Program-made: the position numbers and the translations under genes | From: an uncultured Bacilli bacterium | GTDB taxonomy: Bacteria; Bacillota_I; Bacilli_A; RF39; UBA660 | Reading direction: 5' to 3' | Assembly (NCBI GenBank): GCA_934101185.1 | Contig: CAKOQD010000001.1 | Location: 100,960 to 164,959, forward strand | Length of the DNA: 64,000 nt | In this document: positions 1 through 64,000 of the stretch, piece after piece | How the letters are laid out: each line of letters starts with the position of its first letter | How positions within the stretch are numbered: position 1 is the stretch's first letter | Notes under the pieces: generated by a model | Told to the model about the DNA's origin: nothing | The model's database searches: none | What the model saw: only the letters and a program-made list of their open reading frames with translations

Positions 1-667
1 CAATACCACCAGTTGGAAAATCTGGACCCTTTACTATATCAAGCAAAGTCTCAATCCTACAATTAGGACTATCTATTCTCTTAATAGTAGCATCAATTAC
101 TTCACCTAAATTATGTGGTGGTATATTAGTAGCATAACCCGCACTTATACCAGTAGTACCATTAACAAGTAAATTAGGAAACTTTGCTGGAAGCACAGTA
201 GGCTCCATAATTGTATCATCAAAATTCGGAGCAAATAATACTGTATTTTTATCAATATCCTTTAAAAGTTCATTAGATATTTTAGAAAGACGAGCTTCAG
301 TATAACGGTATGCCGCAGGACTATCACCATCAATTGATCCATTATTACCATGCATATCAATATAAGGATTCTTCATCTTCCAATCTTGAGACATTCTAAC
401 CATTGCATCATATATAGAACTATCACCATGTGGATGGAAGGAACCTATTACATCCCCAACAGTCTTTGCACTCTTTCTATATGGTTTATCATATGTGTTT
501 TTACCAATATACATAGCATAAAGTATTCTTCTTTGTACAGGTTTTAAACCATCACGAACATCTGGAATAGCACGATCTTGAATAATATATTTAGAATATC
601 TACCAAAACGTTCTCCCATTATTTCTTCTAAAGAATAATCATATATTTTCTCAATTATATTTTTCAT
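1..667 (-). CDS. parC: DNA topoisomerase IV subunit A (ParC/GyrA family), 5' portion only; the gene continues beyond the window start
   Basis: Minus-strand ATG at 665-667 gives [52 protein letters not shown]...[19 protein letters not shown]. The VQRR form of the motif (GyrA usually has VHRR) favours ParC. There is no stop within the window. Confidence 0.75.
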
Positions 668-694
668 GTAATCACATCCATATATATTATAAAC

Positions 695-724
695 GAAAAA
701 AGGTCAACTTTACAAGAAGTTGAC
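695..724 (-). terminator. rho-independent terminator after the 313-aa gene, upstream of parC
   Basis: gtcaactt/aagttgac 8-bp stem (703-724) followed by a T-run on the minus strand. Confidence 0.5.
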
Positions 725-810
725 AAAGTATTTGACAAAAACCAAAAAAAGAAACAATTTATAAATTAGTGATCGCACACATTCACCACCTGTCGATAAT
801 CAATGTGTAA

Positions 811-1752
811 CTAACTGTTGTTTTTTTCTTCTTTTGCTTTAATATATTTATCTAATTCTTCTTTAGATACATTAATTTCTACTATTTCTAATAGATGATT
901 TTCTATGGCTGGTTCAAATCTATTTGACATTTTTTCTTTCATTATAGTAAATCTATCACTATTCATATTAAATAATATTTTTTCTAATTCTCCTTCAAAT
1001 TTAGGTAAAACTAAAACCAATTTACAAGGTATCTTAGTGAATTCCTTATATAATTCAAGAGTTCTTAACATGTAGTGAAGTTGATAAGAAAAATCTAACA
1101 TGAATGGTGTAATTTTAACTTCATAAAAGATATTTTCATTTAAATTCGATTTTAATGCGTCAAATCTTGCTTCATTCTTCATTATATTATTATCTACGAG
1201 CTTGTTGTTAATTAGCTTAATATCGTACTGAATGTCATAACTCGAAATATTGTTATCAGTGTCTAATGCTTTCTTTAACATGAATATTTCTAAATTACGT
1301 CTATATTTATAACGTTCTGATGCAAGCACTTTATAATCTTTATTAACAACTTTAGTCTCAAAATCTACTGATTCTAAATTATCAACATTTTTAGTAATAT
1401 CATCTATATTTGAGGAACTAATAGTACTAAAAGAATTTGGCAAAAATATATTTTGACTATTTGAATTCTTAATATTAGTAATTTGTTCCAATAATTTTAT
1501 ATTAGCATCTTTTAAATCTTCATTTTCTTTTTTTACTTCTTTCACGCTTTTAGACAAAGATATTACTTTCGGTATACTAAGATTATCAAACATCTCTGAC
1601 AACGCTAAGATAACTAATAAACTTAAACAAATTATTATCTCAAAGGTAATTTCATATTTAGTATTCGAAAATATAAAATTAACTATTATCAAGGCTGTAA
1701 TAAATATTATTAAAGCTATAATTATTTTTTTATTATTTTTACTGCTTTCCAT
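811..1752 (-). CDS. hypothetical membrane-anchored coiled-coil protein
   Basis: AGGAGAT RBS upstream. N-terminal TM helix (IIIALIIFITALIIV) followed by a K/E/N-rich coiled-coil. Starts 10 nt after the dinD-like stop, so probably co-transcribed. Confidence 0.5.
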   Translation of the reverse strand: MESSKNNKKIIIALIIFITALIIVNFIFSNTKYEITFEIIICLSLLVILALSEMFDNLSIPKVISLSKSVKEVKKENEDLKDANIKLLEQITNIKNSNSQNIFLPNSFSTISSSNIDDITKNVDNLESVDFETKVVNKDYKVLASERYKYRRNLEIFMLKKALDTDNNISSYDIQYDIKLINNKLVDNNIMKNEARFDALKSNLNENIFYEVKITPFMLDFSYQLHYMLRTLELYKEFTKIPCKLVLVLPKFEGELEKILFNMNSDRFTIMKEKMSNRFEPAIENHLLEIVEINVSKEELDKYIKAKEEKNNS

Positions 1753-1762
1753 ATAATATCTC

Positions 1763-2647
1763 CTATTTCATTTCAATTTCTTTTTCTTCAATATATTCGT
1801 AGTTTAATGCATTATTACTAGTAACTACGCTCTCACCAAGTTCATTTTCTAAATCTTTTCTTGCATTACCAGCAATTTTGCCACCTCGTCTTGCTACATC
1901 AATGTTTTCATTTAATCCTTTTGGATTTTTCTTTTTTGCTATTTCTCTAGTTGCTATTTCTCCTAAATCTGCTAATGCCACTTCTACATCAGTCATATTA
2001 TCTCTTAATGATTCTTTCCTAAGTCCTTTAAATGATTTATACTCTTTTGCAGTCATACCAGACCATTCTTTATAAATTTCATTTGTTAGAATTGCGTACT
2101 CTTTTGATTCAGTTATTCCTCCATCTTTCCATACATCAGTAAGTTGTTTTCTATCCTGAACACCTTTAATTCTTTTTGCAATCCATTTTTCATCATAACC
2201 TTTAGCTCTATATAAGTCTATTGCTCTTTGTGCTACTAATGAAGGATCAAACGTTTCATCTATTCTCTCACTTCCTAGTTTAGCAAGCCATTGTTTTATA
2301 GGCTCTGCATTCTTGCTAGGAACTGATTCAATAATTCTAAACATTCCTTCAATATCAACAACATCAGTCATACGATATTTTCCATCTTGTGCTTTTAATT
2401 TTAAAGCGTGACAATTTGTCACGGTTTCATTTCCTTCTTCTTTTAAACGTTGCTTAAGTTTTCTCCAATAGGCTTGCTTATCCTTACTTTCTGAAATAAC
2501 TCCAACAAAATCAACAACACTTATAAAATATTTTTCTTGTTCCTTATCCCAAACAGTTCTAATTGTTTCATTATTAAATATTTTATTTACTAAATGCATT
2601 TTATCTTGATTCATAAGATACCTCCTTTGCTGTATATATTGTATCAA
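1763..2647 (-). CDS. dinD: DNA-damage-inducible protein D-like (Bro-N domain protein)
   Basis: N-terminal Bro-N-like region (FNNETIRTV..KYFISVVDFVGVI..YWRKLKQRLKEEG). C-terminal RRGGKIAGNARKDLENELGESVVTSNNALNY resembles the E. coli DinD C-terminus. Confidence 0.55.
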   Translation of the reverse strand: MIQYIQQRRYLMNQDKMHLVNKIFNNETIRTVWDKEQEKYFISVVDFVGVISESKDKQAYWRKLKQRLKEEGNETVTNCHALKLKAQDGKYRMTDVVDIEGMFRIIESVPSKNAEPIKQWLAKLGSERIDETFDPSLVAQRAIDLYRAKGYDEKWIAKRIKGVQDRKQLTDVWKDGGITESKEYAILTNEIYKEWSGMTAKEYKSFKGLRKESLRDNMTDVEVALADLGEIATREIAKKKNPKGLNENIDVARRGGKIAGNARKDLENELGESVVTSNNALNYEYIEEKEIEMK

Positions 2648-2730
2648 ATATTTGTTCTTGTTTCAATATTTGTATAAGTAGTTTATCAATTATTTTTTGT
2701 CTTAAACTAAGCCATTAATAAAACCACTTT

Positions 2731-3981
2731 TTATAACTTAAGCACCTGTCCCACTGAAAGTGTATTACCAGAAAGTCCATTAAGACTCTTTATCCTATCA
2801 ACCGTAGTATTATTATCCCTAGCAATACCATACAAAGTATCACCTCTTTTAACAACATAAGTCTTTATATTCGCACTATCAGGAATAACAAGCTGTTGCC
2901 CTATAGAAAGAACACTACTACTAAGCTTATTCGCATTCTTTAACTCATCTACACTAATACCATATAAATTAGCAATCTTATACAAACTATCTCCCTTAAC
3001 AACAGTATAAACCTTAACACTTGCATTATTCTCACTAGAAAGTCCAGGTATCAAAAGCTCTTGCCCAATTGACAAACTATTACTACTAAGACTATTCAAC
3101 CTCTTAATATCCTCTACACTAACACCATAACTCTTAGCAATACCATACAAACTATCACCCTTTTTAACATAATAAACACTAGTATCACTTTTCTCTACAA
3201 TATCAGGAATTCTAAGAACCTGTCCAATAGAAAGAACATTACTAGTAAGTTTATTAAAAGTTTTTAAATCCTCAACCGAAACATCATAAAGCCTAGCAAT
3301 ACTATATAAACTATCACCCTTCTTAACCGTATAATAATCTCCCTTCGAAGTAGGAACATAATCATTCTTAGTATAAATAGCAATAGCTCTAACAACAGCC
3401 TCACCATAATCCTCATAATTATTAACAAACTTATTCAAATCATTACTATTATTAACACTAGCATAATTAATAATTACACTCTCACTATCACCAGTATTTC
3501 TAATTATATAATCACTATCAAACGCAGTATCCTCTTCCATTCTAAGTTGATAATACTTATTAATATCAATATCACTATTTTCAAACTGTTCTGCCAAAAT
3601 CTTAGCAAACCTATCACTATCTCTAAGAGCATAAATAATCTCAACCCCAGGAACCGAAGACGAAGACAACCCATTCGTAATAACAATAACATCATCACTA
3701 AAACCAAAACTACTATCTATAAAATCAATTCTCTCATCCAAACTAATATTATTATCACCAGTCCTAGTAATAACATTTTCTATTCCAAGCTCATCAAGTC
3801 TATTTTTTATATAATTAGAAACAAGTAAAGAAACATTCTTCTCAAGAACATTACCACTCTTAAGACCAGTATCACTACCTCCACCAACAGGATTAATTAC
3901 CACTTTATAATTCATAAAAATCACCAATAAATTATATGAAAAAATAAAAAAAATAGCACAAAGGCTATAAAACAATCTCAT
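2731..3981 (-). CDS. N-acetylmuramoyl-L-alanine amidase (Amidase_3) with four C-terminal LysM repeats
   Basis: N-terminal TM segment, amidase_3 core (VVINPVGGGSDTG..EKNVSLLVSNYIKNRL), and four repeats of YxVKKGDSLYxIAxxYxVSVEDxK..LSIGQxLxIP. Confidence 0.8.
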   Translation of the reverse strand: MRLFYSLCAIFFIFSYNLLVIFMNYKVVINPVGGGSDTGLKSGNVLEKNVSLLVSNYIKNRLDELGIENVITRTGDNNISLDERIDFIDSSFGFSDDVIVITNGLSSSSVPGVEIIYALRDSDRFAKILAEQFENSDIDINKYYQLRMEEDTAFDSDYIIRNTGDSESVIINYASVNNSNDLNKFVNNYEDYGEAVVRAIAIYTKNDYVPTSKGDYYTVKKGDSLYSIARLYDVSVEDLKTFNKLTSNVLSIGQVLRIPDIVEKSDTSVYYVKKGDSLYGIAKSYGVSVEDIKRLNSLSSNSLSIGQELLIPGLSSENNASVKVYTVVKGDSLYKIANLYGISVDELKNANKLSSSVLSIGQQLVIPDSANIKTYVVKRGDTLYGIARDNNTTVDRIKSLNGLSGNTLSVGQVLKL

Positions 3982-4474
3982 CTATACTCATTCTAGGTCT
4001 AGCATGAACATCTTGATTCTTATATCCAATCGCAACACAAGAGACCATATCCATATCAACTCCAAAATAATCTTTAATTTCATCGTTTACTTTATCAGTA
4101 TTAGCAATCCATAAACTACCAAGTCCCATTTCAGTAGCCTTCAAACACATATTCTCAACAAAAGCACCAATCGATAAAATATCATTCTTATCATAAGAAG
4201 TAGCAAACACTAAAATAAGTTTATTAGCTTCTCTAATAACATTCGCAGTATTTAAAACACTAATATCATCATCACTTTTTTTACTCTCTAAAAAACTTGC
4301 AACCATATCCTTATTCTCTGAAGAAACAACCTTAACCCTCCATGGTTGCCTATTTTTAGCAGAAGGAGCCTTTATACCACATTTAATTATCTCAAAAACA
4401 TCAGACAAACTTACAATATCATCCGTAAACTTTCTAATACTCCTTCTAGAACTAACTACTAAATCAAAATCCAT
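3965..4474 (-). CDS. nitroreductase family protein
   Basis: VVSSRRSIRKFTD....KAPSAKNRQPWRVKVV matches the nitroreductase N-terminal motif. Start refined to MDFDLVV. Confidence 0.7.
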   Translation of the reverse strand: MDFDLVVSSRRSIRKFTDDIVSLSDVFEIIKCGIKAPSAKNRQPWRVKVVSSENKDMVASFLESKKSDDDISVLNTANVIREANKLILVFATSYDKNDILSIGAFVENMCLKATEMGLGSLWIANTDKVNDEIKDYFGVDMDMVSCVAIGYKNQDVHARPRMSIDEIVL

Positions 4475-4481
4475 CACTAAA

Positions 4482-5081
4482 TCACCTCTTCTTAGTATAA
4501 ACCCTATCTTCCATAACTTGTTCAATAACCATTCTAAGCTTAACCAAATCAGAAAGACTCATCATATCAACATCATTCATATCAAGATATAACTTACCAT
4601 TACAATCCCTAAAAGAATCAAGCCCATCAAATAACTCGTTAACATCAGAATCATTAATATGCTTATTAATAAAATCAATATTATTAACATAATACTTATC
4701 CTTTAAACACTCCCTACTCATTACACTTCTAGATACAATACAGTACATATCAGTATCAAGAGCACTAACACAAAGACCAAAAAAGATCATATTAAACAAA
4801 GTACTATCACTAAATACCTCTAAAGATGAATGAAATGCATGTGAAAAATAAGGAAGTAAAAAAGTAGCTAAAATAGTCTCACCAACTCTCTTCTTAGTAA
4901 AACCAGCATTAACACATGCTTGTCCATTCATAACATTTCTAATTTTAACCAAATTATCAAGAGTATCATCAAGTAAATATTCACCATTCGAAGTATAAAA
5001 TCTTATCTTACCATTTTCTCTCTCATAAAACTTTACAAAACTTTTCTTATTATCTTTGTCTCCATTACTACAATCAATCAT
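4482..5081 (-). CDS. hypothetical protein, paralog of the 5138-5626 gene
   Basis: Intact ORF. Shares a C-terminal KDKYYVNNIDF...MSLSDLVKLR motif with the next gene. Confidence 0.45.
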   Translation of the reverse strand: MIDCSNGDKDNKKSFVKFYERENGKIRFYTSNGEYLLDDTLDNLVKIRNVMNGQACVNAGFTKKRVGETILATFLLPYFSHAFHSSLEVFSDSTLFNMIFFGLCVSALDTDMYCIVSRSVMSRECLKDKYYVNNIDFINKHINDSDVNELFDGLDSFRDCNGKLYLDMNDVDMMSLSDLVKLRMVIEQVMEDRVYTKKR

Positions 5082-5137
5082 ACTATCCCCTCAACTACAT
5101 TATATACCTCAAATAAAAATCATACAAGAACTATCAA

Positions 5138-5626
5138 CTATTTTTCCTTCCTCAAGCACTTCAAATCACTAAGACTATAATCATCAAGTAAATTAACATC
5201 AAACTCCACTACACCATCTATATTATTCAAAAAATACTCATCCTTAATAATTTCACTTAATAAAACATCATTCTTAATAAAAGAATACAAATCATACAAA
5301 GTAATTCCACACACACTAAAAAAACAAAAACCATTCTCCAAACTAAAATCATTAACAAAAGACTCAAACTCCATAAAAGAAACCAAAACAAATACATAAA
5401 AACTAACTAATAAAACATACTTATCCCTAAACCTCATCTTCTTAAACATAACATTCTCCATTAATTGCTTCTTCATTTTTATAATAATCTTTCTCTCTAA
5501 CGTAACATCATATAAAAAATTATCAATCCTTCCATCTTTATAATAAACAAAAATCTCATCATCAATAACCTTATACTTAATAATAAAATCATCATCAATA
5601 TATCTGCAATCCTTCACTATAATCAC
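5138..5626 (-). CDS. hypothetical protein with a central TM segment, paralog of the 4482-5081 gene
   Basis: C-terminal KDEYFLNNIDG...YSLSDLKCLR matches the neighbouring gene. Hydrophobic core YVLLVSFYVFVLVSF. Confidence 0.4.
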   Translation of the reverse strand: MIIVKDCRYIDDDFIIKYKVIDDEIFVYYKDGRIDNFLYDVTLERKIIIKMKKQLMENVMFKKMRFRDKYVLLVSFYVFVLVSFMEFESFVNDFSLENGFCFFSVCGITLYDLYSFIKNDVLLSEIIKDEYFLNNIDGVVEFDVNLLDDYSLSDLKCLRKEK

Positions 5627-5692
5627 CTACTAATTATATTGCAATAAATAAAAAAATATGCTATAATATGAAAACAAAAAAGGAGTGATAAA

Positions 5693-6226
5693 ATGGGATA
5701 CCCATGGCAATGTTCTGACTGTATATGGTTAGATATGAAAGACTCTTCATGGAGAGGTTTTAGATGCACTAAAAAAGGAATATATGTAAACCCAGAAGAA
5801 AGAAGTTGTAATAATCATTTTGAAAAGAAAAATGAAAGCTCTAGCACTTGTTATTTAACTACCGCTATGTGTGAAATACTAAATGAAAAAGATGACTGCT
5901 ACATCCTAGAAACACTAAGATCTTTCAGAGACAACATAATGAAAAATGATGAAAACTGCATCCCTTTACTTGAAGAATACGACGTAATCGGACCACAAAT
6001 ATGTAAAAAACTATACCAAGATGAGCAAAAAGAAGTTATTGCAAGAAGTATGTTATATTTAAGAATATATCCTGCGATTAATGCTATAAAAAATGAAAAA
6101 TATGATGATGCTATAGAAATATATAAAGATATGACTGAATTACTAAAAGAAAAATACAACGTAAAATATGAATGCACTAAAACTACAACACAAAATAAAA
6201 CTAAAAAACTAAATCTACAATACTAA
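5693..6226 (+). CDS. Cys-rich (zinc-ribbon-like) hypothetical protein
   Basis: AGGAGTG RBS. N-terminal CSDC-x14-C-x13-C plus further Cys residues (STCY, AMCE, DDCY, ENCI). Confidence 0.5.
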   Translation: MGYPWQCSDCIWLDMKDSSWRGFRCTKKGIYVNPEERSCNNHFEKKNESSSTCYLTTAMCEILNEKDDCYILETLRSFRDNIMKNDENCIPLLEEYDVIGPQICKKLYQDEQKEVIARSMLYLRIYPAINAIKNEKYDDAIEIYKDMTELLKEKYNVKYECTKTTTQNKTKKLNLQY

Positions 6227-6256
6227 AAAGAAACCACATTAGGTTTCTTTTTTTAT
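6227..6256. terminator. bidirectional rho-independent terminator between convergent genes
   Basis: aaagaaacc/ggtttcttt 9-bp stem flanked by T-runs on both strands. Confidence 0.6.
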
Positions 6257-8541
6257 TCACTTCTAAGAGCAACAACAGGATCCTTACTTCTAGCAACTTT
6301 CGCAGGAATAAATCCTCCTATTAAAGTAAGAACTACACTAACACTAATAAGTATAATAGCATGACTAACACTAAGACTTGCAACACCTTTCAAATCAGAT
6401 AACTTATATATAATATTATTAACAGGAATAGTAAGCAAAACCGCAATACCTATTCCAATAAGACCACTAGTAATACCAATAATAAATGTTTCTGAATTAA
6501 ACACCCTAGTTATATCCTTCTTTCTAGCACCAAGTGCACGAAGTATCCCAATCTCTTTAGTACGCTCTAAAACACTGATATAAGTAATAATACCAATCAT
6601 TATACTAGAAACAACTAAAGAAATAGAACTAAATGCAACAAGAACAATCGTAATAGCATCCATTATATTACCAGAAAGTAAACTAATCATCTTAGCCATA
6701 TCAGTATATAAAATCTTATCATCATCACTCTTACCATCATTATATTTATCCAAATAAGATAAAATCTTTTCTTTAGAACCAAAATCTTTTGGATAAAGCA
6801 TTATATAATTAGGAACACTATCATCACCTAAATATCCAAGAACACTTTCCTTAGTTACACTATCATCAAACTTTTGATAAGTCAAAACATTATAATCACT
6901 ATTCTTTTGATCATTAACTATCTTAGAATCTTTATTAACATCAATTATCTTATTAACAAGTGATGAAGTATATAAAACACCACTACTAACAGACAACATC
7001 TCTTTATCTTTTTTACAACGAATAATAGCTTGAATCTTAATACTCATACTACTCTTATCATTATACATATTTTCATAATCAGTACCCATCATATAATAAC
7101 CATTATTAAATTGATAAAACGAATCATTAAAAATAACCTTAAATTCTTTAGACAATAAATCATCAAAACTAACATCCTTAGAAACATCAAAACCGAGAGA
7201 TTTCAAAACATTCTTATCAACTTGATTATATTTATCTACAACAAGAATAAGTCCAGGAACACTTGTATTAATCTTACCCATAACTACATCATAATTACTT
7301 TCTACAACACCAACACTATCATTAGGATTATCAGGAAACACATTCCAAGAATAATTATCATTACCTAAATTAGCACTCTTTATATATTGATAATTATCTC
7401 CATCAAAAGTAATAACATTTATACTTGTACTTCTAAGATATGAAATACCTCCAAGTAAAGACTTATCAATATCAGAAACATATGAAACATAAGAAGAAGT
7501 AATTTTATTAACATGAGTAGCTTTTTCTAAAACATCATCCTTTGGCACTATAAACTTTTCACTTGTATATTCATGATACTTAGTATCAGAAGAAGACTTC
7601 ATAACATCAGACATTTCTATAGCCTGTTCACTTATAGTAATAGGCATTTGTGATAAAGACTCCCTTTCAAACTCATCAACTTTACCCTGAAATCCATTAG
7701 ATAAAGACAAAATAAGAGCAATACCAATTATACCAATCGAAGAAGCAAAACAAGTAAGTAAAGTTCTACCCTTTTTAGTAATTATATTAGTAAAAGAAAG
7801 CTTTAAAGCAGTCAAAAATGACATCGAAGTCTTTCTAAAACTATAACTACTAGAATCTTCTTCATCATAAGGATTAGAATCATCAACGATCTTTCCATCC
7901 TTTAAACTAATAATTCTACTTGAGTACTCCCTAGCAAGTTCACTATTATGAGTAACCATAATAACAAGCTTATCCTTAGATATTTCTTTAATTAAATCCA
8001 TAATTTGAACACTAGTAACAGAATCAAGTGCTCCAGTAGGTTCATCTGCCAAAATAATATCAGGATCATTCACCAAAGCACGAGCAATCGCAACCCTTTG
8101 CATTTGCCCACCAGATAACTGATTAGGCTTTTTATTAGCATGATCCAAAAGACCCACTCTAGAAAGAGCATCCATTGCCTTCTTCTTTCTTTCTCTTCTA
8201 GAAACACCAGAAAGAGTCATTCCAAGTTCTACATTACTTAAAACACTAATATGAGGAATCAAATTATAACTTTGAAAAATAAAGCCTACAGAATTATTCC
8301 TATAACTATCCCAATCTCTATCTCTAAACCTTCTAGTAGACTTACCATTTATAATCAAGTCCCCACTGTCGTACTTATCTAAACCACCAATTATATTTAA
8401 AAAAGTTGTCTTGCCACTTCCAGAAGGACCAAGAATACTAACAAACTCACTACTTCTAAATTTTACACTAACATCATCTAAAGCCTTTTGAACAAAATCC
8501 CCAGTTTTATAACTCTTAACTATATGCTTAACCTCTAACAT
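6253..8541 (-). CDS. fused ABC transporter ATP-binding/permease protein (MacB/FtsX-like)
   Basis: Walker [10 protein letters not shown], signature [15 protein letters not shown], Walker [12 protein letters not shown]. Large extracytoplasmic domain and C-terminal FtsX-like 4-TM permease. Start refined to MLEVKHIV behind GGAGGA. Confidence 0.85.
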
Positions 8542-8796
8542 AATTCCTCCCATCAACCACTACTCATTAAAAAACAATTTAATAATATAATTAAATGAAA
8601 AGAGAGTGATATCATCAAAAAAATATTATACGTAATTATTATATTAATTACATCAATTCTTATTCCGTTAAACATAAATGCTGAAACCACACAAGAAGTA
8701 ATACATCAAGAAAAAAAAGACACAGTAGAAATAACACTAACTGGTACAATAATTTTAATAAGTATTTTATACATTTATAAGAAGAAAAAAATAAAA

Positions 8797-9114
8797 CTAT
8801 AACTTCTTTCCACTAAAGAAATACTTAATTAAATAGAATAAAAACATAGTAAGAATACCAATAATTACCCAACATAAAACAGTATATAGTATTCCATTAG
8901 TATGACTATAAAGTATAGAAAAAATAGAACTAGGTATATAATGATTAATAAAAGCATTTAACTCGGAAATACCAAGTCTGTCTCCAATACCATGAATAAG
9001 TCTAAAAAATACTTCAAGAATACCAATTAAATAAACTAAACGTTTTGTATCTTGGAAAACAATTGCAACCACTATAACAAGTATAACCAAAAATAACAAA
9101 TCCATTTTACTCAC
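8797..9114 (-). CDS. hypothetical small membrane protein
   Basis: 105 aa with three predicted TM helices. Confidence 0.4.
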   Translation of the reverse strand: MSKMDLLFLVILVIVVAIVFQDTKRLVYLIGILEVFFRLIHGIGDRLGISELNAFINHYIPSSIFSILYSHTNGILYTVLCWVIIGILTMFLFYLIKYFFSGKKL

Positions 9115-9173
9115 CTACCATAAAAATTATAACATAATATTAATAAATTGCAAAATTATTTATAAAATTAAGT

Positions 9174-9482
9174 ATGAAAAGTGCCAATGATGCAAAACTA
9201 TGGACAACTATTTGTTTTATAATAGCAATAGCTATTACAGACGATCTAACAGCAAACGAACAAAACGCTATCGGAAACTGGTTCGTTCTTTTAGGCCAAG
9301 TCCTATGTACAACCGGAGCACTTCAACAAGAAATAGAAGAAAAATTAAAAGGAGTAACAATAAATATTAATTCCAAACAAGCAAAACAAAATAATAGCCC
9401 CTTTACTGAAAACTATATTGACATTGAAACATTAAAAAGAACAATTCAAAAAGTCGAAGAACAACTCAATAATTTAGAATAA
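9174..9482 (+). CDS. hypothetical protein
   Basis: 102-aa ORF followed by a strong GC-rich terminator. Confidence 0.45.
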   Translation: MKSANDAKLWTTICFIIAIAITDDLTANEQNAIGNWFVLLGQVLCTTGALQQEIEEKLKGVTININSKQAKQNNSPFTENYIDIETLKRTIQKVEEQLNNLE

Positions 9483-9526
9483 TTGATTTGAAATATACCA
9501 AATATAATGTTATAATACAAATCAAG

Positions 9527-9570
9527 AAGGAGTAGTCCCACCGTTAATCGGAGGGGGGTGCTCCTTTTTA
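9527..9570 (+). terminator. rho-independent terminator (GC-rich hairpin plus T-run)
   Basis: aaggag..cccaccg-ttaat-cggaggggggtgctcctt followed by ttttt. Confidence 0.6.
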
Positions 9571-9618
9571 TTATTACATTTTGACACATTATCATTTTTT
9601 ATGATAAAATAACGATGA

Positions 9619-9665
9619 AAAATGTGATCGTACTGAATTACCAGTGCGGTCACATTTTTCTTTTG
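9619..9665. terminator. hairpin with T-runs on both strands; probable TspO-side terminator, or a small structured RNA
   Basis: aaatgtgatcg / cggtcacattt 11-bp stem (one G-U pair) with a 16-nt loop. Confidence 0.4.
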
Positions 9666-9708
9666 TAAATAAAAAAGAACTCTGTCAAAAAAACAAAGTT
9701 CACAAACA

Positions 9709-10158
9709 TTAATTAAGTAAATAAACACCTAAAGTCAAATAACTAGCAAAAAGTATCCATAAAAGATATGGTATTTGTAAATAAGAAGCCATCTTATTAA
9801 TCTTATAAAATTTAATTATCATATAAATAACAAGAGCATCAAGAATTAAAATCCATACAAATGAAACTAAATAAAACTTAAATACAAAAAATATTATAGA
9901 CCACATCAAATTAACAAAAAGTTGCAGTTTATAAACTCCCAATGCCTCACTATCAATACCATCATCTCTATAAATAAGATAACTAGAAATACCCATTAAC
10001 ACATAAAGAATAGTCCACGCTACAGGAAACAACCAATCTGGTGGAGAAAGCACTGGTTTTACGATAATATCATAACTATCAGTATTAATAATTAAACCAA
10101 TAATACTTCCTAACAAAACAGGTATTAAGATACTTATAAAAAGTTTTTTATAATTCAT
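9709..10158 (-). CDS. tspO: TspO/MBR family tryptophan-rich sensory protein
   Basis: PPDWLFPVAWTILYVLMGISSYLIY motif and five TM helices. Start refined to MNYKKLF. Confidence 0.7.
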   Translation of the reverse strand: MNYKKLFISILIPVLLGSIIGLIINTDSYDIIVKPVLSPPDWLFPVAWTILYVLMGISSYLIYRDDGIDSEALGVYKLQLFVNLMWSIIFFVFKFYLVSFVWILILDALVIYMIIKFYKINKMASYLQIPYLLWILFASYLTLGVYLLN

Positions 10159-10360
10159 AAAATCACCATTACTAGTATACGAAAAAAAAGAAGAAATATT
10201 ATTATTTCCTCTTAACGATAGAATATTCAATAAAATATATAAAAAGAACCTTATTAAAATAATTACTTACATCATAAAATAAAACATCATTTTTCAATAT
10301 CTTTTTAAAACATCCATTTAATAACTAAAATCAAAAACATACATATCATTAAAGTTATAA

Positions 10361-11110
10361 CTACTCATTAACATCACCTTTGTAAATAACATTGTCAAGA
10401 TAAAGTCCACAAGAAGACACACATTTGACATTATACGACTTTTTTTGACATTCTAATATACACAAAACATCTGAGTAACTAAGTTTACCTTCGCCAACCA
10501 AAATTAACACAGATACTAAATTACGCACCATTTTTCTAAGAAAACCATTACCTGTAAACTCTATTTTCATTAGACAATTATTGACATTTATCTTTACATT
10601 ATATATAGTTCTAACACAGTTATCTTGATTCTTCTCATCAAAACAAAAACTTCTAAAATCATGCTCTCCTAAAAAAATAGGAATAACACTATTCATCAAC
10701 TCATCATTAAGCTTCTTATTATACTGAAGAATATAATTTCTCATACAAGGATCATACTCACCCATATTTATATAATAACAGTATGTTTTAGACAAAACAT
10801 TATATCTAGCATGAAAATCATCATTAACTACAGCAACATCTTTAACATATATTTCACCATTAAAACATTTATTAAGATATTTCTTTAAATTATACAATTT
10901 AACAGAAACATCTAAATCAAAATGAGCAGTTTGTCCTTTAGCATGAACACCCTTATCAGTCCTACCAGAAGCACATATATTAACTTTTTTTCCATTATTA
11001 AGTAAAGTAAGTACTTCTTCCATAACACCCTGTACAGTCTTTAATTTATTTTGTCTTTGAAATCCATTAAAACAAGATCCATCATAAGAAAACTTTATAA
11101 AATATCTCAT
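10361..11110 (-). CDS. truA: tRNA pseudouridine(38-40) synthase TruA
   Basis: MRYFIKFSYDGSCFNGFQRQ...ASGRTDKGVHAKGQ. Start refined to MRYF. Confidence 0.8.
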   Translation of the reverse strand: MRYFIKFSYDGSCFNGFQRQNKLKTVQGVMEEVLTLLNNGKKVNICASGRTDKGVHAKGQTAHFDLDVSVKLYNLKKYLNKCFNGEIYVKDVAVVNDDFHARYNVLSKTYCYYINMGEYDPCMRNYILQYNKKLNDELMNSVIPIFLGEHDFRSFCFDEKNQDNCVRTIYNVKINVNNCLMKIEFTGNGFLRKMVRNLVSVLILVGEGKLSYSDVLCILECQKKSYNVKCVSSCGLYLDNVIYKGDVNE

Positions 11111-11111
11111 C

Positions 11112-11870
11112 TTATTTACCTTTCTTTCTTTGTATATTATAAGTAATTCTAAGCAAAGTCTTAACAGGAAGAAATCTACTAAAGAAAACACCAATTCTAG
11201 TCATAAAACCAGGAATAATAATAAGTTTCTTATCAAGATACATTTTTTTAAGACCATATACTGCAACATCACGAGCATTCAAAGACTTAATATTAAAACT
11301 AACCCCAGCAGTCTTATTAAAATTAGTGCTAACTGGACCAGGACACAAACAACTAACAACAACATGAGATTTATTTCTACGAAGTTCCTCATACAAAGCA
11401 CAAGTAAAATCAACTACATAACTCTTCGTAGCATAATAACAACTCATCAAAGGACCACCCTTCAAAAGACCAGCACTTGATCCAACATTAAGTATATAAC
11501 CCTTATCTTTCTTAACCATATCCTTCAAATACATACGAGTAAGAACATGAAGAGCCTTAATATTAACATCAATCATTTCAAGTTCAGTAAGCATATCACA
11601 AGAATTATAATCTCCAAAAAGACCAAAACCAGCATTATTAATAAGCATATCAATATTATCTTTCTTAGTAAATATATATAAATCTTTAACCTTCTTCATA
11701 TCACTCAAATCAGTAACAATATATTTATGATCTCTCTTAAGTATATTCTTCAAATTTTCTAAAGACAAAGAATCTTTATCAACAAGAATCAAATCATATG
11801 AAATACTATCTAAATAAATAGCCATTTCACGTCCAATTCCAGAACCAGCCCCAGTTATAAGTGCCTTCAT
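11112..11870 (-). CDS. SDR-family short-chain dehydrogenase/reductase
   Basis: TGAGSGIG Rossmann motif, NNAG motif, and catalytic YxxxK (YYATK). Confidence 0.75.
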   Translation of the reverse strand: MKALITGAGSGIGREMAIYLDSISYDLILVDKDSLSLENLKNILKRDHKYIVTDLSDMKKVKDLYIFTKKDNIDMLINNAGFGLFGDYNSCDMLTELEMIDVNIKALHVLTRMYLKDMVKKDKGYILNVGSSAGLLKGGPLMSCYYATKSYVVDFTCALYEELRRNKSHVVVSCLCPGPVSTNFNKTAGVSFNIKSLNARDVAVYGLKKMYLDKKLIIIPGFMTRIGVFFSRFLPVKTLLRITYNIQRKKGK

Positions 11871-11970
11871 CGTATCACCTCACACCTATTATATAATAAA
11901 GAAAGAAAAAAGTAAATAAATGTAAAAAATTCAAAAACTTCTATCCAATATATGTAACAATTTAACTATC

Positions 11971-11995
11971 AAAAAAGAACTGAATTCATCAGTTC
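11971..11995 (-). terminator. rho-independent terminator after the FemAB-family gene
   Basis: gaactga-attca-tcagttc stem plus T-run on the minus strand. Confidence 0.55.
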
Positions 11996-12007
11996 CAAAC
12001 AAACTAA

Positions 12008-13042
12008 TTATTTAAACAACTTACTCTTTATGTTCTTTAAAGTTACCAATTTAAAATAACTATAAGGTTTGTATATCACACTAATTTTACCTATATACTC
12101 CTCAATTCCTTCAGCATGAGTAAAACCAGTTTTAAATCTATAAAGTCCATTATCCTTTTCTAAATAGATTATTCCACCAAAATTATAAGTCTTACATCCT
12201 CTTTCAATTCCCCATTTTATCATTTCTGTTTGCATCTTATAATTTGGCATTAAATGTCTTTTTTCATTAGAACTAGCACCATAAACATAATAAAGCTCAT
12301 TTCCATAACATATTGAAATTGCACCTGAAAGTGCCTCACCATCTTTTTCAACGATATATATTCTTAAAGTATCCTCATCATAAGCATTTAACATTCTTTT
12401 TAAATATTCATAAGGCCTTGCACCAATTTTATCTCTTACAACTGTTGTCTTATATATATCATAAAAAATCTCTAAATCTTTTTCATCATGAGAATATCTT
12501 ACTTTCAAATCATGTTTATCAGCTAAATTTATATTATACCTTGTTTTTTGCTTAAACTCTTGTTTTAAATCATCAATAGTTTTACCCTCTAAATAAAGCT
12601 TTGCTTCGAACTTAGGATTAATAAAATCATGTGGATCCGAATTTTTCTTTTGCGTAGTATATCCATTTTTATTTAAGATTTTCTTTAAATTCTCATCATT
12701 TTTTATCGGAGGATCAAACGTTAAAACATAAGCATTATATTTCTTAGCGATTTTTTTAGCTTCATCCATTAACTCATTCAAAGTCTTAATATCATATATA
12801 TCACATATCGGACCACGTGGAGAATACATAAAAGTAACATTAGTATTTGGTATTTCTTGAATCAATATCATCATCGCAGCATATATCTCATCATCTTTCT
12901 TTAAATAAATACACTCCTCTTTCCAATTATTCTTAACTTGTCCCCAATTAATATTTTGCATAAAACTAACATAATCTTGTTTTTCTAAAAAATCATTATA
13001 TTGTTTAACTTCTTCCTTATTTTTTAAATCTAATACTGCCAT
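12008..13042 (-). CDS. FemAB/MurM-family peptidoglycan interpeptide-bridge aminoacyltransferase
   Basis: Fem-family signature (KTRYNINLA; YIVEKDGEALSGAISICYGNELYYVYGASS). Confidence 0.65.
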   Translation of the reverse strand: MAVLDLKNKEEVKQYNDFLEKQDYVSFMQNINWGQVKNNWKEECIYLKKDDEIYAAMMILIQEIPNTNVTFMYSPRGPICDIYDIKTLNELMDEAKKIAKKYNAYVLTFDPPIKNDENLKKILNKNGYTTQKKNSDPHDFINPKFEAKLYLEGKTIDDLKQEFKQKTRYNINLADKHDLKVRYSHDEKDLEIFYDIYKTTVVRDKIGARPYEYLKRMLNAYDEDTLRIYIVEKDGEALSGAISICYGNELYYVYGASSNEKRHLMPNYKMQTEMIKWGIERGCKTYNFGGIIYLEKDNGLYRFKTGFTHAEGIEEYIGKISVIYKPYSYFKLVTLKNIKSKLFK

Positions 13043-13128
13043 TGTACTGCACTCCTTCTAACCTATATTATAAGTACTTAATTAGATTATAGCATATTAA
13101 AAAACAATAAACAATAAAAACATCAAAG

Positions 13129-13149
13129 AAAAAAAGCACTAAACGTGCT
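13129..13149 (-). terminator. rho-independent terminator after the DUF368 gene
   Basis: agcac-taaac-gtgct stem plus T-run. Confidence 0.5.
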
Positions 13150-14038
13150 AATTATCTAATTTCTTTCTCAAAACTTCAAGTCCATAAACAATTATTCCAC
13201 CAATTATAAAGAATAATATACTAAAAGTTCCAAAACTCATTGCTTCCTGTGGCACTTCCAAACTTGTTGGACCCATAACTATTGCATATATTGAACCAAC
13301 CATCAAACCAAGAACTAAATAAATAGTTTGAGATCTATATTTATCAAGAGCCTTCTTTATAATCTTAACAATTAAAAGCATTCCTGTAATAACTCCAAGT
13401 CCAAATATTATTAATATTGGTAAAACCTTAAAATTAAAATGTAAAAACTCACTAATCGAAGTAATAATTGGAACATAAAGACCAAATATAAGCAAAAGTG
13501 TTGAACCAGATATACCAGGAACTACCATCGCAGAAATAGCAATAACTCCCGCGAAAAACAAATATAACAAAAGTCCTACATTAAGATTATTAAGATCAAT
13601 ACTACTTCCTCCCCCAACAGGATTAAAATAAGTAATAAGACAAACTATCAAAATACCAATAAAGGCATAAAATAAATATCCATATTTTCCCTTTAATGTA
13701 TCTTTTTCATCCCTAACTATTAAAGGAATAGCAAACACTATAAAACCTATAAATACTGAACTAACACTATATATATGTTTTTCAAATAAACTAGAAAGCA
13801 CAATTGATGCAAGTGCCATACCAATTGCCCAACCAATACCAAGCTTAATCAAAAATGATACTGCCTTCTTTTTACTTTGTCCTTTACTAATCAAAGCATT
13901 AATACTATTAATAAACTCTTCATAAAAACCTAATATAAATGCAACAGTACCCCCAGATATACCAGGAACACTATCAGCAAGCGCCATACAAAATCCTTGT
14001 ACCACATTAACTATATTCTTTTTCATTTCCTTTTTCAC
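13148..14038 (-). CDS. DUF368 family membrane protein (family recently implicated in undecaprenyl-phosphate translocation)
   Basis: Duplicated VPGISGG/VPGISGS motifs (ADSVPGISGGTVAFILG; AMVVPGISGSTLLLIFG) in a polytopic membrane protein. Confidence 0.65.
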   Translation of the reverse strand: MKKEMKKNIVNVVQGFCMALADSVPGISGGTVAFILGFYEEFINSINALISKGQSKKKAVSFLIKLGIGWAIGMALASIVLSSLFEKHIYSVSSVFIGFIVFAIPLIVRDEKDTLKGKYGYLFYAFIGILIVCLITYFNPVGGGSSIDLNNLNVGLLLYLFFAGVIAISAMVVPGISGSTLLLIFGLYVPIITSISEFLHFNFKVLPILIIFGLGVITGMLLIVKIIKKALDKYRSQTIYLVLGLMVGSIYAIVMGPTSLEVPQEAMSFGTFSILFFIIGGIIVYGLEVLRKKLDN

Positions 14039-15056
14039 CTTTTCCTCTTTTTTTATTATAATGGAATATTAAATAAAATGCAAAACTTAATAAAATTAAT
14101 AAATAAAAACTAATACTCCTCTGAAGTAACATACTAGATAAAACATAATCTTTCTTATATAACAATTCATTAACAGACAAAATAATTCCCTCCAAAACCA
14201 TAACTCCTCCAGGTGTTGGTAAAAAGTCAGAAGCAATAACAATACAAACTTGAAAAGCAATTATTGCAAAAACACTGTAATCATTAAGACCAAATGATTT
14301 ATATATAAAATAACTAACTAACAAAAAACTTATCCTCTGAAGTAAAAGAATAATAAATGATTTAACAAATATAATCGGTCTATCTTTAGTAAAATTAGAT
14401 AAATCATTATACTTATTAACCATTTCATCAAGTCTTTTCTTCTTAATATCCTTATTCTTTATAAAACCAAACTTATTTATAAAAAAATCAACCATTCTTT
14501 CAGTAAACTTTATTGTTTTCTTTGAATATACCAAACTTATAAAAAATATAATAACAACTAAATTAAGTAAAAAACCAAGTATTATTAAAACATTAAAAAC
14601 ACTAGAAAAATCAAATATCAAACGACCATAAAATACTAAAGATAAAATAAGTAAAAATATCAAAGTAAACTTATAAATAATAGTATTAAGTAAAACTATT
14701 ATACTTGATTTATAATAATCAATTCCATCTCTTTTCATTTCATACATTTGAATAGGCTGTCCCCCCATCGAAGAAGGAGTAATACCAGAAAAATATATTT
14801 CTGTAAACACATAACCAAGCGCTTTATAAAGACTCATTTTAATACCCATATCTTTAGAAATACTAATTAAAAACAATGCCTCAAATAAAGGAAACATCAA
14901 AATTGATAATACCGCTAATAAAATATATTTCAAATTGCAAAGCCTTAAAGACTTAATAAGCATATTAATATCATAATACTTAAATATCCATAAATAAGTT
15001 ATCAAAAAAAGTACAATAAAAAGTATAAACGATAAAACATATTTCTTTTTCTTCAT
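14007..15056 (-). CDS. flippase-like / lysylphosphatidylglycerol-synthase TM-region family (UPF0104) membrane protein
   Basis: Polytopic membrane protein with GITPSSMGGQPIQMY-type motif. Confidence 0.5.
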   Translation of the reverse strand: MKKKKYVLSFILFIVLFLITYLWIFKYYDINMLIKSLRLCNLKYILLAVLSILMFPLFEALFLISISKDMGIKMSLYKALGYVFTEIYFSGITPSSMGGQPIQMYEMKRDGIDYYKSSIIVLLNTIIYKFTLIFLLILSLVFYGRLIFDFSSVFNVLIILGFLLNLVVIIFFISLVYSKKTIKFTERMVDFFINKFGFIKNKDIKKKRLDEMVNKYNDLSNFTKDRPIIFVKSFIILLLQRISFLLVSYFIYKSFGLNDYSVFAIIAFQVCIVIASDFLPTPGGVMVLEGIILSVNELLYKKDYVLSSMLLQRSISFYLLILLSFAFYLIFHYNKKRGKGEKGNEKEYS

Positions 15057-15152
15057 ATTTCACCTACCTCAAACACACTATATCTATTCTAACATAATTT
15101 TATTAAAAAAATATTTATTTTACACAAATATATGTAAAAAGAAGTAAACCAA

Positions 15153-15629
15153 CTACTTCTTTATCTTATCAAAATAAATATCACTATCACTACTAGAATA
15201 CTTCTTTATCGCAGAAACTATTTTCTCATCATAAGTATAATTATATCCTACAAAAGATTCATCCCCAATTATATAATAAGGAATCCCACTTGACTTATCC
15301 CCTTTTGCAAGAAGAAACTCCTTCATAAGATTAGCATTTTCTGAATTATGCCACACTTCAAATCCATACAAATTAAACTTATTACCATACTTATCATTAA
15401 TATCATCCAAATACTTTATAAGCTTTTCACAATGAGGACACTCTTTTCCATAAAACAAATAAATATTAATCATTCCATCTTCTTTTTTTATCTCATCAAC
15501 CGTAGCATTCTTATTTACCACATTATCTACTGATTTATTATTAAAAAATGCAAAATAAGAAAGAAAACAAAGTATTAAAATAGTAATAACTATAAAAACA
15601 ATATCAATTTTATTCTTCACTTTAACCAC
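15153..15629 (-). CDS. membrane-anchored thioredoxin-fold thiol:disulfide oxidoreductase (DsbA-like CPHC)
   Basis: N-terminal TM helix followed by a thioredoxin fold containing FYGKECPHCEKL. Confidence 0.55.
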   Translation of the reverse strand: MVKVKNKIDIVFIVITILILCFLSYFAFFNNKSVDNVVNKNATVDEIKKEDGMINIYLFYGKECPHCEKLIKYLDDINDKYGNKFNLYGFEVWHNSENANLMKEFLLAKGDKSSGIPYYIIGDESFVGYNYTYDEKIVSAIKKYSSSDSDIYFDKIKK

Positions 15630-15631
15630 CT

Positions 15632-16480
15632 CTAAAAATTAAACATTAACCACTCAGGCTTTATAACCATCAAAATACCTAAAAGTAACATAATTATTCC
15701 CCCAATTAAATGAGAATACTTAGTATACTTATTAGAAATACCTTTTATTTTTAATGTTTTCATTGCTATAACAAATATTACTATATCATCAATTAAAAAG
15801 AAAAGCAAATATAATCCAATATAAATTACATACTCTAAAGTACTAAGATCATTCATAGCTAAAACATTCGTAAACATAACAGGTATCCCAAGCGAACAAA
15901 GAAGTTCAATTAAATTAACAGAAAAAGCAAGTAATATAATTCCAATTATTGATAATAAAAAACTCTTTTCAGTAACTATTTTTTTAATTCTTTCCATTAT
16001 TTTAAGCCTTTTCTTCTTATCAGTAACATCACAACCCACATCACTATTTAAACTCTTAATATATCTATAAATATTAACCATTCCAAACAAAACAGCAAAA
16101 CTAGCAATTAAAAATCTTATTAAAACAACACTATTAAGAAAACTAGCAAGACTAAACCAAGAAACCATAAAACATAAATAAACAAAACCACTAGTAAAAA
16201 TAAAAGTAAGTCCTAATATCCACATTTTCTTTCTATCATGCATAGAAAACATCATCGTAATAAGAAATATAAGTATCCACATAGCACAAGGATTAAACCC
16301 ATCAACAGCACCCAATATAATAGTAAAAATAGGTAAAGAAACATCCTTTAAAGAAACCACTCCAAACAAACCAGTATCAACAGAATAAGAATCCATTCCA
16401 TATACACAAACCGGTAAAAACATAACTAAAACTATTAAAAATAAATATATAAACCTTCTACACTTCATCAATACCACCAT
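15632..16480 (-). CDS. CcdA/DsbD-like polytopic membrane protein with conserved Cys (probable disulfide-relay membrane component)
   Basis: GAVDGFNPCAMWIL and ELLCSLGIP Cys residues in TM segments. Translationally coupled to the flanking redox genes. Confidence 0.4.
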   Translation of the reverse strand: MVVLMKCRRFIYLFLIVLVMFLPVCVYGMDSYSVDTGLFGVVSLKDVSLPIFTIILGAVDGFNPCAMWILIFLITMMFSMHDRKKMWILGLTFIFTSGFVYLCFMVSWFSLASFLNSVVLIRFLIASFAVLFGMVNIYRYIKSLNSDVGCDVTDKKKRLKIMERIKKIVTEKSFLLSIIGIILLAFSVNLIELLCSLGIPVMFTNVLAMNDLSTLEYVIYIGLYLLFFLIDDIVIFVIAMKTLKIKGISNKYTKYSHLIGGIIMLLLGILMVIKPEWLMFNF

Positions 16481-16739
16481 TATCCTTTAAAAAAGAAATA
16501 AGCCTACTATCACTAACTTCTCCAACTAATCTAGCAACCTCTAAAGAAGAATCCATCAATATATAAACAGGAAGCACACTTCCAACATCATACAAAGAAA
16601 TTAAAGAAGAATCCATATCATAATCAATATCCTCTATGTCAAATAAAACATTATACTTAGACAAAACATCATCAAGTAAATTATTCATAATAATACAAGA
16701 CATACACCACATAGCACTAATCTTAACCAATTTCATCAT
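16458..16739 (-). CDS. small thioredoxin-like protein (WCxxC)
   Basis: 93 aa with an AMWCMSC active-site-like motif and a cis-Pro region VLPVYIL. Confidence 0.5.
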   Translation of the reverse strand: MMKLVKISAMWCMSCIIMNNLLDDVLSKYNVLFDIEDIDYDMDSSLISLYDVGSVLPVYILMDSSLEVARLVGEVSDSRLISFLKDNGGIDEV

Positions 16740-17829
16740 ATTCCTCCATTAACTTATCTAAAACACTTAAAAAATAATCAATCTCATCATCTAAAGTCTT
16801 ATAAGAAAGACTTATCCTAATACTAGAACTAGCTCTATCTTTATCTTTATAAATCTCATAAACACAAAGCGAATAACTAGTATCACTACTACAAGCAGTT
16901 TTAGTAGAAACATAAACTCCATGATCAGCAAAATACTTTTGAACAACATTTGAATCCTTTCCCATAAAACTAATATTTAAAATATTATCTATACAATAAT
17001 CATTACTATTAATAAGAATACTATCATACTTAGATAAATGTTCTCTTATCCTTTTATTAAGACGATTAACATAAGAAAAATCATTATTAAACAATAAAAA
17101 AGCCTTAGATAAAGAACAAATAAGCTCAGTCTGAGGAGTCCCACTCCTATAAATAGTAGTACTTTTTCCTCCGTGAATAAGCGGAACAATCTTAACATTT
17201 CTCTTCTTTATTAAACCACCAATTCCTTTAAAACAAAAAAGCTTATGTCCAGAAAAACTTGCCATATCAACATTACTTAAATCAATATCAGTCTTAGAAA
17301 CAGCCTGAGTAATATCACTATGAAACAAAACATTAGGATACTTCTTAAGCATAAGACCAATCTCCTCAATTGGTTGTCTAAGTCCAATCTCACTATTAAC
17401 ACATCCAATAGAAACAAGACAAGTATTATCATTAATTAATTCCTCTAACTTTTCTATATCAACAATACCATTTTCATCCAAAGGAGCAAAAATAACTTTA
17501 TAACCCTTCTTTTGTAAATAACTACATGGACCATATATTGAAGAATGTTCCAACTTAGTAGTAATAATCTCATTACCAGAAGAACAAATACCCTTTAAAA
17601 CAGTATTATTACTCTCACTAGCACCACTAGTAAAAATAATCTCATCATCAAAAATATTAAAATAATTACAAATATTAGAAATACTAGAACTAATTATATC
17701 ATTACACTTTTTACCTATATCATGATTAGAATTAGGATTAGCATAAAAATTATTACAAACATAATTAAAATAATCTAAAACTTCTTTATCTACTTTAGTC
17801 GTAGCACTATAATCTAAATAAACTTCCAT
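16723..17829 (-). CDS. cysteine desulfurase (class V aminotransferase, NifS/IscS family)
   Basis: MEVYLDYSATT, PLP-Lys motif SFSGHKLFCFKGIGGL, and FTSGASESNN. Confidence 0.75.
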   Translation of the reverse strand: MEVYLDYSATTKVDKEVLDYFNYVCNNFYANPNSNHDIGKKCNDIISSSISNICNYFNIFDDEIIFTSGASESNNTVLKGICSSGNEIITTKLEHSSIYGPCSYLQKKGYKVIFAPLDENGIVDIEKLEELINDNTCLVSIGCVNSEIGLRQPIEEIGLMLKKYPNVLFHSDITQAVSKTDIDLSNVDMASFSGHKLFCFKGIGGLIKKRNVKIVPLIHGGKSTTIYRSGTPQTELICSLSKAFLLFNNDFSYVNRLNKRIREHLSKYDSILINSNDYCIDNILNISFMGKDSNVVQKYFADHGVYVSTKTACSSDTSYSLCVYEIYKDKDRASSSIRISLSYKTLDDEIDYFLSVLDKLMEEYDEIG

Positions 17830-17912
17830 TAATATCACCACAATAAGTATAAATATAAACTATATATAAAAGCAATAAAAAAGAAGTTGAACTAACTAAA
17901 CCATAGGTTGAA

Positions 17913-18590
17913 TTAATTACAATCTTCTAAATTAAGTGGTATTTTGTAATTAGTAGTCTTCCCATCAAAAGACGTTGCATTAATCTCAATATACATATCC
18001 AAATCTTTACAAACATTCTTATAATTCGAAGTCACAAAACTAACTCCCTTTAAATACTCCTCTAAAGTAACATTCTTATTATTAGAATAATCACACTCTT
18101 TTACCTTAACAGTAACATCACCATGACTCTCATACAAATTACAAGTAATTAAACTATACTTAGTAACATCATCCCCACCACAATAATCTATACTAGATAC
18201 ATATATCGAAGACTTATCCTTATTATAAGAAATACTACCAGTAATATTAAAATCATTACAAGAAGAAGACAAAGTCTTAAAATTAAAATCATTATCATGA
18301 AAAAATATACAATGAATAATACAAAAAAGTATAAAAACACCAAATATTACAAAAAGAACCTTATAATTAAAACCCTTTTTACTAGATCTTCCCTCAAGTA
18401 AATCATCTATATTAACATTAAACTCTTTACTAATTTGCTTTAAAATCATAATATCAGGAATATTCTTACCATTTTCCCACTTACTAACAGCCTGATAAGT
18501 AACACCAAGCCTACAAGCAAAATCTTTCTGAGTAAGACCATTATCAGTTCTTATTTTCTTTATAAACTTTCCAATCTTTTCCTGTTCCAT
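17913..18590 (-). CDS. membrane-anchored XRE-family HTH protein with a Cys-rich extracytoplasmic domain
   Basis: N-terminal HTH_XRE (LTQKDFACRLGVTYQAVSKWENGKNIP), one TM helix, and a C-terminal domain with 6 Cys. Confidence 0.6.
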   Translation of the reverse strand: MEQEKIGKFIKKIRTDNGLTQKDFACRLGVTYQAVSKWENGKNIPDIMILKQISKEFNVNIDDLLEGRSSKKGFNYKVLFVIFGVFILFCIIHCIFFHDNDFNFKTLSSSCNDFNITGSISYNKDKSSIYVSSIDYCGGDDVTKYSLITCNLYESHGDVTVKVKECDYSNNKNVTLEEYLKGVSFVTSNYKNVCKDLDMYIEINATSFDGKTTNYKIPLNLEDCN

Positions 18591-18599
18591 AAAACATCA

Positions 18600-18980
18600 C
18601 TACTCTTTCTTCAATAAATCTCTAATCTCCTCAAGTAAAACAACCTCATCACTCTTCTTAGTCACTTCTTTTACTTCTTCTTTTTTATTAAAAAACTTAT
18701 TTATAATACTAATAAATATAAATATACAAAATGCAATAATTAAAAAATCTACTATATTTTGAATCAAAGAACCATATCTAATTTCTGCATCACCAACTTT
18801 TAAAGTAAGATTAGTAAAATCATGACCTCCAATCAAAATACCAACAAAAGGCATAAATAAATCATTAACTAAACTAGAAACAATCTTCGAAAAAGCACCT
18901 CCTATTAAAACACCAACTGCTAAATCAATAACATTTCCACGTTCAATAAACTTCTTAAATTCATCAAAAAACTTCTTCAT
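18600..18980 (-). CDS. mscL: large-conductance mechanosensitive channel MscL
   Basis: [47 protein letters not shown]. Confidence 0.85.
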
Positions 18981-19065
18981 AATATCACCAAATAAAGTAT
19001 ACAATATCTAAATAATAAATGCAATAATTCACATACTAATTAAAGGTGAAAAAAGAATCAAAAAA

Positions 19066-19106
19066 TTAGCACTCTCACTTGACAAGTGCTAAAAATGTGA
19101 TATAAT
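19066..19106 (+). promoter_or_regulatory. CIRCE-like HrcA operator overlapping the sigmaA-type promoter of clpB
   Basis: TTAGCACTC-N9-AAGTGCTAA at 19066-19092 matches the consensus TTAGCACTC-N9-GAGTGCTAA at 17 of 18 positions. TTGACA at 19079-19084, 16-nt spacer, TATAAT at 19101-19106. Confidence 0.55.
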
Positions 19107-19132
19107 ATATGTGTAAAAGGGAGGTAATACAT

Positions 19133-21226
19133 ATGAATATGAATTATGAAGAAGAAAAAAATCCATTAGAAAAATATGGACGAAATATAAACGAACAAGT
19201 AAAACAAGGTAAAATGGATCCAATCATAGGTAGAGATGAAGAAATAAGAAACATTACAAGAATACTATCTAGAAAAACAAAAAATAACCCTGTTTTAATT
19301 GGTGAACCAGGTGTTGGTAAAACAGCAATTATCGAAGGACTTGCCCAAAGAATAGTCAAAAACGATATTCCTGAATGCTTAAAAGATAAAATAATTTGGG
19401 AATTAGACATGGCATCCCTAATCGCCGGAGCCAAATACCGTGGTGAATTCGAAGAAAGACTTAAAAACGTCTTAAACGAAGTTAAAAAATCAAATGGACA
19501 AATAATAATGTTTATCGATGAAATCCATACAATCGTAGGATCAGGTGGCGTCGAAGGAGCAATGGATACATCAAATATCCTAAAACCAATGCTTGCTCGT
19601 GGTGAGATACACGTAATCGGTGCAACTACCCTAAACGAATATAGAAAATACATTGAAAAAGACGGAGCACTAGAAAGAAGATTTCAAAAAGTAAAAGTAT
19701 CTGAACCAACTGTCGAAGATACAATCACAATCCTTCGTGGATTAAAAGAAAGATTTGAAATTCATCACGGAGTAACAATTCAAGACAAAGCATTAGTATC
19801 CGCAGCAGTAATGTCAAACAGATACATAACAGACAGATACTTACCAGACAAAGCAATAGACCTAATCGATGAAGCATGTGCAACAATAAGAGTACAAATG
19901 GATTCAGTTCCAAACGAATTAGACGAACTAACAAGAAACATTATGCGTCTTGAAATAGAAAAACAAGCCCTAAAAAAAGAAAAAGATGAACTTTCTAAAC
20001 AAAGACTAAATAAAATTGATGAAGAATTAGTAACACTAAAAGAAAAAGAAAACATCTTAAAATCAAAATGGGAAGAAGAAAAGAAAACAAATAGTGAAAT
20101 AAAAGAATTAAAACAAGAAATTGAACATAAAAAGTTTGAACTTGAACAAGCAGAAAATAACTATGACTTAGAAACTGCTGCAAGATTAAAACACGGAACA
20201 ATTCCAAAACTAGAACAACAATTAGAGGAAAAAAGAAAAGAAACTTCTAACCAAATACTAAGCGAAACAGTAACCGAAGAAAAAGTAGCAGAAATAATCG
20301 CTAAATGGACTAATATTCCAGTAAGCAAACTTATCAGTAGCGAAAGAGAAAAACTTCTAAACCTAGAACAAAACATGAAAAAAAGAGTTAAAGGTCAAGA
20401 CGAAGCCCTTCACTTAGTCGCAGAAGCAATTATAAAATCAAGAAGCGGTATAAAAGATCCAAACAAACCAATTGGCTCATTCATGTTTCTAGGACCAACC
20501 GGAGTTGGTAAAACCGAAGTAGCAAGAACATTAGCTTACGAACTATTCGACGATGAAAAACACATGATAAGAATTGATATGTCTGAATACATGGAAAAAT
20601 TCTCTACTTCAAGACTAATCGGATCCCCTCCAGGATACGTTGGATACGATGAAGGTGGACAATTAACCGAAGCAGTAAGAAGAAATCCATATAGTATCGT
20701 TTTATTCGACGAAATAGAAAAAGCCCATCCTGAAGTATTAAACCTATTACTTCAAATACTAGACGATGGTAGAATAACAGATTCAAATGGTAGAACAGTA
20801 GACTTTAAAAACACAATAATTATTATGACATCAAACATCGGTAGTGATCACGTTCTAGAAAATAATAAAGACGAAGTATTAAAAGAATTAAAACAAATAT
20901 TAAAACCAGAATTCATAAACAGAATTGATGAAATAATAGTATTCAATCAATTAACAAAAGACGTAATGTACGAAATACTAGACAAACTAATTAAAAACCT
21001 AGAACAAAGACTAAGCGATAAACAAATAAAAATAGAATTAACACAAAAAGCAAAAGACCACTTAGTAGAACAAGGATATGATCCATCATTCGGTGCAAGA
21101 CCACTAAAAAGAGTTGTTTCAAAAGAAATCGAAGAAGTTCTAGCACATAAAATAATAAATGATGAAATAACTCCTGGTAAAACAATAACATTTGATTACC
21201 AAGATAACAAAATTGAGGTTAAATAG
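19133..21226 (+). CDS. clpB: ATP-dependent chaperone ClpB lacking the N-terminal domain
   Basis: GGGAGG RBS. Two AAA+ modules (GEPGVGKTA; GPTGVGKTE), a long coiled-coil M-domain, and [13 protein letters not shown]. The gene begins directly at NBD1. Confidence 0.8.
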
Positions 21227-21236
21227 CCTCTTTTTG
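21215..21236 (+). terminator. weak terminator after clpB
   Basis: gaggtt-aaat-agcctc stem plus T-run. Confidence 0.35.
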
Positions 21237-21327
21237 TTTACATTAAAAGCAATAAAACATTTGATTATTGCATAAAATAGTGATAAGATAATTATAAGTC
21301 TGTAAGACAAAAAAAGGAGGAAAAATT

Positions 21328-21870
21328 ATGGAATTAAAAGGAAGCAAAACAGAAGCTAATTTAATGTCCGCATTCGCTGGAGAATCCCAAGCAAGAAACA
21401 AATACACATACTATGCATCAAAAGCTAGAAAAGATGGATATGAACAAATCGCAGAAATTTTCGAAGAAACTGCTAATAACGAAAAAGAACATGCAAAACT
21501 ATGGTTTAAAGAACTACACAACGGTGAAGTACCATCTACACTAGAAAACCTAAAAGATGCCGCAGCAGGAGAAAACTACGAATGGACTGACATGTATCAA
21601 GAATTTGCAAAAACTGCAAAAGAAGAAGGATTCACTAGAATAGCATACCTTTTCGAAGAAGTTGCTAAAATCGAAAAAGAACATGAAGAAAGATACTTAA
21701 CTCTTCTAAAAAATATTGAAGACGATTCCGTTTTCCATAAAAACGAAGATAAAATATGGATATGTAGAAACTGTGGACACGTATATATAGGAAAAGATGC
21801 TCTTGAAATCTGCCCTGTATGTAAACATCCAAAAAGTTTTATGGAAGTAAAAAAAGATAACTATAAATAA
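21328..21870 (+). CDS. rbr: rubrerythrin
   Basis: Diiron ExxH motifs and a C-terminal rubredoxin-like CRNCGH...CPVCKHP. Confidence 0.85.
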
Positions 21871-21894
21871 GATATAAATATTATATCTTTTTTT
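21871..21894 (+). terminator. rho-independent terminator after rbr
   Basis: gatataa-ata-ttatatc stem followed by ttttttt. Confidence 0.55.
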
Positions 21895-21933
21895 ATAAAA
21901 ACATATAATTAATAGAAAGAAGGAAGGAATAAT

Positions 21934-23697
21934 ATGTGTGGAATAGTAGGATACAAAGGTAACAATAATAATGCTATAAAAGTAGTAATCGAAGGACTAG
22001 AAAACCTAGAATACAGAGGCTACGATTCAGCAGGTATAGCCTACCTAAAAGAAAATAAAATAATTATAGAAAAAGAAGCAGGAAGAATCAAAAATCTAAA
22101 AGATAAACTAGATTTAGAAGACAAATCAAACCTTGCAATTGGACACACTAGATGGGCTACTCATGGCATCCCAACAAGAACCAATGCTCATCCTCATCAA
22201 GTAGGAAAATTCACCATGGTACATAACGGTATAATAGAAAACTACCTAACTCTAAAAGAAGAACTGCTAAAAAATAATTATACTTTTAAAAGTGATACTG
22301 ATACTGAAATAGCATGCGCTTACTTAGACTATCTTTATAAACAAGAAAAAGACATTTTAAAATCATTACAAAAACTAATCCAAGTAATAAAAGGATCATA
22401 TGCATTTGGAATAATATGCGAAGATGATAAAGACCATTTATACGCACTAAGATCATCAAGTCCTTTAATAATAGCACTAGGAAAAAATGAAAACTATATA
22501 GCATCAGACGTACCTGCAATACTTAAATATACAAATAAATACATAATTTTAGAAAACTATGAAATAGCTAAAATAAGCAATAATAATATAACCATTTATA
22601 ACAAAGAACTACAAGAAGTAAACAAAACAATCAACACCTATGAAGGAACATATGAATCAAGCATAAAAGGAGACTACGAACACTTCATGCTAAAAGAAAT
22701 AAACGAAGAACCAGACACATTTGAAAAAACCATAAACAACTGCTTAGAAAACAATTTCAAAGACATAGACTTAAAAAAATACACAAACATTCACATAGTA
22801 GCATGCGGTTCTGCATACCATGCCGGACTAGTAGGAAAATACTTAATTGAAAAATATGCAAACATTAAAGTATACACCCAAGTAGCAAGTGAATATAGAT
22901 ATGAAAAAACATTTTACGATAAGAATACACTAGTCATTTTAATATCCCAATCTGGTGAAACAGCAGACACATTAGCAGCCTTAAGAAAAGCAAAAGATAA
23001 TAACATCGACACCTTAAGTATAGTAAACGTTTTTGCATCTAGCATTGCAAGAGAATCAAAATACGTAATCTATACTAAAGCAGGATGTGAAATTGCAGTA
23101 GCAACAACAAAAGCTTACCTTGCTCAATTAACAGTATTAATTGCTCTAACACTAAAACTAAGTAACAAAAAAATAACTAAAAATGAAATAATAAAACTAA
23201 AAGAGCAAATAACAAACTTAATAAATAAAGATGATTATAAAACTATAGCAAATAAAATATATAAAGCCAAAAACATATTCTTCATAGGAAGAGGAATTGA
23301 CTATGCACTTTGTATGGAAGGATCATTAAAACTAAAAGAAATATCATACATAAACAGCGTAGCCTATCAAGCCGGAGAACTAAAACACGGTACAATATCC
23401 CTAATCGAAGAAAATACTCCAGTAATAGCAATACTAACCGAAGAAGACCTTATAGAAAAAACAATAAGTAATATTAAAGAAGTAAAAGCACGCGGTGCTC
23501 ATACAATAATAATTACAAACAAAGACATACAAGGAGATTTCTACGATGAAAAAATAATAATTCCTAAAACAAATGAATTATTCCAACAATTACTTACAAT
23601 AATACCACTTCAACTAATAGCATACGAAGTAGCAAAACTAAACAACTGTGACATAGACAAACCAAAAAACCTAGCAAAATCAGTCACTGTAGAATAA
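21934..23697 (+). CDS. glmS: glutamine--fructose-6-phosphate aminotransferase GlmS
   Basis: MCGIVGY N-terminal nucleophile, two SIS domains, C-terminal KSVTVE. Confidence 0.9.
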   Translation: MCGIVGYKGNNNNAIKVVIEGLENLEYRGYDSAGIAYLKENKIIIEKEAGRIKNLKDKLDLEDKSNLAIGHTRWATHGIPTRTNAHPHQVGKFTMVHNGIIENYLTLKEELLKNNYTFKSDTDTEIACAYLDYLYKQEKDILKSLQKLIQVIKGSYAFGIICEDDKDHLYALRSSSPLIIALGKNENYIASDVPAILKYTNKYIILENYEIAKISNNNITIYNKELQEVNKTINTYEGTYESSIKGDYEHFMLKEINEEPDTFEKTINNCLENNFKDIDLKKYTNIHIVACGSAYHAGLVGKYLIEKYANIKVYTQVASEYRYEKTFYDKNTLVILISQSGETADTLAALRKAKDNNIDTLSIVNVFASSIARESKYVIYTKAGCEIAVATTKAYLAQLTVLIALTLKLSNKKITKNEIIKLKEQITNLINKDDYKTIANKIYKAKNIFFIGRGIDYALCMEGSLKLKEISYINSVAYQAGELKHGTISLIEENTPVIAILTEEDLIEKTISNIKEVKARGAHTIIITNKDIQGDFYDEKIIIPKTNELFQQLLTIIPLQLIAYEVAKLNNCDIDKPKNLAKSVTVE

Positions 23698-23722
23698 AAG
23701 GATAGCCAAAACTATCCTTTTA
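23697..23722. terminator. bidirectional terminator between glmS and htrA
   Basis: aaggatag-ccaaaa-ctatcctt hairpin with T-rich flanks. Confidence 0.55.
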
Positions 23723-24827
23723 ATTTTCCTAAAACAATTTCCTTAGTAACACTCTTACCATTTCTAATAAATGTAATAGATACTTTATCCCCTGCTTTAT
23801 GTTTATAAAGTTCATACCTTAAGTATGCAATATTATCAGTAGAATTGCCACCAAGTTTGGTGATAACGTCACCCTTTACTAAAACACCATTAACACAAGA
23901 ATCTTTCTCAACTTCTGCAACAACTACTCCAGTATCAACCGAAGTACTAATATCAATATCAAAATATCTTGAATAAGACGCATCACTTGCATTATACATT
24001 CTAATACCTAAATAAGGTCTTTCAATAGCCTTACCACTTTCAAAAACAGAAATATTAGAAATTACATCCTCAATTGGAAGAGCAAACCCCATTCCTTCAA
24101 TTTCGCTTTTAACAATCTTTAAAGAATTAATACCAATTACTTTTCCGTTTGAATCAACCAAAGGACCTCCACTATTACCAGGATTAATTGATGCATCAGT
24201 TTGTAAAACCTTTAAAACATAATCATCAACATTACTATTTGATGATGAAAGTGATAAACTAACAAGTCTATCTTTACCAGATAATATTCCACGTGTTACT
24301 GTACCTCTATATTGATAATCAACCGGAGTACCAACAGTAAACACAGTATCACCTAAACGAACCTTAGAACTCTCTCCTATTTCAGCAACTTTTAATACAT
24401 CAGAAGAATTAATCTTTAATACCGCAACATCTAAGTATTCATCACCACCAACATAAGAAGCATTAATAACCTTATCATCACTTCTTACAACCTTAAGCGA
24501 AGTATTACCACTAACAACATGATAATTAGTAAGAATATAACCATTCTTAGAATCAATCTTATATGCAAAACCAGTTCCAGTCGAATACAACTTATTATTC
24601 TTATAATTTTGTACCAAGAACACAGCTTTATAAACCTTATCAACAGCATCCGCTATACCCTTATCAGTAACAGTAACCTTATTTTCACACCCAGTATAAC
24701 ATGTACCATTATTTGAAGTATTAACAGTAAAAAGCTCATCTTTATAAACATATATACCACCAACAGTAACAAATATACCAAGTAAAAATATTAAAATATA
24801 ACTAAGCATTTTCTTATCATTATTCAT
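23712..24827 (-). CDS. htrA: HtrA/DegP-family serine protease with a PDZ domain
   Basis: N-terminal TM segment, trypsin-like triad (TNYHVV; GNSGGPL) and a C-terminal PDZ domain. Confidence 0.8.
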   Translation of the reverse strand: MNNDKKMLSYILIFLLGIFVTVGGIYVYKDELFTVNTSNNGTCYTGCENKVTVTDKGIADAVDKVYKAVFLVQNYKNNKLYSTGTGFAYKIDSKNGYILTNYHVVSGNTSLKVVRSDDKVINASYVGGDEYLDVAVLKINSSDVLKVAEIGESSKVRLGDTVFTVGTPVDYQYRGTVTRGILSGKDRLVSLSLSSSNSNVDDYVLKVLQTDASINPGNSGGPLVDSNGKVIGINSLKIVKSEIEGMGFALPIEDVISNISVFESGKAIERPYLGIRMYNASDASYSRYFDIDISTSVDTGVVVAEVEKDSCVNGVLVKGDVITKLGGNSTDNIAYLRYELYKHKAGDKVSITFIRNGKSVTKEIVLGKLKG

Positions 24828-25775
24828 CTAAAACAACTCCTTTTTCTCTATATCAACAATATCCATATAATTATTAGGAAATCCCATCCTATCAAGAACC
24901 TTATCAATAGGAATACTCCTTAAATTAAACTCTAAATTACTAATCGCTTTATCAACCTCATTAATCATATCCTTAACTTCATTATCCTTAAGCAAAGACT
25001 TTAAAATTATAACAAGAGCATATAAATCATTCTTACCATATATAAACTCATTATCCATCATAGGAATATTAAGTATTCTATGATATTTAGTATCATTAAT
25101 ATACTTTTGAGTTCTATTATCAAACATTATATCCTCATGAGCACATAAATTACGATAATTAGAAAGTATAACCAAGTAATTAGAAAAAACATCTATATCC
25201 AAATCATACAAATCAACAATCTCATACTGATCCTCTTTCTTTAAAACAGAAAAAAGTTCAGAAACAATTCCAAAAGATAATACTTTAACAAGAACCCATA
25301 AAGGAATATAACCATAATTATTAACATAATGTTGAGTAGCAGCATGCTGAGTAGCATTAGTTTTAATTTGTCTTTTCATCTTAGATATAAGATCACTAAC
25401 CTGCTTTCTCTTCGCACCATTATTAACAAAGTTATTTGGATTTAAATAATCTTTTTCTTTATAACCATATTTTTTAGACAATTGATAAGAAATAATAGAC
25501 TTTACATTATTCTCAACAATCAAAATATTTTTAAAAAATATACTTCTAAGTCTTCGATCAAACAAAAACAAACTATATAATTCCTCAATTTTAGTCCCAG
25601 GAATATACATACTATTATCTGAAGATTTCATAAACAAATGACGATAACCATTCAAAAAGAAATAATTTTCACGAAGTAATATTTCCTTAGCATAATCTTC
25701 ATTATCTATAACTAATCCTTTATTTCTAAGGATTTCAACTTGTTCATCTAAAGTTTTAAATATTTTCTTCCCCAT
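24828..25775 (-). CDS. Abi2-family (AbiD/AbiF-like, HEPN-domain) putative abortive-infection protein
   Basis: Abi_2-like layout including LSFGIVSELF and an Rx4H HEPN motif (RNLCAHED). Own promoter (TTGAAA-18-TGcTATAAT at 25799-25828) and AGGAGAA RBS. Confidence 0.5.
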   Translation of the reverse strand: MGKKIFKTLDEQVEILRNKGLVIDNEDYAKEILLRENYFFLNGYRHLFMKSSDNSMYIPGTKIEELYSLFLFDRRLRSIFFKNILIVENNVKSIISYQLSKKYGYKEKDYLNPNNFVNNGAKRKQVSDLISKMKRQIKTNATQHAATQHYVNNYGYIPLWVLVKVLSFGIVSELFSVLKKEDQYEIVDLYDLDIDVFSNYLVILSNYRNLCAHEDIMFDNRTQKYINDTKYHRILNIPMMDNEFIYGKNDLYALVIILKSLLKDNEVKDMINEVDKAISNLEFNLRSIPIDKVLDRMGFPNNYMDIVDIEKKELF

Positions 25776-25850
25776 ATCTTTATTCTCCTAACAATAAAAT
25801 TATAGCACAAAAGACACATCACTTTCAATAAAACAATATACAAAATTAAG

Positions 25851-25885
25851 ACAAAAGAAAACCTTGAAATAAACATTTCAAGGTT
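25851..25885 (-). terminator. rho-independent terminator of rplM-rpsI
   Basis: aaccttgaaa-taaaca-tttcaaggtt stem plus T-run. Confidence 0.6.
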
Positions 25886-25897
25886 ATTAAACACATA

Positions 25898-26320
25898 CTA
25901 TCTCTTACTAAATTGAGGAGCACGTCTTGCTTTCTTAAGACCTGGTTTCTTACGTTCTTTAATTCTAGAATCACGAGTAATAAATCCAGCTCTTTTTAAT
26001 ATCTTTCTAAAACTTGTTTCTTCAGAAGCATCAGTTACATCTGATTCAAGCAAAGCTCTAACAATACCTAATCTGATTGCACCAGTTTGTCCTGAAAAAC
26101 CTCCACCTTTAACTTCTGCTACTACATCATACTTTTCTCTAGTTTCAGTTAAATCTAAAGGTTGACATAAATCCATAACTAAAGTTTCAAAAGGGAAATA
26201 TTCATAAACATCTTTTCCATTAACAGTAATCTTTCCAGTACCTTCAACTAATTTAACCTTAGCAATACTAGTTTTTCTTTTTCCTGTTCCATAATAACAA
26301 GTATTTTCTTTCTTAGCCAT
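25898..26320 (-). CDS. rpsI: 30S ribosomal protein S9
   Basis: [14 protein letters not shown]...[12 protein letters not shown]. Confidence 0.9.
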
Positions 26321-26331
26321 AACTTACCTCC

Positions 26332-26763
26332 CTATTTAACTTCAAGCACTTCTGGCTTTTGAGCCATATGTGGATGAGTTTCTCCTTCATAAACAAATAA
26401 TTTCTTAGCCATTGCTCTACCTAATCTATTATGAGGTAGCATTCCTTTAACAGCTCTTTCAACCATTTCAACTGGATACTTTTCTTTCATTTCTCTAGCA
26501 GTTCTTTCTCTTAAACCACCAGTATATCCAGAATGGTTGTAATAAATTTTCTTATCTAACTTATTACCAGTAAGATTTACTTTACCAGCATTAGTGATAA
26601 TAATATAATCCCCACAATCAATATGTGGTGTATAAGTAGCTTTATGTTTTCCTCTTAACATATGAGCAACTTTACTAGCTAAACGTCCTAAAGTAACATC
26701 AGTAGCATCAATGACATACCAATTACGTTCAACTGTTTCTTTTTTTTGCATATAACTTTTCAT
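26332..26763 (-). CDS. rplM: 50S ribosomal protein L13
   Basis: [39 protein letters not shown]. Promoter TTGACT-17-TATAAT at 26854-26882. Confidence 0.9.
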
Positions 26764-26929
26764 AATTTAAATCCTCCTATTTTTTTATATTAATTAATAT
26801 AAGAGTTCCCAATTCCCATAAAAATCAATATATAAGAAAATGTACCGACTAAAATTATACTAAAATTATACGTTTAAGTCAATAGTTTTAGCACTTTTTT
26901 AACACACTTTAAACATTATCTTACAAAAC

Positions 26930-28507
26930 TTACTTTCCACTTTCTCCATAATTAGATAAAACCCTAGCAGAAGGATCATCAACATCACATCCTACCCAGT
27001 TTTTATTTGGCATCCAATAATCAACAATCATATCATCCAAAGAAGGATAATACTTTTCAAATATTTCACGATAAAGCAACGATTCTTTAGTAAAAGGTCT
27101 ATTTTTAATCGGATACTTAAGTATCAAACGTTCAAACTCATCATCACTATATTTTTCTGAAGCATACTCTTTTAAATAATCAACCATCGAATGACCAACA
27201 GCATCACTAAACGCAGCCTTTTCACGATATAAAATATCATCAGGCAAATACCCATCAGAAAAAGCTTTTCTTAATAAATACTTTCCTTTATTATAAACAT
27301 TCATTTTCTTTAAAGGATTAATCCCCATAACATAATTAACAAAACTCAAATCTGCAAAAGGAACCCTAGCCTCAAGAGAACACCCAGATATACACCTATC
27401 AGCACGTAAAACATCATACATATAAAGCTCCCTTATTCTTTTTTCACTCTCTTTTTGAAACTCCAAAGCTGATGGAGCAAAATCAGTATACTTATATCCA
27501 AAAAGTTCATCGCTAACTTCACCAGTAAGTAATACCTTTATATCAGTATTATCCCTAATCCACTTAGTAAGAATATACATTCCAATAGAAGCCCTAATAG
27601 TAGTAATATCCCAAGTCTCTAAATGATATATAACCTCATCCAAAGAAGAAATAACATCAAAAGGAGTCATAATAACCTCAGTATGAAAACTTCCAATAAA
27701 ATCCGCCACCTCTTTAGCATACTTTAAATCAATAGCATCACTTTCCATACCAATTGCAAATGTTCTAATTGGCTCTTTCATATTTCTAGAAGCAATACAA
27801 CATACTAAACTAGAATCTAAACCACCACTAAGTAAAAAACCACAAGAAGCATCAGAATCAATCCTTTTTATAACGCCTTTCTTAAGTTTTTTTCTAATAT
27901 TATTACAAATAACATCTAAATCATCATCAATAAATTTACTATATTTACAAGCATCATAATACTGAACAAACTCCCCATCTTTATAATAATAACCCGGAGG
28001 AAAAGGCTTAATACCTTTACATAATCCAACCAAAGCCTTTGCCTCACTAGCAAACATTATTTGTCTACTGACAAGAGAATATCCATAAAATAAAGGTCTA
28101 ATCCCAATCGGATCACGCGCGGCAATAAAACTTTTTCCATCAAAAATGACACAAGAAAACTCAGCATCAAGTTTTTTAAACATTTCAACTCCATATTCAT
28201 TATACAAAGGAAGTAGAACTTCACAATCACTATTTGAACAAAATCTATACCCTTTCTTTTCCAAAGATTTTCTTATCTTTCTAAATCCAAATATTTCACC
28301 ATTACATACAACCTTCATATCTTTATAATAAAATGGTTGCATTCCAGCATTAGATAAATCCATAATAGACAAACGATGAAAACCCCACATTCCATTAGTA
28401 AAATCAGTCCTAGAAAAATCAGGACCTCTATAACTAATTTTACAAAACCCCTTTAAAAACTCTTCTTCACTAATATCGTTTTTAGTATAAACCATAAAAC
28501 TACACAT
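26930..28507 (-). CDS. asnB: asparagine synthetase (glutamine-hydrolysing), AsnB family
   Basis: N-terminal Cys2 amidotransferase domain (MCSF..GMWGFHRLSIMD) and a PP-loop SGGLDSS. Confidence 0.8.
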   Translation of the reverse strand: MCSFMVYTKNDISEEEFLKGFCKISYRGPDFSRTDFTNGMWGFHRLSIMDLSNAGMQPFYYKDMKVVCNGEIFGFRKIRKSLEKKGYRFCSNSDCEVLLPLYNEYGVEMFKKLDAEFSCVIFDGKSFIAARDPIGIRPLFYGYSLVSRQIMFASEAKALVGLCKGIKPFPPGYYYKDGEFVQYYDACKYSKFIDDDLDVICNNIRKKLKKGVIKRIDSDASCGFLLSGGLDSSLVCCIASRNMKEPIRTFAIGMESDAIDLKYAKEVADFIGSFHTEVIMTPFDVISSLDEVIYHLETWDITTIRASIGMYILTKWIRDNTDIKVLLTGEVSDELFGYKYTDFAPSALEFQKESEKRIRELYMYDVLRADRCISGCSLEARVPFADLSFVNYVMGINPLKKMNVYNKGKYLLRKAFSDGYLPDDILYREKAAFSDAVGHSMVDYLKEYASEKYSDDEFERLILKYPIKNRPFTKESLLYREIFEKYYPSLDDMIVDYWMPNKNWVGCDVDDPSARVLSNYGESGK

Positions 28508-28525
28508 ATAAATACCTCCCTATAA

Positions 28526-28800
28526 TAAATTAAAAATAACCAGTATTCATCCTACAAAGGGACGAAAACTGGTTATTCCGCGGTACCACCCAATTTATCA
28601 TAAATATTATTTATATGATCACTTTCAGTTCTAACAAACCTAGTATTAAGATAACGGATACAGACCGGCTTAGCCTACTTGCAAACTTTCGGTAAGCAAC
28701 TAAAAAGTGTTATTCACAAAGACTTCATTATTAGTTTCACACTATCACTAACTCACTTTAAACTCCATCAAAGCTACTTCTCTTTCTCAAAGTTATTAAA
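28526..28800 (-). ncRNA. T-box riboswitch leader of asnB (probable Asn specifier)
   Basis: On the minus strand, AAATTGGGTGGTACCGCGG at 28578-28596 matches the T-box consensus. It is followed by a terminator (AATAACCAGT...ACTGGTTATT plus U-run, 28530-28577), then GGGAGG and the ATG. A candidate specifier GAAUAACA (AAC, Asn) lies on the 3' side of stem I. Confidence 0.7.
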
Positions 28801-28803
28801 AAA

Positions 28804-28833
28804 ATTATAATACTCAAAAAAGCAATATGTCAA
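28804..28833 (-). promoter_or_regulatory. sigmaA-type promoter for the asnB T-box leader
   Basis: TTGACA (28828-28833), 18-nt spacer, TATAAT (28804-28809). Confidence 0.55.
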
Positions 28834-28844
28834 GTATTTTTTTA

Positions 28845-28873
28845 AAAAATAAAAAACTCTCATAAAGAGAGTT
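28845..28873 (-). terminator. rho-independent terminator after the tRNA cluster
   Basis: aactctc-ataaa-gagagtt stem plus T-run on the minus strand. Confidence 0.55.
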
Positions 28874-28885
28874 TACTTACATATT

Positions 28886-28962
28886 TGGTGACCCGTACGG
28901 GATTCGAACCCGAGAATGCCACCGTGAAAGGGTGGTGTGTTAAGCCGCTTCACCAACGGGCC
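28886..28962 (-). tRNA. tRNA-Glu (anticodon UUC)
   Basis: Cloverleaf GGCCCGTTGGTGAAGCGG...CCACCCTTTCACGGTGG...GGTTCGAATCCC...CCA; anticodon loop CTTTCAC. Confidence 0.85.
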
Positions 28963-28970
28963 AATAATAA

Positions 28971-29047
28971 TGGCGCCCCAACTAGGACTTGAACCTAGGA
29001 CCCCTTGATTAACAGTCAAGTGCTCTAACCAACTGAGCTATTGAGGC
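28971..29047 (-). tRNA. tRNA-Asn (anticodon GUU)
   Basis: GCCTCAATAGCTCAGTTGGTTAGAGC...CTTGACTGTTAATCAAG...GGTTCAAGTCC...GCGCCA. Confidence 0.85.
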
Positions 29048-29052
29048 ATATA

Positions 29053-29129
<77 letters not shown>

Positions 29130-29230
29130 ACAATGCAAACTTATGTAAGCAATATAAATGATACTATATATTTTATGATTTTGCAAGTGATTTTTTGCAT
29201 TTTTTTAATATTTTTTTATTTTTTTAAAAA

Positions 29231-30235
29231 TTATGACAATTTTTCACTAGATTTTGCATTAAGATCAAGTCCAGCACGCACACCTTTCTTATATAAAAAA
29301 TATCCACACGCTGCAATCATCGTAGCATTATCAGTACAATATTTCATATCTGGATAACTAAATGAAAATCCATTTATTAAAGCTTCCTTTTCTAAAGCTT
29401 CCCTTATTCCCCTATTCGCAGCAACACCACCCGCTACTATAAGATTATTAATATTATACTCTTTTAATGCCTTAACAGTCTTAAAAACTAATGATTTAAC
29501 AACAACATCTTGAAAAGAAGCACATAAATCTTCCTTATTAATAACATTACCACGTTGTTCTTCATTATGCACCAAATTAATAACAGCACTCTTAAGACCA
29601 CTAAAACTAAAATTATAACTATCATCATTCATAGGAATAGGTAAATGATAACTTACCTTACCAACATGAGCAAGCTTATCAACAAGTGGTCCTCCAGGAT
29701 AACCAATTCCAACAACACGAGCCACTTTATCATAACATTCACCAACTGCATCATCAAGCGTTCCACCAATTTTAAAATAACTCAAATGATCATCCATCTT
29801 AATAAGTTCCGTATGACCACCACTTATAACAAGAGCTAAAAGAGGAAACTCAAGCTCATGACCAATATTATTTGCATAAATATGACCTGCAATATGATGA
29901 ACAGGTATCAAAGGCTTATCATACACATAAGCAATAGTCTTCGCAGCCTCAAGCCCCACCAATAAAGATCCAATAAGACCAGGACCATACGTAACAGCAA
30001 CTGCATCAATCATATCCATCGAAATACCAGACTCCTTAAGACACTTATCAATTACAAAAGTAATATCCTTAACATGATTTCTACTAGCAATCTCAGGAAC
30101 AACCCCTCCATACAACGTATGAATATCTATTTGACTAAGAATAACAGTATTAATTTCACAACAACCATTCTTAACAATAGAAACACTAGTCTCATCACAA
30201 CTACTTTCAATACCTAAAATATAAACATCCTTCAT
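29231..30235 (-). CDS. tsaD: tRNA N6-adenosine threonylcarbamoyltransferase TsaD
   Basis: MKDVYILGIESSCDETSVSIV...HIAGHI. Confidence 0.9.
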   Translation of the reverse strand: MKDVYILGIESSCDETSVSIVKNGCCEINTVILSQIDIHTLYGGVVPEIASRNHVKDITFVIDKCLKESGISMDMIDAVAVTYGPGLIGSLLVGLEAAKTIAYVYDKPLIPVHHIAGHIYANNIGHELEFPLLALVISGGHTELIKMDDHLSYFKIGGTLDDAVGECYDKVARVVGIGYPGGPLVDKLAHVGKVSYHLPIPMNDDSYNFSFSGLKSAVINLVHNEEQRGNVINKEDLCASFQDVVVKSLVFKTVKALKEYNINNLIVAGGVAANRGIREALEKEALINGFSFSYPDMKYCTDNATMIAACGYFLYKKGVRAGLDLNAKSSEKLS

Positions 30236-30609
30236 AAAATCAACTCCATCAAAATACCATCTACTCCATTATAATAACCATATCTTTTAGCAACCTCTAC
30301 AAAACCAAACTTCTTATACAATGAAATAGCACTACTATTTAACACACTAACCTCTAAAGTAATATTATAAATATTAATACTTCTAAGATAATCAATCAAA
30401 TACTCCAACATCAAAGACCCAATCCCCATATTCCTTTTATCCTCATTAACAAAAATATTACATATCTCCGCTTTCTCATATAAAACACTATACTCAATAT
30501 ATCCAACAACTTCACCATCTAAAATATATCCAATATACTTAACAAAAGGATTCGAAGTCTTAGAAACCCCAAAAGATGAAAGTAATAAAACATCAACATC
30601 CTTAACCAT
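30232..30609 (-). CDS. rimI: GNAT acetyltransferase (ribosomal-protein-alanine acetyltransferase RimI-like)
   Basis: GNAT motif NIFVNEDKRNMGIGSLMLEYLI, in the tsaB-rimI-tsaD context. Confidence 0.7.
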   Translation of the reverse strand: MVKDVDVLLLSSFGVSKTSNPFVKYIGYILDGEVVGYIEYSVLYEKAEICNIFVNEDKRNMGIGSLMLEYLIDYLRSINIYNITLEVSVLNSSAISLYKKFGFVEVAKRYGYYNGVDGILMELIL

Positions 30610-31216
30610 TTAACTTTTCCTCAGCTTCTACTCTTTTTAAATAATTAGGAACAAATGAAAAACTATCACTAACATTATCCATATCTAAATATTTAAAAAT
30701 TCTCTCAACATTAGGAACATACTCTATTGAACCATTAAATCCATTTGATGAAACATAAACAAAAGAATCAAGCCCACTTACTCTACTAGACAATTCTTCT
30801 AAAGAAATATAACAATCTTTCATAACAACATTATAGTTCTTATCATAAATACCAGCATAAACATAACCACGTCTTGCATCAATAATAGGCACTATATAAT
30901 CACCTTCTACTCCAGTAGCAAGAACATACAAACTAGAAACACCCACAATATCAATATTAAGACTATATGCCCAAACCTTAGCAATAGTAACACCAATCCT
31001 AAGCCCAGTAAAAGATCCAGGACCATTAACACAAACTATTCTCTCAATATCCTTCTTAGAAATAGAAAGTCTATTCAACATATCATCAATAACACTAAGA
31101 GTAATCTTAGATAAATCATTATTAAGCTTAGTATAAAAAGAATCTAAAACAACATCATCCTTAACAATAGCAACAGATAAAAAATCAACCGAAGTATTTA
31201 AAAAAAGACTTATCAT
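30602..31216 (-). CDS. tsaB: tRNA threonylcarbamoyladenosine biosynthesis protein TsaB
   Basis: NGPGSFTGLRIGVTIAKVWAY. Confidence 0.8.
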   Translation of the reverse strand: MISLFLNTSVDFLSVAIVKDDVVLDSFYTKLNNDLSKITLSVIDDMLNRLSISKKDIERIVCVNGPGSFTGLRIGVTIAKVWAYSLNIDIVGVSSLYVLATGVEGDYIVPIIDARRGYVYAGIYDKNYNVVMKDCYISLEELSSRVSGLDSFVYVSSNGFNGSIEYVPNVERIFKYLDMDNVSDSFSFVPNYLKRVEAEEKLNG

Positions 31217-31665
31217 AATACCGCCTCACATAAGTCTTCATATCTTTTTCCAATAGGCTTAATAATAACAAGTCTAGTATCTTCACCAATAATCCTAAAA
31301 TTAATTTCCAATCTTTCTTCAGGAAGCAGATCCTTAATCATATCAGACCATTCAATAATAGTAACACCCTTCTTGACAAAATACTCAGAAAAATCAATTT
31401 CAACATCAGTCTCATCTAATCTATAAACATCCATGTGAAAAAGAGGAACCTCTCCTGAAGTATATTCCTTAACTATATTAAATGTCGGAGAAGTAATAAC
31501 TTCATCAATACCTAAAGCACTAGCAAAACCCTTAGCAAAAACAGTCTTACCACTACCTAAGTCTCCATTTAAACAAATAACCATATTACAAAACTTTTCT
31601 GACTCTATATTTTGAGCAAGTTCAATAGTTTCACTTTCATCTCTTAAAGTAATTTTATATTCCAT
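31213..31665 (-). CDS. tsaE: tRNA threonylcarbamoyladenosine biosynthesis ATPase TsaE
   Basis: LNGDLGSGKTVFAKGFA...SPTFNIVKEY. Confidence 0.8.
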   Translation of the reverse strand: MEYKITLRDESETIELAQNIESEKFCNMVICLNGDLGSGKTVFAKGFASALGIDEVITSPTFNIVKEYTSGEVPLFHMDVYRLDETDVEIDFSEYFVKKGVTIIEWSDMIKDLLPEERLEINFRIIGEDTRLVIIKPIGKRYEDLCEAVL

Positions 31666-31729
31666 AATTAATCACCAATATTAATTTTACACAAAAAAAA
31701 GATGTATATCAACACCTTTTAACAATTTT

Positions 31730-32266
31730 CTATTTTTTTACTTTAACTTTATATATTTTTTCTTCATTCTTATAATTAAATATAGTACAAATACCCACTA
31801 CTATTAAGAAAACCCCTAAAAATATACCAGTAAATAATACTGAAATAATCGGAGTAACAAGCACTAATAAACCTACAATAAGTTTAAGAATACTAGTCAC
31901 TAACATAGTTTGGCTAAAATAATCCTTACTTCTTACATTAAGTAAAAGTACCAAAGAAGATAAAGAAGTAGAAAGTAACCAAAGTCCAATAAATATAGAT
32001 ATTATCTTAGTAGTAGTATCAGGATTCAAAATAAGCACAAACCCAAATAAAGTATTTAAAAAACCACTCATAAACACATTACCAGGTAAATAAACATAAT
32101 CCCTATTAACAAAAGCATATACTATTTTTATTACTCCAGTTATCAAAAGAACAATCCCTACAAAAAACACTAATTTAGAAAAAGATTGTTCAGGATTAAC
32201 AAGTAAAACTGCCCCACCAACTATAAGAAGTAACCCAATTATAAAATTCCATATTTTTTTTGACAT
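31730..32266 (-). CDS. DUF308/HdeD-like membrane protein
   Basis: Repeated TM pairs with GxxxIxxG patterns. Confidence 0.4.
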   Translation of the reverse strand: MSKKIWNFIIGLLLIVGGAVLLVNPEQSFSKLVFFVGIVLLITGVIKIVYAFVNRDYVYLPGNVFMSGFLNTLFGFVLILNPDTTTKIISIFIGLWLLSTSLSSLVLLLNVRSKDYFSQTMLVTSILKLIVGLLVLVTPIISVLFTGIFLGVFLIVVGICTIFNYKNEEKIYKVKVKK

Positions 32267-32282
32267 ATAAATTCCTCCCATA

Positions 32283-32672
32283 TTAATATTTTAAATCATC
32301 ATCCAACTTCCAAACACCATCTTTACTACTAGAATTATAAACCTTATATGAAAAAGATTTATCAAAAGGAGTATAAACAGCATATAAAGAAATAGTTTTA
32401 TTCTTAGATAAAGGTATAACAGTCTCACCAATAGGTTGATAAACAACTTCACATTTATAAACATATGAAGACCCATTATCCTCCAAATAGACACAATGTC
32501 TATCAATAATCTCATTTATATTTTCTATTTTTTTTCTAATATCACCAAGATTATCATCAGCAAACCATGCATCTATAGCTACTTCTCCAAACTTTGGATT
32601 ATGATAAGGATTAAAGATACATCCAGTAAGTAAAAAACAAATAATTAAAATAAATAAATACTTAACTTTCAT
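32283..32672 (-). CDS. putative lipoprotein
   Basis: Signal peptide with lipobox LLTGC. Confidence 0.5.
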   Translation of the reverse strand: MKVKYLFILIICFLLTGCIFNPYHNPKFGEVAIDAWFADDNLGDIRKKIENINEIIDRHCVYLEDNGSSYVYKCEVVYQPIGETVIPLSKNKTISLYAVYTPFDKSFSYKVYNSSSKDGVWKLDDDLKY

Positions 32673-32718
32673 ATCATTACCTCAATATAATAATATCATA
32701 AAAAAGAAAAAAAATCTA

Positions 32719-33420
32719 CTACTCTAACATATCATTAGCTTTTAGATCATTTTTCATAAATGTAACAAGATTATCACTATTATCAAGAGTAGCAAGCAAT
32801 ATATCAGAAGAATTCTTCCCTAAAGATTTGAGTTTATTTACCAACCAATCTTTACTCTTACCCATTTCCTTAAGATTTAGTTCCATAATATTACCATCTA
32901 TAATAACATTAGCGCACATACTAGAAGATTTAACTTTAATATCCATATCCTTAATAGTAACAGGTTTATTCTCAGCCTTAGGAAGAATACTAAGCTTTCC
33001 ATCAGACTCAACCAAAGCATAAGCAATCTCTGAAACATCAAAATATCCCATAGAACGACATTGTTCCAATAAATCATTTATATCAAACTTAACAGTTTTA
33101 AGACCACCCTCTAAAATAACACCATCTCTAATTACCATATTAGGTTTACCCATAAAAAATCTTCTTAAAACAATACTCTTCATAGTTAAAACATTAATAA
33201 GATAAGCAACAACACCATATATCAAAACAGCAATAGTTCCAAACATAATATCAGAATCAATATTAATAGTCATTTCAGCAGCAAAATTACCTATAGATAT
33301 CCCAATAACATAATCAAACAAACTAAGTTGAGAAACCTGTTTTTTACCTATTATCTTAGCAACCAAAAATAAAGTTACCAAAGAAAGAAAAGCTCTAAAA
33401 GAAACTTGTAATAAATCCAT
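32719..33420 (-). CDS. DUF421 (YetF-family) membrane protein
   Basis: MDLLQVSFRAFLSLVTLFLVAKIIGKKQVSQLSLFDYV. Start refined. Confidence 0.6.
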   Translation of the reverse strand: MDLLQVSFRAFLSLVTLFLVAKIIGKKQVSQLSLFDYVIGISIGNFAAEMTINIDSDIMFGTIAVLIYGVVAYLINVLTMKSIVLRRFFMGKPNMVIRDGVILEGGLKTVKFDINDLLEQCRSMGYFDVSEIAYALVESDGKLSILPKAENKPVTIKDMDIKVKSSSMCANVIIDGNIMELNLKEMGKSKDWLVNKLKSLGKNSSDILLATLDNSDNLVTFMKNDLKANDMLE

Positions 33421-33579
33421 TATATCACCAATAATAATATAACCAATAAAAAGAAAAGAATACAAAAAAGAAATAGATTACTCTATTCCCTTTAACTTTT
33501 CCACTTCCTCACAAACACTTCCTGAAACATCTTTTCAAACACTATCATTTTAAAATGTCTATTTTATATAAAATGCTTT

Positions 33580-33606
33580 AAAAAAAAGACTTCAAAAATG
33601 AAGTCT
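33580..33606 (-). terminator. rho-independent terminator after the Big_2 surface-protein gene
   Basis: agacttca-aaaa-tgaagtct stem plus T-run. Confidence 0.55.
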
Positions 33607-33619
33607 ATTAATAAATATA

Positions 33620-36253
33620 TTATTTAGATTTAACACTAGTAACTGAACCAGATTGATAAGAATTACCCGCTTTATCTTTAATTACTACATAATAATTATA
33701 AGTAACTCCAGACTTAGATGTTTTAAATGTGTGTTTTACATCCCAAGACTTTGGATAATTTGAATTAGTATATGTGTAATGATAAGTAGTATTACTACTA
33801 TTATTAGTATAATAGAACGTAACAGATGCAACACCAGAATTAGAATCAGCAGCAGTAACAGATAATGTCATTTTACCAGATGTAGCAGTAGAATTAAGCT
33901 TACCAGAAGCAGATATATAAGGATTAGTCCTATCAGGATAACCAATAATTGTAATACTTTGTTTAAATACATATGTTTTACCATCACTATCAGTAGCAGT
34001 AGCAGTAAGTGCATGTGTACCATTATTCTTACCGGTAGCATTAGCCATAGTAGCCTCTAATGCTGATGTCGTTTTACCAATACCTTGCTTAGATTTAATA
34101 CTAACAGAACCAGTATTAGAAGTAAGAGTAAGATTGTTTATAGAAGTATTAGTAGCAGTACAATCAACAGATATACTAAGTTGAGATGCAACAATCTTAT
34201 CAAGAGCAGAGCCACTTAATTTTTTACCATCTTGATCATAAAAACTATATGAACAACTGATACTTTTATCAACCGGTTTATTTGTGACAGTAACTGCTAT
34301 AACTTTAGAAACATTAGAATTACTTGCAGAAGTAACTTTTATAGTAGTTGTACCATATTTTTTACCAGTTATAACACCACTACTAGAAACAGTAGCAACA
34401 CTAGTATTACTACTACTCCAATTTAAACTTTTATTAGTAGCATTACTTGGTAATACGGTAGTAGAAATACTCTTAGTATCACCAACATACAAATCAACCG
34501 AAGTAGGAGTCACTATTAAATCAGTAACCTTAACAGTTGTTGGATTAGTAGATCCACCACTGCTAGAAGAAGACTTTACTGTAACATTCATTGACGCTGT
34601 AACAGTACCATCAGTAGTATAAGCAGAAATCTTTGTACTACCAGCACTAACTCCAGTTACATTACCTTTACCATCAACCTTAGCTATATTAGTATTATGT
34701 GATACCCAAGTAACAGTTTTAATAGAAGCATTACTTGGCGAAACAGTAGCAGTAACAGTTTTTCTAGCACCAACATTTAAAGTAAGTGAACTTGGACTTA
34801 ATGTAATCTTAGTGGCCTTAATAGGATTGCTCTTAGTAACCACTACTTTTACTTTATCAGAAACACCATCAACACTCTTTATAGTAATATAAGCCGTTCC
34901 AGCACCAACACCAGTAACTTTTCCAGTACTACTAACTTTAGCAACAGAAGGATTATTAGTATCCCATGATACTTTTTTATTAGTAGCATTACTTGGTGTA
35001 ATAGTATAAGTTAAAGTCTTAGTATTACCAACTTTAATAGAAAAATCATCACTATTTATAGAAACTTTAGTAACTTTTCTGTATTTAGAACTAGATCCAC
35101 CACTAGATGAACCTCCACTACTAGAAGAGCTACCAGAAGAACTAGAACTTGCTTTCTTAACTGTAACATTAGCCATAGCAGTCTTATTACCATCTTGAGT
35201 AGTAACAGTAATAACAGCACTACCAACACCTACACCAACAACTTTACCTTTACTAGATACAAGAGCAACACTTTCATTACTAGATGACCATGTAACAGAC
35301 TTATTAGTAGCATCACTTGGAGATACAATAGCAGATAAACTACCATTGCTACCAACAGATATAGTAAGAGATGTAACATTAAGTTTAACACCAGTTACAG
35401 AATTAATTCCAGAAGCTGCTACAACATCAACCTTTTTAGTAACAGTTTTATAACCATTATTAATTTTAATAGTAGTACTACCTTTCTTTTTAGCAGAAAC
35501 TACACCATCACTAGACACAGTAGCTACTTCTTCATCAGTACTAGTATATTTTATATTTTTATAACATTCATCATAAACACCTAAATCAATATTTAAACTT
35601 AAATCATCACCTGTAGCAACTTTATAATTGCTATCACCAAATATATTTTCATCAAACTTAGGACAAACAACAACTTCGTTTTCATATGTACCAACCTTTT
35701 TACCATTATCAAAAGCTTGAACAGATATTTTTACTTTACCATCCTTTTTAGGAATCATTGTATTAGCAGTATCACCTGCTGCAAGGGACTTATATTCAAA
35801 TTGAAGAATATCTTCGTTATCACTACTAAATTTATAGAATAATTCCTTATCAGAATTAGGAATAGCAGTAACAAACTCAACCTCACTACCAGCATAAACA
35901 ACACCTGGAACATCCAAATTTAATTTTTTATTACCTTTTCCAAATAAAGACGCAAACAATATTATTAGTAACACTATAGCAACAATAACTGCAATAACAA
36001 TAATAAGTTTTTTCTTAAGTCCATTATCACTGTTAGAGTAATTACCAGCATCAGAATTGCCAAAGTCACTATAATCTGGTTGATCATAACTAGCATTTCC
36101 TAAATTTGAATTATCATACTGATTCATATTATTAGAACCAAAATCACTATTTTCATAATTATTAAATTGATTATTATCCATACCAGTATTATTCATATCA
36201 TTACTATTATTATTAAAATTATCATTATTTACATTGTTATCATTAAAACTCAT
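33620..36253 (-). CDS. large type-II membrane/surface protein with multiple Big_2 (bacterial Ig-like) domains, an N/D-rich cytoplasmic N-terminal tail and an S/G-rich linker
   Basis: GGAGGG RBS. About 100 aa of N/D/Y-rich low complexity, one TM helix (LIIVIAVIVAIVLLIILFASLF), five or more Big_2 repeats, and an S/G linker (SSSSSGSSSSSGGSSSGGSSS). Confidence 0.7.
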   Translation of the reverse strand: MSFNDNNVNNDNFNNNSNDMNNTGMDNNQFNNYENSDFGSNNMNQYDNSNLGNASYDQPDYSDFGNSDAGNYSNSDNGLKKKLIIVIAVIVAIVLLIILFASLFGKGNKKLNLDVPGVVYAGSEVEFVTAIPNSDKELFYKFSSDNEDILQFEYKSLAAGDTANTMIPKKDGKVKISVQAFDNGKKVGTYENEVVVCPKFDENIFGDSNYKVATGDDLSLNIDLGVYDECYKNIKYTSTDEEVATVSSDGVVSAKKKGSTTIKINNGYKTVTKKVDVVAASGINSVTGVKLNVTSLTISVGSNGSLSAIVSPSDATNKSVTWSSSNESVALVSSKGKVVGVGVGSAVITVTTQDGNKTAMANVTVKKASSSSSGSSSSSGGSSSGGSSSKYRKVTKVSINSDDFSIKVGNTKTLTYTITPSNATNKKVSWDTNNPSVAKVSSTGKVTGVGAGTAYITIKSVDGVSDKVKVVVTKSNPIKATKITLSPSSLTLNVGARKTVTATVSPSNASIKTVTWVSHNTNIAKVDGKGNVTGVSAGSTKISAYTTDGTVTASMNVTVKSSSSSGGSTNPTTVKVTDLIVTPTSVDLYVGDTKSISTTVLPSNATNKSLNWSSSNTSVATVSSSGVITGKKYGTTTIKVTSASNSNVSKVIAVTVTNKPVDKSISCSYSFYDQDGKKLSGSALDKIVASQLSISVDCTATNTSINNLTLTSNTGSVSIKSKQGIGKTTSALEATMANATGKNNGTHALTATATDSDGKTYVFKQSITIIGYPDRTNPYISASGKLNSTATSGKMTLSVTAADSNSGVASVTFYYTNNSSNTTYHYTYTNSNYPKSWDVKHTFKTSKSGVTYNYYVVIKDKAGNSYQSGSVTSVKSK

Positions 36254-36312
36254 ACTATTCCCTCCGACTATTCTATATATAACATGATATCACAAAAAAA
36301 AAAGAAATACAA

Positions 36313-37095
36313 TCATAAAAAATCACATTTCTTACATAATTCTTCGCATTTAAGATTATTTTTAAATCCATTAAGCATTTTTATATATCGAGCACTATTC
36401 ACAATATCATCTAAATCATTTTCATAAATATTCCCAAATACTATCTCACCACCCGAATCTAAACAACAAGGAACAACACTACCATCTACTAAAATTCCAA
36501 TATGATCTCTTAATGCATAGCAAGTGCCAACACTATTATTAATTTCATTATTCAAACTAGGCCATACAAAAGACTCATTAAAATTAACAAATACTCTATC
36601 CTTAAGTTTAATAGAATCATTAACACCTATTTTAGTATTATAGTGCTTTTCTAACAAAGAAATAATTTTATTTGTATTATTATTAAAAACCCATAATCTA
36701 TAAGACACATAAGTATTAGGCAACTTATCCACAACAGAAAATATACTATTCATATAATCAGTCAACAAAATACCATACTTTTTATCATAACTATGTAAAG
36801 ATATATTAATTTGTCTAATATTTTTACTTTTAATTCTATCTATCAAATACCCATTAGTAGTAATATTAACATAATAAGAACTAGACGCCATATCAATAAG
36901 CTCATTAATTCTAGGATGCATTAATGGTTCCCCCATTACATGCAAATATAAATACTTAGTATAATTCTTTAACTTATCCAAAATAATATTAAATTCATTA
37001 ATACTAATAAACTTTTTATCACGTTTATTTCCAATACAAAAATCACAACTAAGATTACAATTATTAGTAACTTCTACATAAACTTTTTTATACAT
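36313..37095 (-). CDS. radical SAM enzyme with a C-terminal SPASM/twitch-like Cys cluster (AlbA/anSME/PqqE subfamily-like)
   Basis: CNLSCDFC (CxxxCxxC), GEPLMHP, and C-terminal Cys at TCYAL, PCCLD, CEELCKKC. 8-bp overlap with the upstream gene. Confidence 0.7.
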   Translation of the reverse strand: MYKKVYVEVTNNCNLSCDFCIGNKRDKKFISINEFNIILDKLKNYTKYLYLHVMGEPLMHPRINELIDMASSSYYVNITTNGYLIDRIKSKNIRQINISLHSYDKKYGILLTDYMNSIFSVVDKLPNTYVSYRLWVFNNNTNKIISLLEKHYNTKIGVNDSIKLKDRVFVNFNESFVWPSLNNEINNSVGTCYALRDHIGILVDGSVVPCCLDSGGEIVFGNIYENDLDDIVNSARYIKMLNGFKNNLKCEELCKKCDFL

Positions 37096-37585
37096 AATTT
37101 CCCTTTCTATCCACCAAATCTTCAAAAAAAATACGTTCATCCTCAATATATCCAATTCTATCTCTATAAAGAGGATGAATCATTAAAAGCAATGATGGAT
37201 CAATAACATATTCATCTGTTTCTAACCACCAATGACTATTATCATTCGAATAAATAACATTATCTAAAATAGGTAGTCTTCCATGAACAATATCAATATC
37301 ATTATACTTCTTATAAAGCATTTTTACAACACATTCAGAAGCACCAATATTATACCCTTCTCTAAAAAAAGATAAAAAATCAGAAAAACATCCATCCATA
37401 CTATAATCAATTGAAGAAACCTTATCCCATTCTAAATCATTAAATTTTCTTATAAAACCCGTTCTAAGTCCTAAAGTTATAATATTATCAAAATCACTAC
37501 TTTTAAATCTCAAATAATTAAGTAAATCAAAACCTCTGAACTCATCATTTCCAACAACTTCCCTATAAAAATCATTTTTTAACAT
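37088..37585 (-). CDS. hypothetical 165-aa protein co-transcribed with the radical SAM gene
   Basis: AGGAGAG RBS. Conserved-looking Cys/His/Trp (DGCFSD, ASECV, DIVHGRLP, SHWWLETDEY). No family recognised. Confidence 0.45.
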   Translation of the reverse strand: MLKNDFYREVVGNDEFRGFDLLNYLRFKSSDFDNIITLGLRTGFIRKFNDLEWDKVSSIDYSMDGCFSDFLSFFREGYNIGASECVVKMLYKKYNDIDIVHGRLPILDNVIYSNDNSHWWLETDEYVIDPSLLLMIHPLYRDRIGYIEDERIFFEDLVDRKGNYV

Positions 37586-37680
37586 AACACACTCTCCTAT
37601 TAAAAACACTATAACACAATTAAAAAGAGTTTATGCGCAAAAACGACAAAAAGTTACAAAAATATAATACAGTAATCAAA

Positions 37681-37712
37681 ACCAAAATAAAAGAACTAGA
37701 TTAAACTAGTTC
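37681..37712 (-). terminator. rho-independent terminator of the alpha operon, overlapping the rplQ stop codon
   Basis: gaactag..ctagttc 7-bp stem containing the stop codon, with a T-run downstream on the minus strand. Confidence 0.55.
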
Positions 37713-38042
37713 AATTATAGCCATTAACGCGTCATCTCCACGTCTTTCATCTAATTTTAATATTCTAGTATACCCACCATTACGTTGTTCATAACGAGGA
37801 GCTATTTCTTCGAATAATTTCTTAGTAGCTTCTTTATTATTCATTAAGAAAGCTGCTGCTTTTCTACGAGAAACTAAACTATCATTCTTTCCATAAGTAA
37901 CCATTTTATCAAAACATCTTCTTACTTCTTTAGCCCTAGTCTCTGTAGTAGTAATTCTTTCATTCATAATAAGACTAATAGTAAGATTAGCTAACATACT
38001 TCTTCTATGCTTATTATCAACACCTAATTTTCTATATCCCAT
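37701..38042 (-). CDS. rplQ: 50S ribosomal protein L17
   Basis: [21 protein letters not shown]. Confidence 0.9.
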
Positions 38043-38057
38043 AGTATCCTCCTTCTA

Positions 38058-39008
38058 TTAATCTTCGTCTTTTAAAGTTAAGTTTAATTCTTTAACTTTA
38101 TCCAACACTTCTTTTAATGATTTTTTACCAAGATTTCTAATCTTCATTACATCACTATTAGATTTATTAACTAAATCTTGTAATGTATGAACTCCTGCTC
38201 TTTTCAAACAATTATAAGCACGAACAGAGAAATCTAAATCTTCGATTGGAGTTTCTAATGCCTTTTTAGTTGGATCTTCTTTCTTTTCAATCATAAATCC
38301 AGTAGCATCAGCAATCTTATCTAGTTTAGTTACTAATTCTAAATGTTCAATTAAAATTCTACTAGCAAGAGCAATAGCTTCTTCTGGCTTAATAGAATCA
38401 TTAGTCCAAACTTCAAGTACTAATTTATCATAACTTTCATCTTGACCAACACGAGCATCTAATACTTCATAAGCAACTCTTTCAATAGGAGAATATAAAG
38501 AATCGATTGCAATAACTCCTACTTTCTTATCAGTAAGTAATTTCTTATTTTCATCAGCTCTTACATATCCTCTACCACTAGATACAGTCATTTCCATATC
38601 AAGTTTACCACCTTCAGCTAAAGTAGCAATAACTTGATCTTTATTAATTATTTCAACATCAGCATCACATTCAATATCTCCAGCCGTAACAACACCTTCA
38701 CCACTTGCACTTAATCTAATAGTTCTATCTTCTTCACAATATTTCTTAATAACAATAGACTTTAAATTAAGTACTATAGAAGTAACGTCTTCGATTACAC
38801 CTTCAATAGTTTGAAACTCATGTAAAACTCCATCTATTTTTACACTAGTAATAGCAGAACCAGGAAGAGAAGATAACATAACTCTTCTTAGCGCATTACC
38901 AATTGTATAACCAAAACCTCTTTCAAGTGGTTCTAGTTCAAACTTTGCATAATTACTTTTTTCATTCTTTTCAACAATTTTATAATTTGGTTTTTCAAAT
39001 TGAATCAT
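38058..39008 (-). CDS. rpoA: DNA-directed RNA polymerase subunit alpha
   Basis: FEKPNYKIVE...LEPLERGFGYTIGNALRRVMLSSLPG. Confidence 0.9.
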   Translation of the reverse strand: MIQFEKPNYKIVEKNEKSNYAKFELEPLERGFGYTIGNALRRVMLSSLPGSAITSVKIDGVLHEFQTIEGVIEDVTSIVLNLKSIVIKKYCEEDRTIRLSASGEGVVTAGDIECDADVEIINKDQVIATLAEGGKLDMEMTVSSGRGYVRADENKKLLTDKKVGVIAIDSLYSPIERVAYEVLDARVGQDESYDKLVLEVWTNDSIKPEEAIALASRILIEHLELVTKLDKIADATGFMIEKKEDPTKKALETPIEDLDFSVRAYNCLKRAGVHTLQDLVNKSNSDVMKIRNLGKKSLKEVLDKVKELNLTLKDED

Positions 39009-39029
39009 AGTCTAACCTCCTTACCCTTA

Positions 39030-39413
39030 TTAGTTACGTGGTCTTTTTGGTGGACGACATCCATTATGTGGAATTGGTGTAACATCAGTAATTGTTACAA
39101 CTTCAAGTCCAGCTGTTTGTAATGATCTTATAGCGGTTTCTCTTCCAGGTCCAACACCTTTAACTACTACATCAACTTTACGCATTCCATAATCAAATGC
39201 AACCTTACCTGCTTTTTCAGCAGCAATTCCTGCGGCAAATGGAGTAGATTTTTTACTACCTTTAAATCCAATTGCACCACTTGATGCCCATGATACTACA
39301 TTCCCTTCTTTATCTGTTATAGTTGTAATTGTATTATTAAAAGTTGAATGAATATGAGCAACACCCTCAGGTATATTTTTCTTTACTTTTCTTTTTCTTT
39401 GTTTATAAGCCAT
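39030..39413 (-). CDS. rpsK: 30S ribosomal protein S11
   Basis: [13 protein letters not shown]...[10 protein letters not shown]. Confidence 0.9.
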
Positions 39414-39431
39414 AGTTTAACCTCACTTTCA

Positions 39432-39797
39432 CTATTTCTTTTTGTTTGCAACAACTTTTCCTCTACCCTTACGAGTACGAGCATTTCTATTTGTTCTTTG
39501 TCCTCTTACAGGTAATCCTCTTTTATGACGAGACCCTTCATATGAATTAATTTCCATTTTAGTCTTAATATTCATACTAACTTCACGTCTTAGATCACCT
39601 TCAGTAACATAGTTACCTAATTCATCACGAATCTTACCAAGTTCTTCATTTGATAAATCTTTTGTCCTTTTTTCTGGATCAACTTTAACTGCATCTAATA
39701 TTTTCATTGCAGTAGTTTGTCCAATACCATAAATATAAGTCAAAGAAATTTTAATTTTCTTTTCATTAGGTATTTCTACACCCTTAATACGTGCCAT
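39432..39797 (-). CDS. rpsM: 30S ribosomal protein S13
   Basis: [26 protein letters not shown]. Confidence 0.9.
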
Positions 39798-39812
39798 ATT
39801 TTTTCCTCCTTA

Positions 39813-39926
39813 CTAACCTTGAGTTTGTTTGTGTTTTGGATTTTCACAAATTACCATAACTTTTCCCTTACGTTTAATAATTCTGCATTTTGCACAAATT
39901 TTCTTAACTGATGGTTTTACTTTCAT
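39813..39926 (-). CDS. rpmJ: 50S ribosomal protein L36
   Basis: Hand-translated [37 protein letters not shown]. Not in the ORF track because it is under 60 aa. Confidence 0.85.
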
Positions 39927-39938
39927 TTTAATTCCCTC

Positions 39939-40154
39939 CTACTTTCTATAGGTTATACGCCCACGTGTTAAATCATATGGAGAAAGTTCGATCATAACCT
40001 TATCACCCGGTGAAATACGAATATTATTTAATCGCATTTTACCAGAAACGTGAGCTTCAATCTTATGACCATTCTCTAATTGAACATAGAAGTTTCCTCC
40101 AGGAATAACTTCAAGAACTTTTCCTTCAACTTCGATTACATCATTCTTTGCCAT
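39939..40154 (-). CDS. infA: translation initiation factor IF-1
   Basis: [41 protein letters not shown]. Confidence 0.9.
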
Positions 40155-40905
40155 TTAACAACACTCCTGTCAATATTTCATATCCATCATCAGTAACAAC
40201 TACTGTATGTTCAAAGTGTGCTGATGGACTATAATCTTCACTCTCAATAGTCCATTCGTCTTCACATACGACAATCTCAGGACTACCAAGATTAAGCATT
40301 GGCTCAATTGCTAGAACCATACCTTTCTTTAACTTTGGACCAGTATTTTTAATACCATAATTTGGAACATCTGGATCTTCATGAACACTAGTCCCAACTC
40401 CATGACCCACTAGTTCTTTAATAACACCCAAATTATGTTCTTTAGAATAAGATTCTATAGCATAACCTATATCACCTATCCTATTACCAGGTTTAATTTG
40501 TTCTAAACCTTTATAAAGAGACATTTCAGTATGATACAAAAGATACTTCTTATCATCATCTATATCACCAACAGGATAACTCCAAGCAGAGTCACCATGA
40601 TATCCCTTATAACAAGCACCAATATCTATTTTAATGATATCACCATTCTTTAATTTGGTATTCGAAGGTATTCCATGCACTACTTCATGATTTATACTAG
40701 TACAAATAGCACCAGGAAAACCTTCAAAACCTTTAAATGAAGGATAAGCATCATGTTCTAATATGAACTTTTCTGCTAAATCATTAAGCTCTTTAGTAGT
40801 AACACCAGGCTTGATATAATTCTTTAAATATTGATGTGTTTGATAAACAATATTACCAGCAATCCTAAGAAGTTCAATTTCTCTATCACTTTTAATAGTT
40901 ATCAT
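40141..40905 (-). CDS. map: type I methionine aminopeptidase
   Basis: Metal ligands in [13 protein letters not shown]...HGVG. Confidence 0.9.
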
Positions 40906-40915
40906 CTAAACACCT

Positions 40916-41548
40916 CTACTTTATTAATTCACTAGCAAGATTAAAGGTTTCATCAGGTAAACTACTATTAATAGTTACAAGTACACCTTTATCTTTATAG
41001 TAATCGATAAGAGGTTGTGTCTTTTCTAAATATTCATTATATCTTTGTTCAAAAGTTTCTAATGAATCATCTTGTCTTTGAATAAGTACTTCTTCGCAAT
41101 CATCACACAATCCATCGACTTTTGGTAATAAATCCTTATTCCTAGTAGAATAACTTCTCTTACACTTAGGACAAACAAGTCTACTTGTTACCCTAGAAGA
41201 AAGCTCATCCTTTGGAACATCCAAATATATTACCACTCCTAAATCTCTATTTAGTTTACTAAGTACATCATCATACATCTTAGCTTGCTCAACAGTTCTT
41301 GGAAAGCCATCTAATATATACAATGAATCCCCTATTTTATTAAGTTGTTCTTCTAAAGCACTAAAAACAGTATTATCATCAATCAACATACCAGACTTCA
41401 TTGCTTCACGAAGACTCTCATCATTTTTAGCCTTTTCTCTTAACATATCCCCAGTTGACAAAGGTAAATAACCATAACTATTAGATAAACTATTAGATAA
41501 AGTACCTTTACCCGCAGCAGGTGGAGCTATTAAAATAATATTTTTCAC
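40916..41548 (-). CDS. adk: adenylate kinase (zinc-lid type)
   Basis: GKGT P-loop and CPKC...CDDC lid. Confidence 0.9.
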   Translation of the reverse strand: MKNIILIAPPAAGKGTLSNSLSNSYGYLPLSTGDMLREKAKNDESLREAMKSGMLIDDNTVFSALEEQLNKIGDSLYILDGFPRTVEQAKMYDDVLSKLNRDLGVVIYLDVPKDELSSRVTSRLVCPKCKRSYSTRNKDLLPKVDGLCDDCEEVLIQRQDDSLETFEQRYNEYLEKTQPLIDYYKDKGVLVTINSSLPDETFNLASELIK

Positions 41549-42828
41549 TATCTAACCGCTCTCCTTTTTGTTCTTTTATTAATAGAATAATCTCTACTCA
41601 TCAAACTACTTTCTAATTGCTTATATGTTTCAATAGTAACACCAACTACTATAAGTAAACTAGTACCACCAATTGATACTGATCTAGGAAGAGCAGTCCA
41701 CATATTAACAAGAATTGGGAATGCCGCTATTGCTGCTAAGAATATAGCACCAACAGTAGTAAGTCTTGTTAAAACTTTTACAAAATAATCCTCAGTATCC
41801 TTTCCAGGTCTAATACCAGGAACATAACCACCATTCTTTTGTAAGTTTTCAGCCATTTGATCAGGTTTCATTTGAACAAATGTATAAAAATATGAGAAGA
41901 ATATAATTAACACTACATACATTATTAAACCTACTGGTTTAGTATAATCAAAATAATTATTGATAAAGTTTACTACACCTTCACTCTTACTAAATTGTGC
42001 TATAACACTAAATACTGCTAGTAAACTTGAAGCAAATATTACTGGTATTACTCCAGCAGAATTAATCTTAATAGGCATATAAGATTGCTTGCCTAAGTTA
42101 GCAGTAGACTTATTAGCATATTGAATAGATATTCTACGAGAAGCACCTTCTACAAATATTACTGCAATAATTACTAAAAAGCAAATAAGTAAGAAAAGTA
42201 AGAATGTAGCACCACCAGATATTAGTGTATTAGTAGTACTAAAATCTACTAATTGTTTAAATGCAGTTATCATCATACCAGGTAATGATGAAACAATACC
42301 AGCCATAATTAATAATGAAACTCCATTACCAATACCCTTTTGTGAAACTTGATCACCTAACCATAACAAGAATGCAGTACCAGCAGTCATTATAAATGCT
42401 ACTTCAAGTCTTTGTGCAACACCTACACCACTACCTAAGAATGCATATGCCATAGCATAACCTTGTATAAAAGCAAATACTATACCAACATATCTTGTTA
42501 TCTTATTTATCTTTTGACGACCAGCATGTCCTTGTTTAGCAAGATCTGCAAAATAAGGAACAATATCCATTTGCAAAAGTTGCATAACAATTGATGCTGT
42601 AATGTATGGAGTAACACCTAAAGCAAATATTGAAAAATTACTTAGCGCTCCCCCACCCATAACATCCAAAAGTTCTAGAAAACCTAAACTTTTAGTTATT
42701 TCTTGTGTTCCAGGAACTTCAATTGTAGTTCCTATAACAAATAGTGTTAATACTGCAAGTGTAAAATACACTCTTTTTCTTATATCTTTATTTTTCTTTG
42801 TAAATAGTTGTTTAAGAGTTTTAAACAC
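41548..42828 (-). CDS. secY: preprotein translocase SecY
   Basis: 10-TM SecY with GGGALSNFSIFALGVTPYITASI. Confidence 0.9.
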   Translation of the reverse strand: MFKTLKQLFTKKNKDIRKRVYFTLAVLTLFVIGTTIEVPGTQEITKSLGFLELLDVMGGGALSNFSIFALGVTPYITASIVMQLLQMDIVPYFADLAKQGHAGRQKINKITRYVGIVFAFIQGYAMAYAFLGSGVGVAQRLEVAFIMTAGTAFLLWLGDQVSQKGIGNGVSLLIMAGIVSSLPGMMITAFKQLVDFSTTNTLISGGATFLLFLLICFLVIIAVIFVEGASRRISIQYANKSTANLGKQSYMPIKINSAGVIPVIFASSLLAVFSVIAQFSKSEGVVNFINNYFDYTKPVGLIMYVVLIIFFSYFYTFVQMKPDQMAENLQKNGGYVPGIRPGKDTEDYFVKVLTRLTTVGAIFLAAIAAFPILVNMWTALPRSVSIGGTSLLIVVGVTIETYKQLESSLMSRDYSINKRTKRRAVR

Positions 42829-42829
42829 T

Positions 42830-43276
42830 TTAGATCACCTCAGCTTTACTACCCGATTCTTCAATCTTTTCTAAAGCGCTTTGAGTAAATCTATGTGCTT
42901 TAATTGTTAATTTTTTATTTAAAGTACCATTTCCTAATACTTTAATTCCAGAAAGTTGTTTTTTAATTATTCCTTTTTCTTTTAATAATTCTGGAGTAAC
43001 TACATCTCCATCATTAAATAATTCATTAAGTTCTCCAACATTTATTGTTGCATAAACAGTTTTAAATCTAGCATTAGAAAACCCTCTTTTATGAAGTCTT
43101 CTAAATAGTGGAGATTGTCCACCTTCAAATACTGGGCTAATACTAGCACCACTTCTAGACTTTTGACCATTTTCACCACGACCACTTGTTTTTCCTAAAC
43201 CACTTCCAGCGCCACGTCCTACTCTTTTACGAGAATGAGTTGCACCTTCAAATTTCTTTAATTCATTAAGTTCCAT
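42830..43276 (-). CDS. rplO: 50S ribosomal protein L15
   Basis: [18 protein letters not shown]. The start overlaps the rpsE stop (TAATG). Confidence 0.9.
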
Positions 43277-43785
43277 TATCCTAAAATCTCCTCTACACTT
43301 TTTCCACGAGCTTCTGCTACTTCTTCAATAGTTTTCATTGATAAAAGTGCACTAATTGTAGCTCTTGCCATATTAATTTTAGTTCTTGAACCAAGTGATT
43401 TAGAAATAATATCGTGATATCCTGCTATTTCAAGTACATCCCTTACTGCGCCACCAGCAACAAGTCCAGTACCAGCAGCAGCAGGTTTAATAACAACCCT
43501 AGTTGCTCCTTTAACACCAACAACTTCATGTGGAATAGTTCTTGCATCAACTACAGGAACTTTAACTATATTTTTATTTGCATCTTGTCTAGCTTTTTTA
43601 ACAGCTTCTGAAATTTCATTAGCTTTACCAATACCTAAACCAACTAAACCTTTCTTATCTCCGACTAAAACTACAGCTTGAAATCTTCTTTGACGTCCAC
43701 CTTTTGTAACTTTTACAACAGCTTTAGTATCTAATACAATTTCGTCCATAGTTTTAACAGGTTTATTAAATTTCTTCTTTTGCAT
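43276..43785 (-). CDS. rpsE: 30S ribosomal protein S5
   Basis: [21 protein letters not shown]. Confidence 0.9.
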
Positions 43786-43797
43786 AATTACCTCCCA

Positions 43798-44145
43798 CTA
43801 GAACTCTAAACCATTAGCACGTGCACCATCAGCTAAAGCTGCAACACGTCCATGATATAGATATCCTCCACGATCAAATACTACTTTTGTAACTTTAATC
43901 TTTTTAGCTTCTTTTGCAATCAATTCTCCAACTTTAGTTGCTACTTCAGTATTATTACCTTCCATATTCATAGAAGAAGCACTAGCTAAAGTAGTTCCAG
44001 TTGTATCATCAATTAATTGTGCATAAATGTTTTTATTTGAACGAAAAACATTTAGTCTAGGTATATCTTTAGTTCCTATGATTTGTTTTCTAACTCTTAC
44101 ATGTCTAATTTTACGCATTTCATTACGCGATTCTTTTTTTATCAT
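43798..44145 (-). CDS. rplR: 50S ribosomal protein L18
   Basis: [18 protein letters not shown]. Confidence 0.9.
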
Positions 44146-44159
44146 AATTAACCTCCTAC

Positions 44160-44696
44160 CTATTTAGCTTTTTTACCTTCCTTACGTCTTACATATTCGC
44201 CAACATATCTAATACCTTTTCCTTTATAAGGTTCAGGTTTTCTTACTTTACGAATATTAGCCGCAAATTCTCCTACTAGAACTTTATCAATACCAGATAC
44301 TAATATTTCAGTATTACTCTTAGCTTCAACACTAAGTCCACTAGGTATTTCAAGTTCAACTGGATGTGAGTACCCTGCATTAATTACTAATGTATTACCC
44401 TTAAGATTAAATCTATATCCAACACCAATTATTTCTAATCCTTTAGAAAAACCTTTAGATACACCAATAATCATATTTTGAATATTAGCATTAGTAGTAC
44501 CATGCATTTGCTTAGTAGGAATTGTTTCATTACCTCTTGTAACAATAACTGTATTATCTTTAACTTCTACATTAATATTTTTATTAAGTGTAGTACTAAG
44601 TTCACCCTTAGGTCCCTTAACTAAAACATTACTTCCTTCTACTGTAACAGTAACATTTTCAGGAATTGCTATAATTCTATTACCTATACGACTCAT
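44160..44696 (-). CDS. rplF: 50S ribosomal protein L6
   Basis: [17 protein letters not shown]. Start refined behind AGGTGAT. Confidence 0.9.
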
Positions 44697-44708
44697 ATTA
44701 ATCACCTA

Positions 44709-45107
44709 TTACCAGATATAAGCCATAATTTCTCCACCAAGATTTTGTTTTCTTGCTTCTTTATCAGTCATAATACCACGAGATGTAGAAACAACTGCTA
44801 TACCAAAACCATTAAGTACTTTAGGTACTTCATTGCTTTTAGCATATACTCTTAAACCTGGTTTAGAAATACGTTTTAAACCTGTAATTACCCTTTCTTT
44901 TTTATTAGTATATTTTAAAGTAAGAACTAACTTACCAAAATCACCATCTTTAGAAACTTTATAATCTTCTATAAATCCTTCATCTTTTAAAATCTTAGCA
45001 ATTTCTGTTTTAACTTTTGATACAGGCATTGATACTTCTTTATATTTCATTGCATTAGCATTACGAATTCTTGTAAGCATATCTGCAATTGGATCTGTTA
45101 CTACCAT
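44709..45107 (-). CDS. rpsH: 30S ribosomal protein S8
   Basis: [17 protein letters not shown]. Confidence 0.9.
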
Positions 45108-45128
45108 AATAAATTCCTCCTTCTCTGC

Positions 45129-45314
45129 CTACCAGCTTGATTTTTTTACACCTGGAATTTGTCCTTTGCTAGCAAGTTCTCTAAAACAAATACGACAAAG
45201 TCCATATTTTTTAAGTACACCATGTGGTCTTCCACATCTATTACAACGAGTGTATTCACGTACTTTAAACTTTTGTTTTCTATTAGCTTTCGCTACCATA
45301 CTTTTTTTTGCCAT
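45129..45314 (-). CDS. rpsN: 30S ribosomal protein S14 type Z (zinc-binding)
   Basis: 61 aa with [23 protein letters not shown]. Confidence 0.9.
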
Positions 45315-45326
45315 AATAACCTCCGA

Positions 45327-45866
45327 CTATTTTCTAAAAGGAATTCCTAATTCTTCTAGTAAAGCATAAGCTTCTTCATTTGTCTTAGCAGTAGTTACAA
45401 GCACAATATCCATACCTCTAACTTTAACTACATCGTCAAACTCAATTTCAGGGAAAACTAATTGTTCTTTAATACCAATAGTATAGTTTCCTCTTCCATC
45501 AAAAGCTTTAGGAGATAATCCTCTGAAATCCCTAACACGTGGAAGTGATACTGCGATTAATTTATCTAAGAAGTTATACATATTTTCACCTCTTAGAGTT
45601 ACTTTACATCCAATATTTTGTCCTTCACGAATCTTGAATCCAGCAATTGACTTATGAGCTTTTGTTATAACTGGTTTTTGTCCAGTAATAGCCATTAAAT
45701 CATTAACACATGCATCTAATAATTTAGAATTATGAGATGCATCACCAGCACCAATATTAATAACAATTTTTTCTAATTTTGGTACTTGCATAACTGTTTT
45801 ATATCCCATTTTTTCTTTTAAACTAGGAACAATTTCCTTATTATATCTTTCTTTTAGGCGGTTCAT
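45327..45866 (-). CDS. rplE: 50S ribosomal protein L5
   Basis: [23 protein letters not shown]. Confidence 0.9.
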
Positions 45867-45886
45867 AAATAATACCCTCCTTCCAA

Positions 45887-46198
45887 CTAATCAAGTTTAT
45901 TGTGAGCTTTACTCACTCTAACTTTTTTATTTGTTTTACTATCTAATTCATGATAAACTCTTGTAACTTTATTAGTTTTATTATCAATAATCATAACATT
46001 TGAAGCATCAATCTTAGCTTCAACATCAATAATTCCACCAGTAGTATTATTATTGTTAGGTTTAATATGTTTTTTTACCATATTAATTCCACTTACGATA
46101 ACTTTATTTTCATTCTTAAATGTATGAGTAATAGTTCCTTCTTTACCTTTATCTTTACCAACCATTACTTTAACTTTATCTCCAACTTTAAGTTTCAT
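45887..46198 (-). CDS. rplX: 50S ribosomal protein L24
   Basis: [23 protein letters not shown]. Confidence 0.9.
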
Positions 46199-46208
46199 AA
46201 TTTACCTC

Positions 46209-46577
46209 CTATAATACTTCTTTCGCTAAAGATACAATTTTCATATAATCTTTATCACGAAGTTCTCTTGCAACTGGTCCGAATACACGTGTTCCAACTG
46301 GAGATTTATCATCTTTAATTATTACACATGCATTATCATCAAATTTTATATAAGACCCATCGTCACGTCTAACACCTTGTTTAGTTCTAACGACTACAGC
46401 CTTAACAACTTTACCTTTCTTAACAGTACCATTAGGAGTTGCCTTCTTAACAGTACCTACAACTATATCACCAATATTACCAAATTTAACTTTACTACCA
46501 CCAAGGACTCTGATAACAAGTAATTCACGAGCGCCAGAGTTGTCAGCGACTTTTAAACGAGTTTCTTGTTGAACCAT
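46209..46577 (-). CDS. rplN: 50S ribosomal protein L14
   Basis: [28 protein letters not shown]. Confidence 0.9.
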
Positions 46578-46590
46578 TTCTAATTCCTCC

Positions 46591-46851
46591 TTATAGTATA
46601 ACGCTTTCTTCCACTATTTCAGCTAAATAAAATCTTTTTGTTTTAGATAAAGGTCTAGTTTCAACTATTCTTACTTTATCTCCCATTTTAGCCTTATTAG
46701 TTTCATCATGAGCGCTATATTTTTTACTATATTTAACTCTCTTACCGTATTTAGGATGTTTCTTATATGTTTCAACTAATACAGTAATAGTCTTATCATT
46801 TTTGTCACTTACAACTGTTCCAATAAATTCTTTCTTAACTGTTTCTTTCAT
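46591..46851 (-). CDS. rpsQ: 30S ribosomal protein S17
   Basis: [19 protein letters not shown]. Confidence 0.9.
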
Positions 46852-46861
46852 AGTTACCTCC

Positions 46862-47056
46862 CTATTTATTTAACTCACGTTCACGAATTATAGTTTTCAT
46901 TTTCGCAACTTGTTTTCTTAATTCTCTAAGTCTTGATGGTTTTTCAAGATTTCCAGTAGCTTGTTGGAAACGCAAATTAAATAATTCTTCTTTAGCTTCT
47001 TTTATCTTAACTTCAAGTTCAGGAGAAGTTAACTTTCTTAAATCTTCTAATTTCAT
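46862..47056 (-). CDS. rpmC: 50S ribosomal protein L29
   Basis: [31 protein letters not shown]. Confidence 0.9.
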
Positions 47057-47481
47057 GCGTTTTCACCACCCATATCTTCTTTTTTAACAAATTTAGTTTT
47101 AATTGGTAATTTATGTGATGCAAGTCTTAAAGCTTCTCTTGCAACTTCTTCTGAAACACCAGCGATTTCAAACATTATTTTTCCTTCTTTAACAACTGCT
47201 ATCCATTTATCAACAGCACCTTTACCAGAACCCATACGAACTTCTAGTGGTTTAGCAGTTTTTGGCATGTGTGGGAAAATATTAATCCATACTTTTCCAC
47301 CACGTTTCATATAACGAGTCATAGCTATACGAGCAGCTTCGATTTGATTATTAGTAATCCATCCACCTTCTTTAGCAACTAATCCATATTCACCAAATGA
47401 AAGTGTTTTATTTCCCTTAGCTTTTCCTTCATATTTTAATCTATGTACTCTTCTAAACTTTGTTCTAGATGGTATTAACAT
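47053..47481 (-). CDS. rplP: 50S ribosomal protein L16
   Basis: [24 protein letters not shown]. Confidence 0.9.
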
Positions 47482-47483
47482 AA

Positions 47484-48143
47484 TTAATTACCTCCTTCTT
47501 TTTTAGAAGGTTTTGAAGGTAATATTTCACCCTTATAAATCCATACTTTAACTCCCAATTTACCATAAGTAGTTAATGCTTCAGCAAATCCGTAATCTAT
47601 ATCAGCACGAATAGTATGTAAAGGTACATTTCCTTCTGAATATCCTTCGCTTCTAGCCATTTCAACACCATTAAGTCTTCCTGAAACTAAAGTTTTAATT
47701 CCTTTAGCACCAGACTTCATAGCAGCACGAATAGCCTTCTTTTGAGCAGCTCTAAATGGTGCTCTTTGTTCTATTTGTTTTGCAATTGATTGAGCAACTA
47801 AACTAGCATCTAAATCAATATTCTTAACTTCCATAATAGAAATTTGAACATTTTCATTAACTAATTTAGAAACATCAGTCTTTAATTTATTAACACCTTC
47901 ACCACCACGTCCAATTATGATACCTGGTTTAGAAGTATGAATAATAACTTCACATCTCTTAGGATTTCTTTCAATTTCTATTTTAGATATTCCAGCATCT
48001 TTTAATTTCTTTTCTAAATATTCTCTAATTTTAATATCATTAACGATATATTTAGCAACATCGCATTTAGGAGCCATCCATTTAGATTCCCAATCTTTAT
48101 TAACTCCAATTCTAAGTCCTGTTGGATTTACTTTTTGTCCCAT
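47484..48143 (-). CDS. rpsC: 30S ribosomal protein S3
   Basis: [22 protein letters not shown]. Confidence 0.9.
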
Positions 48144-48158
48144 AAATAACCTCCCAAA

Positions 48159-48491
48159 TTATCTTTCTGATACCACAACGGTTACATGTGATCTTCTATG
48201 ATAGAATTTTTCTATCTTACCCTTTGAACCTGGTACCCTTCTTTTTAATGTTGATGCCATATCTACTCTGATATCTTTAATATAAAGATTATCAGCATTT
48301 AAATTATTATTATTTACTGCATTAGCTACAGCAGAATTAACTACTTTTAAAACAACTTTTGCAGATTTACTATTATAATTAGTTAAAATATTAATTGCTT
48401 CATTAACGTTCTTACCACGCACTAAATCAACCATAAGACGAAGTCTAATTGGACTAATTCTAACTTCTTTAGCAATAGCTTTTACATCCAT
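48159..48491 (-). CDS. rplV: 50S ribosomal protein L22
   Basis: MDVKAIAKEVRISPIRLRLMVDLVRGK. Confidence 0.9.
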   Translation of the reverse strand: MDVKAIAKEVRISPIRLRLMVDLVRGKNVNEAINILTNYNSKSAKVVLKVVNSAVANAVNNNNLNADNLYIKDIRVDMASTLKRRVPGSKGKIEKFYHRRSHVTVVVSER

Positions 48492-48509
48492 TTTCTATTC
48501 CTCCTCATC

Positions 48510-48785
48510 CTATTTCTTTTTCTTCTTGTCATCGCCGTGTCCACCAAACTTACGAGTTAAAGCAAATTCTCCAAGTTTGTGACCAACCATATCTTCAGTT
48601 ACATATACAGGAATAAATTCTTTTCCATTATGAACTGCAAATGTGTGTCCAATAAATTCAGGAAAAATTGTTGAACGGCGTGACCAAGTTTTAATAACTT
48701 CTTTTTTTCCAGTTTCATTTAAATTTTGCACCTTTTTAAGTAATCTTTCGAATACATAAGGTCCCTTTTTAATACTTCTAGCCAT
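48510..48785 (-). CDS. rpsS: 30S ribosomal protein S19
   Basis: [19 protein letters not shown]. Confidence 0.9.
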
Positions 48786-48800
48786 ATTATCAATCCTTTC

Positions 48801-49631
48801 CTATTTACTATTTCTACGACGTACGATAAGTTTATCTGACGCTTTTTTCTTTCTTGTTTTATATCCAAGTGCAGGTTTACCCCATGGAGTCATTGGACCA
48901 CTTCTACCGATTGGTGCTCTACCTTCACCACCACCATGTGGATGGTCATTAGGGTTCATAACAGAACCACGAACAGTAGGTCTAACTCCCATGTGTCTCT
49001 TACGTCCAGCTTTTCCTATTTTAACTAATGAATAATCTTCATTTCCAACTTCACCAATTGTAGCAAAGCAAGTTCCTAAGATTTTTCTTACTTCACCAGA
49101 TGAAAGTCTTACTAAAACATATTTTCCTTCTTTACCAAGAATTTGAGCAGAACAACCAGCACTTCTTGCAAGTTCTCCACCTTTTCCAGGTTGAAGTTCT
49201 ATATTGTGAACAACTGTACCTTCTGGAATATTCATAAGTGGTAAAGCATTACCAACTCTAATATCCACATTTTGTCCTGAAACAATTTTTGTTCCAACTT
49301 TTAATCCACGTGGTGCAATAATATATCTTTTTTCACCATCTATATAGTTAATTAAAGCAATATTTGCACTTCTGTTAGGATCATATTCAATAGTAGCAAC
49401 TGTTCCTACAATATCAAACTTATTTCTTTTAAAATCAATAATACGATATTTTCTTTTTTCTCCTCCACCTTGATGTCTTACAGTAATTCTACCTTGATTA
49501 TTACGACCAGCTTTATTAGATTTACTAACTAATAAGCTTTTTTCAGGTTTATTTGTTGTAATTTCATCATTAACAAGTGTACTCATACCTCTTCTTGCAT
49601 TAGTGGTAGGTTTATAATTTCTAATAGCCAT
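48801..49631 (-). CDS. rplB: 50S ribosomal protein L2
   Basis: [18 protein letters not shown]...HPHGGGEGR. Confidence 0.9.
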
Positions 49632-49644
49632 TTATAATACCTCC

Positions 49645-49926
49645 TTAACCTAATTCAATTGTTTGCCCTGGAGCTAATGTAACAATTGCTTTTTTCTTAC
49701 GATTAGTAAGTCCAACATAACGACCTACTCTTCTCTTTTTAGGATGAACATTAATAGTTTTAATGCTCATAACTTTTACATTGAATAATTTTTCAATAGC
49801 AAGTTTAATTTCAGTTTTGTTACTTTTTGGATCAACATAGAAAGAGTAAACTCCATTTTGTCCTGCATAAGCAGCCTTTTCAGTAACAACTGGCGCCTTA
49901 ATAACGTCTAAATATTTAGTATTCAT
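49645..49926 (-). CDS. rplW: 50S ribosomal protein L23
   Basis: [25 protein letters not shown]. Confidence 0.9.
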
Positions 49927-50549
49927 TACTTAAGCACCTCCTTAATGCTTTCTAAAGCAGCATCTTCAATTAAAACCTTTTTAGCACTAACTATATCTAA
50001 AACTCCAACTTCATTAGCTTGTAAAAGCATAATATTTTGTAAATTTCTACTAGCAAGAATAACATTTTCACTATATTCTTTAACTACCACTAATAGTTTT
50101 TCACCATCAAGTTTTAAATTAGTAAGCATCTTAATCATATCCTTAGTTTTTGGAGTACTAAGTTTAATTTCATCTACTACAACTAAATTATTATTTTTAA
50201 CTTTATATGACCAAGCAGATTTTAATGCTAACTTTCTTTCTTTTCTATTTTGTTTTTTATTATAACTTCTAGGAACTGGTCCAAAGGCTATACCTCCACC
50301 AACCCATTGTACAGATCTAATTGATCCTTGACGGGCATTACCTGTACCTTTTTGTCTCCATGGTTTTCTACCACCACCAGAAACTTCAGCACGAGTTTTA
50401 GTCTTATGTGTTCCTTGTCTTAATGATGCTTGTGCAAGCACTATAGCATCTTTTAATACTACATCATTAGGTTCTATTCCAAAAACTTCTTTATCTAGAT
50501 TTAAATCTTTAATTTTTTCTCCATTTACATTTAAAAGTTCATATTTCAT
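49926..50549 (-). CDS. rplD: 50S ribosomal protein L4
   Basis: [12 protein letters not shown]...[19 protein letters not shown]. Start refined behind AGGAGG; the listed N-terminal extension is another frame of the rplC 3' end. Confidence 0.9.
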
Positions 50550-50565
50550 GTTAATTCCTCCTAAA

Positions 50566-51300
50566 CTATTCAGCATCAACAGTTACTTCTTCAGTAGCAG
50601 CAACTTCTTCAACTACTGGTTGTTCTAAAACTTCTTCTTTAGCATAAGAAATTAAATCAAATGCATCATTCTTCTTATTAGTTTTAACTGCAGATTTAAT
50701 AATAACTAAAGATTTATTAGGACCTGGAACACTACCTTTTACTAAGATACAATTATCTTCCATATCCACTTTAATAATTTCTAGATTTTGAATAGTAACT
50801 TGTTCAGATCCCATATGACCAGGTAATGCTTTACCAGGTAATACTCTTTTAGGTAACATAGTACCTAGAGATCCTACACCCCTATGATATTTTGAACCGT
50901 GTCCCATAGGTCCACGATGTTGGTTATTTTTCTTAATAACCCCTTGGTAACCCTTTCCTTTACTAATTCCAGTAACATCAACGATTTCACCAGCTTCGAA
51001 TAAATCGGCCAATACTTCTTGTCCTAAAGTATAAGCGCTGATATCTACTCCTTTAATTTCCCTTAAGAAGCGCTTAGGAGCAGTATTTGCTTTTTTAGAA
51101 TGACCAACACTAGCCTTAGTAGCAAGTTTTTCTCTAATAGTTTCATAACCAAGTTGAATAGCTTCATAGCCATCGTTTTCCAAAGTCTTAACTTGAGTAA
51201 CAACATTAGGATTAACTTCGATTACTGTAACTGGTACTAATTTTCCATTAGTTCCAAAAACTTGAGTCATTCCAATCTTTCTACCTAAGATTCCTTTCAT
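50566..51300 (-). CDS. rplC: 50S ribosomal protein L3
   Basis: [28 protein letters not shown]. Confidence 0.9.
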
Positions 51301-51323
51301 TTTTCATTTTCTCCTTTTTTTAA

Positions 51324-51635
51324 TTATTTTTGTTTGATTTGGATATCGACACCACTAGGTAAATCTAAACGTTGTAATGCATCCAATGTTTCTTTACTAG
51401 GATTTTTAATATCGATTAATCTTTTGTGAGTTCTAACTTCATATTGTTCACGAGAATCTTTATACTTATGAACAGCTCTTAAAATTGTAATTTTTTCAAC
51501 TTCTGTTGGAAGTGGTACTGGACCACTAACTACTCCCCCAGCACGTTTAACTGTTTCAACAATTTTAGAAGCAGCATTATCAAGAATTCTATGATCATAT
51601 GACTTTAGTCTAACACGAACATTAACTTCTGACAT
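51324..51635 (-). CDS. rpsJ: 30S ribosomal protein S10
   Basis: [29 protein letters not shown]. Confidence 0.9.
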
Positions 51636-51754
51636 CTTCTTCCCTCCTTCGCCTATATCTAGTATAGACTTGCTCCGAGCAAAAACCCAATAACCAAGTC
51701 AACTCAACCTGGTGTATCAGCAACCTTGCACATCTCAGCAGTCATAACATCAAC

Positions 51755-51783
51755 ATTTTACCATACTATTCTATGAAAATCAA
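51755..51783 (-). promoter_or_regulatory. sigmaA-type promoter of the S10 operon
   Basis: TTGATT (51778-51783), 17-nt spacer, TGgTAAAAT (-10 at 51755-51760). It is followed by a structured leader of about 120 nt that is GC-rich relative to the genome. Confidence 0.5.
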
Positions 51784-51845
51784 GCATTTTTCTTACAAAA
51801 AAACAATATTTTCTAAAAAAAAAATAGTAAAATTATAACACTTTA

Positions 51846-52958
51846 CTATTTTCTAATATAACTTTTCAAATTTCCAGATCTTTTAGGATGTCTTAGTTTC
51901 CTTAAAGCTTTAGCTTCAATTTGTCTAATTCTTTCTCTAGTAACATTAAGTATATTCCCAATTTCTTCCAACGTCATTGGATGGTCACCATCAATTCCAA
52001 ACCTAAGCATTAAAACTTTTTGTTCTCTTTCAGACAATATAGAAAGCGCTTTCATAACATCATCATGTAATCCAGAATTTATAACAGATTCCTCAACACA
52101 TTTTTCCTCATCAGGTACAAAATCTACAAGTAAAGAATCATCATCTTCACCAAGTGGTGTATAAAGTGAAACTGGAGCCTCAGCAACCTTCTTTAAATCT
52201 AAAACTTTTTCAACAGAAACACCCAACTCATCTGCTATTTGTTGATTTGTAACATCACTACCATATTTTTCAGAAAGCATTGCTTCAACACGGAACATTT
52301 TATTAATTCTCTCATACATATGAACAGGTATTCTAATAGTTCTCGATTGATCAGCAATCGCACGTGTAATTGATTGTCTTATCCACCATGTTGCATATGT
52401 AGAAAACTTATAACCCTTATCAACATCAAATTTATCCAAGGCTTTAATAAGTCCTATATTACCCTCTTGAATTAAGTCGCTAAAGGAAATGTTTTTATTA
52501 GTTCTATTAGAATAATGTTTCGCAATAGAAACAACCAATCTAAGATTACTATTAGCAAGTTTAGCTCTAGCTTCCTCATCACCATTTTTCATCAAAATAG
52601 CCAATTCCTTTTCCTCAGCAACACTAAGAAGAGGATAACTACCAATATCTTTCAAATATAATTTAATTGAATCTGGAAAATGTTTCAAATCATTAAACAT
52701 TTCAAGTTCTTGATTGAAATTTTCCTCCTCTTCAACATTATCTTTAATAATATATCCATTACTTTCAATTTTTTTCTTTATAATATTAGTAATTTCAAAT
52801 CTACAATCCTCAGAAATATCAAGCTTATCAAAATAATTTAACAGTTTAGAATCAAAAGAATCAAGATCAATTTTTTTATCATTATCAAACGATTCAGTTC
52901 TAATTAAACTTTCAAATATTTTTGAAGAAACACTTTCAAAATAATCTTTTTTTTCCAT
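51846..52958 (-). CDS. sigA: RNA polymerase primary sigma factor (RpoD/SigA)
   Basis: Regions 1.2 to 4.2 present: LYLKDIGSYPLL; NLRLVVSIAKHY; YATWWIRQSITRAIADQSRTIRIPVHM; EIGNILNVTRERIRQIEAKALRKLRH. Confidence 0.85.
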   Translation of the reverse strand: MEKKDYFESVSSKIFESLIRTESFDNDKKIDLDSFDSKLLNYFDKLDISEDCRFEITNIIKKKIESNGYIIKDNVEEEENFNQELEMFNDLKHFPDSIKLYLKDIGSYPLLSVAEEKELAILMKNGDEEARAKLANSNLRLVVSIAKHYSNRTNKNISFSDLIQEGNIGLIKALDKFDVDKGYKFSTYATWWIRQSITRAIADQSRTIRIPVHMYERINKMFRVEAMLSEKYGSDVTNQQIADELGVSVEKVLDLKKVAEAPVSLYTPLGEDDDSLLVDFVPDEEKCVEESVINSGLHDDVMKALSILSEREQKVLMLRFGIDGDHPMTLEEIGNILNVTRERIRQIEAKALRKLRHPKRSGNLKSYIRK

Positions 52959-52988
52959 GTAATCCTTCCCCCTTTAAATATAAAACAA

Positions 52989-53027
52989 ATTATAACACAT
53001 TTTGTTAAAAAATGCAAACATTTTTGC
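52989..53027 (-). promoter_or_regulatory. sigA promoter overlapping the terminator hairpin of the upstream sigma paralog
   Basis: TTGCAT (53012-53017), 17-nt spacer, TGtTATAAT (52989-52994). A gcaaa-catt-tttgc hairpin plus T-run lies at 53005-53027. Confidence 0.5.
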
Positions 53028-53034
53028 TATTTTT

Positions 53035-54060
53035 TTAAATATAACACTTTATTTTGTCAATATTCTTAGATTTCTTCATCTTTTTTAAAGCCCTGTTTTG
53101 TATTTGCCTAATTCTCTCTTTAGTAACATCAAAAGCTTTACCAACATCAGTCAAAGACATAGCCTTATTTCCACAAAGACCAAATCTAAGTATTATAATT
53201 TCTTTTTCCTTATTAGATAAAACATCAAGTATTTCTAATATATCATCTTTTAAAAAAGAATTATCAACATAATCTTCAAATTCAGAATAATCATCAGCAA
53301 CAAAATCCATAAGCATTGTATCATCCTCATCATTTATTGGAGAATTTAATGACAAAGGTAATTCTGAAACTTTTTTAAGAAATAAAACCTTATCAACACT
53401 AATTTCAAGTTCTTTAGCAATATCATCATTAGTATAATTACCCTCAAATCTAACAAAAAGATCAGCTTCTACACAAAGCAGCCTATTAACTTGCTCATGT
53501 ATATGAGCAGGTAATCTCACAGTTCTAGAATTATCTGCAATATAATGACCTATAGCTTGCATAATCCACCATTTTGCATAAGATGAAAACCTATTACCTA
53601 AACTAACATCATACTTATCAACCGCAGTCATAAGACCTATATTACCAATTTCTACTAAATCATCAAAAGAAACACCTCTATTTTGATATTTCTTAGCAAT
53701 AGAAATAACCAATCTCAAATTAGCGGAAATAAACTTATCTCTAGCCTCCTTATCACCTTGACTAACTAGTTTAGCAAGCTCCACTTCCTCTTCTGAAGAA
53801 AGAAGTGGTATTCTACTAACTTCATTAATATAAATATCAAGATTAGTAGTATCCGAAGTAAAATTAAATTTAGAATACAAAGATCTTTCATCAAGTTTTT
53901 TCATAATGATATCAGTCAAATAAACTCTATCACTTTCTAAAACTTTAAGTTTATTGAAATATTTAGGTAATAATTCATCTAAACTCTTAGTACATTTACT
54001 ATTAATTATACTATCAACAATCTTTGTAGAAATAGCTTCATAATACTTATTATCATTCAT
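53035..54060 (-). CDS. second sigma-70 family (RpoD-like, group 1/2) sigma factor paralog
   Basis: Same four-region architecture but diverged at conserved positions (YAKWWIMQAIGHYIADNSRTVRLPAHIHEQ). Start refined to MNDNKYYE. Confidence 0.75.
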   Translation of the reverse strand: MNDNKYYEAISTKIVDSIINSKCTKSLDELLPKYFNKLKVLESDRVYLTDIIMKKLDERSLYSKFNFTSDTTNLDIYINEVSRIPLLSSEEEVELAKLVSQGDKEARDKFISANLRLVISIAKKYQNRGVSFDDLVEIGNIGLMTAVDKYDVSLGNRFSSYAKWWIMQAIGHYIADNSRTVRLPAHIHEQVNRLLCVEADLFVRFEGNYTNDDIAKELEISVDKVLFLKKVSELPLSLNSPINDEDDTMLMDFVADDYSEFEDYVDNSFLKDDILEILDVLSNKEKEIIILRFGLCGNKAMSLTDVGKAFDVTKERIRQIQNRALKKMKKSKNIDKIKCYI

Positions 54061-54140
54061 AGCTAATACCCCCTTCATAAAAACAATCAAGATTATACCA
54101 CATTTGAAATAAAAATGCAAGAAAAAAAGAGCAAAAGCTC

Positions 54141-55604
54141 TTAATAAACAACAATATTACCAGTCATCTCATCAGGAATAACTAATCCTAAAACACTTAT
54201 AATCGAGGGAGCAACATCACAAAGATTACCATTACGAAGCTTATAATCCTTATCACAAACAATAAAATAAACAGGATTTAAAGTATTACCAGAATAAACT
54301 TTATCATCTCTAACCATTTCCTCAATATTACCATGACTAGAACATATAATAAGTAAATAATCATTATTAAAACATGCTTCATATAAATTCATAACGCATT
54401 TGTCAACAACTTCAAGCGCCATCTTACAAGCATCATAATTACCAGTGTGTCCAACCATATCACAATTAGCATAATTAATAAGTATAAAATCATAATCATT
54501 CATCACATTAATAACCTTATCCGTAATCTCATTAGCACTCATTCCAGGATCCATATCATAACTATCAACCCTCTTCTTAGGAATACAAATATTAGACACA
54601 TTATGATAAGAAACATCCCTATTACCATCAAAGAAACGAGTAACACAACTATACTTCGAAGTCTCTGCAATACGTAATACTCTTAACTTATTATCACTCA
54701 AAACATCAATCAAAGTATTATTGACCAAAGTACTAGAAAAAGCACTCAAACATTTAACCTTACCACTAATAGGAAACATACTAACACACTTAATATTACT
54801 ATAAACATTAACATCTAAATAAGGAGAAAAAGAATTAGTAACTAAACTAAATAACTGCTCAAAACAATTATTATTAAAATTAGCAATAATAACTCCATCA
54901 CCATCACTAAATATACCATTTCTATTAACAAGAGTAGGAACAATATAAGAATCAAATATTTCAAGATCATAAGAAGTATTAATTATACTCATTATATCAT
55001 CATTAAAAGGTCCAACTCCCTTAAAAATAACATCATAACACAACTTAGTCCTATCAAAATCTTCATCATTATCCATTACATAATACTTACCACTTAAACT
55101 AGAAATGTAACAATTCTTATCAATAATATAAGAAGAAAGCGCTTCTAAATTATTAACTGCACTAGAAGAAACATCCTCCCCTTCCAAAAATATATGTAAA
55201 TAAATAGGAACATCATACTTACTAATCATATCAATTAAAGTTAATAAATATGATAAAGACTCTTCAGACAAAACATAAAATAAATGAAGTCTAGACTTAT
55301 TACCTTTAACAAAATTAATTACCTCTAAAACATTAGAATTATTATAAAAACTACCATCAGAAATAGAATTATTAAAAACATCAAAATTATTAAAAACTAC
55401 TCTACCAGTCCCAATAGCCATATGACCAGTCTCACTATCACAAACATTTAAAGAAATTAAATCTTGCTTACTAAGAAGCTTGCTATTAGGAAATTCCTTA
55501 AGTAACTTATCAATAGCAAAAGTATCAGCATCCAAAAAAGCATTACCTAAAGATTCCTTTCTATAACCTAAACCATCTAAAACACAAAGCACTACTTTTT
55601 TCAT
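54141..55604 (-). CDS. gpmI: 2,3-bisphosphoglycerate-independent phosphoglycerate mutase-like protein (divergent)
   Basis: VLCVLDGLGYR, DSETGHMAIGTGR and NCDMVGHTG match iPGM motifs. Some canonical metal-binding positions look substituted. Confidence 0.55.
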   Translation of the reverse strand: MKKVVLCVLDGLGYRKESLGNAFLDADTFAIDKLLKEFPNSKLLSKQDLISLNVCDSETGHMAIGTGRVVFNNFDVFNNSISDGSFYNNSNVLEVINFVKGNKSRLHLFYVLSEESLSYLLTLIDMISKYDVPIYLHIFLEGEDVSSSAVNNLEALSSYIIDKNCYISSLSGKYYVMDNDEDFDRTKLCYDVIFKGVGPFNDDIMSIINTSYDLEIFDSYIVPTLVNRNGIFSDGDGVIIANFNNNCFEQLFSLVTNSFSPYLDVNVYSNIKCVSMFPISGKVKCLSAFSSTLVNNTLIDVLSDNKLRVLRIAETSKYSCVTRFFDGNRDVSYHNVSNICIPKKRVDSYDMDPGMSANEITDKVINVMNDYDFILINYANCDMVGHTGNYDACKMALEVVDKCVMNLYEACFNNDYLLIICSSHGNIEEMVRDDKVYSGNTLNPVYFIVCDKDYKLRNGNLCDVAPSIISVLGLVIPDEMTGNIVVY

Positions 55605-55606
55605 AA

Positions 55607-56875
55607 CTACATACCCTCATTTATACAACAACTAGCATAGTAAGGAACATACTTAATACCATTTTTCATATCAAAATTACCATTAGTAAGTCTAATAGCA
55701 AAAGATAAATTATACTTCTTAATAGCAAGCAACAAACTCTTAGACTTAGCATTATCCGAAGATATAATCTCCATAGGAATAATCTTACCAGTTCTAGTTT
55801 GAACAACAAAATCAATATATGCTTTTCCTTCAGAATGATAATGATAAATATTAAAACCATTAAGAACTAAAGAACAAGCAATACTATTTTCATACAAAAT
55901 CATCATTAATTTATCATTCATAAGAAGTCTATTACCACTTACATTCATCTTTTTATATAAAATTCCAGTATCATTATAATAAAGCTTAAAACTTTCTAAA
56001 TCTTTACCCTTACTAATCGGAGAGACTATTTCACTAAGACGCGTACTTCTTATTACCATATTATCACTTTCCATATAATCTAAACAACGACTATAATCCT
56101 TACTTCTAGCACCACTTCTAACTAAACCATATAAAAACTTTCTATTAGATTTAAGAAGTTGAATAGAAATACTATTAAATATCTCATTACTACGTTTAAT
56201 ATCAATCAAATTATCCAAAGAAAACAACTTATTCTTTAATAAAACTATATTATTTTCATGAATTGAACTAAGTAAATTATAAGAAGACTCTAAATGATAC
56301 TCTACAATTGCATTAGGATACCCACCACATATAACATAATCATTATAACACTCCATAGCCATCGCATGAAAAGGCATAGGACTATTAGTCTTAAAACTAT
56401 CCTCAATAAAAGCAATAAGCTGTTCCTTACCAATAAACTTTAAATATTCAAAAAAAGTAACTAATTGCATCTTTTTTAAAACAATATTCTTACCCTTACA
56501 TGAATCAATCATTGAAAAATCATCAGTAATCATAATAACATGATAAGAAGAATTATTAAACAAATTAATAACACTCTTAAGAACCTTTTCAGTAACATTA
56601 TCAAAAATAATTAATGTTTCATCCTTAAAAATAGTTTCTAAAGAAATAGCACTAAGACCACGAATAAGTTTATCAAGAGTACTATTCCTATCAAAAACAT
56701 AACTAAGTTCTAAATTATCATTACAATCAAAATAAACAGTATTCTTATACTCACTTTTTCCAAAAGAAAGAGTACTATAAGTCTTACCACATCCACTTAT
56801 TCCATAAAGTAACATTGGTTTCTTATAAGCATCTATCTTCCATTTAAGTAACTCATTACTAACTTTTCGTTCCAT
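55607..56875 (-). CDS. AAA-family ATPase with a DUF4143-like C-terminal region (COG1373-type)
   Basis: Walker A LLYGISGCGKTYST. GGGAGG RBS before MERKVSN. Confidence 0.55.
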   Translation of the reverse strand: MERKVSNELLKWKIDAYKKPMLLYGISGCGKTYSTLSFGKSEYKNTVYFDCNDNLELSYVFDRNSTLDKLIRGLSAISLETIFKDETLIIFDNVTEKVLKSVINLFNNSSYHVIMITDDFSMIDSCKGKNIVLKKMQLVTFFEYLKFIGKEQLIAFIEDSFKTNSPMPFHAMAMECYNDYVICGGYPNAIVEYHLESSYNLLSSIHENNIVLLKNKLFSLDNLIDIKRSNEIFNSISIQLLKSNRKFLYGLVRSGARSKDYSRCLDYMESDNMVIRSTRLSEIVSPISKGKDLESFKLYYNDTGILYKKMNVSGNRLLMNDKLMMILYENSIACSLVLNGFNIYHYHSEGKAYIDFVVQTRTGKIIPMEIISSDNAKSKSLLLAIKKYNLSFAIRLTNGNFDMKNGIKYVPYYASCCINEGM

Positions 56876-56954
56876 AAATTGTATCCTCCCTACCATAATC
56901 ATAACTTAAGTATAAAACAAACCCAAATAAAAAGCAAGTATAAACTTGCATTAT

Positions 56955-57716
56955 CTAAACAGTAACAGTGCCAAACTCCAATCTAAGTTTATCCGCAATA
57001 GTAACAATAAACTCACTATTCGTAGGCTTAGCCTTATCAATATCAACACTATGACCAAAAATTTCTTCCATCAAATCCCAATTACCTCGGTTCCAACTAA
57101 CCTCAATAGCATGCCTAATTGCACGTTCCACTCGAGATACTGTTGTATCATACCTACTAGCAATCTCAGGATAAAGCTCCTTAGTAATACCACCAATAAC
57201 ATCAGGACGATTATATATAATAGAAATACCCTCCCTTATATACTGATATCCTTTTATATGAGATGGAACACCAAGTTCATGTAAAACATTTGTAATTGAT
57301 ATCTGTAAATTTTGATGATATAAATCAATAGACTTATTATCATAACTATTATCAAGCTCCATTATCTTCTTTTCCAAGAAAGAAAGTTCAAAAGGTTTAA
57401 GCATAAAGTAATTAACTCCAAGCTCTGATACTTTTCTAATCATATCTTGAGTATTATAAGAAGTAAGAACAATTACCCTCTTATCAATACCTTCCTTTCT
57501 CATTTCCTCTAAAACAGCTACTCCATCCATCTTAGGCATTATAAGATCAAGTAATAAAACATCATAATTACTAACATCTCTTATTAGTTCCATGCCCTCT
57601 TCACCATTTTTTGCAGTACCAACTACATCAATATCTGCGTGACTACTAAAATACTCCTTAATCATACCAACTAACTCTACGTTATCGTCTACTACAATTA
57701 AATTAATTTTTTTCAT
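56955..57716 (-). CDS. spo0A: stage 0 sporulation protein A (Spo0A) response regulator
   Basis: Receiver domain ([19 protein letters not shown]) and the Spo0A-specific C-terminal domain ([19 protein letters not shown]; [36 protein letters not shown]; [17 protein letters not shown]). Confidence 0.85.
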
Positions 57717-57799
57717 TTTCTCTCCCTTCATTTTACTACCACGCAACTACATTGTACTACAAAAAAATATTATTTTCTAGAGTTTCTTTTGTCTAAATA

Positions 57800-57806
57800 T
57801 GTCGAA
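57800..57806 (+). promoter_or_regulatory. Spo0A box (TGTCGAA) upstream of spo0A
   Basis: Exact match to the 0A-box consensus, about 85 nt upstream of the spo0A start. Confidence 0.4.
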
Positions 57807-57810
57807 AGTG

Positions 57811-58515
57811 TTAAATAGTGTTAAGTACCTTCAAAACCCTATCAGGAAAAACACTAACACTACCAAGAACAAAACCATCTAAACAATCTATCTTAGACAA
57901 AGTCTTAATACTTTCTTCGTTAACTCCTCCTCCATATAAAACTCTAACATTAACCCCATAATTCCTAATAAAAATCATTTTAATAAAAGAAACAATCTCA
58001 CTAATTTCATCATCACTTAAAATAACATCTCCATTAACAGAAAAAGTAGGTTCATAACAAATAATAATATCTTCTTTTACTGATACAGAAGAAAAATACT
58101 CTTTAATTTGCTTTATTAAAACATCCCCAGTCTTCTTCATAGAATAAGAATAATAATCCTCCCCAAGAAAAACAATTGGACTAATTCCATTAGATATACA
58201 ACTAATTATCTTCTCATTAATAACCTTATTACTTTCAGAAAGCTTCTCCTTCCTTTCACAATGACCTACTAAAGCATACTTAACATCCAAAGACTTACAA
58301 GCATAAGCCGTAACATCTCCAGTAACATCAAGACCAACATCCTGACAACCAAGTAAAAAATTATACTTACCCCTAAAAAAAGGAATATATAAACTACTAG
58401 GACACATTACTACATCAATATCATTTCTAATAAGATTATTAATATCTAAAAGATACGACTTAACAAGAGAAAACTCCAAATAATTCTTATGATTCAAAAC
58501 AACCATCTTATTCAT
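57811..58515 (-). CDS. tpiA: triosephosphate isomerase (highly divergent)
   Basis: TIM skeleton retained: VVLNHKNY (NWK-like), GCQD (GAQN), LVGHCERK (GHSER), ICYEP (catalytic Glu), VLYGGGV. Sits in the pgk-tpiA context. Confidence 0.55.
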   Translation of the reverse strand: MNKMVVLNHKNYLEFSLVKSYLLDINNLIRNDIDVVMCPSSLYIPFFRGKYNFLLGCQDVGLDVTGDVTAYACKSLDVKYALVGHCERKEKLSESNKVINEKIISCISNGISPIVFLGEDYYSYSMKKTGDVLIKQIKEYFSSVSVKEDIIICYEPTFSVNGDVILSDDEISEIVSFIKMIFIRNYGVNVRVLYGGGVNEESIKTLSKIDCLDGFVLGSVSVFPDRVLKVLNTI

Positions 58516-59698
58516 AATCTTTTTCTCCTATATTAACAAGGCCGGGTAAATCTTTATTAACAATATATTCAAGAGTAGCACCACCACCAGTAGAAACATA
58601 AGTAAACTTTGATGAACAAGATAAAACATTAGCACAACTAACAATATCTCCTCCACCAAGAATACTAACAACTCCAAGATCTCCTATAAAATTAAGCAGC
58701 TTTTCTGATCCAATTATATAATTACTAAACTCATAAACACCAACTGGACCATTCCAAAAAATAGTCTTAGCATCCCTCAAATAATCCATAAACAAAGAAA
58801 TAGTCTTATCCCCCATATCAAGTCCCATAAAATCATCATCAATAGCATCAACTAAACAATACTTTTTCAAACTATCATTACTATACTCATAAGAACCATA
58901 TAAATCAACAGGAAGTACTATCTTATCACCATACTTATCAAGCATTAAAGAACAATAAGAAACATAATCTTCTTCATATAAACACTTACCAACATTATAA
59001 CCCTTAGCCTTTAAAAAAGTATAACTCATTGCACCACCAATAAGTAAATAATCAACCCTTTCAATAAGCGAAGATATAATACCAAGCTTATCAGATAACT
59101 TAGCACCACCCATAATAACCACAAAAGGTCTAACAGGATCATCTAGCATACTAAGATTAGATATCTCATCCATAACTAAAAAACCAATACCAGAATCTAA
59201 ATACTTAGCAACCCCACAGTTAGAAGCATGACCCCTATGAATAGTTCCAAATGCATCATTAATAAATATATCCCCTAAAGAAGCATAAAACAAAGACAAA
59301 GTATCAGAACAACCACTCTCCAACTTATCAGGAACATCATAAAATCTTGTATTCTCTAAAAGAATACCATTCCCATACGAAACATTTAAAACACTATTCT
59401 TAACAACATCAAAATCAGTATAAGGACAAAAACTAAGTTCAAAATCAACAAGTTCTTTAAGTCTTTCATAAACAACAGATAAACTATTATTAACAAAATC
59501 AGACTCACTCTTAACCTTACCTAAATGAGAAAGAATAACAACCTTTCCACCATTATTAACTATATAATTAATACTTCTTAAACTCTTAACAATCTTACTA
59601 TCATCAATTATCTTACCATCTTTAATAGTAACATTTAAATCACATCTTAAAACAATTACTTTATCCTTAAAATCAAAATCAACTATAGTCTTCTTCAT
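58508..59698 (-). CDS. pgk: phosphoglycerate kinase
   Basis: MKKTIVDFDFKDKVIVLRCDLNV...ILSHLG. Confidence 0.8.
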   Translation of the reverse strand: MKKTIVDFDFKDKVIVLRCDLNVTIKDGKIIDDSKIVKSLRSINYIVNNGGKVVILSHLGKVKSESDFVNNSLSVVYERLKELVDFELSFCPYTDFDVVKNSVLNVSYGNGILLENTRFYDVPDKLESGCSDTLSLFYASLGDIFINDAFGTIHRGHASNCGVAKYLDSGIGFLVMDEISNLSMLDDPVRPFVVIMGGAKLSDKLGIISSLIERVDYLLIGGAMSYTFLKAKGYNVGKCLYEEDYVSYCSLMLDKYGDKIVLPVDLYGSYEYSNDSLKKYCLVDAIDDDFMGLDMGDKTISLFMDYLRDAKTIFWNGPVGVYEFSNYIIGSEKLLNFIGDLGVVSILGGGDIVSCANVLSCSSKFTYVSTGGGATLEYIVNKDLPGLVNIGEKDYE

Positions 59699-59732
59699 AT
59701 TATCACCACTATTATGATAACACAAATAAAAC

Positions 59733-60917
59733 TCATTTTATAGTCATATTACATTTCTTTACAGCATCATAACCAAGTTTTTTATTAATATCAGACAAAA
59801 CCTTATCTATCTTTTCACTATCAACCCTATCATTATTATCAAACAAAGACATTTGATACTTATAATCAGAAACCAAATCATCAAGCCTAATTCCAATAAG
59901 CCTAATCATATCACCATCACGCCACATTTCATTAAGAAGCCTCTTACTAACAGAAAATATATCTGAAGAATCCCTTATAGGATTTTTAACCTTAACCTGA
60001 TGAGACCTTCTCTTAAAAAGATTATCCTTAAGTATTACACACACAACATTAGCATACTTCCCATCAGATTTAATCCTTGAAGAAACCTTCTCACTAAGAT
60101 ACGATAAATAATTATATAAATTAGACTTATTAACAATATCAACAGGCAAAGTTATTTCATTACTTATTCCCTTTGCTTCAAACAAAGAAGAATCAACCAC
60201 GCTATCATCAATTCCATTAGCACGCTTTATTAAATCATCATAATTCTTAAAATACTTAGACAAAAAATAAGCATCACAATTAGCAAGATCCCCAATAGTT
60301 TTTATACCAATCATTCTAAGCTTAGAAGAAGTACTCTTACCAACCATAAATAAATCTTCAATAGGAAGAGGCCACATCTTAGAACCAACCTCATAAGAAT
60401 ACAAAGTATGAACTCTATTAGGTTTTAAAAAATCACTAGCCATCTTAGCACACAACTTATTATTAGCAATACCTATATTAACAGTAAAACCAAACAAAGA
60501 ATAAATCTTATCCTTAAGCTTAGTAGCAAAAACTACCTCATCCCCATAAATATTCTTAATCTTTCCATAATCCATATAACACTCATCAATAGATGCAATC
60601 TCAATATCTGGAGTAATCTTTTTAAGAAAACTAAACAACTTATTACTCATCTCACTATAAAAAGAATAATTAGGCTTAAAAACCTGTAACTTAGGATACT
60701 TTTTCCTAGCACTATACAAAGTCTCAGCAGTAACAATACCATACTTCTTTGCCATAGGACTCTTAGCAACAACAATACCACTTCTTTTACTCTCATCCCC
60801 TCCGATTACAGAAACAATATTTCTAATATCTTCATGATAACCAGACTTAAGCAAATAAACAGCAGTCCACGATAAAAAAGCATTATTAACATCAATATGA
60901 AATATTATCCTCTCCAT
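59733..60917 (-). CDS. dinB: Y-family DNA polymerase IV (DinB-like)
   Basis: MERIIFHIDVNNAFLS...SIDECYMD. Promoter with TGcTATAAT upstream. Confidence 0.75.
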   Translation of the reverse strand: MERIIFHIDVNNAFLSWTAVYLLKSGYHEDIRNIVSVIGGDESKRSGIVVAKSPMAKKYGIVTAETLYSARKKYPKLQVFKPNYSFYSEMSNKLFSFLKKITPDIEIASIDECYMDYGKIKNIYGDEVVFATKLKDKIYSLFGFTVNIGIANNKLCAKMASDFLKPNRVHTLYSYEVGSKMWPLPIEDLFMVGKSTSSKLRMIGIKTIGDLANCDAYFLSKYFKNYDDLIKRANGIDDSVVDSSLFEAKGISNEITLPVDIVNKSNLYNYLSYLSEKVSSRIKSDGKYANVVCVILKDNLFKRRSHQVKVKNPIRDSSDIFSVSKRLLNEMWRDGDMIRLIGIRLDDLVSDYKYQMSLFDNNDRVDSEKIDKVLSDINKKLGYDAVKKCNMTIK

Positions 60918-60963
60918 AGCAATCTCCTTTAAAAAGATTATAGCAAACATTCATTCACAAAAC

Positions 60964-60990
60964 AAGAAAAAAAGAGAAAATTATTTCTCT
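60964..60990 (-). terminator. terminator hairpin overlapping the cdaR stop codon
   Basis: agagaaa-atta-tttctct stem plus T-run on the minus strand. Confidence 0.45.
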
Positions 60991-62381
60991 TTAGTAATTA
61001 TTATCTTAACAGTCTTCGTAGTAGGAGTATACCCTATCTTAAGATCATCACCAGTAACCTTAACAGTAACCTCATGAGTACCAACACCAAGACCCTTTAA
61101 ATCAACATAAGCAGATATTGCATCAGTAGTAACAGCCTTAATATTACTATCAGTACCCTTAAGAACAACAGAAACTTTAGAATTAGCCTTTCCATCCGCT
61201 TTAGCAACAAGTCCACTACCTAAATTCTTAGTAGCAATACTTACATCATCAATAGTCTTAGACTTAGTATCACCAAGACTAACCTTAACAACAACAGACT
61301 TAGTACTAGCCTCATTAACTCCACTAGGTAAAGATAAATTGGCATTATATTCAGTAGCCTTTGAAATACCATCAACATTAATTGAAACCGGTAAATAATC
61401 TATCTTAGATAAAACATCCATATCTCCAAATAACTTAACATTAGTTTCACTAACAGTAATTGAATCAATAGACTTACCAAACACTACATCACCCTCAGGA
61501 ATAACCCTAATAGGAACTTCCTTACTTGGAGAAGCAATCTCGATAGTGGCATCAACAGTCTTTGGAACTATTTCAACATCCATCTTATTACCATTCTTAT
61601 CATAAGCAACAAGAGGAATATCCTTTAAAGTAGTAGTACCAACACTAGGATTTATAATATTAGTAACATCAAGTAAAGCCTTAACCATAGCAACTTGTTG
61701 TAACTTATACTCAGCACCCTTTATATAAACATCATCCCTACTAAATGAAGTATTAGTAATTGAATATCTAGAATCAAGCTTATCTTCATAAAGTATTTCC
61801 TTAGTAACCTTTCTAGATTCAGAAACCTTTTCATATATAGTTACATTTGCATAAGAAGGATCAATCTTATAATCAATTGAAGCAACTGAACTCTTATACT
61901 TAAGAGCAACCCTATGAGTACCAGGCTTTAATCCCCTTAAATCAACAACAACTTCATCCTTTTGATATTGATTAGCAAGATATAAATCAGCCCTTCTCCC
62001 AATAAGAGTAATATCAACAGTCTTTTCTAATCCTTCAACTACATAAGCCTCTTCATTATATAAAGCCTTAACTTCTTTCCCATATATAACATCCGCACTA
62101 TCATTCATCATAGTATTTGCAATCTTATCAACAGAAAAAAATGAAATCAAAGCAAGAACTAACGATAAAGTAATAAGAAACATTCTATTATTAAGTAATC
62201 TTTCAAGAGGTTTATTATTAGTATTAAGAATCTTCATAATAGCCATCATAAACTTAGCAATTGGTGTAATAATAAATCTATCTATAATTCTATAAATATA
62301 AGCAAAGAAGTTAAAAATACTTCTTAAAACTTTCTTCCATAATTTAGTCTTTTTCTTTGAGGACTTTTTATTTTTCATCAT
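60981..62381 (-). CDS. cdaR: YbbR-domain protein CdaR (regulator of diadenylate cyclase)
   Basis: N-terminal TM segment and YbbR-like repeats, downstream of cdaA. Exact start uncertain (candidate Met at 62381, 62378 or 62411). Confidence 0.65.
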   Translation of the reverse strand: MMKNKKSSKKKTKLWKKVLRSIFNFFAYIYRIIDRFIITPIAKFMMAIMKILNTNNKPLERLLNNRMFLITLSLVLALISFFSVDKIANTMMNDSADVIYGKEVKALYNEEAYVVEGLEKTVDITLIGRRADLYLANQYQKDEVVVDLRGLKPGTHRVALKYKSSVASIDYKIDPSYANVTIYEKVSESRKVTKEILYEDKLDSRYSITNTSFSRDDVYIKGAEYKLQQVAMVKALLDVTNIINPSVGTTTLKDIPLVAYDKNGNKMDVEIVPKTVDATIEIASPSKEVPIRVIPEGDVVFGKSIDSITVSETNVKLFGDMDVLSKIDYLPVSINVDGISKATEYNANLSLPSGVNEASTKSVVVKVSLGDTKSKTIDDVSIATKNLGSGLVAKADGKANSKVSVVLKGTDSNIKAVTTDAISAYVDLKGLGVGTHEVTVKVTGDDLKIGYTPTTKTVKIIITKEK

Positions 62382-63186
62382 ATACTTCCTCCTCATCATA
62401 AAAATCTTCAAAATCTTCTTGTTTAGGTCTTAACTCATCAATAAGAAGAATTCTAGCATCATCAATAGTAATATTGTAATATAACTCACCCTTCATAGCA
62501 ATTGAAATTCTACCAGTTTCCTCAGAAACTATAATAGAAATAGCATCAGTCTCCTCAGTAATACCCAGACCAGCCCTATGGCGAGTACCAAGTCTCTTAT
62601 TAATCTTTAAACTGTTACTAGTAGGAAAAACTGCTCCAGCACAACTAATCTTATCACCTTGTATAATAACCCCACCATCATGAAGAGGATTATTAGGGAA
62701 GAATATAGATATTAAAAGTTCACTAGTAATATCAGCATACAAATTAGTAGCCTTAGAAATATATTCTTGTAAACTAACATCCCTTTCAAGAACAATTAAA
62801 GCCCCAATCCTTTGCTTTCTCATATAATCAACTGCATTAATAACTTCATAAACAAGTCTTTCCCTTTCATCAACAGTTAAAACCTTATGACGACCAAGAA
62901 GTTGTGTCTTTCCTATTTGCTCTAAAATATTTCTAATTTCAGGTTGAAATATAATAATAAGAGCAAGAGGTCCCCATTGAATAACATAATCAAGGAATAA
63001 CCCCACAAGAGTTAAATTAAGCCATAAAGAAATCAACTTCAATAAGATGATAACCGCTATTCCTTTAAATAGCAATGACAACTTAACATTATTTTTTATA
63101 TTCTTCAAAAGCACATAAATAAGTGCCCAAACAATAGCAACATCTAGTATACTTCTAAGAGTTGTAATAATTGCATCAAAACTCAT
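62368..63186 (-). CDS. cdaA: diadenylate cyclase CdaA (DisA_N domain)
   Basis: Three N-terminal TM helices; DAC domain with HDGGVI and GTRHRAGLG motifs. Confidence 0.8.
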   Translation of the reverse strand: MSFDAIITTLRSILDVAIVWALIYVLLKNIKNNVKLSLLFKGIAVIILLKLISLWLNLTLVGLFLDYVIQWGPLALIIIFQPEIRNILEQIGKTQLLGRHKVLTVDERERLVYEVINAVDYMRKQRIGALIVLERDVSLQEYISKATNLYADITSELLISIFFPNNPLHDGGVIIQGDKISCAGAVFPTSNSLKINKRLGTRHRAGLGITEETDAISIIVSEETGRISIAMKGELYYNITIDDARILLIDELRPKQEDFEDFYDEEEVYDEK

Positions 63187-63372
63187 AAATAAAATACCTC
63201 CATCAAAATTATATCATTCATTTAAAAATATGTAAAATCTACTATCTATACAAGTATACTATAAAAATAAAAAAATTGTAATACAATTATAAAAAAAACT
63301 AAAGCAAAAAAAGAAAACCAAGTAAAAACAAACATAAAAAGAGTAAAACACTTTACATAATAAAAAAAGAAA

Positions 63373-63684
63373 CTAATTCAAAGAATTTTGTTCCTTTTCT
63401 AACATCTCAAGCTTTTCACTAACTAAAGAAGATGAAGCAACATCTAAACTATACCAACCCCTAGCAAACATTGCATTAAATATTCTTCTTTGTAAATCAT
63501 TAACCTCATCAAACATATTTAAATAATTATCATGCAAAAACTCATTACTAGCCTCAGTAAGAGAAACAGCATAATTCTTAACCATACACTTTTCCATAGA
63601 AAGCATAATATTCATATAATCTTTATCATTCAAAAAAATTCCAGAAGGAACCTCAACCATAGGATTACTAATCTTATTATTCAT
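63373..63684 (-). CDS. spore coat protein F (CotF)-family protein
   Basis: Coat_F-like pattern LNDKDYMNIMLSMEKCMVKNYAVSLTEASNEFL...QRRIFNAMFARGWY. Confidence 0.5.
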   Translation of the reverse strand: MNNKISNPMVEVPSGIFLNDKDYMNIMLSMEKCMVKNYAVSLTEASNEFLHDNYLNMFDEVNDLQRRIFNAMFARGWYSLDVASSSLVSEKLEMLEKEQNSLN

Positions 63685-63919
63685 AAATTCTCCCCTTTTC
63701 ATCTAATAAATCAGTTATAATATTAAGATTATTCAAATGCACATTCTTAATATCAAGAAACAAATCTTTTAATTCTCCATCAGTTGCATTAACATAAGAA
63801 AAATTAGCGAACTTTAAAGCATCATAATTCCAATTAAACATATCAGTAAGATAATCTAAATCTTTACCACTTATAATCGTAGGTACTTCATCATATTCTT
63901 TATTCATATTAACCTCCAT
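63677..63919 (-). CDS. small hypothetical protein preceding the cotF-like gene (possible YraG-type coat partner)
   Basis: 80-aa ORF overlapping the cotF-like start by a few nt. Confidence 0.3.
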   Translation of the reverse strand: MEVNMNKEYDEVPTIISGKDLDYLTDMFNWNYDALKFANFSYVNATDGELKDLFLDIKNVHLNNLNIITDLLDEKGRIYE

Positions 63920-64000
63920 TACTATTATTAACCAAAAAGAAAAACTATATACAAAAAAGAGTAAGAAAACTTACCCTTAGCAACAAGGATTATTATTACC

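Follow-up and report, generated by a model that had tools for sequence, protein, structure and literature searches.

The window analysed here, a stretch of 64,000 nucleotides from an uncultured bacterium of the Bacilli, contains four minus-strand open reading frames that abut or overlap one another, an arrangement noted in the initial annotation and borne out by the ORF coordinates. They are listed below in their order on the minus strand, together with a hairpin at the end of the last gene.

16723..17829, minus strand: group-I (NifS/IscS-like) PLP-dependent cysteine desulfurase; 368 aa from ATG; Pfam Aminotran_5
16458..16739, minus strand: mini-thioredoxin with the motif WCMSC; 92-93 aa, predicted cytoplasmic, without signal peptide; Pfam Thioredoxin
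15632..16480, minus strand: three-cysteine membrane carrier; 282 aa, with GFNPCAMW and LCSLGIP; assigned by family profile and AF2 model
15153..15629, minus strand: anchored glutaredoxin/thioredoxin-like protein with the motif CPHC; predicted extracytoplasmic, with N-terminal anchor; homologous to the fused domain of relatives
15136..15160, minus strand: terminator-like AT-rich hairpin (AGAAGTA-N7-TACTTCT followed by TTTT), read from the sequence; overlaps the stop codon of the last gene

The coding regions of the desulfurase and the mini-thioredoxin overlap by 14-17 nt and those of the mini-thioredoxin and the membrane protein by 11-23 nt, and only 2 nt separate the membrane protein gene from the CPHC gene. 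The desulfurase frame is open upstream of its ATG as far as a GTG at 17841. The hairpin and its T-run are probably the 3' end of the transcription unit; the evidence for a terminator is weak because a consensus scan, which needs at least three G-C pairs, made no call at this hairpin. Neither in the window nor at 59 related loci does a NifU, IscU or SufE gene adjoin the desulfurase, and the remark in the initial annotation that a scaffold and a thiI or mnmA partner are lacking nearby holds over the same set.

The cysteine desulfurase

The description of the first gene product as NifS/IscS-like agrees with its fold, its PLP lysine and its cysteine loop. The protein scores 200.9 bits with Aminotran_5 (Pfam) and aligns end to end with the NifS-like protein of T. 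maritima (1ecx, E = 1e-58), an alignment in which the PLP lysine (SFSGHK), the EHSS motif and the catalytic loop STKTACSS are all kept. Across 56 copies of the operon, His95, Asp172, Gln175, Lys196, Cys313 and Arg338 are invariant. Judged by these residues, the enzyme is a desulfurase of group I (NifS/IscS type) with its catalytic set intact. The question of its clade has a divided answer: the protein is group-I NifS/IscS-like, but it falls far under every equivalog cutoff in NCBIfam, scoring 259, 243 and 236 bits for NifS, IscS and DndA against cutoffs of 531, 548-643 and 480 respectively. By profile score, the operon desulfurase is a distinct subfamily that does not reach the NifS, IscS or DndA equivalog level.

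A membrane protein family with three invariant cysteines

The 282-residue membrane protein has no match in Pfam, in NCBIfam or (by phmmer) among the PDB sequences, and a search of the PDB with the family profile gave matches confined to the glutaredoxin/thioredoxin domain. The family comprises 2045 clusters at 50% identity, with about 600 matches in species-representative genomes, and has three invariant cysteines, C65, C150 and C195. C65 lies in DGFNPCAMW and C195 in N..E..CS.G.P (LCSLGIP in the window); neither a CxxC nor a CxC motif occurs anywhere in the protein. On sequence grounds this is a large membrane protein family, defined by its three invariant cysteines, for which Pfam and NCBIfam hold no model. 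Full-text searches of the published literature found no account of the family or of the operon.

The predicted topology consists of an N-terminal signal anchor and six transmembrane (TM) helices, with the N- and C-termini outside, and is supported by the K and R counts, which follow the positive-inside pattern (11 of 43 residues in the predicted inside loops vs 2 of 42 outside). In the AF2 model (pLDDT 84.4, pTM 0.79) TM1 is broken at residues 61-64 beside C65 and TM4 at residues 195-198 at C195. The model and the charge counts together put C65 and C195 in the middle of the membrane, and C150 is predicted to lie in a K/R-rich cytoplasmic loop. The initial annotation had pointed to the cysteines of GFNPCAMW and LCSLGIP in TM segments; both are confirmed, but the third invariant cysteine, C150, had been overlooked.

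The annotation had also found the classic CcdA signature missing and the family uncertain. The window protein indeed fails the DsbD/CcdA HMMs, with no match to DsbD_TM (PF02683) or DsbD_2 (PF13386) even at E <= 10. Five of 84 relatives match DsbD_2 weakly, the best being P0349 (22.7 bits against a cutoff of 24.9), whose TM1-3 align with the model's second repeat. An HHalign comparison of the family with three canonical DsbD_2 proteins (from CPR and archaeal loci) gave nothing above the reversed-sequence control, nor did HHalign of TM1-3 of the carrier against TM4-6, and profile-profile and fold comparisons with DsbD/CcdA were not significant. We judge that the operon encodes a transmembrane thiol-disulfide relay that works like DsbD/CcdA, with family membership only near threshold.

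The likeness is one of architecture. As in the thioredoxin-DsbD/CcdA/ScsB systems, a cytoplasmic thioredoxin-type partner accompanies a polytopic carrier; the modelled protein has the six-TM core of DsbD/CcdA, with one redox cysteine in TM1, one in TM4 and mid-membrane helix breaks; and, as in DsbD/CcdA/ScsB, the termini lie outside, as do the thioredoxin-fold domains, which are fused or adjoining. The cytoplasmic thioredoxin and extracytoplasmic thioredoxin-fold partners of DsbD/CcdA have counterparts here that are known from genomic context only. DsbD and CcdA have two essential cysteines in Pro-Cys motifs, whereas three are invariant here; NPC is present in TM1, but TM4 carries LxCSxGxP without a proline before the cysteine. 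The desulfurase partner and the outside CxHC motif also set the operon apart from DsbD/CcdA. For DsbB, VKOR and MauE, the carrier has no Pfam match and the CxxC or CXC site is absent.

The odd number of invariant cysteines (three single stations and no pairs) suggests that the carrier could handle sulfur itself. Sulfane sulfur (S0) mobilized by the desulfurase would be passed from the mini-thioredoxin through C150, C195 and C65 to the outside domain and so be delivered or exported across the membrane, or an Fe-S or sulfur cofactor would be built on the three cysteines. We consider this improbable; searches of Pfam and NCBIfam found no metal- or cluster-binding signature, and further evidence comes from the partner proteins.

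The thioredoxin-fold partners

The thioredoxin-like character assigned to the 93-aa WCMSC protein is confirmed by a match to Pfam Thioredoxin above the cutoff (29.1 bits vs 23.5). With 32.5 bits against a cutoff of 96.8 for TIGR01068, the mini-thioredoxin does not reach the thioredoxin equivalog level. Members of its family are 77-97 aa long and share the motif WCx[S/G/A]C, in which the CxxC is never missing; the window copy has WCMSC, and the canonical WCGPC is absent. The presence of Trp or Gly before the CxxC is marginally linked to the presence of the desulfurase (p = 0.04, for loci that are not phylogenetically independent).

The last protein had been described as membrane-bound and DsbA-like. 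The CPHC motif and the membrane anchor are present, but the fold is a small glutaredoxin/thioredoxin-like one and not that of DsbA. Only sub-threshold thioredoxin-like matches were found in Pfam and NCBIfam (the best being Thioredoxin_2 in Pfam, 25 bits against a cutoff of 27), with no DSBA match, and DSBA matches among the relatives are weak (best E = 1.3e-4). The soluble domain of about 105 aa finds its best matches among glutaredoxin and small thioredoxin structures in a profile search of the PDB; CPHC is common to DsbA and this protein, but the DsbA fold of about 190 aa with its inserted helical domain is absent here. In fused relatives such as P0114 the N-terminal domain is a homologue of this protein, and most family members have the motif CxHC. 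At 77 of 82 loci a single gene encodes both the carrier and the outside CxHC domain, the split form of the window being a minority, and since most relatives have the fusion, the third and fourth genes form one unit.

Both soluble partners have a strict CxxC, which would turn a persulfide into a disulfide and H2S and not carry it onward; this counts against the transfer of sulfane sulfur along the carrier.

Conservation of the gene order

In 72 informative loci, the carrier is adjoined by the mini-thioredoxin in 62, by the desulfurase in 56 and by both in 55. The desulfurase lies directly upstream in 55 of the 62 loci that bear the mini-thioredoxin (desulfurase identity 39-98%), so that conservation of the operon in relatives, a check proposed with the initial annotation, proves strong. 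As the arrangement is repeated in dozens of species amid flanking genes that are unrelated, it is far beyond chance. The co-conserved families are only three, namely the carrier, the mini-thioredoxin and the desulfurase. With nothing else co-conserved and no cytochrome maturation gene, the contrary case that the annotation had named, in which the desulfurase is the housekeeping iscS and its neighbours are an unrelated ccdA-resA set, is unsupported; a reading as cytochrome c maturation was rejected since no such genes are among the co-conserved families. An upstream regulator (HTH-TM-6-Cys) was rejected as a general component because it is found in close relatives only, and a downstream ABC-ATPase/FtsX fusion was rejected as a client, its adjacency being inconsistent and its window copy having only two cysteines. 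Unrelated genes are inserted between the desulfurase and the mini-thioredoxin in four loci; NifU or IscU was rejected for this position, the inserts being dCMP-deaminase-like and pentapeptide-repeat proteins.

These inserts, and the desulfurase missing at some loci, would fit a housekeeping NifS/IscS of small genomes that stands beside the relay because the gene order was inherited and that has no mechanistic connection with it. No feature of the desulfurase ties the enzyme to a thioredoxin by sequence alone, and all desulfurase-bearing loci belong to lineages of Bacilli that are related to one another, which means that part of the count reflects common descent. We give this explanation very little credence. 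Adjacency and orientation hold even where the desulfurases share as little as 39% identity and the carriers about 47% and the surroundings have changed, the coding regions overlap, and no NifU or IscU adjoins. Moreover, a SUF system that includes a SufS of its own occurs in at least one lineage: L033 possesses a sufC-sufD-sufS cluster separate from the operon desulfurase, from which the latter is argued to be an additional, dedicated enzyme. In the desulfurase the relay has a dedicated partner in the cytoplasm, one that is specific to Bacilli.

There are thus strong grounds for regarding the mini-thioredoxin, the six-TM carrier and the outside CPHC domain as one conserved unit, to which the desulfurase is translationally coupled in Bacilli with no scaffold or other sulfur acceptor encoded alongside. 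On equally strong grounds, the layout works like that of thioredoxin, DsbD/CcdA and a periplasmic thioredoxin-fold protein.

Dedicated group-I desulfurases of Bacilli typically adjoin a specific acceptor, as in the YrvO-MnmA, NifZ-ThiI and NifS-NadA pairs of B. subtilis. As in these pairs, a NifS/IscS-like desulfurase here lies beside a specific client and not a general scaffold; the B. subtilis client is a thiolation or cofactor enzyme, whereas a CxxC redoxin and a membrane relay take its place here. The precedent of YrvO-MnmA and NifZ-ThiI, in which the desulfurase stands beside its acceptor, and the presence of a dedicated desulfurase without known acceptor are points in favour of the improbable sulfane-sulfur transfer outlined above.

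Carriers in CPR loci and the case for a reducing relay

CPR relatives of the carrier are without a desulfurase. In the CPR loci L064, L069, L087 and L088 the carrier comes directly after a glutaredoxin and a thioredoxin reductase (TrxR; TIGR01292, 313 bits), and in L089 a TrxR-like gene lies 2 kb upstream. The CPR conduit appears to be fed by TrxR and glutaredoxin instead, and it probably runs in the reducing direction. That the carrier stands beside these enzymes without any desulfurase also speaks against a sulfane-sulfur relay.

The same loci support a conventional relay of the DsbD/CcdA type in Bacilli. A mini-thioredoxin kept reduced by the housekeeping TrxR would pass electrons through the carrier to the CPHC domain, which would act as a reductase or isomerase or feed repair enzymes. 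The desulfurase would be co-expressed for a related yet distinct reason, for example to have sulfide released from its persulfide by the mini-thioredoxin or Cys313 kept reduced by it. To our knowledge, every characterized DsbD/CcdA/ScsB carrier primarily exports reducing power. The weak DsbD_2 signal in the five relatives points the same way, and one direction for the whole carrier family, with glutaredoxin and TrxR as a reducing input in CPR, is the parsimonious view. Seven loci (six from Bacilli, one from CPR) have a mini-thioredoxin without an adjoining desulfurase, which favours a reducing and counts against an oxidizing direction.

We regard the reducing relay as a serious rival, if a somewhat less likely one than the oxidizing relay described below. 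It leaves the tight, translationally coupled desulfurase of 55 of the 62 loci without a specific reason, no other acceptor being present, and the desulfurase persulfide would drain electrons from the very mini-thioredoxin meant to export them. In the Bacilli loci TrxR never adjoins the operon, and the usual clients of reductive pathways are absent among the co-conserved neighbours. The outside motif is overwhelmingly of the oxidase type, CxHC, and not like the CxPC-like motifs typical of ResA, CcmG and TlpA. We counted this for an oxidizing relay, but CxHC is present in the CPR members too, linked as they are to TrxR and glutaredoxin, and so the motif does not discriminate direction.

A possible oxidizing relay driven by cysteine sulfur

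The reading we favour, tentatively, is that the desulfurase persulfide oxidizes the mini-thioredoxin with release of H2S and that the relay carries disulfides outward without quinones. The desulfurase would convert L-cysteine to alanine and form a persulfide on Cys313, which would be attacked by the dithiol of the mini-thioredoxin to give H2S and the mini-thioredoxin disulfide. Disulfide exchange would lead from the mini-thioredoxin to C150, to the C195/C65 pair and to the outside CPHC domain, by which exported proteins would be oxidized. As disulfides would be passed outward along the relay, electrons would flow inward to cysteine-derived S0, and the outcome would be disulfide-bond formation without quinones or oxygen in non-respiring anaerobes. 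The modelled topology, with the mini-thioredoxin and C150 inside and the CPHC domain outside, is consistent with such an oxidizing relay. The initial annotation had proposed a reducing relay or persulfide handling; a transmembrane relay with a conserved desulfurase stands, but the annotation had not chosen between directions or considered an oxidizing relay.

The chemistry has precedents. A desulfurase persulfide turns a dithiol into a disulfide with release of H2S (PMC12319549), and S0 anaerobically oxidizes Trx1 and DsbA and rescues E. coli dsbB mutants (PMC11921322). In both CyReB, the desulfurase-rhodanese oxidation of roGFP2, and polysulfide-driven disulfide formation, a persulfide or S0 takes up two electrons to yield a disulfide and H2S; CyReB is an engineered sensor, however, and the polysulfide effect is environmental chemistry, neither being a natural dedicated pathway or a membrane relay. 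In the Gram-positive S. gordonii, CcdA2/SdbB serves both reducing and oxidizing pathways (PMC7034828). The SdbA-SdbB-CcdA2 system likewise has a CcdA-type carrier and an outside thioredoxin-like protein that partner an oxidase, so that such relays can serve oxidative folding, but its CcdA is canonical and it has no desulfurase. Against an oxidizing direction, a housekeeping TrxR could re-reduce the oxidized mini-thioredoxin in a futile cycle.

Known disulfide generators pass electrons to oxygen (Ero1/Erv) or to quinones (DsbB, VKOR, MauE). For anaerobic Firmicutes that lack quinones, reviews draw the oxidant of DsbA-like proteins as a question mark (PMC12453122); about 20% of surveyed species are without DsbB, VKOR and MauE. 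The outcome proposed here is that of DsbA-DsbB, DsbA-VKOR and MauE, in that a membrane partner would keep the outside CPHC redoxin oxidized. DsbB, VKOR and MauE are quinone-using and have CxxC or CXC sites, whereas the proposed acceptor here is cysteine-derived S0. The chain from desulfurase S0 through the mini-thioredoxin and the three-cysteine carrier to the CPHC domain might, we suggest with some reserve, represent a third way of generating disulfides de novo.

The operon, which occurs in hundreds of uncultured species from the gut and the environment, is a concrete candidate for quinone-free disulfide formation. In small-genome gut Bacilli it may let quinone-less bacteria form disulfides with cysteine sulfur as the oxidant. 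If this is true, oxidative folding fuelled by cysteine would be open to non-respiring anaerobes (gut Bacilli, Izemoplasma and relatives), which would release H2S and alanine in the process; the breakdown of cysteine and the formation of H2S in the gut would be tied to protein folding; and the operon could offer a quinone-free disulfide module for anaerobic protein production. Whatever the direction of the relay, a large unannotated membrane family with three invariant cysteines stands, as does an unexpected conserved partnership of sulfur mobilization with envelope redox control.

Cysteine is not depleted in the exported proteins encoded at the loci. Even cysteine counts outnumber odd ones by 46 to 33 (binomial p = 0.18), and the lean towards even counts in exported vs cytoplasmic proteins has p = 0.047 with a crude signal-peptide heuristic; cysteine parity is thus weak support for the oxidizing direction.

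Organization of the operon

Four tightly packed genes occupy positions 15153-17841 of the minus strand, which carries nearly all genes of the window (~28% G+C).

Gene 1, 16723-17829, minus strand: PLP-dependent class-V aminotransferase-fold protein (Pfam Aminotran_5, 200.9 bits)
Gene 2, 16458-16739, minus strand: 92-93-aa thioredoxin with a WCMSC motif, the mini-Trx (Pfam Thioredoxin, 29.1 bits)
Gene 3, 15632-16480, minus strand: 282-aa polytopic membrane protein, the carrier (no match in Pfam, NCBIfam or PDB sequence searches)
Gene 4, 15153-15629, minus strand: N-terminally anchored Trx/Grx-like protein with a CPHC motif (all matches sub-threshold; Thioredoxin_2 25 bits, cutoff 27)

Genes 1 and 2 overlap, as do genes 2 and 3; genes 3 and 4 are 2 nt apart, and an AT-rich hairpin with a T-run lies 3' of gene 4. 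The ORF positions, overlaps and domain matches bear out the four-gene arrangement of the initial annotation; its membrane-anchored thioredoxin-fold CPHC protein (gene 4) stands as regards anchor and motif, the fold being Trx/Grx-like by sub-threshold domain matches. One flank holds an XRE-type membrane regulator, MscL and ClpB, the other a flippase-like protein, PopT and a FemX-like protein. The latter three form a downstream envelope gene cluster (12008-15056, minus strand; flippase-like LPG_synthase_TM protein, polyprenyl-phosphate transporter PopT, FemX-like peptidoglycan branch transferase), which is not co-conserved with the relay system. The XRE/HTH_3 protein (17913-18590, minus strand), encoded 72 bp upstream of the operon, combines a DNA-binding domain, one TM helix and a ~130-aa extracytoplasmic tail with six cysteines; it lies upstream only in the close relatives L003, L006 and L007, and may serve the operon as a regulator or sensor of envelope redox state. 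Across the window (1-64000) the G+C content is 23-34%, GC skew is negative in almost every 2-kb bin and long ORFs are nearly all on the minus strand, which suggests that the window as a whole belongs to a single replichore and that its genes are strongly strand-biased.

The carrier family and its topology

A word-indexed search with the carrier gave >7000 matches, among which no Pfam domain was found in the membrane part. Exhaustive HMMER scanning of 1.84 billion representatives yielded 2045 clusters at E <= 1e-3; scanning one genome from each species by pattern gave at least 596 confirmed matches. Hosts among the matches listed are small-genome Bacilli (Hadza and other gut MAGs, Erysipelotrichaceae, 'Tenericutes', Izemoplasma), many Patescibacteria/CPR and one DPANN archaeon. 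The only names in public records are 'hypothetical', 'thioredoxin family protein', 'glutaredoxin' and, once, 'CcdA/thiol-disulfide isomerase'. Judged by sequence, the gene 3 product defines a large unannotated protein family, with three cysteines invariant in 150 diverse representatives: C65 (DGFNPCAMW), C150 and C195 (N..E..CS.G.P). Some loci on low-GC Bacilli-like or CPR-like contigs (L009, L016, L022, L048, L049, L052, L058, L065, L076, L079, L083) bear MAG labels such as Muribaculaceae, Ignavibacteriales, Pseudomonadales or Gammaproteobacteria, probably binning or labelling errors in public records.

AlphaFold2 with a deep alignment gave a confident model (pLDDT 84.4, pTM 0.79) in which six TM helices follow an N-terminal anchor helix and a short hairpin. 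Breaks occur in TM1 at residues 61-64, beside C65, and in TM4 at 195-198, at C195; C150 is in a loop preceding an amphipathic helix. Lys and Arg number 11 in 43 residues of the predicted cytoplasmic loops compared with 2 in 42 outside. The model and this charge distribution so predict outward-facing N- and C-termini, a cytoplasmic C150 and mid-membrane C65 and C195, the last two in agreement with the initial placement of cysteines in TM segments.

A typical family member (~400 aa) runs from a signal peptide through an extracytoplasmic Grx/Trx-like CxHC domain (the outside domain) to the membrane domain. The two are fused in 77 of 82 loci, the window representing a small split clade; in one protein, P0122, the Grx/Trx-like domain is at the C-terminus of the carrier instead, which fits an outward-facing C-terminus. 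Genes 3 and 4 are taken to be one functional unit. CPHC accounts for 85 of ~125 outside motifs, and CSHC, CGHC or CVHC for most of the others. At L025 (7116-7580) and L031 (6525-7037) an additional, separately anchored CPHC Trx-like protein accompanies the carrier-fused domain and could be a free client-facing oxidoreductase.

The layout Trx, carrier, periplasmic Trx-fold protein is common to this system and DsbD/CcdA. DsbD models do not match the window protein, and DsbD_2 matches 5 of 84 relatives (best 22.7 bits, cutoff 24.9, TM1-3 on the second repeat of the model). HHalign scores were not above reversed controls, either against three canonical DsbD_2 sequences or between the carrier's own two halves. 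With a weak model, Foldseek ranked CcdA (5vkv) first but without significance; with the good model it found no match. The carrier would work like DsbD/CcdA and is at most a very distant relative, its third invariant cysteine being its own; the HMM classification agrees with the earlier view that its family is uncertain.

The desulfurase and conservation of the operon

The gene 1 product aligns over its full length with the T. maritima NifS-like protein 1ecx (E = 1e-58), and the catalytic features are all present: the PLP lysine (SFSGHK), the EHSS histidine and the catalytic loop STKTACSS. Its scores against the NifS, IscS and DndA equivalog models are ~240-260 bits, compared with cutoffs of 480-640. 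The protein is thus a predicted group-I desulfurase of a distinct subfamily: the proposed NifS/IscS likeness holds for alignment and catalytic residues, not at equivalog level. Across 56 operon-linked copies (39-98% identity) no substitution occurs at His95, Asp172, Gln175, Lys196, Arg338 or Cys313, and the catalytic Cys313 is the sole conserved cysteine.

On Pfam-annotated contigs the order Aminotran_5, Thioredoxin, carrier is kept at 95%, 71% and 64% identity with entirely different flanks. Among 72 species-level loci with sufficient sequence upstream (related lineages are included and the counts are not phylogenetically independent), the mini-Trx is adjacent in 62, the desulfurase in 56 and both in 55. 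All-against-all clustering of ~1100 neighbouring ORFs found only three conserved families: desulfurase, mini-Trx and carrier. One gene, encoding a dCMP-deaminase-like or pentapeptide-repeat protein, separates desulfurase from mini-Trx in four loci, and in none of these is it a NifU/IscU scaffold. In L033, a Bacilli MAG, sufC-sufD-sufS lies 4 kb away (5586-8343), downstream of the mini-Trx and carrier genes; this lineage, at least, therefore has a second desulfurase that belongs to a separate Fe-S system. The genes are kept together as the initial annotation supposed, and its refuting scenario, absent co-conservation or a housekeeping iscS beside an unrelated ccdA-resA-type cytochrome maturation set, fails on the conserved trio and the L033 suf cluster. 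A coincidental housekeeping desulfurase is very improbable.

A 97-aa, extremely cysteine-rich ORF (L033 3686-3979) precedes the suf genes. In the complete genome of Izemoplasma sp. B36 (L075 4004-6129), the operon desulfurase is directly preceded by genes for a Sir2-like deacetylase and a 465-aa Lpd-like protein, a class-I pyridine-nucleotide disulfide oxidoreductase with the motif GGTCLNEGCIP.

CPR and archaeal loci

The desulfurase is absent from CPR and archaeal loci. In L064, L069, L087 and L088 the genes directly upstream encode a thioredoxin reductase with the redox motif CLTC (TIGR01292, 313 bits) and a YruB-family glutaredoxin with CPYC or CSYC. L086, L038 and L082 have the mini-Trx only, and no adjacent partner gene was found in L089-L091. 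The core of carrier and outside domain is thus widespread; its cytoplasmic input is variable, and in CPR a reducing system.

Several CPR loci hold a redox island in the order ArsR, Thioredoxin_3, ArsP_1, canonical DsbD_2. Family members repeatedly lie in or near such CPR/DPANN islands (ArsR-type HTH, ~80-aa CPNC-type Thioredoxin_3, ArsP_1 permease, often a canonical DsbD_2 protein):

L086, 325-3045
L087, 465-3096
L088, 2218-3833
L074, 5842-7505
L081, 8789-11702

Several CPR family members are flanked by small genes for DUF134 (putative DNA-binding) and DUF5320 proteins, at L079 7041-7334, L082 2537-3128, L084 2281-2829 and L088 6744-7226.

Proposed mechanism

Full-text literature searches found no published description of the operon or carrier family. 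Conservatively, the system is a putative transmembrane thiol-disulfide relay whose carrier belongs to an unclassified family and whose desulfurase partner has no precedent. Functions are assigned throughout from sequence, predicted structure and gene context. The modelled path across the membrane is its firm part: cytoplasmic mini-Trx, loop cysteine inside, two mid-membrane cysteines, outside CxHC domain. Its direction we infer. The initial annotation proposed a reducing relay or persulfide handling; the transmembrane cysteine relay stands, and for Bacilli we tentatively favour an oxidising, cysteine-fuelled relay driven by the desulfurase. Because the CPR input is reducing, a conventional reducing relay is the main rival, but it leaves the desulfurase unexplained and seems somewhat less likely. 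A sulfur relay or cofactor role of the operon is improbable.

The oxidising relay is favoured on chemistry and three published lines. A CxxC dithiol would naturally reduce a desulfurase persulfide to H2S and itself become a disulfide. Disulfide formation from a desulfurase persulfide was seen with a desulfurase-rhodanese protein acting on roGFP2 (PMC12319549); under anaerobic conditions S0 oxidises both Trx1 and DsbA, and it rescues dsbB mutants of E. coli (PMC11921322); and S. gordonii CcdA2/SdbB, acting with SdbA, shows that carriers of the CcdA type can work in oxidative pathways (PMC7034828). Cysteine would be converted to alanine and a desulfurase-bound persulfide, which would oxidise the mini-Trx to the disulfide with release of H2S; the disulfide would pass via C150 and C195/C65 to the outside CPHC domain, which would oxidise exported proteins. 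If true, the relay would represent a new class of disulfide generators, and would fill an acknowledged gap, the oxidant in anaerobic Firmicutes that lack quinones (PMC12453122). Two discriminators of direction are weakly informative: the cysteine parity of exported proteins (46 even, 33 odd), and a marginal correlation of Trp/Gly before the mini-Trx CxxC with desulfurase presence.

Follow-up and report, generated by a model that had tools for sequence, protein, structure and literature searches.

How is the asparagine synthetase gene of an uncultured Bacilli bacterium controlled, and does the tRNA-Asn gene lying a short distance upstream of it have any part in that control? Both questions arise from a locus on contig CAKOQD010000001.1 (assembly GCA_934101185.1), which was analysed as a stretch of 64,000 nucleotides (positions 100,960 to 164,959 of the contig), referred to here as the window. 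A first-pass annotation made from the letters of the sequence had described the leader of asnB as a T-box riboswitch with a probable Asn specifier, and had drawn attention to the tRNA-Asn gene nearby. The reading of the leader as a T-box, of its specificity as Asn and of its target as asnB is upheld by the present analysis, with the exception of the significance implied for the adjoining tRNA gene. We conclude with high confidence that positions 28833-28505 of the window (minus strand) comprise the asnB promoter and 5′ leader, and that this leader is a canonical T-box riboswitch of the transcriptional type with specificity for tRNA-Asn. The leader matches the family in sequence and in structure, its helices covary, its specifier is complementary to the tRNA, its two terminal folds exclude one another and the gene behind it is asnB.

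The Rfam model for the T-box, RF00230, matches the minus strand at 28799-28555 with 121.2 bits, where the gathering score is 93 (E = 2.6e-26). The match is full length, covering model positions 1-219, so the covariance model does score at this locus. When the whole window was scanned at the gathering score, Rfam returned only this T-box and three tRNAs. The positions of the leader, its parts and its neighbours are collected in Table 1.

Table 1. Features of the asnB leader and of its surroundings, in window coordinates.
Feature	Position	Strand	Basis or remark
T-box leader	28555..28799	-	Rfam RF00230 covariance match
Sigma-70-type promoter: TTGACA (28833-28828), 18-nt spacer, TATAAT (28809-28804)	28804..28833	-	12/12 consensus matches
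Stem I	28699..28793	-	RF00230 alignment, pair list, covariation (helices 1-5), per-sequence helix check
Specifier loop, 3′ side, GAAUAACA	28708..28715	-	RF00230 alignment; leader nucleotides 85-92
Stem II, with GAAA...AGUAG S-turn-type internal loop	28669..28696	-	RF00230 alignment; 84.7% of cells paired
Stem IIA/B pseudoknot	28643..28667	-	Pair list and co-varying loop-linker complementarity
Extra 5-bp hairpin, GGUUU-GUUA-GAACU	28627..28640	-	Pair counting, 18 leaders
Stem III	28597..28619	-	RF00230; 95.3% paired, 5/6 pairs changed on both sides
T-box sequence AAAUUGGGUGGUACCGCGG	28596-28578	-	Sequence and RF00230
Antiterminator	28559..28591	-	RF00230, folding, covariation (helices 11-12)
Intrinsic terminator, 11-bp outer and 7-bp inner stem (28578-28534), U-rich tail	28532..28578	-	ViennaRNA fold
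Ribosome-binding site GGGAGG	28520-28515	-	Sequence
asnB start ATG	28507-28505	-	Sequence
asnB with GGGAGG (28520-28515)	26930..28520	-	Pfam and NCBIfam
tsaD	29231-30235	-	Upstream neighbour, same strand
tRNA-Ile(GAU)	29053-29129	-	tRNA scan
tRNA-Asn(GUU), predicted ligand	28971-29047	-	G73 discriminator, encoded CCA
tRNA-Glu(UUC)	28886-28962	-	A73
Terminator closing the tRNA cluster	28874-28854	-	Terminator scan

The open reading frame behind the leader (26930-28507, minus strand) encodes a glutamine-hydrolysing asparagine synthetase of 525 amino acids with an N-terminal Met-Cys. It passes the NCBIfam equivalog model for asparagine synthase B, NF006949, at 587.9 bits with a cut-off of 499, and it has Pfam matches to Asn_synthase and GATase_7. 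The name asnB given to it at first reading is thus secure, and the gene downstream of the T-box is, as an AsnB equivalog, one that serves asparagine supply. The promoter that had been recognised ahead of the leader, TTGACA-18-TATAAT at 28833-28804, is present with every consensus position matched and is the sole perfect match in the 1.1 kb scanned; it points to a start of transcription at about 28797. The GGGAGG and the ATG were likewise found where the first-pass annotation had them, after the terminator. The ribosome-binding site lies outside the terminator hairpin, and the leader therefore belongs to the transcriptional and not to the sequestrator class.

Stem I has the composition expected of the family. 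A K-turn (28791-28786 with 28703-28701) sits at its base and is followed by the specifier loop, an AG bulge of sequence AGUGA (28757-28753) and a distal loop (28746-28736) that reads GAUAGUGUGAA; helices 1-5 are supported by covariation. In the RF00230 alignment the 3′ side of the specifier loop reads GAA-U-AAC-A directly ahead of the closing helix CUUU. The T-box database TBDB locates the canonical specifier slot by counting from the 3′ end of the bulge, where the slot takes up positions 2-4, and the triplet in that slot is therefore AAC (28711-28709), a codon for Asn, with the conserved purine, here A, next to it at 28708. The AAC is complementary to the anticodon GUU of the tRNA-Asn encoded at 28971-29047. 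An AAC specifier within GAAUAACA, about 85-90 nt into the leader, had been put forward as plausible, and both the alignment and the pair list of Stem I bear this out. AAC is kept in all of the 18 leaders that we aligned and, in other species, at 23 of 23 asnB loci that bear a T-box. The base ahead of it varies among the aligned leaders (U, G or A), which excludes the -1 frame. An unconstrained minimum free energy (MFE) fold of the 275-nt leader recovered the terminator and not Stem I (z = -1.33); Stem I of T-boxes is rich in non-canonical motifs, and is commonly missed by MFE folding.

At the other end of the leader, the T-box sequence AAAUUGGGUGGUACCGCGG is present immediately 5′ of the terminator, in agreement with the original description. 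It forms the 5′ side of the antiterminator, in which a 7-nt bulge of the form UGGNACC, here UGGUACC, separates helix A1 (GGG/CCC) from helix A2 (GCGGA/UUCGU). The antiterminator helices are 100% paired across the 18 leaders, and the energy of this element is -4.4 kcal/mol in the canonical fold and -7.0 kcal/mol in the MFE fold. The arms of the intrinsic terminator, AAUAACCAGU (28577-28568) and ACUGGUUAUU (28544-28535), are followed by Us, as had been noted, and the hairpin as a whole (28578-28534) was calculated with ViennaRNA at -22.9 kcal/mol. Since its 5′ half reuses the UUCGUCC of the antiterminator, the two folds are mutually exclusive, with the terminator the more stable of the two. Both energies fall within the range of the Asn T-boxes in TBDB, for which the means are -20.0 +/- 6.3 kcal/mol for the terminator and -7.2 +/- 2.2 kcal/mol for the antiterminator. 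A simple terminator scan misses this hairpin because its stem contains a 1x1 internal mismatch.

The tRNA-binding bases UGGU (28588-28585) lie in the antiterminator bulge. Against the G73-CCA end of tRNA-Asn they make three Watson-Crick pairs and one U·G wobble, so that the UGGN/NCCA pairing anticipated in the first-pass annotation holds, but with a G·U wobble rather than a Watson-Crick pair between UGGU and G73. TBDB accepts a wobble at the position that faces the discriminator. The pattern with which we searched for T-box cores in other species allowed any base at the N of UGGN; of the 23 related loci, 10 have U at this position and 13 have C, and none has A or G. This restriction fits exactly what a G73 discriminator would predict, U and C being the bases able to pair with G.

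The established mechanism of the T-box family, from which we infer tRNA binding and its regulatory outcome here, suggests how these elements would work together. Once transcription has started at about 28797, Stem I would dock tRNA-Asn by pairing of the specifier AAC with the anticodon GUU, while the distal platform of Stem I would stack on the tRNA elbow. An uncharged tRNA would have a free G73-C-C-A end, able to pair with UGGU in the antiterminator bulge; this would stabilise the otherwise weak antiterminator, RNA polymerase would read through into asnB and more asparagine would be made. A tRNA charged with asparagine could not form this pairing, in which case the far more stable terminator (28578-28534 and the Us that follow) would be expected to form and to stop transcription before asnB.

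For the comparison with other organisms, asnB loci were sought with one genome taken per species, and 80 were found. The closest relatives of the protein, at 76-78% identity, come from metagenome-assembled genomes (MAGs) of uncultured gut 'Bacilli', 'Clostridia' or 'Tenericutes'. The exact AsnB protein also occurs on human-gut metagenome contigs, three Hadza assemblies being among the four listed, and those contigs have the same gene order and a leader that is 99.8-100% identical. A T-box core lies 65-100 nt upstream of asnB in 23 of the 80 loci, and of the 20 loci scanned with the Rfam model 17 gave a T-box match ahead of asnB, at 94-130 bits. Within 420 nt upstream of the other 57 asnB orthologues (from the series L014-L080), which belong mostly to Lachnospiraceae, Gallibacterium and Faecalibacillus, no T-box core was present. 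The arrangement is therefore lineage-specific, and asnB must be under a different kind of regulation in those organisms. Counting the present bacterium, the unit of T-box and asnB is common to at least 24 species across Bacilli-like and Clostridia MAGs.

Covariation was assessed by mapping an explicit canonical structure onto an alignment of 18 asnB leaders from different species and counting pairs. Across these leaders 86.9% of the cells in the canonical fold are paired; sliding the partners by 1-3 columns lowers this share to 36-49%. Both sides have changed in 38 of the 53 pairs, and none of 500 shuffles reached the observed values. The predicted canonical T-box fold is thus well supported by covariation. 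RNAalifold, run on a MAFFT alignment, recovered only some of the helices; it also proposed a long-range pairing of bases that follow the specifier with the T-box sequence (columns 105-109/242-246), which shows no covariation and is probably spurious.

The region between Stem I and the antiterminator contains the expected Stem II and Stem III, together with one element that is less familiar. The IIA hairpin (28667-28655) carries the F-box CCGUUA (28657-28652), and its loop GUAU (28661-28658) pairs with a downstream AUAC (28646-28643) as the pseudoknot. Loop and linker co-vary across species, with combinations such as GUAU/AUAC, GUAAU/GUUAC, AGAAC/GUUCU and UUCGC/GCGAA, among others. The less familiar element is the extra hairpin, which follows the IIA/B pseudoknot and precedes Stem III. 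The Rfam consensus does not include it, and the Rfam alignment treats part of it as an insertion of 17 nt. All 18 leaders form its stem completely (100% paired); four of the five pairs show compensatory changes, and the closing U·G is invariant. A T-box ahead of a TrpB-like gene in one of the related loci, L035, has a similar hairpin at the same position, GGAUAU-GUCA-GUAUCC, and the extra hairpin is therefore not specific to asnB. That second T-box of L035, a Clostridia MAG, lies at 3872-4107, scores 104.9 bits and is directly downstream of asnB; the gene behind it encodes 459 amino acids and looks like TrpB, the beta subunit of tryptophan synthase, as judged by eye from the translation. The extra hairpin, with its GUYA-like tetraloop, might represent an accessory module, so far undescribed, that T-boxes of these gut Firmicutes carry, though we consider this unlikely. 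If it has a role, it could for example contact the tRNA, position the discriminator domain or tune co-transcriptional folding.

Two features of Stem I raise the question of whether this T-box is still fully effective. The helix that joins the specifier loop to the AG bulge consists of GCUUUGAU opposite GUCUUUGU, in which good pairs flank three consecutive U·U mismatches (28772-28770 opposite 28720-28718). Rfam flags these as three non-canonical pairs, and the window alone has them among the 18 leaders; most relatives have 7-8 clean pairs in this helix, the equivalent in L078 being AUAUUGAU/AUCAAUAU. In addition, the 3′ strand of the K-turn (28701-28703, minus strand) is UAG where the consensus has GAG, which suggests a non-standard second G·A position. 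The U·U mismatches could weaken tRNA docking, and if they and the variant K-turn impaired it, the leader would be a decaying T-box, with asnB mostly terminated or controlled in some other way. We regard this as improbable. At 121 bits the leader scores mid-range among its relatives (94-130), and all other elements are intact. Independent gut metagenome assemblies contain the leader at 99.8-100% identity and, since these agree, the U·U run is not an assembly error. Relatives show similar deviations, with two U·U pairs tolerated in the same helix of L005 and the UAG strand found in four other leaders (L078, L001, L002 and L007). When the strands are aligned so as to include the U·U pairs, the distance from specifier to platform is preserved and the helix scores -1.7 kcal/mol; an alternative register for the helix, CUUU/GAAG, was rejected, as it scores +6.7 kcal/mol and breaks the conserved geometry.

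A second set of alternatives concerns which tRNA is sensed, and from where. In the +1 frame the specifier loop offers ACA, a threonine triplet, and TBDB does consider the -1 and +1 frames, so that the leader might be read as a sensor of tRNA-Thr. The conservation of this triplet (ACA, with ACC in L007) equals that of AAC, which follows from the conserved purine next to the codon, a base that is A in 17 of the 18 aligned leaders. However, the canonical slot yields AAC, the regulated gene makes asparagine, and the UGGC of 13 of the 23 related loci pairs only with G73, which is present in tRNA-Asn; position 73 of bacterial tRNA-Thr is usually A or U. Sensing of threonine can hence be given very little weight. 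Much the same evidence bears on a T-box for two tRNAs, in which GAA and AAC in GAAUAACA would be read by the tRNA-Glu(UUC) and tRNA-Asn(GUU) whose genes are adjacent to one another upstream. Both triplets are indeed in the loop, and a two-codon T-box has published precedent. Against this, GAA is a conserved triplet of the specifier loop in the family-wide Rfam consensus whatever the specificity, the A73 of tRNA-Glu cannot pair with the UGGC of those 13 leaders, and the tRNA neighbourhood is not conserved. The loop is also of normal size; its 3′ side has the canonical 8 nt and not the enlarged specifier domain of the two-codon NT-box type, and dual recognition is scarcely credible here. As to where the tRNA comes from, the asnB promoter begins 138 nt beyond the tRNA-Asn gene, in the same orientation, and this adjacency would be functional if, for instance, the two were co-transcribed or newly made tRNA were sensed locally. 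Yet a terminator (28874-28854) and the tRNA-Glu gene intervene, the leader has a perfect promoter of its own, and a tRNA acts in trans. The flanking genes argue in the same direction, as a tRNA-Asn gene flanks none of the 23 related loci, one of which (L016) has only a tRNA-Ile, and tsaD and rplM recur as neighbours only on contigs from this one species. A functional role for the adjacency is accordingly most improbable, and the reading to be preferred is that of a canonical T-box with the single specifier AAC, responding to tRNA-Asn supplied in trans.

The position of the tRNA-Asn gene can be given more closely than before. It is the middle gene of an Ile-Asn-Glu cluster (29129-28886) and ends 138 nt before the -35 hexamer; its distances to the specifier and to the T-box sequence are about 260 nt and about 375 nt. 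The first-pass annotation had placed it about 350 nt upstream, across a terminator; the gene and the terminator are both there, with the distances now refined and tRNA-Glu(TTC) also found in between. The importance that had been implied for this proximity does not survive the comparison, which covered flanks of up to 2.5 kb at the 23 related T-box-asnB loci and found no tRNA-Asn gene in any of them. The proximity is specific to this species and probably incidental. A promoter-like site for the tRNA cluster, TTGCAA-17-TATCAT, was noted at 29186-29158 on the minus strand.

Several further observations concern the surroundings of asnB. Downstream of it lie rplM and rpsI. The interval that separates asnB from rplM-rpsI (26764-26929, minus strand) yielded no intrinsic terminator, and rplM has a promoter-like site of its own, TTGACT-17-TATAAT, at 26882-26854; transcripts controlled by the T-box might read on into the genes for L13 and S9. 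An Abi_2 (abortive-infection-like) gene (24828-25775, minus strand) is situated between rpsI and a gene for an HtrA-type serine protease (23712-24827), which it abuts, and the arrangement of rpsI, Abi_2 and HtrA is the same in the gut metagenome contigs (L081-L084). Further along, a glmS-like gene on the plus strand (21934-23697) has a GATase and two SIS domains and gave no match to the glmS ribozyme. The regulatory logic of the leader requires AsnRS; neither asnS nor gatCAB was seen among the ten largest open reading frames of the window.

With respect to known systems, the leader shares with the transcriptional class of the family (RF00230, B. subtilis tyrS type) the K-turn, the specifier loop, the AG bulge, the distal loop, Stem II, the F-box with IIA/B, Stem III, the UGGN bulge and a competing terminator with a U-tract. 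It departs from the RF00230 consensus in the three U·U mismatches of the Stem I helix, in the UAG strand of the K-turn and in the extra hairpin at 28640-28627. The C. acetobutylicum 'NT-box', said to have been described by Saad and colleagues in PNAS in 2013, reportedly responds through two codons to the tRNAs for Glu and Asn. The present leader resembles it in the link to asparagine metabolism and in an AAC that shares its loop with a GAA, but differs in that its specifier loop is of canonical size, its GAA is a generic motif and a second tRNA is unsupported.

Asn T-boxes are common, with 740 AAC specifiers in TBDB, and the terminator and antiterminator energies found here are like those of its typical Asn entries. 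The supplements of Sun et al. (2013; PMC3766115) have a T-box column for Asn in which asnB is entered for both Lactobacillus fermentum IFO 3956 and Clostridium kluyveri DSM 555; they also count asnA and asnB among the biosynthetic genes controlled by T-boxes and include Asn T-boxes upstream of asnA/asnS in lactobacilli. Compared through these published tables, the L. fermentum and C. kluyveri examples resemble the present one in pairing an AAC specifier with an asparagine-related gene; the host here differs, being of an uncultured human-gut Bacilli/'Tenericutes'-like lineage. A full-text literature search for T-box together with asnB or asparagine synthetase returned nothing direct, and the supplements of Wels (2008) make no mention of asn genes.

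The asnB T-box described here is a regulator of an already well-known type, and is new only as a further example, in an uncultured human-gut bacterium. Beyond annotation it confirms textbook biology and raises no new question. The U·U run that is tolerated in Stem I and the extra hairpin in the linker are small structural footnotes, which may be useful to those who study the structural biology of T-boxes. What is gained is a sound regulatory annotation for asnB in this organism, and with it the prediction that the bacterium would make its own asparagine on demand and charge tRNA-Asn directly through AsnRS.
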